From Leucoraja ocellata (lineage: Eukaryota), in assembly GCA_036785375.1 (NCBI GenBank), contig JAWMAR010000007.1:1116001-1180000 (forward strand): a DNA stretch of 64,000 nucleotides, given 5' to 3'. The translations under genes and the position numbers were made by a program. Positions 1 to 64,000 of this stretch are shown here, one piece after another (positions within the stretch are counted from its first letter, which is position 1; the number at the start of each line of letters is the position of its first letter). The notes beneath the pieces are model-generated. The model made no database searches, was not told the origin of the DNA, and was given only the letters and a program-made list of their open reading frames with translations.

Positions 1-417
1 CGTAATTGAATTTTGGTTAAGATTCGATCATGTAGAAAGAATGTTTAACCTCATGAGGGATTCTGGGTTGTACTCTATTATCTCAGAGTTTCATGTACAA
101 AGCTGATTTGAATGAGCTGTTTTCTACAGGCAAGGTGGGGTTGCTTTTAACGACTATTTCTTGATTGTTGGGAAGGCAGATATTTCTGTTATACGTAGAG
201 CTATTTCTGAAACCAGAGCCCCCTTGTGGCACTGAGGGGAAGGAGATAGTGGGATGGAATTCATGAGACGAGCTTCTAAGCTCAATACATCTGAAATAAT
301 ATTGGACAAAATAAGATGGACTTCCAACCATAAGCACCAGTTGCATAATTTGTAAGGTAATATACTTTGGTGTCAAATATTTCATTCCAGATATAGTGCG
401 GAATTAGAAATACATTG

Positions 418-620
418 TGTAGGAAGGAACTGCAGTTGTTGGTTTATACCGAAGATAGAAACAAAGTGCTGGAGAAACTCAGCGGGTCAGACAGCATCTC
501 TAGAGAAAAGGAACAGGTGACATTTCGGGTCAGAACCATTCTTCAGACTCCGATTCTGTTCCTTTTCTCCAGAGATGCTACCTGACCCGTTGAGTTGCTC
601 CAGCATTTGTGTCTATCTTC
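418..620. mobile_element. Fold-back mini-Penelope element (two inverted Penelope termini) with 15-bp TSD
   Basis: The arm tgctggagaaactcagcgggtcagacagcatctc...tttcgggtcagaaccattcttcagact is followed by its reverse-complement arm. attagaaatacattg occurs at 403-417 and 621-635. Confidence 0.7.
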
Positions 621-638
621 ATTAGAAATACATTGCTA

Positions 639-958
639 TATCCCTTTCATTGTATATCCCTTTCAATTTTTCTTTATTTTTTTCTTTTCTTTCTTCTCTA
701 TTCTTTTTTGTTTTTCTTGTTTCACCTCTCCTTTTTGTTTTCTCTCGGGCTTTACAGCTTTATGGGCTCTTTTTCTCTCTTTTTTTCACGAACTAACAAC
801 ATCACTACTTTATATAATATTCTCTTTCTCTCTCTTTCTTGCTTTTCTTACTTTTTTCTTACTATTACATTTAAAATAAGAAGTTGTACATGAAATGTAA
901 TATGCTATTCATGTCTTATTATTGTACATTGCTTCTAATAAAAATATTAAAAAAAAAA
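639..958 (+). mobile_element. 5'-truncated poly(A)-tailed retroposed insertion (L1-type 3' UTR or retrocopy)
   Basis: T-rich body, AATAAA then an A-run at ~949-958, perfect 15-bp TSD agaaatacattgcta (624-638, 959-973), TT/AGAA target resembling the L1 endonuclease consensus. Confidence 0.75.
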
Positions 959-1434
959 AGAAATACATTGCTACAGGACAAGGAAAATAAAGAAATTAAT
1001 TTGATTGGCCTTGGAAACTTTGACAGAGTGTGGCTAGAATTCTGTATTTAATTATCAGTATCATTGCACAGGTATGAGCCATTGTATTGGCATTTCCTGT
1101 CGATGTTTTTAAATAAAATTGTGATTCTAATGTAGGTTACGGTTCTCATTTCATTAAACGTAGAAGGTCAGACAAAACCTTTCACAGGGATGAGATTTTA
1201 TCTGACTTATCTTCCAGCATGATCATTTTCGGAAATTTGCAACTCATTATTAAACATGCGTAAAGAGCAAATATAAAGGCGGAAGTTGAAGAGAACTGAA
1301 ATATTTAAAAAATATATACGATGTTCTTCTGCGGGAATGAAAGAACATATTTGGAAAATTAGTTTTACAGTCCCAGGCATTGCACAATGTTCAGCAAAAC
1401 TTTTAAAACTGAGTTTATTATTGCTTACCTCAAG

Positions 1435-1925
1435 AGTAAGAGTAAAGAGTGTTCAATTGTCATATGTGCCCAAATGGAACAATGAAATTCTTACCTGCTG
1501 TAGCATAACAGGCCTGTAAACACAGTATTCAATCAATAATATCATGAACTAACAAACAAGGTTCAATAAATAAAACATGCCTATAATACTGCAAAACAAA
1601 ACGAAAACCCAAAGTTCCTAGTGCAACCAAGATAGTTTGTAGTATATTTTATGTTTGCAGTGTTCAATAGCCTGATGGTTGTTGGGAAGAATCTGTTACT
1701 GAAGCTGGAGATCACGGTTCTCGGATTCGCCTACCTTCTTCCCAATGGCGGGAGTGAAATAAGAGTGTGGTGCGGGTCCTAGATGATGCGTGCTGCCTTT
1801 TTGAGGCAAAGTCTCCGATCAATGCCTTCGATGGTGGAGAAAGTCAGTAACCAAACGGCAGATTCCACCACTCTTTGGAATCTCCTTTGTGCCTGGGTGT
1901 TTTAGTTGCCGAAACCGGCAACCAG
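1435..1925 (-). mobile_element. Rex1/Babar-type LINE 3' fragment
   Basis: Same 3' region as 10870-11265 (gttcaatagcctgatggttgttgggaagaa..., gctgcctttttgaggca). Confidence 0.6.
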
Positions 1926-2439
1926 TCATTGTTCTCTTTACCATACAAGAGTCAACAGTCAAGAGTGTTTTATTGTCATATGCCCGGAAACAGAACTTGC
2001 AGTAGCACAAAGGATATGTAAACGTAGTACTCTATAAGAACCATAATAAACTACAAAAAGTTCAATATTAAATTTTAATTTGAAGTATTTTTTCTAGTTT
2101 ACAGAATGAAATAAAAACAGTAGAGGGAATGCAGGGAGGATTTGCAATGGCCAAACTTGCACTTCCCAGCAGTGGTCTCTGCACAATGATTACATGCAGG
2201 AACTAAAAGGTGCACGCATACAGGGTGAGGACTGACAGACTGATAGAGAAGAATGAGAGCTGAACTGGTTGAGATCTTTAAAGTTGTGAAGGGATGCAAT
2301 CACGTAGGAAGTATGCCTCTATCTGTGGGGAGGCCGAATCTAGTAAGAAAATGTGTAGGAAGGATACTGCAGATACTGATTTACACCGAAGATAGGCACA
2401 AAATGCTGGATTAACTCAGCGCGCAGAAAATGATGATAA

Positions 2440-3130
2440 CTCAAGGTCCAAAGGTCATCTTATTGTCAAGTGTACCAATTAAGGTACAGGGAAATTCGAA
2501 ATACCATACAGCCATACTAACAAAAAGAGCAACAAGACACACAATTACATAAAAGTTAACATAACATCCACCACATTGGATTCCCCATGTTCCTCACTGT
2601 GATGGAAGGCAATAAAGGCCAATCTCATTCCTCTTTATTTTCCCATGGGCGGGGCAGTTGAACCATCCGCAGTTGGGTTGATCAAAGCCCCAACGTGGTC
2701 GAAGCCCCCGTGGTGGGGCGGTCATAACTCCCGCCCCTTGGAGTCCCCGATGTCGGTCTCTAACCAGAGACCGGAGGCTCCCACGGTTGGAGCCCCAAAG
2801 TCGACCCTTGACATGGATCACAAACTCCATGATGGTAAGTCCGCAGGCTCCCGCGACGGAGCGCCCGGTCTATCTCTAGCAAAGGCCGCCAACTCCACGA
2901 TGTTAAGCGGCAATGCGGACGGAGATACGATACAGAAAAAAATCGCGCCTCTGTCGAGGTAAGAGATTAGAAAAAAGTTTCCCCCAACTCCCCCTTCCCA
3001 CCCCCCACAACTCACATAGCAAGCTAAAGAACACTAAAAAGCATTCATTTAACACATACAAAATGGACACAAAGAAGGCAAGGACAGGAAGACTGTTGAC
3101 GAGGTAGCCATAGATGGCGCCACCCAGTGG
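2440..3130 (-). mobile_element. GC-rich non-autonomous retroelement with Rex-like 3' tail
   Basis: Shares the catccaccaca...ctcactgtgatggaaggcaa block and gtaagtccgcaggctc with 8920-9837; no credible ORF. Confidence 0.55.
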
Positions 3131-3538
3131 GGAGAAGGGTGTGTTGAGAATGTAGAATTACCTAGAGGTATTACGTGGTTTTAGATGTATTTGATATGTT
3201 GATGGGGGTCAGATGAGACAAGGATGGATACACTGTTGATACTGGTCTATTTAAATGTTGTAAAATTAATTCTTAATTCAATATAATTCTACTCATGGGA
3301 TACTCATGCAGGGTGGAACAGGGGTTTGTTTTGGAATGCGGGTGAATTTAGGAATAAGAATACTTTATTGTCACATGTGACTAGGCACAGTGAGATTCTT
3401 TGCCTGCATGCCCAATATAATTTATTTGCGGTGTAGTGATATTTACGACATTCAGCAGTAGTATCATCTCACGTCTGAGAGGTTATAACTAAACATTTAA
3501 TTGCCAAAGTCACTAAAATCTTTGCTTATATTTTCAAG

Positions 3539-3615
3539 CAGGATCTTGTTTTGAGATGCCTACCAGTGAAACTGATCAGTCATCAGGACACTTTGATGGG
3601 AAGGCCGGAATTAAG
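3539..3615 (+). CDS. ARHGEF28: ARHGEF28 internal exon (phase 1-0; GSCFEMPTSETDQSSGHFDGKAGIK)
   Basis: Acceptor ttttcaag|cag (NAGNAG, alternative start 3542), donor AAG|gtaatt; open frame phase-compatible with the next exon. Low-conservation region, assigned by position and frame. Confidence 0.65.
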
Positions 3616-4210
3616 GTAATTGATTTATTGCTTCACCGTCCAGTTTAAGTAAGTAAGTAAGTACGTTTATTGGCCAAGTATTCACATACAAGGAATTTGC
3701 CTTGGTGCTCCACCCACAAGTAACAACATGACATACAGTGACAATTACGAATGACTCAGAAAACACTAAACATTAATAATAATAAAACATTAATGATAAA
3801 ACACCATTGATCAAGTATGTGAACCAACAAAATACCAGATCAAAGGGAGGCTACAAATTTTTGGCTGTTGAGTAGAGCAACTACTCGTTGATAAAAATTG
3901 TTTTTATGTCTGGCTGTGGCAGCTTTGACAAGCCAGGTCTGAATGAGTGTCCATTTAGTGTTCTTTGACAATATTTGGGATATTACATATTTCTGTGAGA
4001 TTAGATTGCTTGGATATGATACATAGTACCCTAGGGATCTGTTTATTTTCATAAGAAGATTTCTGTTTTGAAAATCGCATTTTTATTTGGCATTCGAGAG
4101 CAAACGGTGGTAGGTGTTTCATTTTATCAACATCAACCATATGAGCTTTGAAACATTTTGACAAATTTTGCTTTTTCAAGAAAGTTTAATTTTTTGGGGG
4201 AACATAATTT

Positions 4211-4633
4211 TAGTTTTAGTTTAGTTTAGAGATACAGCGCAGAAACAGGCCCTTCGGCCCACTGAGACCTCGCCAACCAGCGATCCCCGCGCATTAACAC
4301 CATACTACACACATTAGGAACAATTTACATTTATACCAAGCCAATTTACCTACATATCTGTACGCCTTTTGGAGTGTGGGAAGAAACCGAAGATCTCGGA
4401 GAAAACCTACGCAGGTCAAGGGGAGAAAATAGAAAAATAGGTGCAGGAGTAGACCCTTCGAGCCAGCACCGCCACTCAATATGATCATGGCTGATCATCT
4501 AAAATCAGTACCCCGTTCCTGCTTTTTACTCATATCCCTTGATTCCTTTAGCCCTAAATCTAACTTTCTCTTGAAACATACAAACTCTGTACAGACAGCA
4601 TAGTCTGGTTCGAACCCGGGTCTCCACTGCTGC
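4211..4633 (-). mobile_element. HE1-type tRNA-derived V-SINE split by a CR1 3'-tail insertion (~4428-4577)
   Basis: (ctaaa)n tail and V-domain on the minus strand; B-box-like remnant ggttcgaaccc resumes after the CR1 tail. Confidence 0.75.
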
Positions 4634-4971
4634 AGTATGAATATATCTGCACAATCAACAATCTTTTGACCTGCATAGTCCAGATTTTCTATTTTATATC
4701 CTCTGTGCCTCTGATGAGCAAATGCATCAAGATCTCTGGACATTTCCATTTATAGCCAACAATGTGCAAGGCAGCCTGCGACTATTTCCAGAATTTCCTT
4801 TCAACCTTACCTGGTTCAAACCATCTTCTGCCCATACAGAGGCAAGCTTTCATGGTGCCTACAGCTTGCGATGATTGCATATCCCAACCTCCACCTATTG
4901 ACCTGGTGACCTGATCTAGACCACTGATCCCACCTTGACTACCAATTGTACTCCCCAACAACGAAACATAG

Positions 4972-5140
4972 CAACCAAGCATTACCCCACCTCTACCTGA
5001 CAACCAAGCCTCACCCCACCTCTACCTGACAACCAAGCCTCACCCCACCTCTATCTGACAACCAAACCGTATCCTATCTCCACCTGACAATCAAACCCAG
5101 CCAACTTCCAACCCCCTCTCTACCCTGACAACCAAACACT
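4972..5140. repeat. 29-bp minisatellite (caaccaagcctcaccccacctctacctga)n
   Basis: Units start at 4972, 5001, 5030, 5059 and 5088, degenerating rightwards. Confidence 0.9.
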
Positions 5141-7008
5141 CATAGGGTAGTGAACCTAGCTCCCAGTTACTGATCTTAGCAACTATCAAGCCTTTCTCTG
5201 GACTACACAGCTGGACTCGTACACAGCTGGACTTGCAATCGTATCCCTAAACTAACAACCCTACTCTCTTAAAACCAACCTTACACTTGGATTATGGATC
5301 TCACTTGCATAGTCCACTTTTTCTATTGTATATCCTCTGTGCTTCTGATGAGCAAATGCATCAAGATCTCTGGAAATGCATCATGATCCCTGTGGACTCA
5401 GGCTTGACCCCACCTCTGGAAGCTGTCTCATTTCCTCTGTGCAATAGATTGTGTAAAAGGGAAGGGCCTTGTTGCCAGGCTGAATTATCCAGCAATAATC
5501 ACATGCACAAGAACATTCATTAGCCCATCAAACCGCCTGAGTAATAAAACTTTGGAACTGCCACCCAATTATTATATTCAAATGGGTGAACAACTCAGAT
5601 GATGAACTAGGATTATTGCATTATTTAATGCAAAAAGCATGTTTTCCATAATGTGCTGAAACATTGCTTATGTATGTTTAAAGTGTAAGTTTACCTGCTA
5701 GTTTATGTCAAGACATTAAATTAATTTATGAATTTATTGTGGCATAAGTTTTAATATTAGATGAACAGCTTTACTTGTTTATTATTTATTGTGAACAAAC
5801 CAAAGTGCTGCATCCCCTTTAAGGAGTAGATTAAGGTTTACCTTGGCTCCTTGTTGTGGTATTTTGTAAACTGGCAAAACTATGGGGCCCTCATAATAAA
5901 TTCTTAAAGATTGTACCAATTATACTCGTAATTGATTTGTGTGTCACATTTATCATTGGAATTAACCTTTGAAAATACTTTGTATTAAAAATTGAGTTCA
6001 AAGAATGGTGGCATTGGATACTCAGAACTGTATTTTAATGTAGTTTGAATGCAGAGCATTGTGCAATGTCCAGACCTGAAAGCTTTGATAGAAAGTAATG
6101 AAACGTTTGCAGATCTTACCAAACTGATTTTAAAATTCATATATTACTAAAAGTAAGTAATTAGCCAATTTGACATATCCCTTGACATATATTGCAATAA
6201 CCTAGATCGGTTATGATAAGGTATAATGGAAGCAAACTTTGAAGGACTAAAATTCAGGGTGGATGCAGTGCCAGTGGTTTCCTAAGTACTGCATTGTGTA
6301 AATCTGGACTTAATTTTCTCTTGGATAAGGCATTGAGCTGTCAGCTGTAATTTATAGAGCAAGAGAAAGAAATAAAAGAAAATAGCAGGCCTATTATGAA
6401 ACTTGAACTGTGCATGTTGATTACAGTTGTACAAACTTTTCTTTTCAACTTCAATAGATGAAACACCATTAATGATCAGTAGATTTGTGCATGATTTTAT
6501 TCCTCTTTAACACACACGCGCACGCGCACACGCACACAGTATTGTAAAAATACTTAAGCCCATTGTCCGTGACACACTGCATCCGTGGAGGATCATATGA
6601 TATTCATTTTCTCTCCTTTTTATTTTGAGAACTCGTATTAATGGCCACACATTAAGATCCAAGTTTTTACTCTTTTGGAAAAGATACAGACAAAGGATTT
6701 ATTTTTGGCCCCATTTGCATTATTCTGGGAAGCCAATAGTTGGCTGAACATATTTCTTTGCAACTGTTTTTGTAAAGAACAAAATGACTTTAAAATTATC
6801 AGGGTGATAATTTTGATTGTACCCAAGACGTAAGATTATGATGTTTCTTATTTGCAGAGTAATAAGTTACAGCATAATGAGAATTTGGCCCAGTGCTGAG
6901 AGAGGATATGACACAGTTTTCTGTTAATTTTGGCAGTGTGATTAACTGATATCTAAAAAACAATTGTGCATGTTGACGAGACTAATTAATTTTCTTCCAT
7001 CAATTTAG

Positions 7009-7078
7009 CCTGTTAGCATGGTGGAAGACCAAAGAAGTTCATCACTGGATGAAGTGCATCAAAACTTACTGGATACAG
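7009..7078 (+). CDS. ARHGEF28: ARHGEF28 internal exon (phase 0-1; PVSMVEDQRSSSLDEVHQNLLDT)
   Basis: Acceptor tttcttccatcaatttag|, donor ACAG|gtactg; the 70 nt bridge phase 0 (3615) to phase 1 (37910). Confidence 0.7.
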
Positions 7079-7436
7079 GTACTGGAGATTGTTCAATATT
7101 TGAAAATGATGCACAAATTTGGAAAGGAGCATAGGTAATAATAATAATAATATCATTTATTGCCATTGCACATATGTGCAACGAGATTTGGTATGCAGCT
7201 TCCATCCAATGTCATATACACATACAACTAATAAAATTTAGATTTAGATACCCCGAGAAACATGATTTATAAAAAGAACAGTAAAACAGTGAAACAGTCA
7301 AAACAGTCTAAAGTGCAATTGTGTCTGAGCCGGGTCGATGTGCAACGTGACCATCCGAGGGAGACAATTCATGGGGGTGGGGGGGCACTCAGCAGGGCCG
7401 GTTCAGAGCAGCTATAGCTCTGGGGATGAAGACAAA

Positions 7437-7765
7437 GACATAGGAGCAAAATTAGGCCCTTAAACCCATCGAGCCTGCTCTGCCATTCGATCATGGCCGA
7501 TCTATTTCCCCTCTCAACCCAATTCTCCTGCCTCTCACCGTAACCTTTGACACCCTTATCAATCAAGAACATATCAATCTCAGCTTTAAAAATACCCAAT
7601 GATTTGGCCTCCACATCTGTCTTTGGCAATGAATTCCACAGGTTCGCCACCCTCAGACTAAAGAAATGTATCATCATCTCCATTCTAAAGGTACATTCTT
7701 TCATTTTAAGGTTATGCCCTCTGGTCCTAGACTGTCCTGCTATTGGAAACATCCTCTCCACATCC
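7437..7765 (-). mobile_element. CR1/HER1 LINE 3' fragment
   Basis: Translation SRTRGHNLKM...FFSLRVANLWNSLP..VEAKSLGIFKAEID is the CR1 ORF2 C-terminus. Confidence 0.9.
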
Positions 7766-8919
7766 ACAGACAGACACAATATGCTGGAGTAACTCAGTGG
7801 GTCAGGCAGCATCTCTGGAGAAAATGGATAGATGACATTTCAGGGTCGGGACCCTTCTTCGGAGCCTCCTATTCTATCTAGGCATTTCATTATTTGATAG
7901 GTTTCAATGAGTCCTCCCACCCTCCCCTCCTTCCTCATCCTATAGGTTAAAATACATGCATAGAAATTCATTGCCATCTAATGGTGTTAAAAACCCAAGC
8001 TGGTTCTCGACCTCTTGCTTTCAAAATTAATTTCTTTAATTGAAGCAAATGCAAATAATTTAAATAATAATGTATGTATTGTTGAAATTGCGTTTCTGGA
8101 TCATAAATTATTTAAAAAAAAAAACAGGGAGCAACTCTTTTCAATCATTCTGTTCATGTGAATGATGACAAGCATTCCCATGGTTTACAGTTATCATTGT
8201 TCTTTATAGTCCATCTAGAATAGCAAAATTGAGAACTGAATTAACTGTAGCATTGTATAACCATGGTAAATAAATGGACAGATTTCAGTAGAATTGGTGT
8301 TAATATTTTAAAATTAAAGTAATGAACACTTTGATATATAATCCATTGGGAATATTTTTATTGGCCAACATTATTAGGCATTCAATTAATTAATAAACTG
8401 ATGAAGAATTTAGATTATGATTAATGCTTCAGTTTAATATAATCGGTGCCAAGTTAATGTACTGATTGAAATTGAAAGGAGGGAACACTTAATGAACCTT
8501 AACAGTAATTCAAGCACTGACTGCACCTTCCAGTGAATCACTAAACATTCAGTGGCAGAAGTTTTAGTTAATTAACCTTAAACCAGCAATAAAATGTTGA
8601 TTCATTGCAGCCTTTTGAAAAAGCAATTTGTTTGTGTGATTGTAATAATCATCCTATTTATTTGCAAATTTCCGGTTTGATCTTTAATGAGGTGACAGTA
8701 ACTTTAATTTTTCATGATCATTTCACAAACATAACTTTTTTTTATTGGTTCCTGTACTGGATCATAACACGCTACTTTCATTTCTGGTTATATTTCTGTT
8801 AATGACTGAATATCTAGAAATTCATTCCTGGCCGAGCTCTTAATTTTAGAGCTTCTTAGTTTAGAAATACAGCACAGAAACAGGCCCTTCAGCCCACCGA
8901 GTCCACGCCGACCAGCGAT

Positions 8920-9837
8920 TAGATTAGATTAGATTAGATTTTATTTGTTGTCATTTGAACCCAGAAGTTCAAACAAAATTTGGTTTCTGCAGTCATACAA
9001 ACAAGAAGAAGAATCAAGACACAACACAATTTACACAAACATCCATCACAGTGAATCTCCTCCTCACTGTGATGGAAGGCAAAGTCTTATCTCTCCCCTG
9101 CACTCCCCATTCTCCTCCCGATGTCAAAGTCAAAGCCCCCGATGGGCGATGGTAAATAAGTCTTGCTGTCTTTAAAGCCGCGCCAGGCGATGCAAGGCCA
9201 CGCTCCGTGTCTTGATGCTGGGGCCCCCGGCGGGCGCTAGCAGGTCCCGCGGCGATGCAAGGCCACGCTCCAGATCTTGATGTTGGAGCCTCCGGCAGGC
9301 GCTAGCAAGTCCCGCGGCAATTTGAAGCCTCCCGGGGAGATGTAAGGCCCCGCTCCAGGTCATCCTCAACCCCGCAACTAGGGCGGGAGAAGTCGCCATT
9401 GCGAAGCCCCGAAAAGCGGTCTCCCACCAGGGACCCGCGGGCTCCCGGTGTCACCGTCCACCAGACCTGTGGCTGGAGCCTCCGAATCTCCGGGGTCGGG
9501 CCGCAGCAGCGCGCCACCACAGCTCCTCCCGCTCCGAACTCAGCCAGTCCGCGATGGTAGTAAGTCCGCAGGCTCTGCGACTGGAGCCCCCAGGTCGTTC
9601 CGGTTGGAGGCCGCCCACGGTGCTGGGTCCCAACGACAATGGAGACCCGACAGGGAAAAGGTCGGGTCCACCGTACAGGGAAAAGATTTTTAAAGCCCCC
9701 CCCCTCCACACACACACACCCAGTTAAAAAACCCACTGTAAAATACACTCAAACGAGACAAGAAAATTAAAAAAAGACAGACGGATTGCAGAGGCCGCAG
9801 CGATGTGGCTCGCGCTGCCCAGACACCTAAACACCTA
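8920..9837 (-). mobile_element. GC-rich non-autonomous retroelement inserted in an HE1 SINE (host halves ~8855-8919 and ~9838-10040)
   Basis: (gatta)n tail at the left end; the SINE sequence accagcgat|cccc is split around it; related to 2440-3130. Confidence 0.65.
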
Positions 9838-10574
9838 AGATCCCCCACATAATAACACGATCCTACACACTAGGGACAATTTACAATTTCACCAAGCTAA
9901 TTAACCTACAAACCTATACGTTTTGGAGTGTGGGAGGAAACGAGTTCCAAGGGAATACTCATGCAGGTCAAGTGAAGAATGTACAAACTCCGTACAGCCA
10001 GCACCCGTGGTCATGATCGAACCCGGGTCTCTACCGCTGCACCACCATACTGCCATCTGTCTCCTCACTGTCATTTGGGATGAATTTGTATTCATGTATT
10101 TTAAAAGACTATCGGGGAATTAAGTTGCTCGGTCTGTATGATACAAGCTCAATGTGGATCAAGAGCCTGATTACACACAGCCTGATGTTCTTTTTTATTA
10201 AAGTTAACAGAAAGGATAATAAAGCCCATTGCAACACAAATTGTCCAGTTGCAATGAACCATTTTATACTGCAGATGAAAGACTAAATTAATCTTTTCAA
10301 TAAACCACTACCAGTTTGGTTTATTGTCACGTGTACCGAGGTACAGTGAGAGGCTTTTGTTGCTTTTGTTGGTGCTCTTCTCCCACAAACACTCACCTGT
10401 CTACCTTGTTTTCTTTTCCCTATAATTTATCCCCTGTCATCCAGCTCCACCTATCACTTACCAGGCTCTGTGTCTCCCCTCCCTCAATCCATCTGACCAT
10501 TATTCCCTCCCATCCTGTTATAATTCCCTTTGTACCACCATATACTGGCAGTCTTTCCCATCCGCTCACAGTCC

Positions 10575-10785
10575 TAGTTAAGGGTCTTAACCTGAAATGT
10601 CGACTGTTTGCCTCCACAGATGCTGCTTGACCTGCTGAGTTCTTTCAGCCGGTTTCGGGTCGAAGGGTTTCGGCCCAAAACGTTACCTATCTCCTTCGCT
10701 CCATAGATGCTGCTGCACCCGCTGAGTTTCTCCAGCATTTTTGTGTACCGTCGATTTTCCAGCATCTGCAGTTCCTTCTTGCACA
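10575..10785 (+). mobile_element. Tandem Penelope-terminus fragments with hammerhead remnants
   Basis: aagggtttcggcccaaaacgttacc...gatgctgctgcacccgctgagtttctccagca. Confidence 0.65.
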
Positions 10786-10869
10786 CTAGTTCTTTCAGCC
10801 TCCTGTTTTAGTTCTAGGTTCCAGTATCTACATTCTCTTGTGATTCCAATTTCACCTTTTTGTATTTTA

Positions 10870-11265
10870 CATCAAGTCAAGAGTCAAGAGAATTTATTGT
10901 CATGTGTCCCTGATAGGACAATGAAATTCTTGCTTTGCTTCAGCACAACAGAACATAGTGGGCATTGACTACAAAACAGATCAGTGTGTCCATATACCAT
11001 TACATACGTAAATACACACATGAATAAATAAACTGATAAAGTGCAAATAACAGATAATGGGCTATTAATGTTCAGAGTTTTGTCCGAGCCAAGTTTAATA
11101 GCCTGATCGCTGTGGGGAAGTAGCTATTCCTGAACCTGGTGGTTGCAGTCTTCAGGCTCCTGTACCTTCTACCTGAAGGTAGCAGGGAGATTTGTGTGTG
11201 GCCAGGATGGTGTGGGTCCTTGATGATGTTACCAGCCTTTTTGAGGCAGCGACTGCGATAGATCC
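10870..11265 (-). mobile_element. Rex1/Babar-type LINE 3' end
   Basis: IYRSRCLKKAGNIIKDPHHPGH...LLPSGRRYRSLKT.TTRFRNSYFPTAIRLLN. Confidence 0.85.
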
Positions 11266-11414
11266 AACAAATGGTATCCAACACGGGCTGAGAGGAGACA
11301 TGCATGTTCCTTACTTTCTCCCATTCTCTCTCTCATTAGTCTCTTCCTACATACAAATCGACCTGATTCAGTTGACATTTTTTGACTTCAACGTTGATTC
11401 CTCCACCATTGTTG

Positions 11415-11870
11415 GAGGATGGCGGGGCGGTCATATGAGGAAAGATTGAAAAGACTAGGCTTGGATTCACTGGAGTTTAGAAGGATGAGGGGGGATCTTA
11501 CAGAAACAAATAAAATTATAAAAGGAGTGGACAAGCTAGATGCAGGAAAAATGTTCCGAATGTTGGGCGAGTCCAGAATCAGGGGTCACAGTCTTAGAAT
11601 AAAGGGGAGGCCATTTAAGACTGAGGTGAGAAAAAACCGTTTTCACCCAGAGAGTTGTGAATTTATGGAATTCCCTGCCACAGAGGGCAGTGGAGGCCAA
11701 GTCACTGGATGGATTTAAGAGAGAGTTAGATAGAGCTCTAGGGCTAGTGGACTCAAGGGATATGGGGATAAGGCAGGCACGGGTTATTGATTGGGGACGA
11801 TCAGCCATGATCATAATGAATGGCAGTGCCGGCTCGAAGGGCCGAATGGCCTCCATCTGCACCTATTTTC
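11415..11870 (+). mobile_element. CR1/HER1 LINE 3' fragment
   Basis: SYEERLKRLGLDSLEFRRMRGDL...RGHSLRI; NLWNSLPQRAVEA. Confidence 0.9.
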
Positions 11871-12794
11871 TAGTTGGTCTGAATTTCATCCTATAGATAT
11901 GTGTAAGCCTGGATTAAAACATTAAATTGGGTTACAAATGAGGAAGTAAGGTAGAAATAGACAAGTGGTGAATGTTCTTTAGATGGAAAACAGAAACAAA
12001 GCATACTAAAGGTGGACACAAAATGCTGGAGTAACTCAGTGGGACAGGCAGCATCTCTGGAGAGAAGGAATGGGTGACGTTTTGGGTCGAGACCAAAGCA
12101 AAGGATACTAAATGAGTAAAGCAAATCTTATTAATCGAGCAAATCAACGGACTGCCTACATGAATTATTCACCCTGCTAAATTCACAGGACATTTTTTGT
12201 GGCTTCTGCTAAAGCATATTTTAGGCTTTTAAATATCAAATACCTTTTTGTGGACTTCATCCAGAGAATGGATCCACGTCACTTGTCTTACTTATCAAAT
12301 TCCAGCATCTATCTTTACCTCCACCCCCAGTAACCTCCTCTCCCCAAACTTGCTCTATTGCCGTCACAAATATTTGTCTCCACTTATCACTAACAAACTT
12401 GTTTCCGAACTCCACCCTTCCCTCTCCTCCACCTGGCACCAACTGCCCATCATGCCCTATCTCACCTGGTTCCTCGTATCACTTGCCTCATCCTTTCCTA
12501 TCACCACTTCATACAGGCTATTTGCCCTCTGCACTAAACGTTATTCCCTTTATCATGTATCTCCACACTGTGGATGGCTTGATTGGAATCATGTATAGTC
12601 TTTCTGCTGACTGGATAGCATGCAACAAAAAAGCTTTACACTCTACCCCGGTACATGTGACAATAAACTAAACTAAAGACCTCCACTCCACAGATGATGC
12701 CTGATCTCCTGAGTATTTAGGGCATTTGCTATTTTTAATTTGGGCCTCTACTGTCTGCTGCATTTTATGTTTTGAATGTTTAAATAATGTTGTC

Positions 12795-13224
12795 ATAACC
12801 ATATAACCATATAACAATTACAGCACGGAAACAGGCCATCTCGACCCTTCTAGTCCGTGCCGAACACATAATCTCCCCTAGTCCCATATACCTGCGCTCA
12901 GACCATAACCCTCCATTCCCTTCCCATCCATATAACTATCCAATTTATTTTTAAATGATAAAAACGAACCTGCCTCCACCACCTTCACTGGAAGCTCATT
13001 CCACACAGCTACCACTCTCTGAGTAAAGAAGTTCCCCCTCATGTTACCCCTAAACTTCAGTCCCTTAATTCTCATGTCATGTCCCCTTGTTTGAATCTTC
13101 CCTACTCTCAGTGGGAAAAGCTTTTCCATGTCAACTCTGTCTATCCCTCTCATCATTTTAAAAACCTCTATCAAGTCCCCCCTTAACCTTCTGCGCTCCA
13201 AAGAATAAAGCCCTAACTTGTTCA
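12795..13224 (-). mobile_element. CR1 LINE 3' end (intact ORF2 C-terminus)
   Basis: LGLYSLERRRLRGDLIEVFK...TRGH...FFTQRVVAVWNELP; (tatatggt)n tail. Confidence 0.92.
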
Positions 13225-14680
13225 TGAATAGTGTTCACCTCTATGTCAAAAAAAGATTTGGGGATCAAGTTCGCCACTAAGACTTGACCACATAATTAGG
13301 CTGACGTGGCACAGTACAAAGGAAGTACTGCAGTTTTGGCTGTCACTTCTCTGAAATGAATGGTTGAACAGAGATTCCATCCGTCCTCTCCGGTCCACGC
13401 CAGAGATCTCATGGCTAATGTTCTTCCTCAAGTCCTGGTCAATCTTTACACTTCGCCCAATATCACCAAAACTGTTCTTCACCGTACTTCAATCCAAAAC
13501 TTGGCTCTGTCTATTTTTTCCACAGATGTAGCCTCACCTGTTATTTCCAGCATCTTTTTTCATTTTAGATTTCTAATACTTGCATTTTTCTTTTCAATTT
13601 ACACAATTTGGTTAATCTATTCTTTTATTTCATTGTTTTAGTAGCTCTCTGCCGGTGCTACTAAATGTTGACTGACACCAAATACTGGAGTAAATCAACG
13701 CAGGGCTGGATTTAGATGAAGAGCTATTTCACTTGTGAGCCCCCCCCCCCCCCCCCCTCTCCCAATCACCCACCCCCACGACTAGAGGACCATGACTACC
13801 CGACAGTGACAGTGTGACACTTTTAGAACCTACTGTATGTTGTCATTAAACAGTTGGTTTTAAAACACATATTGGATTCACCGTGGAGCGGGCGATGCTT
13901 TACCTGGATCGCTGTTTGAAGTTCTGGAGTGTTGGGCCTGCTGCTTCAGCATCATGGAGCTGTGGTTTGCGGAGCTCCCAGCCTCGGGCCACGCTTATTT
14001 TAATATCGCGGAGCCCTGGGAACCCTTTGCCGAGGGCCGCCCAGCTCAGCCTATGGACTTCAGGATCTCTGGTAGTCTCAGCGGGAAAGCAGCATCTCTG
14101 GATAGAAGGAATGGGTGACATTTTGGGTTGAGGCCCTTCTTCAGTTTAAGAAGACCTTTCCTTCAACTAGTCGATTCATTGAAACACCTTGTGATGTCCA
14201 GGGAAAGATAGTGTTAATTGAAGTGCAGTCTTTAAATTCTTTTTGTAAATGTTTTCACTGGGTAGTAATAATTTATTTACCTCCCCAAAGAATTCCTGCA
14301 GCTTACTGAGACGTTGCCCCCCTGCTTTTATGAGTAATGACAACAGCTTATGCTTCCGATACTCACTGGATAAGTACTGAGAGTATCCCTTATAAGGATG
14401 AAAAATGTTTTTTTACAAGACGGCCTTTGGCAAACTGATCTGTGTATGATATCTATATATTTTGCCCTCATCATCAAAATCTGAGAAAGTATTTTGAATA
14501 TTGTAAACTTAACATTTTAATAATTCATTTAATTTGAGAAGCAAGATTGAAGTATTATTTTGAATTTTATTTGCTGTTTTATGAAACAAAGCTTTTTAAA
14601 AACTATTTTACTAGTGCCAGGAGGTACTTTCATACATTCTTCAGATTATTTTTTTTTTTGCATTGTTCCCAATTATAAGG

Positions 14681-14975
14681 TTTAGTTTAGTTTAATGATA
14701 CAGCTTGGAAACAGGCCCTTCGGCCCCACCGAATAGGTGCCTACCACAAACTAGGTACACGTTCAATCCTACATACTGGGACAATTTACAGAAGCCAATT
14801 AACAAAAACATGTACGTCTTTGGAGTGTGGGAGAAAAAACCGGAGCAGCCGGAGAAAACCCATGTGGTCACGGGGAGAATGTACAAACCCCATGCAGACA
14901 GCAACCGTAGTCAGGATCGAACCCGGGTCTCAGGCACTGTAAAGCAGCAACTCTACTGCTGCACCACTGTGCCTC
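14681..14975 (-). mobile_element. HE1-type V-SINE
   Basis: tRNA-like head, V-domain and (ctaaa)n tail on the minus strand. Confidence 0.8.
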
Positions 14976-15599
14976 CCTGTTCAATTTGCTTTTTCCTTTC
15001 GATTTTCTATTCTCAGGTACAATGGTCTTGGCTTTGACAATTTCCTCAAAAGTAGAGCTTTATGTAAGCAAAACAATTCCTCATCTTGCAAACCTCAGCA
15101 TGTTCACCAGCTGTACTTGCCTTTAGTTTTCGAAGTTTATTCTCAGCGATACTTTTAATGCAATCTTTCAATGCCTTCTTACTCAAGTTTGCTCCTTGCT
15201 TATTTTCAATTTCTTCTTTTCCAGCTGCTTTTTATGCCTAAGGATCCAACAACTAACTGCTCCCCAAATAAACTTGACATTAGCATCAATATTATTATTG
15301 ACATTGTAATTTTCCCCATTGGCTTAATTTAACATCTGATTGGGAAAGAAGATATGTTCAAGGCATATGGGGGAAAAAGCAGGAACGGGGTACTGATTTT
15401 AGATGATCACCCATGGTCATATTGAATGGCGGTGCTGGCTCGAAGGGCCGAATGGCCTACTGCACCTATTTTTCTATGTTTCTATGTTCAATATTTCTAA
15501 GATTGATTTTCTCTATGTTCCTTTCCATTGGGTAATTGCCCAATTATCCACATTTTAACAATACTGGTTTGTTCTCACACTCCCAGAATAACAATAATT

Positions 15600-16150
15600 G
15601 TTTAATATCTCAAGAGAAACAATAAATGTAGCTGCAAACTTTTCAGTAGGATTCCAATCATTACTTTTTCTGTACTGTCCACTAACTTATTTCTTTTAAC
15701 ACCAATAAAGCTTGCCAGAAATAAACAATGTTGACAATGGGACTCCAGTTATTTTCCTCTGCTTGTTGCCACATATTTATTCCCACCAGAAATCCAGAAG
15801 GTATTTACTGCCAATCCCTCGCTGAAATCCTCAATGGCTCTACTTCCTGTAACTTGATTATTTCAATGCAGTTCTGGCTAGCCATCCACCTCCACCCTTC
15901 AGGAACTCGAAATGCTCCAAACTGTGCTATTTATACCCTAGCACATATTAAGTCCTATCCCCTCACCTTTCCTGCGCTTGCTAACCCAGGTTGACTGCTG
16001 ACAAGGAAACACCTTGAGCTTAAACCATGCTTCTTTAACTCTGTTCTATCTTTCTAGTCTTCTCCCAGAGCTACAGTTCTTTTGGTATCCAATTCTGGCC
16101 TCTTGGCATTCCTGATGCTTTTGGACGTCTTCGCTACTCAGGCGCTAAGA
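15600..16150 (+). mobile_element. Degenerate L2-like LINE 3' fragment
   Basis: Degenerate NAVLA...LQNCA...TFPAL pattern resembling the L2 ORF2 C-terminus; frameshifted. Confidence 0.4.
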
Positions 16151-16664
16151 TTTGAAATTATCCCCTTGGCCTCCCATGTATCTCTCTCGCACTTGTACTC
16201 ACTCACACTCATCCACCAAGGTGTTCCATAAAGCCTAATTATTCAGTCAAGTTTTTGGTCACACCGACTATTACTTAGCCTGTACTTGGTCCATATCTTT
16301 CTAGTCCTTGCACTTCCATGTGCCTATCTAAAAGCCTCTTAAATGGCACTATCGTATCTGCCTCGACCACCAACCCTGGCAATGCGTTCCAGACTCCCAC
16401 TACTTTCTGTGTAAAAAAAAAAACGTGTTCCACACATCTACATTAAACATTGCCCTTCATTCTACCTCCACCCCCTTCTCCACCCCCGCCCACCCGATCA
16501 CTTAATACATCTGGTCACAGATCCTCAATATCTGGAAAGCTGTGCACTTTAAACCCTTTGTAAATTTCATGGTTATTCTCTCATAGTTTGGCCGTTGAAA
16601 TTCAGCTATGATTTAGTTAAGCATACACTGTTAAGCCTTTAAGCACGCAATAAGTCATAGCAGA

Positions 16665-17370
16665 TGAGTAGTTACGTTACTGGACGATCAGTCGGTGTTC
16701 TGGATCACTGATCCAGGGACATGAAACGGAATCCCACCATAGCACATGCAGACCTGAAATTTCAGCAATTAAATAAATCTGGAATTTAAAAATAAATCTA
16801 GCCTTAGCAGCAGCAGCTATAAGACTGCCATCTTGGTTTTAAAATAAAACCACCTTATTCACTCATTTCCGTTAGGAAAGTATATCTGCTGCCCTAACCC
16901 GGTCTGGTCTACATATGACCCAGCCTCCTCTGTTCAAGGTAATTAGGAATGAAAAATAAAAAGCCACAAGGACCAGTGAGATTCACATTCCCTGAAAGGA
17001 TACATTTTAAAAATGCTGTACCTGCATTATTATATTCTCTGTAGGTTGCATTGCCCATAACTGTTCATTATATTCCAGGGGCAAAAGGGTTAATTTACTG
17101 GATCAGTATCCAGGAGCCCAGAGGGCTGGAGACACGAGTTCCATTCACATAATTAAATATTGAGTTTTTGTCAGTAATGGTGATGGTGGAACTGCTGGAT
17201 TGTTAAAATCAATTAAGTTAATGAAATGTCGTTTAGAGGACGAAACCTACCATTTTCTCCCCAATCTATTTGGTCCAGGTTGACCCTTAAAAGCTCTTTG
17301 AATTGCCACCGTGAGCAATTGAAATATGAAAGTGGAATAAATGTTGGCCATTTGGCGAATAAATGGATGT
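16665..17370 (+). mobile_element. Two adjacent degenerate copies of an old chondrichthyan SINE-like repeat (~16665-16995, ~17085-17370)
   Basis: Both have ttactgga...atccag...gacac/gacat...aattaaata and a gaaa...aataaa...gg cca 3' block. Confidence 0.5.
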
Positions 17371-17964
17371 AAATGGGAGTCAGCACTACATTCCCTCTAA
17401 CTTGTGATGAAGTAGGTCTCACATGTCTAATGAAGGGTTTGTAGCGTTGTCTTGTTTACAGGCTTTGACTCATGCTTGAAAATCATGGGTGTACTAAGTT
17501 CATTAGCTCTAGGAGCAGAATTAGGCCATTCAGCCCCATTAGGTCTACTCCACCATTCAACCATGGCTGATCTATCTTTTCCTCTCAACCCCATTCTCCT
17601 ACCTTCGCCCCATAACCCCTGACACCCGTACTGATCAGGTGCTTTTTGGATGTGGTAGACTTGAACCATTGGTGTCTGGGCGCTTCTGGCATTGACACAT
17701 GAGACACACAGCAATCTGGAAAGAAATTTGTGAATGGCATGATTCATGCGATTCCTCTTTTTGTTTACCAATAGATTTAAAAAAAAACAAATCGCTTAGT
17801 GTACATGGGTTGAAATTCAAATTAGTATTTTTCTGTCAACTCTTCTGCAACTGAGGTGATGCAGAAGATGATTGATGATGTGAATACATAGTTTCATTAA
17901 CAAGATAAAACAAAAATTGATTGGAAGGAATGCAAATAGAAGGAAACGTTAAAAGTGAAGATCG

Positions 17965-18514
17965 TGTTGAGTTCTGTGCACCATTCTGTAGGAAAGATGT
18001 TGTCCAGCTGGAAAGGATACAGAGAAGATTTACGAGGACTAGAGGATCTGAACTATAGGGAGAGGTTGAGTAGGCTGTGACTCTATTCCTTGGAGCACTG
18101 AAGGATGAGGGGTGATCTTATATGTATAAATCTTCATATCTTATATGCATATATGTTTAAAATCATGAGAGGAATAGATCAGGTAGATGCACAGAGTCTC
18201 TTACCCAGAGTAGGTGAATCGAGGACCAGAGGACGTAGGTTTAAGGTGAAGGTGAAAAGATTTAATAGGAATCTGAGGGGTACCTTTTTCACATAAAGGG
18301 TGGTGGGTGCATGGAACACGCTGCCAGATGAGGTAGTTGAGGCTGGGACTATCCCAACATTTAAGAAACAGTTAGACAGTTACATGGACAGAACAGGTTT
18401 GGAAGGACATGGGCCAAATGTGGGCAGGTGGGACTAGTGTAGCTGGGGCATGTTGACTGGTGTAGGAAAGTTGGGTCGAAGGGTCTGTTTCCACATTGTA
18501 TCACTCTATGACTC
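17965..18514 (+). mobile_element. CR1 LINE 3' fragment
   Basis: RGDL...FKIMRGIDQVDAQSLLPRVGESRTRG; tail gggtctgtttccacattgtatcactctatgactct. Confidence 0.85.
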
Positions 18515-19340
18515 TGTTTGGATTAATGGTACTTTATTGGCACGTGGACAATGAAGTGAAATTCTTTGTCTTGCCTACAACTGAGTAAAATCTTGCTATA
18601 CATAAGCACAATCATGCTTAAGTACAAGAAGGCAACGATTGAGGTGTAAAAGAATAGTTGATTACACTGAGTCGGTAACAAAGAGCCACTACATTTCTGG
18701 TGCCATCTTGTTTCCTTCAATCTTTCAAAGTTCGTAAAAATATTGACTCTTATCTTTGCCGGTGGAACTGGGTCTGGTGATGCAGAGGTTGGTCTGCCCC
18801 GGCAATTTTGTTGATGTCCTCCACCACTGCTCCACCGTTCTGTGCTCCAACGGGCCACGTCCGATCTGCGCGCTCGGACTCGATGGCCTCTGCCCAAATG
18901 TCTTTTGAATTTGTCAATTTATCCCCTTCTCTTGCTTCCTTGTGCAGCTCATTCCAGATTTTCCAGTAAAAAGTTGCACTGTTAGTTGCCACTTAAATCT
19001 CTCTCCTCTCACCTTGTTTTAGAATCCTCTAACCTGGGAAAAAGCCTGAATATTCATTTTGTTTAAGCCCCTCATGATATTATATACTTGAAATAGTTTG
19101 CCCCTCAGCTTCTTATGCTCCAAGGAAGTTAATCCCTCTCTATCCAGCTTCTCCCTATATAACTCAAGCATCAACTCAACTCAACTCTGGGTAAATCCTG
19201 GTGAATCACTTTGGCACCGTTTGCAACTCAATGTCATCCGTCCTACAGCATGGTGACTTGAATAGGTGTATCATGATGTCCCACGTTTTGTACTCAATAC
19301 CTTTCCCAAGAAGCCCTGTGTGCAAAAAGCCTTCATCATG

Positions 19341-20109
19341 ATGGCAAAAACAAGGGGGCAGATTATTATCACAATGGGGTTAGGTTAGGTAACGGGGAGG
19401 TACAGCGAGACCTTGGTGTCCTTGTACACCGGTCACTGAAAGTTGGCGTACAGGTACAGCAGGCAGTGAAGAAAGCCAACTGAATGTTGCCCTTCATAAC
19501 AAGAAAATTTCAGTATAGGAGTAGAGAGGTTCTTCTGCACTTGTATAGGGCCCTGGTAAAACCACATCTGGAGTATTGCGTACAGTTTTGGTCTCCTAAT
19601 TTGAGGAAGGACATCCTTGTGATTGAGGCAGTGCATTGTAGGTTCCCGAGATTGATCCCTGGGATGAGGAAAGATTGAAACGACTAGGCTTGTATTCACT
19701 GGAGTTTAGAAGGATGAGGGGGATCTTATAGAAACATAAAATTATAAAAGGACTGGACAAGCTAGATGCAGGAAAAATGTTCCCAATGTTGGGCGAGTCC
19801 AGAACCAGGGGCCACAGTCTTAGAATAAAGGGGAGGCCATTTAAGACTGAGCTGAGAAAAAAAAGTTTTCAACCAGAGAGTTGTGAATTTGTGGAATTCC
19901 CTGCCACAGAGGACAGTGGAGGTCAAGTCACTGGATGGATTTAAGAGAGAGTTAGATAGAGCTCTAGGGGCTAGTGGAATCAAGGGATATGGGTAGAAGG
20001 CAGGCACGGGTTATTGTTGGAGGACGATCAGCCATGATCACAATGAATGGCGGTGCTGGCTCGAAGGGCCGAATGGCCTCCTCCTGCACCCATTTTCTAT
20101 GTTTCTATG
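19341..20109 (+). mobile_element. CR1/HER1 LINE 3' fragment
   Basis: YRSREVLLHLYRALVKPHLEYCVQFWSP; (ttcta tg)n tail. Confidence 0.92.
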
Positions 20110-20849
20110 TTATCACCTGCCCAACCCCTATATGCAGGCTATTTCCTCGCCTCTGCACTCCCAGTCCTGATGCGTGGTCCTGAACTGAAACTTCGACTAT
20201 CCCTTTTCCACCACAGATGCTGCTCCACCTTCTGAGTTCCTCCAGTAGTTTGTTTTTTGTTCCTGACTACAGCATCTGCGGTCTTTTTTGTCTCAGTCCA
20301 GAAGAATAATTGGGAATGACTGAGGCGACAATTTGCCTCGTCCACTGAAGATTTTTTAGCTGTCACCATGATCTTGATGATCATGAAGGATATGGGTGGG
20401 TGGGGGAGCGGAGTTCTTCACATCAGCAGATGGTTCATGAATCAAGGGAAATGGATTTAAAGGGAAGCCAAAATATTATAGGGAGATGTGAGGCAAAATG
20501 TCTTTACAGAGGGTGGTAAAGACCTGGAATTTGCTCATTGTATGGGGATAGTAACAGGGTCGCTTGGAGCTTTCAAATGGAATTGCAGAGCAAAACAAGT
20601 TGCATAGTCACAAGGAAAGAACAAGCAATGGAACTGACTTGATTACTCCACAAGGTGTCATTGTGGACTTGATTTTGATTCTATGCAAAGCCAAATCATT
20701 TAGAAAGAAGCTCTTCTGGTGATGCCAGTAGGGAGAGCTTTTATTTTTTAACTCGACAAGAATTACGATTGTCTCCCATTGCCTTGTACCGGATTGACGA
20801 TGGAGAGCATTTGCCAAGGAGTCAGCTGACCCATCCGACTGATAGGATT

Positions 20850-21620
20850 CAAGTTAAGTTGAATCGACTTTGTTGTCGTATGTAGTGAGGTACTGGCACA
20901 ATCACAGGCATAAAGACTCAGACAACACACAAAAAGATAAATTATACATCAATTACACACAAATTTGACAAGACAGCAAAAATAAAAAATATTGCACAAA
21001 ACCATTACATTAGTGCAAAAGTACATCATTGAAAAACAATTCCATGATAGTGCAAGAAATGATCCTGTTGATCATGATGCCGTATGATCATGGTATTCTT
21101 TGTCGCCTTAGGTGGCAATAGGTTGGTTCAAGAATCGAATTGTGGTAGGAAAATAGCTGTTCCTGCACATGCTAGTGGAGAGGGAGTTTGAGGCTTCTGT
21201 ACCTCCTGCCTGATGGTAATAATGAGAAGAGAGCATGATACGATCGTAATGAAGAGAGTGGTGGACTCGACACAGCTGATTGCCCAGCACGTGATTGATA
21301 CTTTATTACCACATGTGGCATGTCACAGAAATTCATTGTTTTGTACACCATACACAAGTTATGCAAAGAGTCCTTGTATAGAGTGCTGACAAAGTTACAG
21401 ATTATTCATTATGGTCCCCAATGGTCACTCATCGTTCCCTTCCCCCCCCCCCCCCCCCCCCCCCACACTGGGTCCCTCATTGTGGTGCTCGCTGGAAGTT
21501 TCCGACAGTCTCTGCAGCCAACCTTTAGTGTTCCCAAGCCTTGGAGTTGTCATGCCTCTCCATGAGGTAATCAACCAGAATACTATCTCCAGTGCACCTG
21601 TAGAGGTTTGTTAAGAATAT
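20850..21620 (-). mobile_element. Degenerate Rex1/Babar-type LINE fragment(s)
   Basis: HALFSLLPSGRRYRSLK; RNSYFPTTIRFLN. Confidence 0.65.
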
Positions 21621-21957
21621 TCAGTACATGCCAAATCTCTTTAACCAATGTCCACCATCTTTTGTTTCAGGCATGTATGTGTTCATCACAATCTATCAAG
21701 GTCAAACCCAAAATTGGTCTCAGACTGTAACAACTGCATTATTATTCCACTATTTATCTTAATGCACTAAAGATCTTGGGCAGGCATGGAGCACACCTGT
21801 GAACAGAATTATTTATCTCAATGACTGCTTTGTTACTCTGAAAGTGACACTGAACTTGTGTTGAAAACTCAAATTTCTGCTAAACTGGTGCTAAATAATT
21901 AGGTTTGAAAATTTCCATTTACGGGATAAGGACATGGGACATTCTTATATAGTGGAT

Positions 21958-22305
21958 GGACACAAAAAGCTGGAGTAACTCAGCGGGACAGGCAGCATCT
22001 CTGGATGGAAGGAATGGGTGACACTTCAGGTCGAGACCCTTCTTCAGGCTAAGAGTCATGGGAGAAGGAGACACAGAGATATGGAAGGGTAAGGTGTGAA
22101 GACGAGATACCAAATGGGATGAAGCTCAAGGGAAATGACGAATTAATCATTGTTATCATGGGGAAGGTGACAAGGAGGCATATAAAGATAAAATTTAATC
22201 AGGAGGACAGTCAGACTGGTCCGAGAACTAGGATGGGGGAGGGACTCCAGCTTTTGTGTCTATCTTTGGAGTAAACCAGCACCTCCAGTTCCATCCTACA
22301 CATTT
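21958..22305 (-). mobile_element. Penelope-like element terminus with hammerhead remnant and short inverted end
   Basis: gacacaaaaagctggagtaactcagcgggacaggcagcatctc...gtcgagacccttcttcag; inverted copy at ~22245-22300. Confidence 0.7.
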
Positions 22306-23202
22306 GTTACATAGTGGAATGTTTTGTCAAGTCCAACGAGCTTATTTCACTGCACCTGCGGGTGCATGTGACGAATAAAATGGAATTTGACTTTGGCTTG
22401 TGAAATAAGCACTATCAATGTGGATTAATTAATGGAACCAAAATCATGCTCAATTTGATTCACAGTTTGGACATAGTCCCAGACCATTTACAAACCTGTA
22501 TTAATGTCCTGTTGCTGCCTAAGACCAAACATTTAGTTTCCCCCCTGACCCTGAAATTGGGCTAAAAGTTGCAAGGCCTCAGCAGAGACTAGGTCTCAAT
22601 GGGATAACAGGAACACCCAGAATCATGGAATAATTAGAGTGAGAAAGGAAGCCATATGGGCATTCAAGTCCGTGGCAGCTTCATCCAAGTGCAATCTAGC
22701 TTGAACTACTCTCCAAAGCCATGGGGTTCTTCGTGGTCTTCGTGAGCCTTCTTCAGTCTGAAGAAGAACTCCGACCTGAAACGTCACCTAGGGATTACGT
22801 TTCTCTCCAGAGATGCTGCCTGAGTTACTCCAACACTTTGTGTCTCTCAATGGAGTCTTCCTTTTCAATTACTTGTTCTGATTCCTTTTGAACACTGAGT
22901 CTTTATCTCCTTGGCAGTGTTTTCCAGACCCAACCATCAGCTGTGTTAATTTTTTGCCTTGTGTGATTTTTAATGTTTAATGTCCAATCGTGTTAATTCT
23001 ATGTAACGTGGTTCTTGACCCTTGTACCAAATGGAACAAATTCTCTCGATCCACTTAGTCAAACACGTATTTATCTGGAGAATGTAGAAACAAGGAACAG
23101 CAGATGCTGGTGTACTAAAAAATATACAAAGTGCTGGAGTAACTCGGCAGGTCAGGCAGCATCCCTGGTGAACATGATAGGTGACATTTTGTGTTGGGAC
23201 CC

Positions 23203-23475
23203 TTTAGAGATACAGCATGGAAACGGGCCCTTCGGCCCATTGAGTCCGTGCTGACCAGCGATCACCCCATACACTAGCGCTATCCTACACACACACAAGG
23301 GTCAATTTACAGTAGACAATTAACCTACCAACCTGTAAATTTTTGGAATGTGACAGGGAACCCGGGCACCCATGCAGTCACAGGGTGAACGTACAAACTC
23401 TGTACAGACAGTATCCACAGTCAGGATCAAACCCGGGTCTCTGGCGCTGTAACAACTCGTCCACTGTGCCACCCG
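23203..23475 (-). mobile_element. HE1-type V-SINE
   Basis: Shared HE1 body and CR1-derived tail. Confidence 0.75.
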
Positions 23476-23559
23476 TCTGCAGACTATTTAACTGGAACTG
23501 GTCAAACACAGGTTATTCCCTTGAGGACTGCTGGCCAAAACCAACTTGATGTGGCCCTT

Positions 23560-25026
23560 TGTCATCACGTATGTCAAATAAAGGGGCTTTTGTCTTCAAC
23601 TCACCGTATAATGTTCAAATATTTTTGCATTTGCGTAATCTTCAAGATGGTCTAATAGTTTGCGCGTTGAATGAATTGGATCATATTGGGCTGTCCTGCG
23701 TGTATAGTAGAAAATCTGCTCACTAATGAATAATTTCAACTTGTTACTGAATGCCGCAGTGGGTTGAAAAATAATTGAACTGAAGTGAGGAATGTTAACC
23801 AGCTCAAATGTCAAAGTTTTGAAAAGCTGACATTTAAGCCAATCTACACTTTCGTTCCCTGTTGCTCAGCTTCTTCCAAGTGCACACACACAGCACGCGG
23901 CACGTGCTTCTTACCTTTTCTAAAAATAAACTCTGCCAAGTCTAACAAATGCCGTACAAATTATTCTGCGATTACCGATGTGTGACCACGATTAGACACA
24001 AAAAAAATTCCGGAAAAATATCCTGGGGGAGGGTAACGAGTGCAAGCTGAATCCTAATTGCCAGCAAGTTGTTCAGGACACAGTGTAAGAATGGAGGATT
24101 TGTTTTAAATTGGTCACTAGCTTCATTGTGCAGTGCTGTGAGGTTAGACTAGCATTGCAAAGGTGCCAGACTTGTAAAATCCTGCAGTTCTCTAATTTTA
24201 TGTAATATGGAATATATATACAAGAACATAAGCTTGGTCTTTAAAAATCTTCCTCTCAAAAGTTTGAACTCTTTAATATTACTTCTTGTGGAGGTAAATG
24301 TACTGATAGCCGTTTTTTTGAGTGGTCAGGTTCTGTGTGGAGATGTCACTTGTTTTTCCCAGCTGCCGGCTCTGTGCGTTGGCCGGTGTTTGTGAGTGTC
24401 TGGTTCAACAAAGGGCTCGGGCAAGTCCAGCAAAGGATTGCCAGTCCCTAATGAGAAGTTGAGATTATTTGTTTAACCTACGCCTTGAACTTCCTATCAA
24501 CAGGTCACAGAAACAGTTACGTAAATATGTGATTTACATACTTTCTTGTAAGTAATTACTTAAGTTGAGTTTTGTTTACTTTTTCTTTAAGAAAGGGAAA
24601 CTTTTTTAAACTATTTTATTTTGCGGCAGGAGTGGAAATTATTATTTTTTCGCTATTGCTTAGATTCTGATTTAAGATTTCCCTCACAAGGAGATGTATT
24701 TGCATAGAAATGAAAAGGTGAGTTAATGATTTATGGGCATATGCTGACCTTCCACATACACATGGATAGTGGGTGCAGCTCCACACACATTTCTTGGTTT
24801 TGCATTGAGTTCTGCCTTGTTATTTACAACCCATCTACATGCCTGATTGCCCGAAGAGACCAAAAATGTTACTGCTACACCCTCCCCTGGGTTACTGGGC
24901 AATTTGATCCCAGCCTCCTTCATTCTTTTATTTCGCATCACAGCTAGACTTGAGTCACTTGTGTGCACACCAAAATCCTGCTCGTGTATATCCGTTCATT
25001 CTGTCGTCTTTACTCCAAGCCATTAA
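23560..25026 (+). promoter_or_regulatory. Putative internal promoter/5' UTR of the short ARHGEF28 isoform
   Basis: ~1.5 kb lacking the repeats that saturate the rest of the window, directly upstream of an ATG-initiated exon; retains CpGs; E-box CACGTG at 23901-23906. Confidence 0.45.
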
Positions 25027-25111
25027 ATGGATTCAGACTCAGATTCCCCTTTCAATTACTCCTGGCCGTCATTTCCTAAGATGAGGATTCGACGCAGGGC
25101 ATCCAAACAAG
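25027..25111 (+). CDS. ARHGEF28: ARHGEF28 alternative first coding exon (MDSDSDSPFNYSWPSFPKMRIRRRASKQ, phase 1)
   Basis: In-frame TAA just upstream of the ATG region, 28 codons +1 nt, donor CAAG|gtagat in phase with exon 37910. Peptide matches the short-isoform N-terminus of mammalian ARHGEF28 as I recall it. Confidence 0.85.
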
Positions 25112-25416
25112 GTAGATGTTCAATCCAATTACTTTTTCTTTAAATAAAATTAAACTTTTACTTTTCAAGCTGTGTTTTTGTTTCTCCTTGAGAGAGTAAA
25201 AGAGGAAGCATCAAGCCAAATTACAGACTTGTTTTACTTGTGTCTCATACATTGCTGATCAATAAGGTGGTCACAATACAGCTGTGAGAATCTTATTTTA
25301 AAGGACAACTTTATAAACTCCAAATACTGTGATTAGAATTAATTCAGAGAGATTTTAAAGACTCCCATTGTTTTCCCCAACCACGTGTGCCTTCCAGTTG
25401 CTTGCTCCAGTGTTTG

Positions 25417-25802
25417 AAGAAAGACGTGCATTTATATAGTGCCGTCAACATTTCCCAAAGTGCTTTCCTGCCAGCAAAGTATTTTTTGGAAGTGTCTGTT
25501 TAATGTGGGGAACAATTTGCAGAGAACAGTCAGTGTGTGACATGTTATTTTTATTATTTAAATCTAAATATTGGCGAAATAAACCAGGATTAAGCGCCTG
25601 GCATTTTGGCAAAGTAGTGGCTTTTATATCTAGCTGAAAGAGAGGAGTAATCCTGGTTTAGCATCTCATAAAGTGACAGCTGTACCAATGCAACACTCTC
25701 TCAGTCCTGTCTTCAGCTTTGATTATTGTGCATGAGGTTCTGGAGTGAGATTGGAATCCATTACCTTCTAACTTTGTGGAAAGATTGCTACCAAATGAGC
25801 CA
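25417..25802 (-). mobile_element. Ancient DeuSINE (SacSINE1/AmnSINE1-like)
   Basis: Minus strand: tRNA-like head tggctcatttggtagca, Deu-like gagatgctaaaccagg, L2-type tail gcactatataaatgcacgtctttctt. Confidence 0.65.
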
Positions 25803-27419
25803 TGTTCTTTAAGTATGCATTGGTATTTTCTTTGTTAAATGATACATTTCAGCAGTTGGCCCAGTTTTGGTTTCGGACAGCACGGACTAAGTGCCACAAA
25901 CTATGCATCTAAATTTGCTGGTATTCTAATGAAATTGTGCAAATGGTGGAGAAGGATCTGAAGAAGAGTTCTGACTTGAAACATCGCCCATCCTTTTTCT
26001 CTAGAGATGCTGCCTGACTCGTTAAGTTACCCCAGTTACTTCGGTAAAAACCAGCACCTGCAGTTCCTTCCTACACTGCATCTCAGAGACTGTTAATTGC
26101 TTCAGAAAACAGAATAGTGCAAAAGGTTGCTATGATATAATTTAGCTGTAGGCAGCAGGATGTAGATGCTTTCAGTAAGTGTCATTGCCTTCTGATCCGC
26201 TTTACAGTTCAACAATTGCTTACTGTATTATCATTTAAAAATGAACAACCTGGGAGAATTCTCCAATGATTATTGGTGTAATATGATGAACATGTTTAAA
26301 CTGGGTACTTCTGCTGTTGTTCAGTCTGACGAAGGGTCCCGACCCAAAATATCACCTATTCATGTTCAACAGAGCTGCTGTTGTTGGTTTAACATGGTAT
26401 AGGGATACATTTGCAGTGTTGTATTTTCATTGTATAATAATAACATGTTATCTCCTATGTGAGTTAATCAGTTTCTTATTTTGAGCCCATGTAGAATTGC
26501 GTGAAAAATCTATTACACTGAAACATTCAGAGTCTTCAGCCAATAGATCTATGCAGCTTGATCTTAACACTCTCAATCGGTGGCAGTGGAATTGGCTACC
26601 ATATTCCTTATTAAGTTTGATTTTGGGCAACATGGACTAAGTGCCCTAAACTTTGCATCCAAATTTCTCATTACGTTCTAATCTGATTGAGACACCTGTC
26701 CTGAACAGGACGGGAGCCCTCACTGTTGAATGAAAATAAGGGTGAAACAATTGGGTTTTAATTCTCTCCAATTGTCAGGCAGATAAGTTATTTTTACCAG
26801 AACCCGTGTCATTGCATTGCAGTGCACAATCTGCACCATCTCTTGTGTAAACTGTTTATTACAAAAGGAGTGCATCACAGTGTCAACGTGCTTTTCCTGC
26901 AAGTCTGTTATTCTAATGCAACAGTCACCTATTAACTGAAAGGTCTTCACACCTTCTGTCAGAAAAAGGCAGTGACCATTTAAAAAAAATTCAGCAGCAA
27001 ATTGTCATATACTGTTAATGCTGTGCAAGCATTTTAATTAGACCTAAAGGGGGGGGGGGGGGGGGATATTTATCATTACTGAAGCCAGATTGTTAACACG
27101 GAAGACTAGGAAAGAACACAGTGCTATTTTACTGTATATGCATACTTGTTTTAATAGTCCAGGATCTTTTATGCTCTGCTCTGCATGATTACATTTGCTG
27201 TAGCTTAGGATGACTTCATTAGAATGTGACCCCACAGGGTTTCATACTAGAAAGTGCCTCATGTCAGTTAATGGACTGCGATCTTGCTGTTATATTGCTT
27301 TCCAGCTTTCCAAAACTAACTTCAATTGGAGATTAGTGATTGACTGGCTGTTTAATGTTAATTCCAGCAAATGTTCACTAGGACTATATATGGTTCTGCT
27401 GAGTTCAACATGTGCTTGT

Positions 27420-27842
27420 AGTCGAAGCATAGAAACGTAGAAAATAGGTGCAGGAGTAGACCATGCGGCCCTTCGAGGCAGCACCGCCATTCAATATGAT
27501 CATGGCTGATCATCCACAATCAGTACCCTGTTCCTGCTTTCTCCCCATATCCCTTGATTCTGTTAGTCTCTATCTAACTCTCTCTTGAAAACATCCAGTT
27601 AATTGGCCTCCACTGCCTTCTGTAGCAGAGAATTCCACAGATTCACAACTCTCTGGCTGAAAATGTTTTTCCTCATCTTAGTCCTAACTGGCCTTCCATT
27701 TAGGACTGAGATGAGGAAAAACATTAAACTGTGTCCCTGGTTCTGGACTCCCCCAACACTGGGAACATTTTGCCTGCATCTAGTCGATATGTTTCCGCAA
27801 GATCGCCTCTCATCCTTCTAAATTCCAGTGAATATAATGTGT
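27420..27842 (-). mobile_element. CR1 3' fragment with 16-bp TSD
   Basis: ttcaacatgtgcttgt at 27404-27419 and 27843-27858; HER1-type tail. Confidence 0.8.
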
Positions 27843-27859
27843 TTCAACATGTGCTTGTG

Positions 27860-28445
27860 ATTGTGTTGTTTGCAAACTTGGAGTTAGAATGAGAGCTGAA
27901 TTTGGCCATACAGTTGTGAGTGTATAGAGAGTACTGTATAGGAGGGGACTGAAAACGCATCCTTGTGGGGCACTGGTGTTGATAATTATTGTGGAGGAGG
28001 TGTTGCCACTTATCTTCACTGATTGAGATCTGTGGGTCAGAAAGGTGAGAAACCAGTGGATGAAGTGGGGGGGGAGCGAGGTCCAGGAGTTTGGATGGTA
28101 TTATGGTGTTGGAGGCACAATGATAATCAATGAAATGGAGTCCTCTGTGGGAGTTCTTGTTATCTAGGTGTTCCAGAGATAGGTTCAGGGCCAAGGAGAT
28201 GGCATCTGCTGTGGACCTGTTGGGATGGTAAGCAAACCACAGTGAATCGAGGCTGTCTGGGAGGCCAAAGTTAATGTGCACCATCGCCAGTCTCTCGAAA
28301 CATTTCATGATGGAGAATGTCAGAGCTACTGTTTGGTGGCAATAAAGGCACACTACCATATCTTACTTTGACATTGGGATGATCGTGGTCTTTTTGAAGC
28401 AGGCGGGGAACTGAGAATGGAATAGTGCGAGGTTAAAGATGTCCG
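27860..28445 (-). mobile_element. Rex1/Babar-type reverse transcriptase fragment
   Basis: VALTFSIMKCFERL...FAYHPNRSTADAI...FIDY..SNTIIPSKL; APQGCVFSPLLY. Confidence 0.9.
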
Positions 28446-28448
28446 TGA

Positions 28449-28763
28449 TGGCAGCGTGGTGGCGCAGCGGTAGAGTTGCCACCTTACAGCGCCGGAGACC
28501 CAGGTTCGATCCTGACTATGGATGCTGTCTGTATGGAGTTTGTACGTTCTCCCTGTGACTACGTGGGTTTTCTCTGAGATCTTCAGTTTCCTCTCGCACT
28601 CCAAAATCTTACAGGTTTGTAGGTTAATTGGCTTGGTATAGATGTAAAAATTTGTCCCTAGTGTGTAGGATAGTGTTAATGTGTGAGGAGCACAGGTCGG
28701 TGCGGACTCGGTGGGCTGAAGGGCCTCTTTCCATGCTGTATCTCTAAACTAAATTAAACTAAA
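28449..28763 (+). mobile_element. Full-length HE1-type V-SINE
   Basis: A box tggcgcagcgg, B box ggttcgatcc, V-domain ggagtttgtacgttctccc, CR1-derived tail with (ctaaa)n. Confidence 0.9.
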
Positions 28764-30219
28764 CACTGCCGTCTGATCTGCACAGGTCATGAGGCTATCG
28801 ACAAGGGACTTCCCTCTGGACCAGTTGTAATACATGTTGATGATACAGCATGTCATGTCATTAGACACTGACTAATACTCAGAGCCTTTGTATTATGTAT
28901 CACAGCTTTCCCAGTGCTAGAATTACTATGGCTTTGGCCATTTGGGATCCAGATTGATAGAGTTGACAAGTATATACTGAACTTGAGTGTGATTAGTCTA
29001 GCAGCCATAGAATCAGAGAAACATAGAAAATAGGTGCAGGAGTAGGCCATTCGGCCCTTCGAGCATGGGCATCCTTGCAGTCCCTCACATGGACGCTGAT
29101 GTCTTTGAGCATTAAGCCAGGACTAAATACTTGTATCCAGTTGTCTACAATGAGAAGTCCGCAGAAGCAGTTTCAGAATGAGATGCCTCTGGAAGCCATT
29201 TTAATAGATCGAGCTATTAAAAAAAGAACTAAGACACAAAGTGCTGACTCCATTCTTTACCTGGGAGATAAATTTCAAGGCAGCACAAAACATAACAAAG
29301 TAATGTTTCTCTCTGACAAAGTAGGGTTTTGGTCATTTGTGTGCCAAGAATTTTAGCTGGAAAAAATCTTCACTGAACTTGGCTTCCCTACCTCCTTCAC
29401 CATTTGTGCCTTTTCAGAGGCTGGTGTCCATCTCAGTTTTGGCATTGAATTTACCCAGGTGAATATATTGGGTAATTGTGTCAGGGATCGCTCGAAATGT
29501 AATACAATTCGTGACATCTACCCACCAACAGGAGTCCACGGTGAAGGGTTTGCTCCGCAGTTTGATCAAGATTAGCACCCGTTAACTAAGGGACTATGTC
29601 TTCTCTGCCAAGAATCACTGAGGCTGCTTTAAATGAACTGTCGAAGTGATTCATGATTGCATTAACCACAAATGGAAAGCACTCTTGGACTGAAAACCAA
29701 GAATTTACAGCTCGGGGAGAAGAAAATAAAACAGATATACAGATATTTGAAGGCATAAGGCCAACAAAAAATGTGACCTGGAGGATAAATGACTGTGAAA
29801 ACAGAGCAAGAGGTCAGTAACTCACTGGAATGTGGATTCTTCAGTGCTGACAATACCACCAAACTTCCAAACATCTATCTTGCTGAGTCTTAAGATAAAT
29901 ATGGTGGAAAACACCAACTTCACAACATAGTCTTTTTTAACCTCAAACACAAATTTGCTGCCCTCTGAAATTCATTACCATTGTAAATCTGCCACAAGAA
30001 GACATTCAAGCCTTAATCCTGACTGATGCTTTCATTCCAAATCTAATCCCAATGTGACTAAAAAAAAAGCTGTGATTTTGGACAAATATGTTTCTTGCTG
30101 CATTAATGCACTTCACCAATAAATTTCCTGCTGAGATGGAGTTAATCCACAGGTCTGAAAACAGAAACCTGGTCAACCTTTCTCATCTCATCTCATCTCC
30201 ACTCTGGAACCAAAGTCAC

Positions 30220-30950
30220 CCTGTCCTAGTCTTTCACGTCATCAAGACAAATGAGTTGGTTGCAGACCTAAGGAAATGATGGGTTCCACACATGCGCACA
30301 AATGTAGAGATGGTCCACAAATTCAAATTCCTAGACATTCGTATCACCAGCAGACTAACCTGATCAAGAAAGCACATCAGTGTTTACTTTCTTGAGAAGA
30401 TTCAGCATGTCCATGAGATTCTCTCGGACTTCTACAGATATGCTTTAGAAGATATTCTGACCAGATGTATCTTAGCCTGGCCTGGCAACTTGACTGCTTG
30501 AACTTGCAGAGGGTGGTGAACACAGCTCTTATGATCAAGTCATTCCATACAGTCCATCTTCATGTTGTGTTGTATCAGAAAGGTTGGAAGTATCATCAGG
30601 GATGCCTGTGAACTTGAGCACTACCTTCCACTAAAGATACAGGATCATGAAATCCTGGATGTCCACATTTAAGAACAGCTTTATCCCCACTGCTGCAGTG
30701 CTTTCACACCCCTACCTGGAGGTACTGCCACATTCTTATTCTTACCTCTACCTCATTCAGTTTTTCTGTTATTACTTCTTTCTTTTTTTCCTCCCATTTC
30801 AGATTGTTGCACAACCTTGCACCATTCTGCTGTTTGGTCCTTGTCATTGTATTTATTATTGCATTTACCATTACTCTGCGAGCTTCATATGAGGAAGGAA
30901 TTTCAGTGCACCCTGGTGTATAGAACAGTAAGCTAATCTGAATCGGAATG
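30220..30950 (+). mobile_element. Degenerate Rex1/Babar-type LINE 3' region
   Basis: ttggttgcagacctaaggaa...ttcaaattcctagac...aagaacagctttatcccc and Rex-type tail gaatttcagtgcaccctggtg. Confidence 0.6.
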
Positions 30951-30964
30951 TTAACAGGGTCATT

Positions 30965-31284
30965 GAAGTCATAGTATGAAGCAGGCCCTTCGGTCCAACT
31001 TGCCCACACCGACCAACATGTCCAGTCTATACTAGTCCCACCTGTCCACATTTGGACAATATCTCTCTGAACATTTCATATACATGTACCTGTCCAAATT
31101 TTGTTTAAATGCTGTTATAGTATCTGCCTCTTCTAGCAGCTCGTTCTGTATAGCCACCACCATCTGTATAAGAAAAGTTGCCACTCAGGTTCCTACTGAA
31201 TCTTTCCCCTCTCACATTAAGCCTATGTTCCCTGGTTCTTGATTCCCCTACTCTAGGTAAACAACTCTATAAGATCACCCCTCA
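30965..31284 (-). mobile_element. CR1 3' fragment
   Basis: Same subfamily tail as 60207-60648. Confidence 0.75.
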
Positions 31285-32660
31285 CCAGTTGTTGGGTGTC
31301 TTCCCTGGTGATGCTCTGCCAGGCCTGTGTTGCAGCCATCTTTAGCTTATGCTTGTTTTGGGGGCTAGTCCCCTTCAGTTTTTTCTTCAGCATATAAAAG
31401 ACATGCTCAATTGGGTTCTGATCGGGTGATTGACTTGGCCACTCAAGAATTTACCACGTTTTAGCTTTGAAAAACTCCTTTGTTGCTTTAGCAGTATGTT
31501 TGGGATAATTGTCTTGCTGTAGACAGGGGCCTCCAAACCTTTCAGCACGAGGGCCACATTATATATTTGGCACATTTTTGCAGGCCATAGTAAAAAATAA
31601 AGAAATGTCAGTTTTATAAATTTAGTAAAAGAGGGAGAGGCAGAATGAGGGCAGAGAGAGGGGGCAGAGAGAGGGGGCAGAGAAAGAGAGGGCAGAGAAA
31701 GGGCGCAGAAGGCATAGAGAGAGAAAGGGCAGAGAGAGCGGCAGAGGCAGAGAGAGAGGCAGAGAGAGAGAGCAGGCAGAGAGAGGGGAGAGAGAGAAAG
31801 TGCAGAGAGAGGGCAGAGAGGAACAATTGCACGTTATAACGCACCGACAATCCATTCTGACCACTGCCGCTGAACACCGCCCCTGCTCCCACCCCCCACA
31901 TTGCACCCTTCTTCACGGTGGCCCTGTGATGTTTCGGCTCTGACAATTCGAGGGACCTAACCAGTAACAACACTAAGAGCAGCTCCGGGCCGTGGTGCTC
32001 CCCGGCTCGAATCGACTCGATGCCTAACTGACACATGCTCCGTCCTGCGCTGAGCTTGCTGCGGGCCAGATAAAATCTCGTGGCGGACCAGATGTGGCCT
32101 GTGGGCCACAGTTTGGAGATCCCTGCTGTAGAATGAACCGTCGGCCAATGGGTTTTGAGGCATTTGTTTGAACTTGAGCAGATAGGATATGTCTATACAC
32201 TTCAGAACTCATTATGCTACTACCATCAGCAGTTGTATCATCTATGAAGATAAGTGAGCCAGTACCTTCTGCAGCCATATATGCCCAGGCCATAACACCC
32301 CCACCACCGTGTTTCACGGATGAGGTGGTATGCTTTTGATCTTGGGCAGTTCCTTCTCTCCTCCATACTTTGCTCGTGCCATCACTCTGATACGTTAATC
32401 TTCATATCATCTGTCCACAAGACCTTATTCCAGAACTGTGATTCCTCGTTTAAGTACTTCTTGGCAAACTGTAACCTGGCCATCCTATTTTTGTGGCTAA
32501 CAAGTGGTTTGCATCTTGCAGTGTAGTCTCTGTATTTCTGTTCATGAAGTCTTATTCAGACATTGGTCATTGACAAATCCACACGTGACTCCTCAAGAGT
32601 GTTTCTGATCTGTCGGACAGATGTTTGGGGATTTTTCTTTATTATAGAGAGAATTCTTAG
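31285..32660 (-). pseudogene. Tc1/mariner transposase fossil interrupted by a hAT MITE
   Basis: KHGGGGVMAW...GTGSLIFID...RRFILQQ on one side and QQDNYPKHTAK...EWPSQSPDQNPIEH on the other: Tc1 DDE catalytic motifs with stops and frameshifts. Confidence 0.9.
31524..32125. mobile_element. Non-autonomous hAT (Charlie-like) element containing a GA-rich microsatellite (~31628-31820)
   Basis: TIRs caggggcctccaaac / gtttggagatccctg; duplicated target ctgtaga on both sides. Confidence 0.85.
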
Positions 32661-32894
32661 AGGGATTTCTATAGATTTAACTCTTGTATGTGTTACCCAC
32701 CAGCCACATGGAATATTAAAATAATGTAAAATAAACAGTTTAGTCCACCGTACCCATGTTGGCTATTTCAAGCATCTATCCAGTAAGTTCAACTCCCTAG
32801 CTTTTTCTGGTCTTATTCTGAAGAACAACACCGCCATCACCTCTCCATCAGTTTATTGGATATCACTGAAAAATTCATTCCATTGTCCTGGTTG

Positions 32895-33205
32895 AAGATT
32901 GAATAAACCTGAAACGTCATCCATTCCATCTCTCCAGAGATGCTGCCTGTCCCGCTGAGTTACTCCAGCATTTTGTGTCTTTCTTTGGTTTAAACCAGCA
33001 TCTGCAGTTCCTTCATACACATTTTGCCTACCTCACTCGCCTGGCTTTGTCCCGCCTGCACCTCTCCATCTTCGGCCAACTTTCCCTCCAACTCTCCAAC
33101 TTTCTGCCTCTCATATAATCAGTGCGAAGAAGTATCCCAACCTGAAATGTCACCTATCCATGTCCTCCAGAGATACTGCCTGACCTGCTGAGTTACTCCA
33201 GCAAG
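32895..33205 (+). mobile_element. Tandem direct Penelope-terminus/hammerhead units (period ~233 bp)
   Basis: cctgaaacgtca...ctccagagatgctgcctg...gctgagttactccagca at ~32908 and ~33141. Confidence 0.7.
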
Positions 33206-33341
33206 GATATTGCATTACAATATCATGTTGTATTATTAGTGCATGCACTATTGTAATGCAATATGCACCACTTATGAAATGTGGATGCTAACCCAATATT
33301 ATATTTCAACAGCCATCTCAACTCAACCTTTTGTAGAGTAA

Positions 33342-33780
33342 TTGGCCTGTCCCACTTAGGCGATTTTCTAGGTGACTAGGCTGTCGTCACATGGTCGCCA
33401 GGGTGTCGCCTGTATGGTCGTGAGTCCTCTCCTCAGTCGCCCAAAGAGTGGTAGTGTCTTTCTGGTTGCCGCTGGATTTTCAACATGTTGAAAAATTTTC
33501 TGAGACAGTCGGTGACGGTGGGTTTGACGCCAATGAGCGTAGCTTGACTTCTCCTGACGGAGGTGCTGTCGTAGTTGGCGCCAAGTTAACGTTGGTTGTC
33601 ACCAAGGTAACGTAGGTTGTCGCCAAGGTAACGTAGGTTGTCGCTGGTGCTGACTTCGTTTTTTTTGTTGTTGTTAAAGAAATGATTCAATTTCAAATTT
33701 TATGTTGCAGTTGCTGGTTTTTTGTCAATCTGCTACGACTATGACTGTCGCCTAAAAATAGCTTATGTGGGACGGGGCCA
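33342..33780. mobile_element. PIF/Harbinger-type MITE
   Basis: TIRs tggcctgtcccacttaggcgatttt / aaaatagcttatgtgggacggggcca flanked by TAA/TTA; internal 21-bp tandem repeat. Confidence 0.75.
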
Positions 33781-34224
33781 TTACGTACATATACTTTCAA
33801 ATTTATTTTTATCTGCAAACCTATTAACGTTTCCCCATTTAGTTTTTATTATGTCTTCTTCCAATCCATAATTGGACTCAATAACAGCACAATTGGTCCA
33901 CTGGATTACATGATGTTATCAAATAACTCATAAGCTGCATAGTTATTTGTACAATTAAACATTAGATCTCTTATTAGAAATACAGAAAAATGTATTGTTA
34001 TAAATGTAACATGCAATTACAATGTGCAGGTTGGTAATTAACAATGATTAACTTTATTGAGATTGCTACATCATTCTATCAAAAGCTATTTGGCTAAAGT
34101 TTTGATCATGACATGACATCCATAAACTATTTTAAGACTGGGAAATTAATTAGCAATCTCATAAAAAATAAAAGGGAATATACAAGTAGATTGATATTCA
34201 CAGTTGCTCCTTTAATCACTGGGC

Positions 34225-34830
34225 ACGATACGATTCGATACGATAGAACATTATTTATCCCAGGAGGGAAATTGATCATAAAAACACAAAATACATGAAA
34301 CATGAAATTAAAGTGATGAGTAGAATGGATTGGGGACGTGCAAAGATTGGAAAGGCGGACAGGGGAGTCAGTCTCAATCTACCCTACGACAGAAGGGGGA
34401 GGAGTTGTACAGTTTGATAGCCACAGGGAAGAAGGATCTCGTGTGGCGTTCTGTCCTGCATCTTGGTGGAACCAGTCTGTTGCTGAAGGTGCTCCTCATG
34501 TTGACCAGTGTGTAATGGAGGGGGTGAGCTGTATTGTCCAGGATGCTCCGCAGTTTGAGGAGCATCCTCCCCTCCAAGACCAATCTTCCATGAATCCAAC
34601 TCCGCCTCCAGGATGGAGCCAGCCTTCCTGATGAGTTTGTTGATAACATCATGTAATCCTATTGGCGTCCGCAGCCCTCGCCCTGCTGCCCCAGCGCACG
34701 GCAGCGAGGAAGATGACACATGGTACCACCGATTGGTGGAATATCTGCAGCATCTTACTACAGACATTGAAGGAGCGGAACCTTCACAAAACGTACAAGC
34801 AGCTCTGTAACATCTTGTACATCACCTTCT
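34225..34830 (-). mobile_element. Rex1/Babar-type LINE 3' end
   Basis: NKLIRKAGSIL; ILDNTAHPLH...RCRTERHTRSFFPVAIKLYN; (tatcg)n tail. Confidence 0.85.
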
Positions 34831-35479
34831 GTTCGTTATCTCGTGTGCCAGACGACGTATAGCTCGCTGTTGGCTTCTGTCGTAGTCCAACATGTTGACA
34901 GAATTGGCCGCCCAACACATCACAGAGTGCATTGTGTCGTCGTTCCTGGGGAACACCACGTGAAGGCTTCGGTCATGATCCCCAACCTTCTGTTAAAGAA
35001 TGCTATGGAGAATACTACCATCTCTTGAATGATCCAATTCCTAGAAATCTAAACACTGTTATATTAAATCTTTCATGCAAGCGTTTAAAGAAAAAATAAA
35101 TCAAATTAATATTTTACATTAGAATTTAATTCTTAAGAAACTCCTGAGATTTTCATCAGAGAACTTTGAAAACATGGCAATGGAGTAAGAGTAATGACTG
35201 CATTGGTCATTTTACTTCCAGATATTTTGCATTTGTTCCTGTGGATTGAAGGATTGATCAGTACGGGTGTCGGGTATTATGGGGAAAAGGCAGGAGAATG
35301 GGGTTAGGTCAGCCATGATTGAATGGTGGTGTAGACGTGATGGGCCGAATGGCCTCATATTGCTCCTAAGCTTTATGACGGGAGAGAAAAAACCCCAAAC
35401 TATTTACCTGTCAGACCAATGGCTGTATAATGGAATCAATAACAACTGTCACCAATAATGGATGTGGCAGCAGAACATC

Positions 35480-36040
35480 TCTTAAGAGAATAGGATTGAG
35501 CAGATCCAGTATGGATTTATGAAAGGGAAATCATGTCTATCTAATTGGGGTTTTTGTGGATGTGACTTTAGGGTGTGGTATTCCGATCAACAGAAGGATT
35601 CTGAATGAGAAATTGGTCAATAAGGTTAGATTATATGCAACTGGGCTAATAGACTTGCATGGATTGAGAACTGGTTAACGGAATGAAATGTAAAGTATTT
35701 TTTCTCAGATTGGCAGGCTCCACCTAACTGGTGGAGTACCATAGGGAAAGGTGCTTGGGTTCCAGCCATTCATAAAGTGTACCAATGATTTAGCTGAGGG
35801 GGCCAAATGTCATATTTGGAAGTTTCTCATGAATCGTTACCAAAAACTGATACACAATATGTTGATGCAGCAACCAATGCTGGGGAACAAAGGGATCATG
35901 GAGTGAATTTCCAATCATCCCAAAAGTTAGCAGAAGATGAGAAAAAGGCTTCTGTGATTCTTTGCTTAATTGGCTAAGGATATAAGTGCGCTAGTTAAGC
36001 CCCAGGTAGATCACGTTGTACAATTCTGGTTAACATTGTA
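35480..36040 (+). mobile_element. Degenerate CR1 RT fragment
   Basis: QYGFMKGKSCLSN; WIENWLT; GVP.GKVLG motifs. Confidence 0.6.
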
Positions 36041-37189
36041 TCAATTCTAACGAAAGTTTATTTCCTTTCACTCCTTTCAGCAGTGATTAATAATTAAACT
36101 TTTTGTTTAATCTAATCGATTCAAGTATCACCTGGGCGGCCCAGAAACCAAAACCAGCAGCATAGTTTTATCACAATAGTTTGATTAACAGCAATGTACA
36201 ATCATTACATTATACATGTTGTGTGATATGATTGCCTGAGCAAATGTTCATAATACCCGTGCACCCATGGTTTGTGGAGGTGGGGAATGGTGCTGTGCTG
36301 TGCTGTGCTGTGCCTCGAACTCCATGTGGACCGTGGCCATTTTGTTGTGGGAACTCCTGGTCACTAAATTGGTCAAATACCACATTGGCATTTTTGAGAA
36401 AGATGGCTAGAGTTATCTGACTATTCCAGTTGGATTTTATTGTGAAGATCACCGGTATTGTGATAATGGTCAGTCTGTTGTTTAATTGGCCTCTGTAAAA
36501 AAAAAAATAAAAAAAAATGCCGGCATGTAGGAAGTGGAAAAACGTTGAACTTGTGTGAACAAGTGATCGATGGTTGGTGTGGAATCATGGGGCTGAAGGG
36601 CCCGTTTCCATGCCGCATCACTGAACTATAGACACTCCCAAAATGCACTTCAGAGGTATTTTTGTTAAAGCATTCTAAAATTACATGTCAAAGCATCTTC
36701 ATAAAATCATTGATAACATATGAGTGGATTGTGGATCAGTGCAACTCGCCATTATTATGTAAAATCATTACACCTCTAATTCTAGCGTGAAGGTATGCCG
36801 CATCCAACATTCTGAGGTAAAAGGAACTTTTGTTAGGGTTTTTAATCCCCATCTGAGTGTTGACACAACTGTGATATAGAGTTGCCATTTTCTGCAGCAA
36901 ACAAATCCCAGGCAAGATAAAAAATGGGCCAGCTTCTCTCAGAAAGCACGGTCATTTTCCCATCAGAATGCAATCGGTGAAGGCAGGATATACTCAAATT
37001 ATGTGCACAAGAAAACTAATCCCAGTCCCCAACAGACTAAGAAGACGGTCATAAGGTCATAAGAGCTAGTAGAAGAATTAGGCCATTCAGCCCATCGTCT
37101 ACTCCAACGTTCAATCACGGCTGATCTATCTCTCCCTCCCAACCCCATTCTCCCCATAACCCCCAACACCTGTACTAATCAAGTATTTA

Positions 37190-37329
37190 AGGTAGACAAA
37201 AATGCTGGAGAAAGTTAGCGGATGCGGCAGCATCTATGGAGCGAAGGAAATAGGCAACGTTTCGGGCCAAAACCCTTCTTCATTTTTGTCTACCTTTAAT
37301 TTTCCAGCATCTGCAGTTCCTTCTTGAAC
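37190..37329. mobile_element. Mini-Penelope insertion with 13-bp TSD inside a CR1 tail (~37048-37425, minus)
   Basis: aatcaagtattta (37177-37189) / aatcaaatattta (37330-37342). Confidence 0.7.
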
Positions 37330-37909
37330 AATCAAATATTTATCTCTGCCATAAAAATATCTATTGATTTGGCCTCCATGGCCTTCTGTGGCAATAAGTT
37401 CCACAGATTCACCACCCTCTGAGTAAAGAAGCGAGCTCTGACTGGAAGAAAATGTCACCTTTATGCAACCGATGATATCTCTAGACCCCCTCTCCCCTGA
37501 CTCAGTCTGAAGAAAAGTCTTGACCCGAAACGTCATCCATTTCATCTTTCCAGAGATGCTGCGTCAAGCTAAGTTACTTCAGCAATTTGTGCCTATCTTT
37601 GGTGTAAACCAACATCTGCAGTTCCTTCCTACATATTTTGTTTGTACTCTATCAAACATTCCTCTTAAAAATCCAAAGTGTATTCAGCATTTGATGAAAA
37701 TTTACCTAAATGATGCTCTGTTTAAATGCTAATGAACGTAGGAATTGTTATTTTTTAGCACAATTTTGGCTTGCATGATTATTGAAACTCTGCCAAGTGT
37801 TCATTTCAGATCCTCAACGGTTTCTTTGAGAGGGTAGAGTAATGGTTTCAGTTGATTTAACCACCCTTTTTTGGATATTTAATATTTGTGTTTGCTTTTA
37901 TTGTCACAG

Positions 37910-38037
37910 AATGCAAACATACTTCACAGGAATTCTTAAAAAGGTCAAAACCGCAACCATCTACCCTTCCAGCAAGGCTTTCTTACACGTTAGATGGCAG
38001 AGAAGACATTTATGCCAATTGTATGGTTGTAAATCAG
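37910..38037 (+). CDS. ARHGEF28: ARHGEF28 internal exon (phase 1-0; ECKHTSQEFLKRSKPQPSTLPARLSYTLDGREDIYANCMVVNQ)
   Basis: Acceptor ttttattgtcacag|, donor CAG|gtaagg; IYANCMV and LKRSKP resemble ARHGEF28 VYANCMV and LKKSKP. Confidence 0.92.
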
Positions 38038-38542
38038 GTAAGGTGTTACAAAATAAGGCTAAATACAGGATGTTGCTTCGATTGGAAGACTTTAATTATG
38101 GGAGGAGATTTGTTAGGGCAGTCATTTTTACATTGGAGTGAAGGAGACGGAGGGTGACCTGATAGAAGTATATAAAATTATAAGAGGCATAAATAGAATA
38201 GACAGATTTTTTTGTTCCCCTCAAGGCAGGCGTCATAAGCAGGAGGGCATTCATTTAATATCAGAGAAAGGGGTTTTAAAGGGAATTTGGGAAGTATCTT
38301 TTTCGCACAGAGAGCAGTTGATATCTGGAACACACTGCCAGATGAAGATGGTACAATCAAATGCAATTATTACATTTCAGAGTAATTTCGACGTAAATAG
38401 GTAAGGTAAAGAAGAATATACTCTTAATGTGGGCAAATGGGATTATCCCTGTGAGACCGCCAGTCTTGGCAGTTCTGCATTGCTTTGATCAAATTCACAC
38501 CCACGAAGATTTGAAGGATGTAGTCACAGTGTCACGAGGTTT

Positions 38543-38842
38543 GCATGGTGGTGCAGCAGTAGAGTTGCTGCCTCACAGTGCCAGAGACCCGTGTTCGATC
38601 CTGACTACGGGTGCTACTCTGTACGGTGTTTGTACATTCTGCCCGTGACCTGCGTGGGTTTTCGCTGGGTGCTCCGGTTTCCTCCCCCACTCCAAAGATG
38701 TACAGGTTTGAGGGCTAATTGGCTGTGTATAAATGCAAATTGTCCCTAGTGTGTGTAGGATTGTGCTAGTGTGCAGGGATTACTGGTCGGCGTGGACTTG
38801 GTGGGCCAAAGGAACTGTTTCCGCACTCTATCTCTAAACTAG
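38543..38842 (+). mobile_element. HE1-type V-SINE
   Basis: A/B boxes, V-domain, tail. Confidence 0.85.
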
Positions 38843-38844
38843 AA

Positions 38845-39232
38845 GCATAGAAACATAGAAAATATGTGCAGGAGGAGGCCATTTGGCTCTTTGAGCCAAC
38901 CTCTCCATTCATTGTGATCATGGCTGATCAACCACAATCAATAGCCCATGCCTGCCTTCTCCCCATATCATTTGATTCTGCCAGCACCCTAGAGATCTAT
39001 CTAACTCTCTTTGAAATCCATCCAGTGAATTGGCCTCCACTGCCTTCTGTGGCAGAGAATTTCACAAATTCACAACTCCCTGGGTGAAAAAGTTTATTCT
39101 CATCTCAGTTTTAAATGGCCTCCCCTTTATTCTTAGACTGTGCCCCCTGGTTCTGGACTCCCCCAACAATGGGAAATGTTTTCCTGCATCTAGCTTGTCC
39201 AGTCCTTTTATAATTTTTATACGTTTCTATAA
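38845..39232 (-). mobile_element. CR1/HER1 3' fragment
   Basis: Reverse complement of the 11415-11870 type. Confidence 0.85.
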
Positions 39233-39387
39233 CCAAACTAGACTAAACACTGATCATTTTAAATAGTTCACATGCAGGATTTGTTCAAGCTAACCTGATC
39301 TGTATTCCTCTGCATGGCCCAAATTTAGTGCCAAATGTATAAATGTGAATAATCTCACAGGCGAAGAGTCAGTAGGGTGTTGCCTAA

Positions 39388-39770
39388 AGGGCCCGTCACA
39401 CTTTCCCGAGATAATCACAAATTCTCCCGAGTTTTCCTCTTGATTCAAACTTGCAAAATGTTTGTAACAAGCCTGTAGGAGGCTGTAAAATTCTGTAGAT
39501 ATATCGTAGCGGCTCGTTATGCCAGCCGTAGGTACTCGGGGCATCAGGTAAGTCGAGACGTTTTTTTCCAGCCTGATAAAAAATGTCCACGAGTAAAAAA
39601 ATAATCGTGAGGAGAAAAATTGCAACTTACCTGATGCCCCGAGTACCTACGCCTGGCATAACGAGCCGCTACAATATAGCTACGGACTCCTACGGACTCA
39701 TTCTGCGAGTTTGAATTTAGGGGAAAACAAATGAGAATTTATGAATAACTCGGGAAAGTGGTCAGGCCCT
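39388..39770. mobile_element. PIF/Harbinger-type fold-back MITE
   Basis: TAA TSD (39385-39387, 39771-39773); long TIRs agggccc...ttcccgag; internal near-perfect inverted repeat ~39505-39553 vs ~39624-39672. Confidence 0.85.
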
Positions 39771-40079
39771 TAATGATTGAAGTCACCCATGTACACTACC
39801 CTCACTTCATGTTTTTGCATGTAAACATAGAAAATAGGTGCAGGAGGAGGCCATTTGACCCTTCGAGCCTGCAACGTGATGCACATGGAAAATCACTGTC
39901 AAATGTTTCATCGTGTGTGAGGGACACTCTAACCTGTTTTATGTAACTTTTCAACCCAGATATTATTTTAAACAAAGTATATACAATGCTATTAATGCAT
40001 TTAACTGTTATTGTGTTATATTACACTACATGGCATCTTTGGCCCTGTTAATAATGTGTGTTTTTCTTGAACTCTTTAG

Positions 40080-40444
40080 GTTGATGGGAGTGGTATACAC
40101 TATAATATTGATGACGTTACTACTGGAAGTACCAGTACTGAAAACACACAAAGTGTAGAACCATTTGAGGAGAATGTTGGTCAGGGTAATGGCTCCTCGT
40201 CCTCTAAGGACCCTGATGTACCAGCTTTATTGGACACTAACATATGTAGGGCATTTTCGAGTGAATGTCCTGAAGACCAAATTGACAATGCCACAATTCT
40301 CAAAGAAGCTCAGGATAATTTAGTGAAACAAGCTTCCAATTTTTCTTCACTCGATAGTGTTTTCCGCCGATCATTATTGCTGTCTCAGGGCCATGGCTGT
40401 GCCAAAGCAGACAGTCCTTCCACAAGCATTTACATTAAGCAAAG
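40080..40444 (+). CDS. ARHGEF28: ARHGEF28 internal exon (phase 0-2; VDGSGIHYNIDD...SPSTSIYIKQR)
   Basis: Acceptor actctttag|, donor AAAG|gtatgt, 365 nt open, phases match both neighbours. Confidence 0.88.
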
Positions 40445-41714
40445 GTATGTTATATTTTAATGATAGCATTGATGTTAAATATCCAGTTAACAGGTTCTAA
40501 GATCTAATTAAGCCAGCATAATTGAATGTAAATCACTATGAGTAGAATACTTTTCAAGTAAGTATGCTTTAAAGTGCCTGTTCAATAACCAGAAACAACA
40601 TGTTAACAAGCCCTCGGTCCAACATGCCTATGCCGGCCATCAAGTACCTAATATCTTGTACAAGCACTCGGAGCATCTTGGTCGGCATTGACCTGTGGGG
40701 CCGAAGGGCTGTTTATTTTATTTCAGTTTATTGTCATGTGAACAGTGAAAAACTTTGTGTTTTATTGTTGCATGCTAACCAGTCAGTGGAAAGCCAACAT
40801 ATAATTACACTCGGACCGTCCACAGTGTACAGATATATGATAAAGGGACTAATTTTTAGTGCAAGGTAATGTCCTGTAAAGTCCCCTGTATCATGCTGTA
40901 GGATTCAACAACTCCACACTAGGCCCTTTGCTTTCTTTGTCATGTGGTATCACAAAACCAAAACCTAGTGCTCATCCGATATCCTAAGGCAAAGGCATTT
41001 AGTTTTATACTAGACTAAGTGGGACCCGTTGGGTCCCAGCATCACACAGGAGGGCTGGTCATCCAACGCAATATTCCACCTCTCCACCAATTCTAATATT
41101 GGTGGCCAGTTGGCGGGGGGGGGGGGCTTTCTGGAGCGCTAGTATGGGTGTTGTGGGCTAAAGGGACTGGTTTCTAGAGGGCTAGTATGCAAATTGTGCG
41201 CCAAATGGATTCTTGGGCTGGCGTCTCAGCCAATCAAGCCTGTTGTGCTGGCAACTCACTCACGGCTGGTGGGCTGGTAGTTGACACGGCTAATCCTTGA
41301 AATTCTATTTCAAGCAGGATATAAGGCCACACAATTCAAGTGCAGTTTCTTACCACTTCTAGCGGGGTGCAAGGCCACAAAATTCAAGTGCAGTTTCATA
41401 CCATTTGAAGTAGGGTGCAAAGCCACTAAAGACAGCGAGTCGTGACCTCTCCCTCCTCCATCTTGCAGAGACTGAGCCACACCCACATTTCCGGGTTTTA
41501 TAACCCCTCCCACCCCACCGGAAAAGGTGTGGCTTTCATGGAGTGATTGACAGGAGAGAGATTCTCAACATTTAACTAATAACACTTATTTTTCATTGAT
41601 GGGAAGAATTCTCTGCACCTGCTCAGCAGAGGGGGACTGAATAAGATGGCCAAAAATCACAGCGGCAAGTGGTAGCGTTTTATCTAAAATCAATATACAG
41701 TACAAACAGGAAGT

Positions 41715-42205
41715 GCATTTACAGTAGTGCCTTTTAACTTCAAGCCAAAGCACCCAAGCCACCATTTGCAGTAAGTAGTGCCTTTCAACTTCAAAGCTCC
41801 CAAGCCACCATTTGCAGTAAGTGGTGCCTTTCAACTTCAAGCCAATGCACCCACGTCCCCATTTGCAGTAAGTAATGCATTTTAACTTCAAGCCATTGCA
41901 CCTAAGCCACCATCTGCAGTAAGAAGTGCCTTTCAACTTCAAGCCACACCCAAGCCACCATTTGCAGTAAGTAGCGCCTTTCATCTTCATGCCACCATTT
42001 GCAGTAAGTAATGCCTTTCAACTTCATGCCACCATTTGCAGTAATGCCTTTCAACTTCAAGCCAATGCACCCACGCCCCCCATTTGCAGTAAGTAGTGCC
42101 TTTCAACTTCATGCCACCATTTGCAGTAAGTGGTGTCTTTCGACTTCAAGCCACACCCAAGCCACCATTTGCAGTAAGTAGTGCCTTTCAACTGCAAGCC
42201 AAAGC
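41715..42205. repeat. Variable ~34-47-bp minisatellite (gccaccatttgcagtaagtagtgcctttcaacttca..)
   Basis: About 11 visible units inside the Helitron. Confidence 0.9.
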
Positions 42206-42480
42206 AACCAATGGACAATTTTTTGCAAGCTTTAGAACCAATAGACATTTTTTGCAAGCTTTAGAACCAATAGAGACACTTTTTGCAAGCTTCAGAACCA
42301 ATAGACATTTTTTGCAAGCTTTAGAACCAATGGACATTTTTTTGCAAGCTTTAGAACCAATGGACATTTTTTTGCAAACTTTAGAACCAATGGACATTTT
42401 TTTGCAAGCTTTAGAACCAATAGACACATTCTGCAAGCATTAGAACCAATAGACACATTCTGCAAGCATTTTAGAACCAC
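42206..42480. repeat. ~30-bp minisatellite (tttttgcaagctttagaaccaatagacat)
   Basis: About 9 units inside the Helitron. Confidence 0.9.
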
Positions 42481-43003
42481 TAAGGGCACTTACATTTGAG
42501 TAAACATGTGTTCTGTGTTATTCACAGCTCAGAGAAACGTGACCCTCTGACTTCCTCCATCTTGCAGACACTGATTGAGGCACACTACTTCCTGGTTTTA
42601 TAGTCCCTCCCCCCTGCTGCCAGCGGGGGCTGCAGAGAGAATGGGAATTTTGTAAAAACATTAATATCTCTGTCATTTTTAATTGATGGGAAAAATCCTC
42701 GGCACACATGCGGCGGAGGGGGGCTCTGAGCGAGGTGGCCAAAAATGACGGCCATAGGTGGCAACGTTCTCTCGGAATTCGCAGCACAGATCACCAAAAC
42801 TGGTCAAGAACAGAGTTTTAGTAATATAGAAGATAGATAGATAACTTTGCTATGGACAATACAATTTTTTAAATGTCCCTGTTTATTCCACTAATAATTT
42901 TTCATACCTCTATTAGCTTTCACCTCAGCCTTCTCCACTCCAAAGAAAATAAACCAAGTCTCTCATAACTGAAACACTTCATACTCTGCAATATCCTTGT
43001 GAA

Positions 43004-43210
43004 GATAGACACAACATGCTGGAGTAACTCAGCAGGACAGGCAGCATCTCTGGAGAGAAAGAATAGGTGACGTTTCGGGTCGAGACTGACATCCTGAAGA
43101 AGGGTCTCGAACAGAAACGTCACCCATTCCTTCTCTCCAGAGATGCTGCCTGTCTCGCTGAATTACTGCAGCATTTTCTGTCTATCTTTGGTTTAAACTG
43201 GCTTCTTACA
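43004..43210. mobile_element. Fold-back mini-Penelope with 15-bp TSD
   Basis: caatatccttgtgaa at 42989-43003 and 43211-43225; two inverted termini meeting at the hammerhead region. Confidence 0.8.
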
Positions 43211-44199
43211 CAATATCCTTGTGAATCTCTTCAGCACTCTCTTTAATGCAATCACATCCTTACCAAATGTGATGACCAGAATGATACACAATACTTGAAT
43301 TGTGGACTAACCAATGTTTTATAAAGTTAAACTGTAACTTGCTCTTCTGTTCACTACCCTAGTTTATGAAGGTAAATATCCCACCTATCTTCTTCACCAC
43401 CTTGTGAACATGCGCTGTCATCTTCAGGGCCCCTTCGACTTGTACACTGAAATCCTGATCTTATTATTCCTTACAAAGTTCATCAACCTCACACTTAGCA
43501 TGATTACATTTCATCTGCCATTGCTCTGCCCACCTTACCAACTGGTTAATAACATCCTGCAGTCTACGACTTCCTTTGGTGAACACCTATTTCCTTCTGA
43601 TTATTTATCTCAGCTATTAAAGAAACAATGAAATAAAGTGCTTTTTGCCTACAGGGTGTTAGGTGAGCTGTGCCATGTGTTAACTGTGTCAGTCTGGGCA
43701 TGGGTCTTGCTTGTCATCCTGCAGCTTGAATTGAAATGGTGGAGAGAGAACTGGTAAAGAATTTGCTTTTGGCCTGATCACTGAAGAAATGGTGATATTG
43801 CACTTGTAAGATTGGAAAGCAATTTGCCTTGAACATGAATTCCTTCATGACGCATGGAGGGCATTTGAATATTTGTCTAAAACATTCTTATCTTCTGGCT
43901 TTGAAGAATTTAACTAATATTACTTTTCCAGGAAACAACCTTTTCCTGATATTAGATGGTGTAATGTACTTAAGGCATGCTTGGAATTCTAAATCTGACA
44001 ATACGGTCATAGTTCATTTGCCAGTAGTTAGTTAGTGAAGCTTTAGCACAGCTGCATAGTGTACTTTAGCTCCCAAAGCATGTCTGGAATTTGAAGTTCA
44101 ATGCCTGTTTCACGTTTGAGTCAACAAAATTATTCTCTAGAAACAATTGTTCCTTGAACCTTTCTACATGTGATTGCCATTCACTAATCCAAAATACTA

Positions 44200-44519
44200 C
44201 ATGACGTCAACATTTACTTTTATATATCCTCTAACACCAACGGTAGAGTTGCTGCCTTACAGCCAATGCAGCGCCGGAGACCTGGGTTTGATCCCGATTA
44301 CGGGTGCTGTCTGTACGGAGTTTATACGTTCACCTGCGTGGGCTTTCTCCGAGAACTTTAATTTCCTCCCACACTCCAAAGATGTGCAGGTTTGTAGGTT
44401 AATTGGCTTGGTAAATGTAAAAATTGTCCCTAGTGGGTGTAGGATAGTGGGCGGGGATTGCTGGTCGGCTCGGACCCAGTGGGCCTGTTTCCACGCTGTA
44501 TCTCTAAACAAAACTAAAC
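44200..44519 (+). mobile_element. HE1-type V-SINE
   Basis: cggtagagttgctgccttacagc...V-domain...ctgtatctctaaac. Confidence 0.85.
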
Positions 44520-46325
44520 CAACCACTTGTTCTTCAAAAGATCAATTTTTAAAAATGTTTAAATCTATTTATCAAAGTTTCTAAAGATCAGGAAACACAA
44601 AATCAATGAACATTATCATTAACTGAGGGGGAGGATGAGAGGTTTCAGTACACTATGGTAGCAAATTTAATAGATTGGATAGCAGTAGGAATAAGAGGAT
44701 AGTTGTAATCTTAAGCACAAATTAACCCAACTCTGCTTCATGATAAAATGTTCAATATTTTTGCCAGAGCCTATTACATTGAAGGAAAAAAATTAACTTG
44801 TCTCTTCAATATTGGGTTTAATGGATGTTAACAACTAAAAGTGAACCGTCTCATCCTTCAAATTCGAGCAGGTCAGCATCAATTAGATTAACTTATTTGA
44901 CTAATGATTTATTGTTTTCACATCCAATTTTCTAGACAAATTTTATAATTGGTGAATTCCTGCCATTAATCAACTCTGTGGTCACAAAAATATTCTGAAT
45001 ACCACAATCTAAACCAGTCATGCATGTGCATACTTCAAAAGGCAGAATTGCAGGGAAGAACATATTTCTGCTAAGGGACAGAATTAATTTGTACATGCTA
45101 TACTAATATGTACCCAGCATATTCTCATGATATTTCCACTCATTCAGTTGTTTTTTTTTCCCCAAAGGGTTTTGCTTTTAACTAATAAAATATTTGAAGC
45201 CTGCAGCAAGGTTTCCCACCTTAGCCGTAATTCAACGAGTATCCATTTTCTTAACATGCACCTGTATCACCTCATTCACAACTGCCTGTTCAACCAGTGC
45301 AAATCATTTTAATCCATCTACAGTACTTGTTTGTTTGCTTCTATGCCCGTCTCATTCCCTTTCTTTTTATTTTCCTGTGACCTTGGAACTTATTCTCTCC
45401 CACATATGCATCATATTGCCATTTGCCTATACGGGGGTGATTTACAGTAGCCGATTAACTTACCAGCATCCATAGGACTTGGATGGAAACTGGAGCATCC
45501 CAAGACAAACAGCACCTGAGGTCAGAATTGAACCCAGGTCGCTGAAGTGGTGATCAACAGCACAAACCATTGGCTGCATCTACATTCACACTGCCTCGAA
45601 ACAGCAGCCAACATAATCACAGGCATGTCCCAACCCAGTCATTCCCTCTTCCCCCTACTCCCACCCGGCAGAAGGTGCAGAAGTTTGAAAGCATGTACCA
45701 CCAGGCTCTGGACACTGAAATATTTATTTCCTCTTAATGGCTATACTGTAATCAGCTTTTCCAATGTGCCTGTGCTGACTTTTATCTTAAATCATCGAAA
45801 TGAGCTTTTGTTTTCCATTGCCCTTTTATAGTTTCTTAAATCTGTTTCCATAATTGTCTTAAACAGATTTACAATCTGGGAGGATATTGATTTTGGATTG
45901 CTATCAAAAATATGAGTGTGCAATTAATTGTTTTTTAGTGAAAGGATGGGAGTTAGCAGAAAGAAATGAAGGATACACAAAGATCAGGGTCGAGGAAAAT
46001 GTGATTGTGAGATTGGAATTTGATACATTTGTGTAAATGGGTAACTGATGTCTTTGCGGAAGCAGTAGGCCAAAGAGACTTGCTTTGTGCTGCATGACAT
46101 TTACACACATATTCTAATAAAAATCACATTACCTCTGACATCCGGAGAGGAGAAGGAAAATAAATTGCTAAATGCAGGAATGAAAACACATTTGTTTCTA
46201 TATGCAGACTTACATTTTCCTTAGTAAGTTTGTGGACAGCTGTTTTTACAGGTTTTACTTGTAGAAGCTGTGAGACTTTGCAATCGTTTGCTAGAAAATG
46301 ACCTTAACCCCATCTCTACAATTTA

Positions 46326-46802
46326 GGAAGATAGACACAAAATGCTGGAGGAACTCAGGGGGACAGACAGCATCCCTGGGTGACATTTCAGGTTGAGATC
46401 CTTCTTCAGACAGAGTCTGGGAAGATGGAAACTAGAGATATGGAAGTGGAAGGTGTGAAATGACAGATCAAAGCAGATGATGATCAAGGAAAATATAGAA
46501 TGGTTCATTATTAGCTGAGGGGAAGTTGATAACGAGGCATACAATGAGTAAAATTAATCAGGAGGGCAGTGAAACTAGTCAGAGAACTAAGGTACACAAA
46601 AATGTTGGAGAAACTCAGCGGGTGCAGCAGCATCGATGGAGCGAAGGAAATAGGCAACGTTTCGGGCCGAAACCCTTCTTCCGTCAGAGAACTAGGTGGA
46701 TGGAGAGAGGGAAAGCAAGGGTTACTTGAAGTTAGGTAAGTCAATATTCATACCATTGGGTTGTAAGTTGCCCAATGGATTATATGGAGCTGTTCCTCCA
46801 AA
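46326..46802 (-). mobile_element. Penelope-like 3' region with a nested mini-Penelope (~46590-46682, TSD gtcagagaacta)
   Basis: Same terminus and 3' UTR as 56965-57497; reaches into the endonuclease C-terminus. Confidence 0.7.
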
Positions 46803-47116
46803 TCGCTACAATACGAGCACCAGTCCTGATTTGGATGCCTGGATAGATCTGATCGACCAGCAAGCAGTGGTGAATGTCTGTTATGGTCGAACTAATTGCA
46901 GAGCATTTGGAAATCAGTGCCTGAATTAGACAACGTCAGCATGGATTTACATAAGGGAAATTGTGCTCGACAGATTTATGCTGCTTGCATATAAACTATC
47001 TGCAACATTTCAGGGACAAATACACTTTTATTTGCTTGCAGGCATATTGGTGACTGCCAGATTGCGGGATTGTGCAAGACATGGCAGACAGTGGTGAAGC
47101 CTTTCCATCTGCCATC

Positions 47117-47452
47117 ACAGTGGCACAGCGGTAGAGTTGCTGCTGCCTTACAGCGCCAGAGACTCAGGTTAGATCCTGACGAAGGGTGCCGTCTGAATGG
47201 AGTTTGTACGTTCTCCCTGTGACCGCATGGGTTTTCTCTAGGTCCTCCGGTTTCCTCCCTCATTCCAAAGACGTACAAATATGCAGGTTAATAGGCTTTG
47301 GTAAAATTGGAAATTGTACCAAGTCTGTGTAGGATAGTGCTAGTGTGCGGGTTGATGGCTGGTGATGGTGGTTGATGGCTGGTGATGGTGATGGTGGTTG
47401 ATGGCTGGTGATGGCGGGCTGAAGGGCCTGTTTCTGTGCTGTATCTCTAAAT
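47117..47452 (+). mobile_element. HE1-type V-SINE with internal tandem expansion (~47350-47415)
   Basis: A/B boxes, V-domain; (ggttgatggctggtgatggt)x3. Confidence 0.8.
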
Positions 47453-47559
47453 CTGTTTGGTATGTAGTTTAAGGAGACAAATAGTGTTTTGAATTACTTA
47501 TCCTATACTTTTCATGCTTTTGCTGTTGCTGTACTCAGCTGCTGTGCTTGGAGAGTGCT

Positions 47560-47930
47560 CTGGTAAGGTGGTTGTTGGAGAGGGCTCTGGTGCGGTGATG
47601 TTGGAGAGTGTATGGTATAGTGCTTGTCAGAGAGTACACTGGTACAAACAATCAAGGGAACAGAACTTAGCCACAGTTTCTCATATTCCAGACTGGTGCT
47701 GCCTTTGCAAAATATCCGGACTCCTCCAGGATAGCAGAGTCCGGGAACATCTCGAGGAAATTTTTCTCGTAATCCACAAGACACTGAACTTTGAGGGAAT
47801 AGAAACCTTTCTTGATGCAGTGGCCCAGGTGCTTTGTGGGTGTTATTGTTGGCACGTGGGCATGATCTTTGATTGCCTGTTTTCATGAGGAGCCAGTATT
47901 GCTGGAAAAAGCCACTGGTCAAGAAGCCGC
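47560..47930 (-). pseudogene. Harbinger/HARBI1-like DDE transposase fossil
   Basis: Across frames: AIKDHAHVPTITP...KKGFYSLKVQCLVDY...DSAILEES...VLSDKHY, resembling GAIDGTH / NRKGFYS.NVQ..VD / HDS.IL..S / LGD..Y. Confidence 0.6.
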
Positions 47931-48162
47931 TTGTATTGTCCAGTGATCAATGCAGATGACATTATTCCACAATTAATGCAGTGCCTGTGTGACCAGTAGT
48001 GAAAAGCTGAAGAGAAATTGACTGCAAATTTTGCTATGACTACTTAAAAAAAGAATTCTGCTGCAAGCTAGCTAAGGGTCAACCTGACCTTGACCTCTAT
48101 GAAGAGAACAGCACAGGAACAAGCAGATGCCCCAAGATCTTCCTGCAAGCATTTCATACATC

Positions 48163-48468
48163 TTAGTTTAGTTTAGTTTGGAGGTACAGCACCTTCGGCC
48201 CACTGGGTCCGCGCTGACCAGCGATCCCCGCACATTAACACTGTCCTACACCCACTAGGGACAATTTTTACATTTACCAAACCAATTAACACACAAACCT
48301 GTACCTCTTTGGAGTGTGGGAGGAAACCGAAGATCTCAGAGAAAACCCACGCAGGTCAGGGGGAGAATGTACAGACTCCGTACAGACAGCACCTGTAACC
48401 GGGATTGAACCTGGGTCTCCGGCGCTGCTTTTGCTGTAAGGCAGCAACTCCACCGCTGTGCCACCGTG
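48163..48468 (-). mobile_element. HE1-type V-SINE
   Basis: Full head-to-tail copy on the minus strand. Confidence 0.85.
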
Positions 48469-48571
48469 ACTGCCTTGGAGGATCTGAGCCTGAGAATGCA
48501 TTGAGCATTAAGGAGCTGCATGTACTAACACAACGTTTAAGAAACATTTAGACAGGTACATGAATAGGACA

Positions 48572-48788
48572 CACAAAAAGGCTGGAGAAACTCAGCGGGT
48601 GCAGCAGCATCTATGGAGCGAAGGAAATAGGCAACGTTTCGGGCCGAAACCCTTCTTCAGACCCGAAACGTTTCGGCCCGAAACGTTGCCTATTTCCTTC
48701 GCTCCATAGATGCTGCTGCACCCGCTGAGTTTCTCCAGCCTTTTTGTGTAACCTTCGATTCTCCAGCATCTGCAGTTCCCTCTTAAAC
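48572..48788. mobile_element. Young fold-back mini-Penelope with 14-bp TSD inside a CR1 tail
   Basis: acatgaataggaca at 48558-48571 and 48789-48802; near-perfect inverted arms. Confidence 0.85.
48629..48664 (-). ncRNA. Minimal type I hammerhead ribozyme motif (Penelope-associated)
   Basis: Minus strand GGGU-CUGAAGA-A-GGGU UUCG GCCC-GAA-ACGU-U-GCCU: intact core, stem II, palindromic ACGU helix III and a 4-bp stem I. Confidence 0.7.
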
Positions 48789-49475
48789 ACATGAATAGGA
48801 CAGGTTTGGAGGGATATGGGCCAAATGTGGGCAGGTGGGACTAGTGTAGCTGGGACATGTCGGTCGGTGTGGGCAAGTTTGGCCGAAGAGCCTGTTTCTA
48901 CGGTGTGTGACCATGACTATCTAGCTTAGGTTGGTGACTCTGAAAACACCCTGGGAGAAAACCCTTTGTTATGGGGTATGTTTGCCTCACAGACCCACAC
49001 TGAGAGTCGAGCTGTGGTCTTAACCATACCTCCTGCAATCATGTGTCACTGCTTAAACATCCAGTGCATCCACATCCCAACAGCTAAATGCTGGAGAAAG
49101 CACGCCGTGTTAGTTGAAGCACACATTGTGGGCTTTGAAAGGTATCTGAGCAACAGGCAGTGACTTTTAAGAGTGCCCAGCCAATGTTAATGAAGGTAAA
49201 TAGCAATAAAAGCAACAAGCTAGTGCAATGTATTCCTGGTTCTACATGTGGTACAGTGCATGTGGTGTGGATCTTTGAGCTACAATTTATGTTGGTATGG
49301 GTGAAATACTTAAGGGGCATTCTTTTAAAAAGGAGGTGAGGAGGAACTTCTTTAGCCAGAGGATAGTTAATCTGTCGAACTCGTTGCCACAGAGTGCTGT
49401 GTAGGCCATGTGAGTGGATATTTTTAAGGCAGAGATAGGCAAATTCTTGGGTGTCAGGGATTATGGGGATACATA

Positions 49476-50427
49476 GAAACACCAATGTACTTCCTTAAAA
49501 CAGAGAAAAAAACCACTTCTCACTTCCACGTAACAGAGATGTCATCAATATAAGACGCTGCAATGATTATCCCCAGCAAACTTAGAACGTGAATACCAAC
49601 TCATTACAATAACTGATAGCTTAATGCAGACCATATTACTTGCAAGTCTCATTGGAAGTCCTACCACAATTTTCAATGTTTAACAGCTGCAAGAGAGAAA
49701 TTACTTCTTGGTAAATTAAAATTAACTGATATACAAAAATGACGGTCGAAAAGGTTGTGAAGCATGCACAAAATTGCAAGATTTGAATTGTCAAACTATT
49801 GGTAAGTTTAGACTAAAGTTCTAGTGGCGTGGTTAGACTGAAATTTATAGATTAATTTACAGAAGGCTGTGGAGGCCAAGTCAGTGGATATTTTTTAAGG
49901 CAGAGATAGATAGACTCTTGATTAATATGGGTGTCAGAGGCTATGGGGAGAAGGCAGGAGAATGGGGTTCGGAAGAAGAGATAGATCAGCCATGATTGAA
50001 AGGCAGAGTAGATTTGATGGGTGGAATGGCCACATTCTACTCCTATCCCTTATGACCTTATAGATAACTACCATATGTAATTGTGGGTTCGCGCTAACAA
50101 ATTCCCTTTAGGATTCTTCCTGGATGCCAAGAAGTTCAATATATTAAACTTTATTAACCCCAGAAGTTTGATTGCACATTTTTCATCCCCCGAGTAGTTT
50201 TTGTATCAAGCAAAATAGTCCATTGCTGGCTGTGTGAGCTATACATGTGCCATTGGGGTTATGAACGCGGAAACATAGAAAATATGTGCAGGTGTAGGCC
50301 ATTCTGCCCATCGAGCCATCACCGCCATTCAATATGATCATGGCTGATCATCCAAAATCAGTACCCCGTTCCGGCTTTTCCCCCATATCCCTTGATTCCC
50401 ATGGCTCTAAAAGCTAAATCTCTCTTG
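49476..50427 (+). repeat. Left arm of ~0.9-kb inverted duplication (partner 62806-63713)
   Basis: Unique sequence and embedded CR1 tails are collinear in reverse complement. Confidence 0.9.
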
Positions 50428-50620
50428 AAAGAGAGGCGGGAAAATGAGAGTAGGAGGCAGCGATTAGCAATGATTGAATAGCAGAGTGGACGATTAGGTC
50501 GAATGGCCTTATTCTACTCCTCTAATTTGTGAACTTGTGAAAGCTGGTATTCCATGAATAACGATATCATTAGGTGCACGTCTGATGCTGAAACAACAGT
50601 CAGGTGCATTAAAGTGCATG

Positions 50621-51028
50621 TGGGCGGCACAGTGGCGCAGTGGTAGAGTTGCTGCCTTACAGCGCTTGCAGCGCCGGACACCCAGGTTTGATCCAGATTA
50701 CGGGTGCTGTCTGTACAGACTTTGTACGTCCTCCACGTGACCACATGGGTTTTCTCTTCAGTTTCCTCCCACGCCCTTTGGCCCATTTTGACCATGCTGA
50801 CCAACGATCACCAGTACACACCATAGTTCTATCCTACACACAAGGGACAATTTACAACAGGCAATTAACCTGCAAAACCGCACGTCTTTGAAGCATGGGA
50901 GGAAAGTGGAGCACTCAGAGAAAACAGGGAGAGCGTACAAACTCCATACAGACAGCAACTGTAGTCAGGATCAAACCTGGGTCTCTGTTGCTGTAAGGCA
51001 GCAACTTTACTGCTGCGCCACCGTGCCA
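50621..51028. mobile_element. Two HE1 SINEs tail-to-tail (+ ~50621-50770; - ~50775-51028)
   Basis: Outer heads ggcacagtggcgcagtggtagagttgctgccttacagc and its reverse complement. Confidence 0.8.
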
Positions 51029-51779
51029 CACCTCTTTCCATGTTCTATATCCAAACCATATCAGATCCCAACTATGCCCTGGTCTCCTCAGGAAAACTGA
51101 AGCAAAGTGACACAGCGCATCCTGGAAAAGGATTGTGTCTCTGCAGGATGACAGCTGCCACCTGGCCTGTTGTTCACTTCTGCTGTATCATTGGGTTGTT
51201 GCCAATGCAGTAGGTTACACCGTGCTGTCAGCCCTTCCCAGTTCTCACCTTGGAATATTGACACTGGGTCTCGTCTTCATTCTGTTCCAAATGGAATCAA
51301 AGCCTTCATTCAGAATTTCCTTGTGCATTTAAAAATATATTTAAATTGCATTAAATCTAGGGAAAATTACCAACTAGTGTCAGCAACAGCTGCTATGAAC
51401 CAGAGGGTCACTGATTGAATTTAACCTCCACACATCTGCCAGGAAATTGGATCATGTCGGGACAGATGGCTAATTTTGGGCATTTGGCAAGAGCAATGAT
51501 GAGGAGACCTTTCTGTGATTACATGCTCAGGAGAATAAAGGTGTTGAGGAAAAATTGCAATGAGTTAATGAGAATGCTTTAACCTATGTGAGAAGCAGTG
51601 AGTTCAGACAGATGTCTGATTTTACTCTTCATTGAGTAATAAAATTAGACTGCATCATGTAAAGCATTTACTGATTCTAATTTCTCCAGGCTGGGTTCAG
51701 TAAGGTTGGTGCAATATATTACGAATGATACAGATGCAGGGAGACAGTGAACGATAAGACAATAAGAATGGGAATCAAA

Positions 51780-52088
51780 GGGGTGACACGGTGGCACAGC
51801 GGTAGAGTTGCTGCCTTACAGCACCAGAGACCTGGGTTCGATCCTGACTACGGGTGCTGTCTGTATTGAGTTTGTACGTTCTCCCCGTGACCTGCGTGAG
51901 TTTTCACTGGGTGCTCCGACTTCCTCCACCACTCCAAAGACGAGCAGGTTTGTAGTTTCATTGGCTTCGGTAAGAAATTGTAAATTGTCCCTCGTTTGTG
52001 AAGGATAGTGTTAATGTGCGGGGATTGCTGACCAGCGTGGGCTGAACGGCCTGTTTCCGCGCTGTATCTCTAAACTCAACTAAAACTA
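51780..52088 (+). mobile_element. HE1-type V-SINE
   Basis: A/B boxes, V-domain, tail. Confidence 0.85.
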
Positions 52089-52811
52089 GATTGAATTGCA
52101 TGAAAAAAGTATTTTACATCTGGCACATTTCACCAGGAGACAATCGTTAGTGAAACATATTCTGTATAAAATAGAATTCTGAGTGACTACTGCCTAAAAA
52201 TGGGTGCAATGCAAAGCAATTTTTATGACAGTTGATCTTAGAGAGTGAACTGCTACAATTTGCAGTTTTTCTTTTCTTTAGTTGGTTCATCAGAGTGACT
52301 CATGTTATGTACATCTTCCAATAAGTTTGGACTAAAAATGGAAAATGTTGGAAGAAAGCTTAATATTTTGACATAGATCTTTATTCGCGTATGTTTTGTT
52401 TTATTTTAGATTTCTGGCACGTGAACTTGTTTTTGCTATAAATATAATCTGCTCATGTATGCTGAACATTTAAAAAAAGATGCAAGCAATTAAAAAAAAA
52501 CCTGCTTGGGGTATTCAGAAGCAGAATAACATATGGTTTCCTGGGCAATGTTTTGATTAAAATATTTTTTTGTGTATCTAATAGCATAACTTATTTAGGT
52601 TAAATTTTTCTTTAGGCACTGACTATTGTCAGCAAAAACATACTATAATCTAGCATGTTCATGATTACAGGATAGAGCTACCCTGGATATAAAGTGACGA
52701 TCATTAGCTATGTCCCTTCATGAACTAATGTCAATGAATTATAAATGATCAAGGACAAGACATCACATATTGGTCTGAATGCAGCTTCATGTTCACTACT
52801 TTTTTTTGCAG

Positions 52812-53019
52812 GTTCAACTTTGATGGCATCGATGCGGACAGTGAAGGAGATGAAATTTCAGATCGATCTCAGGGTTCATGTACTCCAAAGTCTCCAAACT
52901 CTGCTGCAGCATTTGCTAGCAGTGGGGATGAACTGGACTCATTTGAGACTCACCAGGAAACTGAGATGGACATAAAGGGACCTGAATCCATCCCTTCCTC
53001 AGGCAGACTACTGTCCAAG
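52812..53019 (+). CDS. ARHGEF28: ARHGEF28 internal exon (phase 2-0; FNFDGIDADSEGDE...SSGDELDSFET...LLSK)
   Basis: Acceptor ttttttgcag|, donor AAG|gtacat; DADSEG and SGDELDSFET are ARHGEF28 motifs. Confidence 0.93.
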
Positions 53020-53536
53020 GTACATGGGTAAATTATGTTAGAGAAAAACTGAATCAATGCTTATGGGTTACTTGAAGTTGGAGTAATCAATATTCATATC
53101 ATTGAGTTGTAAGCTGACCAAGCAAAATATGAGGTGCTGTTCCTCCAAATTGCTACAATGTGAGCAATTGTCCTGGATAGATCTGATAGACCAATAATGA
53201 TGGTCTGCATCCCAGGGTACTTAAGGAAATGGCTCTAGAAATTGTGGTTGCATTGGTGGTCATTTTCCAATGTTCTATAGATTCAGATCAGTTCCTGTGG
53301 ATTCTAGGGTAGCTAATGTTATCCCACTTTTTAAGAAAGGCGGGAGAGAGAAAACAGGGAATTATAGACCAGTTAGCCTGACATCGGTGGTGGGGAAGAA
53401 GCTGGAGTCAATTATGAAAGTAGGGATTAACGGGTCCCTTTCAGAATTGCAGGCAGTGACTAGTGGGGTACTGCAAGGCTCAGTGCTGGGACCGCAGCTA
53501 CATAAAATATAATCATTTAGATGAAGGGATTAAAAG

Positions 53537-54495
53537 CAAAGATCTTATTGCAGAGCAATATGGTCCACTCCGCTAAAAAGCCGTAGTAGGGTCATGGGTA
53601 ATCTTCAACGCCATTTCCGTAACCGGCTTCCATCATGGCGTCAAGCTAATTCAGGGAGATTCTGCTATATCAGGCTGAGAGATTAAAGGATAGCCACAAA
53701 ATGCAGCAGGTCAGGCGGCATTTTTGGACAAAAGGAATAGGTGACATTTCGGGTCGAGACCCGTCTTCAGACTGAGTCAGGGGAAAATGGAACTCAAACT
53801 ATCTCCCCCCCCTTCCCTCCGACACGGACACGGAGCAATCGCCGCCCCCCCCCTTTTTTTTGTTAAACATCTATTTCCTTTGGATGTCTTAATTTCCCCC
53901 TTACCATTTACGTACTTTTTCGATAGCTGCCATGATCCGTTTGATGTCATCCTTCGCTCTGCTCCCAGTCTCNNNNNNNNNNNNNNNNNNNNNNNNNNNN
54001 NNNNNNNNNNNNNNNNNNNNNNNNNNNNNNNNNNNNNNNNNNNNNNNNNNNNNNNNNNNNNNNNNNNNNNNNNNNNNNNNNNNNNNNNNNNNNNNNNNNN
54101 NNNNNNNNNNGCCGGCACCAAGAGCGAGCGAATGTGCGGACAGACGGACGGAAGCAAAGATCATAGAGAGGAATAGGTGACATTTCGGGTCGAGACCCTT
54201 CTTCTGAGTCAGGGGAAAGGAGAACAAGTGATATAGACGGTACTAAGGACAAATGAATGGAAGATATGCCCATATCTCCCATTTCCCTTTCCCTTGAATG
54301 CGTCTGAAGAAGGGTCTCGACTCGAAATGTCCACCTATGCCGCACTATGATCTTTGCTTTCGTCCGTTGTCTGCCCGTTCGCGACATTTGGGTCGGGTTT
54401 ACTGAAATGGCGGTAGTTACGCTCCGGTGCGTATTACACGTCAGTCCATTGTATTTCGTAAGAGTGGACCATCTTGCTCTGCTCTAAGATCTTTG
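53537..54495. mobile_element. Non-autonomous TIR DNA transposon, 8-bp TSD (P-like or hAT-like); spans an assembly gap
   Basis: ~34-bp TIRs caaagatcttattgcagagcaatatggtccactc / gagtggaccatcttgctctgctctaagatctttg; TSD attaaaag/attcaaag. Confidence 0.8.
53973..54110. other. Assembly gap (N run)
   Basis: 138 N. Confidence 1.
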
Positions 54496-55068
54496 ATTCA
54501 AAGTAACTTTAGCAAATTTGCAGGTCACACAAAGCAGGGTGGCAGTGTGAACTGTGAGGAGGATGCTATGAGAATGCAGGGTGACTTGGACAGGTTGGGT
54601 GAGTGGGCAGATGCTTGGCAGATGCAGTTTAATGTGGATAAATGTTGAGGTTATCCACTTTGGTAGCAAAAACAGGAAGGCAGATTATTATCTGAATGGT
54701 GTCAAGTTGGGAAAATGGGAAGTACAACTAGATCTGGGGGGTCCTTGTTCATCAGTAACTGAAAGTAAGCATGCAGGTAGAGCAGGCAGTGAAGAAAGCG
54801 AATGGCATGTTGGACTTCATAACAAGAGGAATTGAGTATAGGAGCAAAGAGGTCCTTCTGCAGTTGTACAGGGCCCTAGTGAGACCTGTAGTATTGTGGA
54901 CAGTTTTGGTCTCCAAATTTGAGGAAGGACATTCTTGCTATTGAGTGAGTGCAGCGTAGGTTCACCAGGTTAATTCCCGGGATGGCGGGACTATCATATG
55001 TTGATAGAATGGAACAGCTGGGCTTGTACACTCTGGAATTTAGTATGAGAGGGGATCTTATTGAAACA

Positions 55069-55936
55069 CTTGATTAAGTGTCTCAATACACACACACACA
55101 CACGCGCACACAGACTCACGCACACAGACTCATGCACCATATATATGACAATACATTTTCTTGAATCTACTCACATGGCTGAGCGCGGCCTCTCCACTGT
55201 GGGGCTTCCGCAATCAGCGCGACCTCTGCATTCACCGGAAATTACGCGTTCAGCGCAACCTGTCCACTAAGCGGAAGTCACAAAACGAGTGGGACCTTTG
55301 GACTAAACACAGTCTGACCTAATAAAGCATTTATTCTTTCCAAAAACAGTCGGACCTAATAAAGCATTTATTCCTTCCAAACACAGTCGGACCTAATAAA
55401 GCATTGCCGTTTCAAGCACAGGGAGGGCAGCAGGCCAGACAACTCATGATATTGTCATTTCATTTCCAATTAAGCATTGCACTTTCAAGCACAGGCAGGG
55501 CAGCAGGCCAAACAACTCATGGCATTGTCATTAAGGGCTAAAAATCATTTATTGCAAGTACATTGCAGACTCACAGTTCAGTTGATTCACAGCTTAGAAT
55601 GACAGTCGTGGCCTCTCCCTCGCGATCTTGCAGAATGATTGACTCACGTCCAGGCATTCAGAGTTCTATGGTCCTGCACCCTCCCCCCCACCCCACCCCC
55701 CCAGAAGGGGGCGTTACCTTCATCATGGTGATTGACAGATGAGAGGACCAATCAGCTGATCTCGAGGTTTTTTAACTATTCATAACTTTTTTTATTTTCC
55801 ATCGATGGGAAAAATCCTCGGAGCTGGCTCAGCAGAGGAGGACTGAGTAAAATAGCCAAAAAAATCAGTGTTTTTTCTAAAATCAATATATAGTGCAGAC
55901 AGGAAGTGGTCAAGATGAGACTTTTAATTATATAGA
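55069..55936 (-). mobile_element. Non-autonomous Helitron (relative of 41010-42841)
   Basis: Inserted at gaaacA|Tataag of CR1 with no TSD; minus-strand 5' TCTATATAATTAAAAG; left end cttgattaagtg resembles ctagactaagtg; shared subterminal module; internal tandem repeats. Confidence 0.8.
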
Positions 55937-56175
55937 TATAAGATATATTAAGGGTTTGAACATGCTAGAGGCAAGAACCATGTTCCCAATCTTGGGGGAG
56001 TCTAGAACCAGGGGCCACAGTTTAAGGATAAGGGGTAGGCCTTTTAGAACAGAGATGAGGAAAAACGTTTTCATCCCGAGAGTTGTGAATGTGTGGAATT
56101 CTCTGCCTCAGAAGGCAGTGGAGGCCGATTCTCTGGATGCTTTTTAAGGTAGAGTTAAATGGAGCTCTTAAAGAT

Positions 56176-56610
56176 AGTAGAGTTAGAGTGCAGAAAATCC
56201 TCAAGGGCGAAGGTGAACAGCCGGAAGTGGTAGTGCATGTCGGCACAAACGATGTCGGAAAGAAGGGGATGAATATTCTGCAGCGTGACTTTAGAGTGCT
56301 CGGAAAAATGCTGAAAAGCAGGACCTCCAAGGTGGTAATTTCCGGTTTGCTTCCAGTTCCTCGTGCTGGCAAAAGCAGGAACAGGGAGATACGGGACCTG
56401 AATGTGTGGCTGAGGAACTGGTGCAGGGGGCAGGGATTTAGATTCTTAGATCACTGGGATCTGTATTGGAGTAAGGAGGAACTGTATAAAAGGGACGGAT
56501 TGCATCTTAATAGGTGGGGGACCAACATTCTGGCAGGCAGGTTTACCACTGCTACACGGGTGGTTTTAAACTGAATAAGGGGGGTGGGGTGTCAAATGGG
56601 ATAGTGAACT
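56176..56610 (+). mobile_element. CR1 ORF1 fragment encoding an SGNH esterase-like domain
   Basis: VVVHVGTND and DGLHLN motifs, open to TGA at 56572-56574. Confidence 0.85.
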
Positions 56611-56964
56611 TCCTGGTTTTGTCTACATGCAACTCAATTCTATGCATTCTGTTTGATTAATGAACATGCCTGTTAAGAATGTTGTCTCTGGTTGGTAATA
56701 TTGAGCACACTATGTACAGTAGTTGTGACAGCACCTTGTACTCTTCCTCTAACATGCATTTCATTGACTTCAGTGAAATGGATTTCAGTCAGAGCGAAAT
56801 GTGCTGATGCTTCTTTATAATGGACTTATTGTGTCTAATGTCCATTATTAAATCTCATGGAAAATCTATGGCAAATCACAGGTGGAATAAATGTTCACTG
56901 CTGATTGCAAAATCTGGTCCTTTTTTTCCCCCGAGGTATAGTAATGTACATACATTTTTTATAG

Positions 56965-57497
56965 ACAGACACAAAAAGCTGGAGTAACTCAGCGGGCCAG
57001 ACAGCATTTCTGGAGAAAAGGAATAGGTGATGTTTCGGGTCAAGACCCTTTTTCAGACTGAGAGTCAGGGGAAAGGGAAATGAGAGATACAGATGGTGAT
57101 GTCAAGAGATACAGAACAAATGAATGAAAGATATGCAAAAAAGTAAGAACTATAAAGGGAACAGGCCATTGTTAGCTGTTTGTTTGGTGAGAACGAGTTA
57201 CAATGAGACTCAACAAGATGGCTTTGAAGCCTGTATGATGGGTGGGGGAGGGATGGAGAGAGGGAGAATGCAGAGGTTAATTAAAGTTAGAGAAATCAAA
57301 ATTCATACCACTGAGTTGTAAACTGCCCAAGCGAAATACGAGGTGCTGTTCCTCCAATTTGCGTTTGGCCTCAATCTGACAATGGAGGAGGCCTCGGACA
57401 GAAAGGTCAGTGTGGGAATGGGAAGGGTAATTAAAGTGTTTGGCAACTGGGAGATCAGGTAGGTCCAGGCTGACCGAACTGAGGTGTTCAGCGAAAC
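56965..57497 (-). mobile_element. Penelope-like element 3' end (GIY-YIG endonuclease C-terminus, 3' UTR and hammerhead terminus)
   Basis: Minus translation FAEHLSSV..DLPVAKHFN.PSHSHTDLSV.GLLHCQ.EAKRKLEEQHLVFRLGSLQ.SGMN, then the hammerhead-bearing terminus. Confidence 0.85.
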
Positions 57498-57957
57498 TAT
57501 AAATTTTATATACGTGATTTAAATCAGCTTTGTTGTCAAGTACGTTGTCAGTGTGCTGTCATGCATGACCATGTTGATATAAAAATTCCATGTCTTTTTT
57601 TGCGTGCCATGAGCTAAATGGTATGGCATCACAGCTCTGTAGTAAACGTGATTGATGTAGATTGGATGGCTAAATTACACAAGTATAACATACTACATGT
57701 TCTAAAACATCTTTTGCAAAATATTAATACGTAAAGTGCGTATTTTCATAAGATAACGCAAGTTGCATAGCAGACTACTTGAATTGGTCACAATAATAAA
57801 CTATTCAAAATCTGCTCGTGTAGGACATGTGTTGGACATTTGAGGTAAGTACTCTGTTCGTTTCAATGGAGCTCAAAAGGTTTTATCTCTGTAGGAGCTG
57901 TCCTGTGGTAGAGTCCAGCATTTTATGCTTGACATCATTTTTATCTGTTCTTTAAAG

Positions 57958-58072
57958 GAGACTGAAGATTCTGGGATTCGAATGCGATCATATTCCCTTT
58001 CCTCGCCTAAAGTATCGCAAAATAAATCTCGATTCGCAAGGGATTTTAGTTTGTGTGATTCCACAAGTGAAG
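57958..58072 (+). CDS. ARHGEF28: ARHGEF28 internal exon (phase 0-1; ETEDSGIRMRSYSLSSPKVSQNKSRFARDFSLCDSTSE)
   Basis: Acceptor ctgttctttaaag|, donor GAAG|gttagt; RSYSxSSPK motif. Confidence 0.92.
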
Positions 58073-58784
58073 GTTAGTGTCGTTTAAAAAAAAAAAAATG
58101 CGTAGCGTATCAAAATATTGAAATATATTTCTGACATGAATGAGGATTAGTAATGCTGTAGTTACTGATATTTTCCATTGTATCCATAGCTTCTCGATTT
58201 CACATTCATGTCTGTTGCTGAATAATTCAATTATTTTTGCTCTTGGATTAATTTGTTATAGTATGATATGGTATATGATAGATTATAATTTCAGTTTCAG
58301 TTTAGTTTTCTTGTCACATGTACCGAGGTACAGTGAAAAGCTTTATTCTAATTTGTTCTCTAAACATAATGTTCACCTACAAGCAGTTTTGACTGAACAA
58401 TACATGTGATACTATGTAGTCAAGTATCCCAGCAAATTCAGCTTTGGAATGCCACCTGGATTTGCCAGAAACGGAGTCTCAAAAGAGTGATCAGTAATCA
58501 CTTGGTCAATGTTGGCAACTCTTTGCTTTATTCAATAAAACATCGGTCCCTGTGTGTGAATTTAACTTGTTTAAAAGGGAGGAGAAGTAGGAACCTGACC
58601 ATTCACATCTTGTGCATCTTGCAGTAGCCTTTTTTCAGCTAATATAAAGCATGTAGGCCCTGGATGCGTGGGAATAGGCGAGTAAGAAAATAGTGGAACT
58701 ACAGAAATATGTAACTACTACTGATGTTAAATTAATTTCTAATGGGAAGTAACTTGATCAAGTGATAAACATGCTGTTTACCTC

Positions 58785-59520
58785 ATGACATCCCTGATCC
58801 CGGAACGCACTCCGGTAGGCCCGACTCGCCCCACAAGCCTCCCAGGGGGCTGTGGTGAAGCCAGGCGGCGAGGCCTGCCTGGGGCGGAAGAGCTTCAGTG
58901 GAGGCAACGATGGGAGCCTTGGCGGCGGCAGCAGGAGCTTCAGCGGAGGCGACGATGAGAGCCTCGGCCACGGCAGCAGGAGCCTCAGCAGCAGCGTGAG
59001 CCTCGACGGCAACAGGGGCGCCGTCAGTGGTGGGCCCTCGGTGGCAACGGGGGTCTCAGCGACAATGGGAACCTCTACAGCAACATGAACCTCGGCGGCA
59101 GCATGGCCTAATGATCAACTCACAATCAACGATCGATGAGCGTGAGGGGGGGGGGGAGTGGAAGACAATGGGGACCTGGCACGGGGGGGGACTGCCATGA
59201 AGAACAAAGGGGGACCCGGTGTGGGGGGATCACCGTGAGGGTCAGTGGGAGACGTAGTGTGTGGGGGAGGGGGGAGGGGGGGGGGGGGGGGTGATGACTC
59301 TAGTTTACAATCCTTTATCCAGGGGATAAATCTGTATTTGTTCGTTTGTTTGTTCATTTGTTGCGGTGAAGGCGCTGTGCACACGGCAGCCAGCCAACTG
59401 TCGCTTGTCTTTTTCTTTTGTTTTCACTTGTAATTTCCAGTTTTTCGTGTACCTTGTTGTGTGTTGGGTTTTTCGGCAGACCCATTTCCCTCCGGGAATA
59501 AAGTTTTATCGTATCATTGC
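58785..59520 (+). mobile_element. GC-rich non-autonomous element with Rex-type 3' tail
   Basis: Internal ~18-21-bp GC repeats; tail atttccctccgggaataaagttttatcgtatc resembles the 34225 LINE tail. Confidence 0.6.
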
Positions 59521-59843
59521 GTAGGTCTTCTTTGAGATTATTTTATATCCATTTATCATTAGATTGCCACTAATACAGATAAAAGGCTAAATTTACTACA
59601 TTGAAATATTCAATAAGCAATTGAATAGGAAACAATATTAGAAACCATTTAGAACCAATATTAGAAAAATATTTAAAACCACATAATTTCGTCTGTGCTC
59701 TGTGTTCACTGCTTCTTTGTAATTCCGATGTTATTCCTTATTGATAGCTGATCGATTGTATATCCAGGGGATTAGACTTGCCATGAATTGGATTCAATTA
59801 GATTTCATGTGTTCATTATGATGAGTCTGTCCCTGCTCTGTAG

Positions 59844-59921
59844 ATGGTGTTCTCAGCAGTGGACGTTCCCTTCTTCAGGCGCTCTCCCTGTCTAAATCAG
59901 TTTCTCTGCTACACCATGGTA
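59844..59921 (+). CDS. ARHGEF28: ARHGEF28 symmetric phase 1-1 exon (DGVLSSGRSLLQALSLSKSVSLLHHG)
   Basis: Acceptor ccctgctctgtag|; tandem donors after 59918 (gtagta) or 59921 (gtaagt); 75/78 nt, open. Confidence 0.8.
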
Positions 59922-60206
59922 GTAAGTACCACTTGCATTTAGATAACCCTGTCACTTTTCTGCACAAAATTCCCGCCTGCTACCTTTTTGTGCCATTGTT
60001 CTTTATTTCTGAATTCACACTTTTAGTTCTAATCAATGTTATTGGTTGTGGAATGAAGCATTGAGAGGCATGTGGCTTGAAAATTGCTGGTGCTGCCCAT
60101 TATATTTCATAGCTTGCTTGTACCAACTGAATTATCCATATGTTAAACTTACTTTAACACTGCGAGAACTCACATATCATAATTGAGATCTCTCAACATT
60201 TCTCAC

Positions 60207-60648
60207 AGTGATACAGTGTGGAAACAGGCCCTTCGGTCCAACTTGCCCACACCGGCCAACATGTCCCAGCTACATTAGTCCTACCAGCCTGCGTTTGGTC
60301 CATATTCTTCCAAACCTGTCCCATCCGTGTACCTGTCTAACTGTTTCTTGGACATTGGGATAGTCCCAGCCTCAACTACCTCCTCTGGCAGCTTGTTCCA
60401 TGCACCCACCACCCTTTGTGTGAAAAAGTTACCCCTCTGATTCCTATTAAATCTTTTCCCCTTCACTTTAAACGCAAGTCCTCTGGTCCTTGATTCTCTC
60501 GGCAAGAGACGGTGCATCTGCCCAATCTATTCCTCTCATGATTTTGTACACCTCTATAAGATCCCCCCTCATTCTCCTGCACTCCAAGGAATAGAGTCCC
60601 AGCCTACTCAACCCCTCCCTAGAGCTCAAGCCCTCTATTCCTGGCAAC
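60207..60648 (-). mobile_element. CR1 3' fragment
   Basis: LPGIEGLS.REGLSRLGLYSLE.RRMRGDLIEVYK; FFTQRVVGAWNKLP. Confidence 0.9.
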
Positions 60649-62147
60649 AAAGTGGTGGTTAGTACAAAATTTCAACTGAAACATACTGTATCGCCGATAA
60701 TCAAAGAATGTATCTGCTACATGATGAGCCCAACAAGAATAAACTGGTTAACACCGTGCAGCCCAACTCGTGCACCCAAGGAGATATAATAATAATAATT
60801 GGCCCTAGTTTTATCCCATCACAATGTCAAAGAGGATCTTGAACTACAACTCCGTTATTTTTCCAGAAATCTGTACCAAACGTTCATTGCTTTTAATGTG
60901 AAACATCCTATTTCTTTCTTCCACTGCTTTGGGCAAATGCTCTGCTTTAATTAATGGTAACTTTATTTTACTGCCTGATTTTTTCAACACTTATTGGGTA
61001 GAGCCACTCATTAAAATCCTCTTTCAGCCTAAGGAGACATAGTTTCTCTCGTCTGTGTCATGCAGGCCTCCAAAGTGGAGATCAATCTTATGACATACGG
61101 TTCATTGCACCCAGAGTTTGGATGTTTCCCATGTGCCTTGTTAATGAAAGCTAAATACATTCTTCCCTCAGCAAATCGATATGGGAGCGTAAAGGCCTAT
61201 CTCCTGATTGACAATGTAAAGAGAATAATTGATTCAATGTTTCTACTCGTGTATCACATCAAATTCCATTTAATAAGCTTGCATGTGTTCCCTAATCATG
61301 TTTCAGCAAGCCCCATTGTAAGAAAATTATCATTGTATGGCATGTTTTCTGTAATATTGTTGGTGTCATTTTCACTGAAGCTGCTATTTGTTTGTGGTAA
61401 TTGCTTTTCTTACTATTGGTGAGAGCTTGTTGTTCTCCTTCTGTTAATTGATGCCATGTCATTTACAGGGTCACAGTAATGATATTGTCCGGCAGTCAGC
61501 CTTTCACGTATTTTTAGAGTGCTGGATTTTAGGCTCGATATCACCTCCACTAAATTACTGGTTTTGATGCTGCTTTTGGATGGCTGATGTGGACAAACAA
61601 ACATTGACCTCGCTTGCAGAGAGAGAGAGCTGGAGCTGGTAGTCTCAGTTAAAATAAAGTCATAAATCAGGTGCCAGACGTTATGGGTAGAAGGCAGGAG
61701 AATTGGGTTAGGAGTGAGAGATAGATCAGCCATGAATGAATGACGGAGTAGACTTGATGTGCCGAATGGCCTAATTCTACTCCTATTCCTTACGACCTCG
61801 TAATCACACACCTGCGCAAATTAGACTACTCTTTGTGCTTTGGCCCAATGTTAACTATCTACATTCCTCCTCGTGGTGAAATAGGGATACAGCATTGCTC
61901 CCACCTCCCCTTGTTGTCAGAATCTGACACCTTGCTCCAAATTACCATGCAGGTCATGATTCAGAAGAATTTTTCTTCTAGAACACGAGCAACTGCTGAA
62001 TTGATGCTTGAATCTTGAGCAAAACACAAAGTGCTTGCATGCCAAATAGGATTGCAGTACACTTAGGGAGGAGCCCTGGGGCTCTGGGCTTCTGCTCCGT
62101 TAGGATGACAACTCACAACATCTGCACGGACCCCTTTACCAGATCTT

Positions 62148-62440
62148 AGAATCACATAGAGTGATACAGTGTGGAAACAGGCCCTTCGGCCCAACTCGCC
62201 CACACCGGCCAACAATGTCCCAGGTACCCTAGTCCCACTTGCTTGCTCTTGGCCCATATCCCTCCAAACCTGTCCTATCCATGTACCTCTCTAGCTGTTT
62301 CTTAAAAGATGGGATAGTCCCAGCCTCAACTACCTCCTCTGGCAGCTTGTTCCACACACCCGCCACCCTTTGTGTGAAAAAATTACCCCTCTGATTCCTA
62401 TTAAATCTTTTCCCCTTCACCTTGAACCTATGTTCTCTGA
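62148..62440 (-). mobile_element. CR1 3' fragment
   Basis: HRFKVKGKRFNRNQRGNFFTQRVAGVWNKLPEEVVEA. Confidence 0.9.
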
Positions 62441-62805
62441 TTCTGTAGGTAAATGGTGGACTATGGGGGGAATTTATGGGAAAATGTCGCAAATTAAAAA
62501 TGGGATTATTGTAGATTGTGTGTAAATGGTTTGCTGAGAACAAGGTGGGTGGAATAACCTGTTTCTGTGCTATATTTCCCTAGAACACTATGACTGTTGG
62601 CTAGGGTAGTCAGTCTGGTTGGTTACTAGGCATTAATGAAAAGCTGCATAGATTCAATTAATGGAAAGCTGCCTGTTCTGATTAACACCTACCCCATTTA
62701 TATGCCCTTCCATTTCCTGGATTATTGCTCTCACCATCTTTTGTCATCCATGTGCATCTTCACAGAAAAGAGAAAATGAGAGGGGTAATAAATAATTGAT
62801 AATAC

Positions 62806-63713
62806 GAGAGTTAGATTTAGCTCTTAGGGCTAAGGGAATCGAGGGATATGGGGTAAAAGCCAGAAAGGGATACTGATTTTGGATGATCAGCCATGATCAT
62901 ATTGAATTACAGTGCTGGTTCGAAGGGCTGAATGGCCTACTCCTGCACCTATTTTCTATGTTTCCGTGTTCATAACCCCAATGGCACATGTATAGCTCAC
63001 ACAGCCAGCAATGAACTATTTTGCTTGATACAAAAACTACTCGGGGGATGAAAAATGTGCAATCAAACTTCTGGGGTTAATAACGTTTAATATATTGAGC
63101 TTCTTGGCATCCAGGAAGAATGCTAATGGGAATTAATTAGCACTAACCCACAATTACATATAGTAGTTATCTATAAGGTCATAAGGGATAGGAGTAGAAT
63201 CAGGCCATTCGGCCCTTCAAGTCTACTCTGCCTTTCAATCCAGGCTGATCTATCTCTTCCTCCTAACCCCATTCTCCTACCTTCTCCCCATAGCCTCCGA
63301 CACCCGTATTAATCAAGGACCTATCCATCTCTGCCTTAAATATATCCACTGATTGGCCTCCCCAGCCTTTTGTAAATTAATCTATAAATTTCTGTCTACC
63401 CACGCCACTAGAAATTTAGTCTAACCTCACCACTGTTTGACAATTCAAATCTTGCTATTTTGGTACATGCCTCGCAACATTTTTGACAGTCATTTTATAA
63501 ATCAGTTAATTTTAATTTACCAGGAAGCAATTTCTCTCTTACAGCTTACATTGAAAATTGTGGTAGGACTTCCTATGAGATTTGCAAATAATATGGTCTG
63601 CATTAAGCTATCAGTTGTTGTAATGAGTTGGTAATTACTTTCTAAATTTGCTATGGAAGCTTCTTAAATTAATGACATCTCTGCTACTGAGGAAGTACAT
63701 TGGTGTAAGTTTC
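62806..63713 (-). repeat. Right arm of inverted duplication (partner 49476-50427)
   Basis: For example cataaccccaatggcacatgtatagctcacacagccagcaatg is the reverse complement of ~50221-50263. Confidence 0.9.
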
Positions 63714-64000
63714 AATACGACTGACAACACTGAAGAATTTGTTACTGTAAAGTTGCTTGGTGCTATCGATTTAAATTTTCGAATTTGGCTCACATAACTC
63801 ATTGGCCAGTTTTGCATCAACTTGTAAACCTCACGCCGATGGGCCCGGAATGGCTTTTTGCAGGAAAAACTGTAGTCCAGTTGTAGTCCCACCTGGACTG
63901 AAATGCCATTTTGGAGCAGAATGAAGGAAGTTTTATTCTGCAAGACATTCATGAGAATGCATGGTTCTGCATGATGCAAAATTTGGAAACATATAATTTG

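Follow-up and report, generated by a model that had tools for sequence, protein, structure and literature searches.

This locus raises the question of what the short repeats are that recur through a 64,000-nucleotide stretch of the genome of the skate Leucoraja ocellata (contig JAWMAR010000007.1; hereafter the window, in whose coordinates all positions are given), and whether the hammerhead ribozyme motifs that they carry still act on the gene in which they lie. An initial annotation, made from the letters alone, had proposed an amplified family of short Penelope-derived elements with minimal hammerheads and had singled out the copy at 48572–48788. The reading that we favor, with a probability of roughly 0.78, is that the repeat is the 3′ end of a Penelope-like element (PLE), probably a member of the Neptune clade, whose copies likely arose by target-primed reverse transcription and are probably inert, decaying remnants in introns today.

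A hidden Markov model (HMM) built from eight window copies finds 32 segments in the 64-kb window, 16 on each strand and 2,959 bases in all, and none in the reversed window used as a control. All 19 repeat positions listed in the initial annotation are among them, and its claims of a high copy number and of mostly short copies are supported. The pattern CTGANGA-N(10-18)-GAAACGTH occurs four times, against 0.00 expected from 100 shuffles. The description of this repeat as the commonest short one holds for the two repeats that were compared: it outnumbers a tRNA-derived V-SINE-like repeat, presumably HE1-like, found at 48321–48470 and at 12 other loci (13 loci in all). A long near-perfect inverted repeat at 39496–39682, possibly a MITE, is unrelated to the family.

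The two subtypes first described, here A and B, are present with the loop and stem letters attributed to them, and there is a third, older subtype C (10579 and 20163, both +) with a helix I of 4–6 bp. One C copy (10568–10650, +) has a 6-bp helix I and a mutated core; the other (20160–20295, +) has a tail, a 4-bp helix I, and mutations in core and helix II. Subtype A forms a 5′-truncation series running from the end of an endonuclease open reading frame (ORF) to the ribozyme core, with diagnostic letters common to long and short copies. Its long members are linked to the ORF at 57497 and 46801 or extend far into the untranslated region (UTR) at 22245, and four more reach −22 to −63. The copy at 21955–22302 (−) runs from the UTR to the end of the pseudo-LTR (pLTR; site 1) and has a short inverted, tail-bearing arm at 22240–22302 (+); that at 46327–46801 (−) comprises the ORF end, the UTR, and a damaged hammerhead. 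Subtype B is represented by five arms in four insertions, 89%–98% alike, all starting at −2 to +10 of C3 (the first letter of CUGAAGA), and has no long member within the window. Apart from the insertion at 48572–48788, B copies lie at 37189–37331 (with an inverted tail arm and a 13-bp target-site duplication [TSD] with one mismatch), at 10651–10787 (+; with tail, core deleted, 13-bp TSD, inside the older C copy), and at 46592–46682 (TSD 46578–46591/46683–46696, nested in the long A copy). Two of the four B insertions thus sit inside older copies of related elements (46578–46696 and 10638–10800). The tail is reached by 14 of the 32 segments, and no full-length element was found in the window.

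The initial annotation placed one motif 3′ of a Penelope endonuclease ORF end, and this proves correct. The ORF at 57277–57497 (−) encodes the C-terminal 72 amino acids of a GIY-YIG endonuclease of Neptune type and is separated by 220 nt from a motif copy downstream of it (C3 at 57056, H17 at 57029) that lies in a tailless 3′ UTR/pLTR at 56962–57276 (−), a subtype A hammerhead with G8 and the palindrome mutated. Two further pieces of the ORF end are seen at 46775–46725 and 53151–53071. The 72 residues have 337 protein matches at E ≤ 0.001 (best 72%), the best named ones being gene models of skates and rays. By itself the fragment gives no Pfam match; it aligns with the C-termini of proteins that score with GIY-YIG, a family scored in 8 of 12 scanned matches, all under the curated cut-off. 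Distant matches (P0037, P0099, P0127) carry a reverse transcriptase (RT) and GIY-YIG over a PLE-like protein; the window itself holds no RT of the element. A Cys linker precedes the endonuclease in relatives P0002, P0005, P0013, P0037, and P0099, and the form CX2-5CxxC is present in 19 of 49 matches showing the YIG motif, in a region that lies outside the window fragment. Craig et al., in the available text of their paper, tie this linker to Neptune and Nematis (PMC8557442), and a preprint, likewise available in part, reports only Neptune and Poseidon from vertebrates (bioRxiv 10.64898/2026.07.22.740005). The parent is therefore likely a Neptune element, an assignment based on the linker in relatives and on the reported distribution. 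The Penelope-like origin of the repeat is borne out by the GIY-YIG ORF end together with TSDs, head-to-head arms, and the tail. Several skate and ray gene models (DCC, NMUR1, ATP synthase c, and NYAP1-like; P0003, P0007, P0009, P0029) include a PLE endonuclease C-terminus, which may reflect exonization or an annotation artifact. A set of 80 loci related to match P0004 was discarded: they were drawn by its unrelated LINE-type RT part, and none matched the family HMM.

The interval 48572–48788 had been taken as one short element; it is instead a single palindromic insertion flanked by a perfect 14-bp TSD (48558–48571 and 48789–48802). It lies in an older host repeat of which four other copies hold the target site once. 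A subtype B arm with hammerhead (48572–48662, −) ends at site 1; at the other side of this arm lie a fold-back junction (48661–48669, −) and then an inverted B arm (48670–48748, +) that starts inside helix II, without CUGAAGA. The two arms are identical over 79 of 79 positions, which marks the insertion as young. A 40-nt PLE tail (48749–48788, +), running from site 1 to a second end point, site 2, is present on the second arm only, and its letters recur in the loose ends of 1,674 RNA reads. Rfam microRNA matches at 48592–48728 reflect only the palindrome.

The same architecture recurs elsewhere. Subtype A palindromes at 416–620 (tail on one arm) and 43001–43212 (partial tail on one arm) each have a 15-bp TSD. 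TSDs measure 11–15 bp, and a score of at least 11 is reached at 7 of 20 insertions tested versus 1% of 300 random sites; no microsatellite targeting was seen at the TSD-defined sites. There are six inverted pairs. In all five that are readable exactly one arm is tailed and the other ends at site 1; in the sixth both arms are cut short. A 138-N gap (53973–54110) adjoins the inverted pair at 54169–54341, whose arms are both cut short, with similar flanking sequence. For PLEs, the accessible portions of the papers record copies with an inverted 5′ part, tails confined to one end, and junctions that are palindromic (PMC8557442, PMC3846280).

A mechanism for this pattern is suggested by PAc, the Poseidon element of Anolis carolinensis (Frangieh et al. 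2024, PMC11167929; available in part), for which both target strands were nicked and extended in vitro and cDNA started at two sites bounding the tail. The skate repeat shares with PAc two 3′ end points some 40 nt apart that define the tail and a lack of RNA ends at the cleavage site, and priming on both strands would give the one-tail pattern. PAc belongs to a different clade, and its ORF starts at helix II, where the skate repeat has no ATG. By analogy, the skate RT-endonuclease would nick both strands and start cDNA internally at site 1 and at the tail end, and two adjacent start sites would yield one tailed and one untailed arm; PAc-like priming of this kind would leave one tail per palindrome. 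Reverse transcription would then usually come to a halt where the hammerhead begins on its 5′ side, and the cDNA would often fold back at a quasi-palindrome there, which would explain why most copies measure 90–140 nt.

How good are the hammerheads? The copy first judged intact reads, from 48660 to 48633 (−), CUGAAGA, an extra A, GGGU-UUCG-GCCC, GAA, ACGU, and U. The layout first given (CUGAAGA, stem II, GAA, ACGU, H) is right except that it left out the extra nucleotide between A9 and helix II, which is A in 16 of 17 subtype A arms. The assignment to the minimal type I class with a palindromic ACGU stands: in both A and B the majority sequence agrees with the consensus in the literature, having all 11 core nucleotides, the extra base after A9, and G10.1-C11.1. 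ACGU is kept in all five arms of subtype B but in only 6 of the 19 of subtype A (it is CpG-decayed in the other A arms), and it is the majority form in reads of related skates. The initial view that most copies are mutated in core or stem also holds. Core, helix II, and a pairable tetranucleotide are all retained in only 3 of the 26 arms that reach the core, and among the 23 that fail, some do so through truncation. The retained arms begin at 48663 (−), 53776 (−), and 54302 (+) and have helix I lengths of 4, 2, and 0 bp. The second carries a subtype A motif antisense to the host gene ARHGEF28 (53741–53772, −), and the third is the sole sense-strand motif with core and helix II intact (54304–54331, +).

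Reads and contigs of four runs from related skates were mapped on 46300–46850 at 80% likeness. In all four runs most sequences have AUCAGU upstream of the core, where 35%–45% of RNA reads are of A type and the rest of B type; with ACC or GCC these letters can form only 2 bp. Helix I of the A and B majority sequences thus comprises only a U-A or U·G pair plus a G-C pair, below the usual ~3–5 bp. Helices of 2 bp occur in five taxa of 56 published rows in the accessible part of PMC4209133, always as G-C pairs, so that the short helix lowers the type I assignment and does not remove it.

The motif at 48629–48664 (−), which had been called intact, is less than it seems. Its parts are in place (C3 48660, extra A 48653, helix II 48652–48641, ACGU 48637–48634, H17 [U] 48633), and yet its 4-bp helix I borrows letters of the inversion junction, which supply the apparent 5′ strand and occur likewise at 10652. 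It is on the strand opposite to the gene's, and folding predictions lock it in a hairpin: −20 kcal/mol over 51 nt in its own context, and, for the whole 48572–48788 insertion, one long stem of −176 kcal/mol in which the pairing probability of helix II is 0.0.

For four A and B stretches the active dimer is predicted to lie 10–24 kcal/mol above two free monomers, in nearest-neighbor energies that omit tertiary contacts and protein help. The test discriminates poorly, since the mutated subtype C copies, with their longer helix I, also come out 11–26 kcal/mol uphill. No position at which one fifth of the molecules begin or end was seen in two raw RNA runs; this is a weak test, because thousands of passive copies dominate. 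An Rfam scan of the window returned 13 matches up to E = 5 and no hammerhead family, in keeping with our reading that the Rfam models do not cover this minimal form. The exact hammerhead pattern had no match in viral and metagenome contigs. The two loci that a looser pattern found in genome contigs do not match the family HMM. One, in a contig titled as a bacterial metagenome-assembled genome (MAG; L082:571–680, −), is a minimal hammerhead of textbook form whose helix I has 4 bp; the other is a hammerhead-like core in a Treponema MAG (L081:571–680).

We considered whether splicing might complete helix I. Just before the core come a pyrimidine tract and CAG, with no donor upstream, by eye, that would lengthen the helix; loose ends of the RNA agree with the genomic letters, and the 15 listed of 304 joints include none of this kind. 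The idea is not supported. A second pyrimidine tract followed by AG stands directly before ATGCTG some 45 nt past the core in all three subtypes (48613–48632, −, in the insertion discussed above; 17 of 19 listed arms) and resembles a 3′ splice site with a start codon directly behind it. Read by eye, the frame opened by ATGCTG meets a stop in the tail after 17 codons in A and is open to the tail end in B and C. No depth step was seen at this site in RNA reads. The consensus fold of eight tail-bearing copies has an 8-bp stem between pLTR and tail that uses the same letters; none of 13 pairs shows a two-sided change, and this predicted stem is no proof of structure. A rare 33-nt tandem duplication (46643–46675) spans helix II to the 3′ strand of helix I, without CUGAAGA, in four and eight contigs of two runs.

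Traces of selection were sought in the differences between subtypes and between arms. A and B differ at 4 of 30 hammerhead positions (11.4 and 1.1, both A to G; H17, C to U; and one base of a loop), and all four differences are tolerated by the motif, with a chance of 0.035 if only transitions are allowed and 0.007 for any change. The stem I changes had been called matching; as covariation this is not supported, as the A-to-B changes in helices are one-sided, from U-A pairs to U·G wobbles. From C to A the pair 2.1-1.1 passes from C-G to U-A, in two C copies only and with a possible shift of register. Within the 19 A arms, the core has mismatches at 6 of 167 positions versus 69 of 808 downstream (p = 0.026; 13.6 expected from base-matched rates), in a small test with CpG and subfamily-diagnostic columns dropped and column starts set by hand that cannot separate selection on sources from selection on copies; first-pass counts were 11/172 versus 105/874 (p = 0.033). 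The core is thus more conserved than the flank, and the A-to-B changes include no compensatory pairs. CpG sites, including that of ACGU, have decayed in 44%–68% of A arms. Decay of the ACGU CpG in A arms (15.2-16.2) took the form of 10 C>T and 2 G>A changes (p = 0.04), other CpGs being nearer even; in a dimer, C>T keeps a U·G pair and G>A breaks it.

Our reading of these patterns is that selection acted on the motif while it was in source elements, and that inserted copies then decayed neutrally. In the sources the motif, kept by selection, would have weak cleavage activity, either as a dimer or with the help of the element's protein. It is possible, though in our judgment doubtful, that the hammerhead was already vestigial in the A and B sources, having gone from a helix I of 4–6 bp to one of 2 bp and being kept through overlapping signals. 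That the published 2-bp cases are all G-C, unlike those of the skate, speaks for this, as do the GUU of subtype B with its self-complementary stretch over helix II and GAAAC, and the finding that hammerhead mutants left PAc insertion in vitro unimpaired (PMC11167929, in the available text). Against it, the A-to-B changes keep every pair, 1.1-2.1 included; the core is more conserved than the flank; a 2-bp helix I has precedent; and the PAc ribozyme cuts only with its protein, so that weak folds can work (PMC11167929).

The 5′ ends of the copies bear on what was reverse transcribed. After hand correction of four arms whose reach had been inflated by arm-to-arm matches, 16 of the 32 ends lie at −14 to +2 of C3, three at +3 to +16, one at +28 to +32, five further downstream, and seven further upstream. 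On the uncorrected list, copies stop at a rate of 0.027 per nt within −7 to +2 and of 0.003 downstream (p = 0.0006). The ends thus pile up at the 5′ edge of the hammerhead far beyond random truncation. Since only one end in 32 is near the cleavage site (+28 to +32), the templates were not cut by the ribozyme.

The boundary falls on TCAGTCT, which forms a quasi-palindrome with the core and also fits YYANWYY, the initiator consensus, a pattern matched at 1.2% of window positions. Both run-off at a transcription start and stalling with fold-back fit such an edge. In the former case the short copies would be run-off cDNAs of RNA starting at TCAGT, three bases upstream of C3, and primed internally in the 5′ pLTR, with only the tail-to-cap stretch copied; the sharp boundary and the 2-bp helix I would both follow. 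We hold this to be rather unlikely, and it would refine rather than exclude the explanation by decayed PLE ends. Besides the half of all ends that cluster at −14 to +2 and the initiator-like letters, it draws on the loose-end consensus of four runs, which holds for 8–9 letters upstream of the core and then becomes mixed (agreement 0.41–0.59), on the internal Inr/DPE promoter of the Drosophila virilis Penelope pLTR (PMC2377424), and on the internal initiation demonstrated for PAc (PMC11167929), both papers being available in part. Stalling or fold-back of the RT at the quasi-palindrome explains the boundary equally, however; no site where many RNA molecules begin was found in the two raw RNA runs at the threshold of one fifth of depth; the DPE-like match has four of five letters and overlaps the conserved core; and the D. 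virilis start is separated from its hammerhead by 46 nt plus a 75-nt intron that ends at helix I. The strand bias of the single-cell run X23, in which about 78% is antisense to the motif, was discounted because it probably reflects internal priming.

A bolder form of the idea, which we consider improbable, is that the hammerhead of the skate Neptune element serves as an internal core promoter. The A of TCAGT, in helix I, would be the transcription start; this site itself would cut helix I down to 2 bp, and the autonomous RNA would yield a SINE-like swarm without a separate master, as copies of 90–140 nt from cap to tail made by internal priming at the two tail sites.

The pile-up of 5′ ends, together with a roughly 10-fold excess of read depth, also fits a dedicated short family. 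Subtype B, with some A copies, might be a separate non-autonomous, SINE-like family whose short masters borrow the Neptune enzyme; pLTR-derived non-autonomous elements have been described (PMC8557442; bioRxiv 10.64898/2026.07.22.740005; both in the text accessible), and the uniform starts and close likeness of the five B arms agree with it. In run X22 depth is 4,100–5,100 from core to end, 430–490 at the ORF end, and 34–112 over one subfamily's UTR, where contig depth is not copy number and the core, unlike the upstream region, pools all subfamilies. The diagnostic letters shared by long and short A copies argue against such a family, as does the upstream loose end of run X23, which runs on as a shared G-rich tract, implying that many copies extend further. 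No head-to-tail hammerhead array is present among 33 Tandem Repeats Finder rows for the 64-kb window. On balance we think separate short masters unlikely. Without tandem units, the repeat is not a non-LTR retrozyme as that term is defined in the available text of Li, Clavereau and Pollet 2026 (bioRxiv 10.64898/2026.07.22.740005). It shares with retrozymes a pLTR origin, a type I hammerhead, and dispersed monomers. Retrozymes, however, are head-to-tail units each with a hammerhead and with ends at the cleavage site, whereas the skate copies have TSDs, tails, head-to-head arms, and 5′ ends off that site.

The copies lie in introns of ARHGEF28, as first proposed. The stretch at 40116–40442 matches batoid ARHGEF28 (best 88%, to a skate), and coding segments on the + strand map to 37906–38064, 40080–40448, 52810–53019, and 57955–58071, four stretches clearly and two weakly being mapped in all. 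None of the 32 segments overlaps a mapped exon. Since the gene is on the + strand, copies on that strand are sense in the pre-mRNA. Their relevance to that RNA is not supported. That some of them cut and regulate the pre-mRNA is exceedingly improbable. Twelve core-reaching arms do lie on the sense strand in introns, but none has the full motif; the four closest same-strand pairs (78–366 nt apart) each have one damaged member; orientation is unbiased at 16:16; and the insertion at 48572 shows the pre-mRNA only its arm without CUGAAGA. The scattered copies likely do not cut this RNA, given that nearly all are mutated and the intact-looking one is predicted to be locked in a hairpin. There is no sign of an effect on ARHGEF28. 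On the + strand, 48572–48748 would form a perfect 79-bp hairpin in the pre-mRNA (−167 kcal/mol predicted), a possible substrate for A-to-I editing. On 46300–46850, A>G places number 25 and 23 in the RNA runs versus 16 and 15 in the contig sets, under listing rules that differ.

Much of this has precedent. The minimal hammerheads (min-HHRs) of PLE pLTRs described by Cervera and de la Pena 2014 (PMC4209133) share with the skate motif, in the accessible part of that paper, CUGANGA-H, G10.1-C11.1, a 4-bp helix II, GAAA, a palindromic 15.1-16.1, and H17; they too are mostly single copies from truncated PLEs and form opposite-strand pairs, at a published spacing of 100–700 bp. They differ in helix I, of 2 bp closed by U-A or U·G in skate A and B against 3–5 bp. 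Thousands of min-HHRs per genome are reported from coelacanth and Xenopus (PMC4209133), and their position at PLE ends, their abundance as single copies, and their opposite-strand pairs are already published (PMC4209133, PMC6155905, PMC6765202, as available). Neptune elements of the endonuclease-bearing (EN+) kind (Craig et al. 2021, PMC8557442, in part) show a C-terminal GIY-YIG, a Cys linker (here in relatives), 5′ truncation, an inverted 5′ copy, a 30–40 bp tail on one end, and a hammerhead in the pLTR; of such an element the window has only the last 72 amino acids, with no RT and no full-length copy. The 56 rows of Fig. S3 of PMC4209133 include no cartilaginous fish, and the preprint, in its available text, reports non-LTR retrozymes from one chondrichthyan genome. 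Beyond that one, a literature search covering few subscription journals found no description of PLE hammerheads in skates, sharks, or rays.

These results extend the known association of minimal hammerheads with PLE pseudo-LTRs to skates. The copies constitute a natural record of PLE integration, in which one tail per palindrome fits priming at two sites on two strands and 5′ ends that avoid the cleavage site mean that the ribozyme had not cut the template. Were transcription indeed to start at TCAGT, the spread of solo hammerheads through genomes by PLEs would be explained, and the purpose of the PLE hammerhead would become testable.
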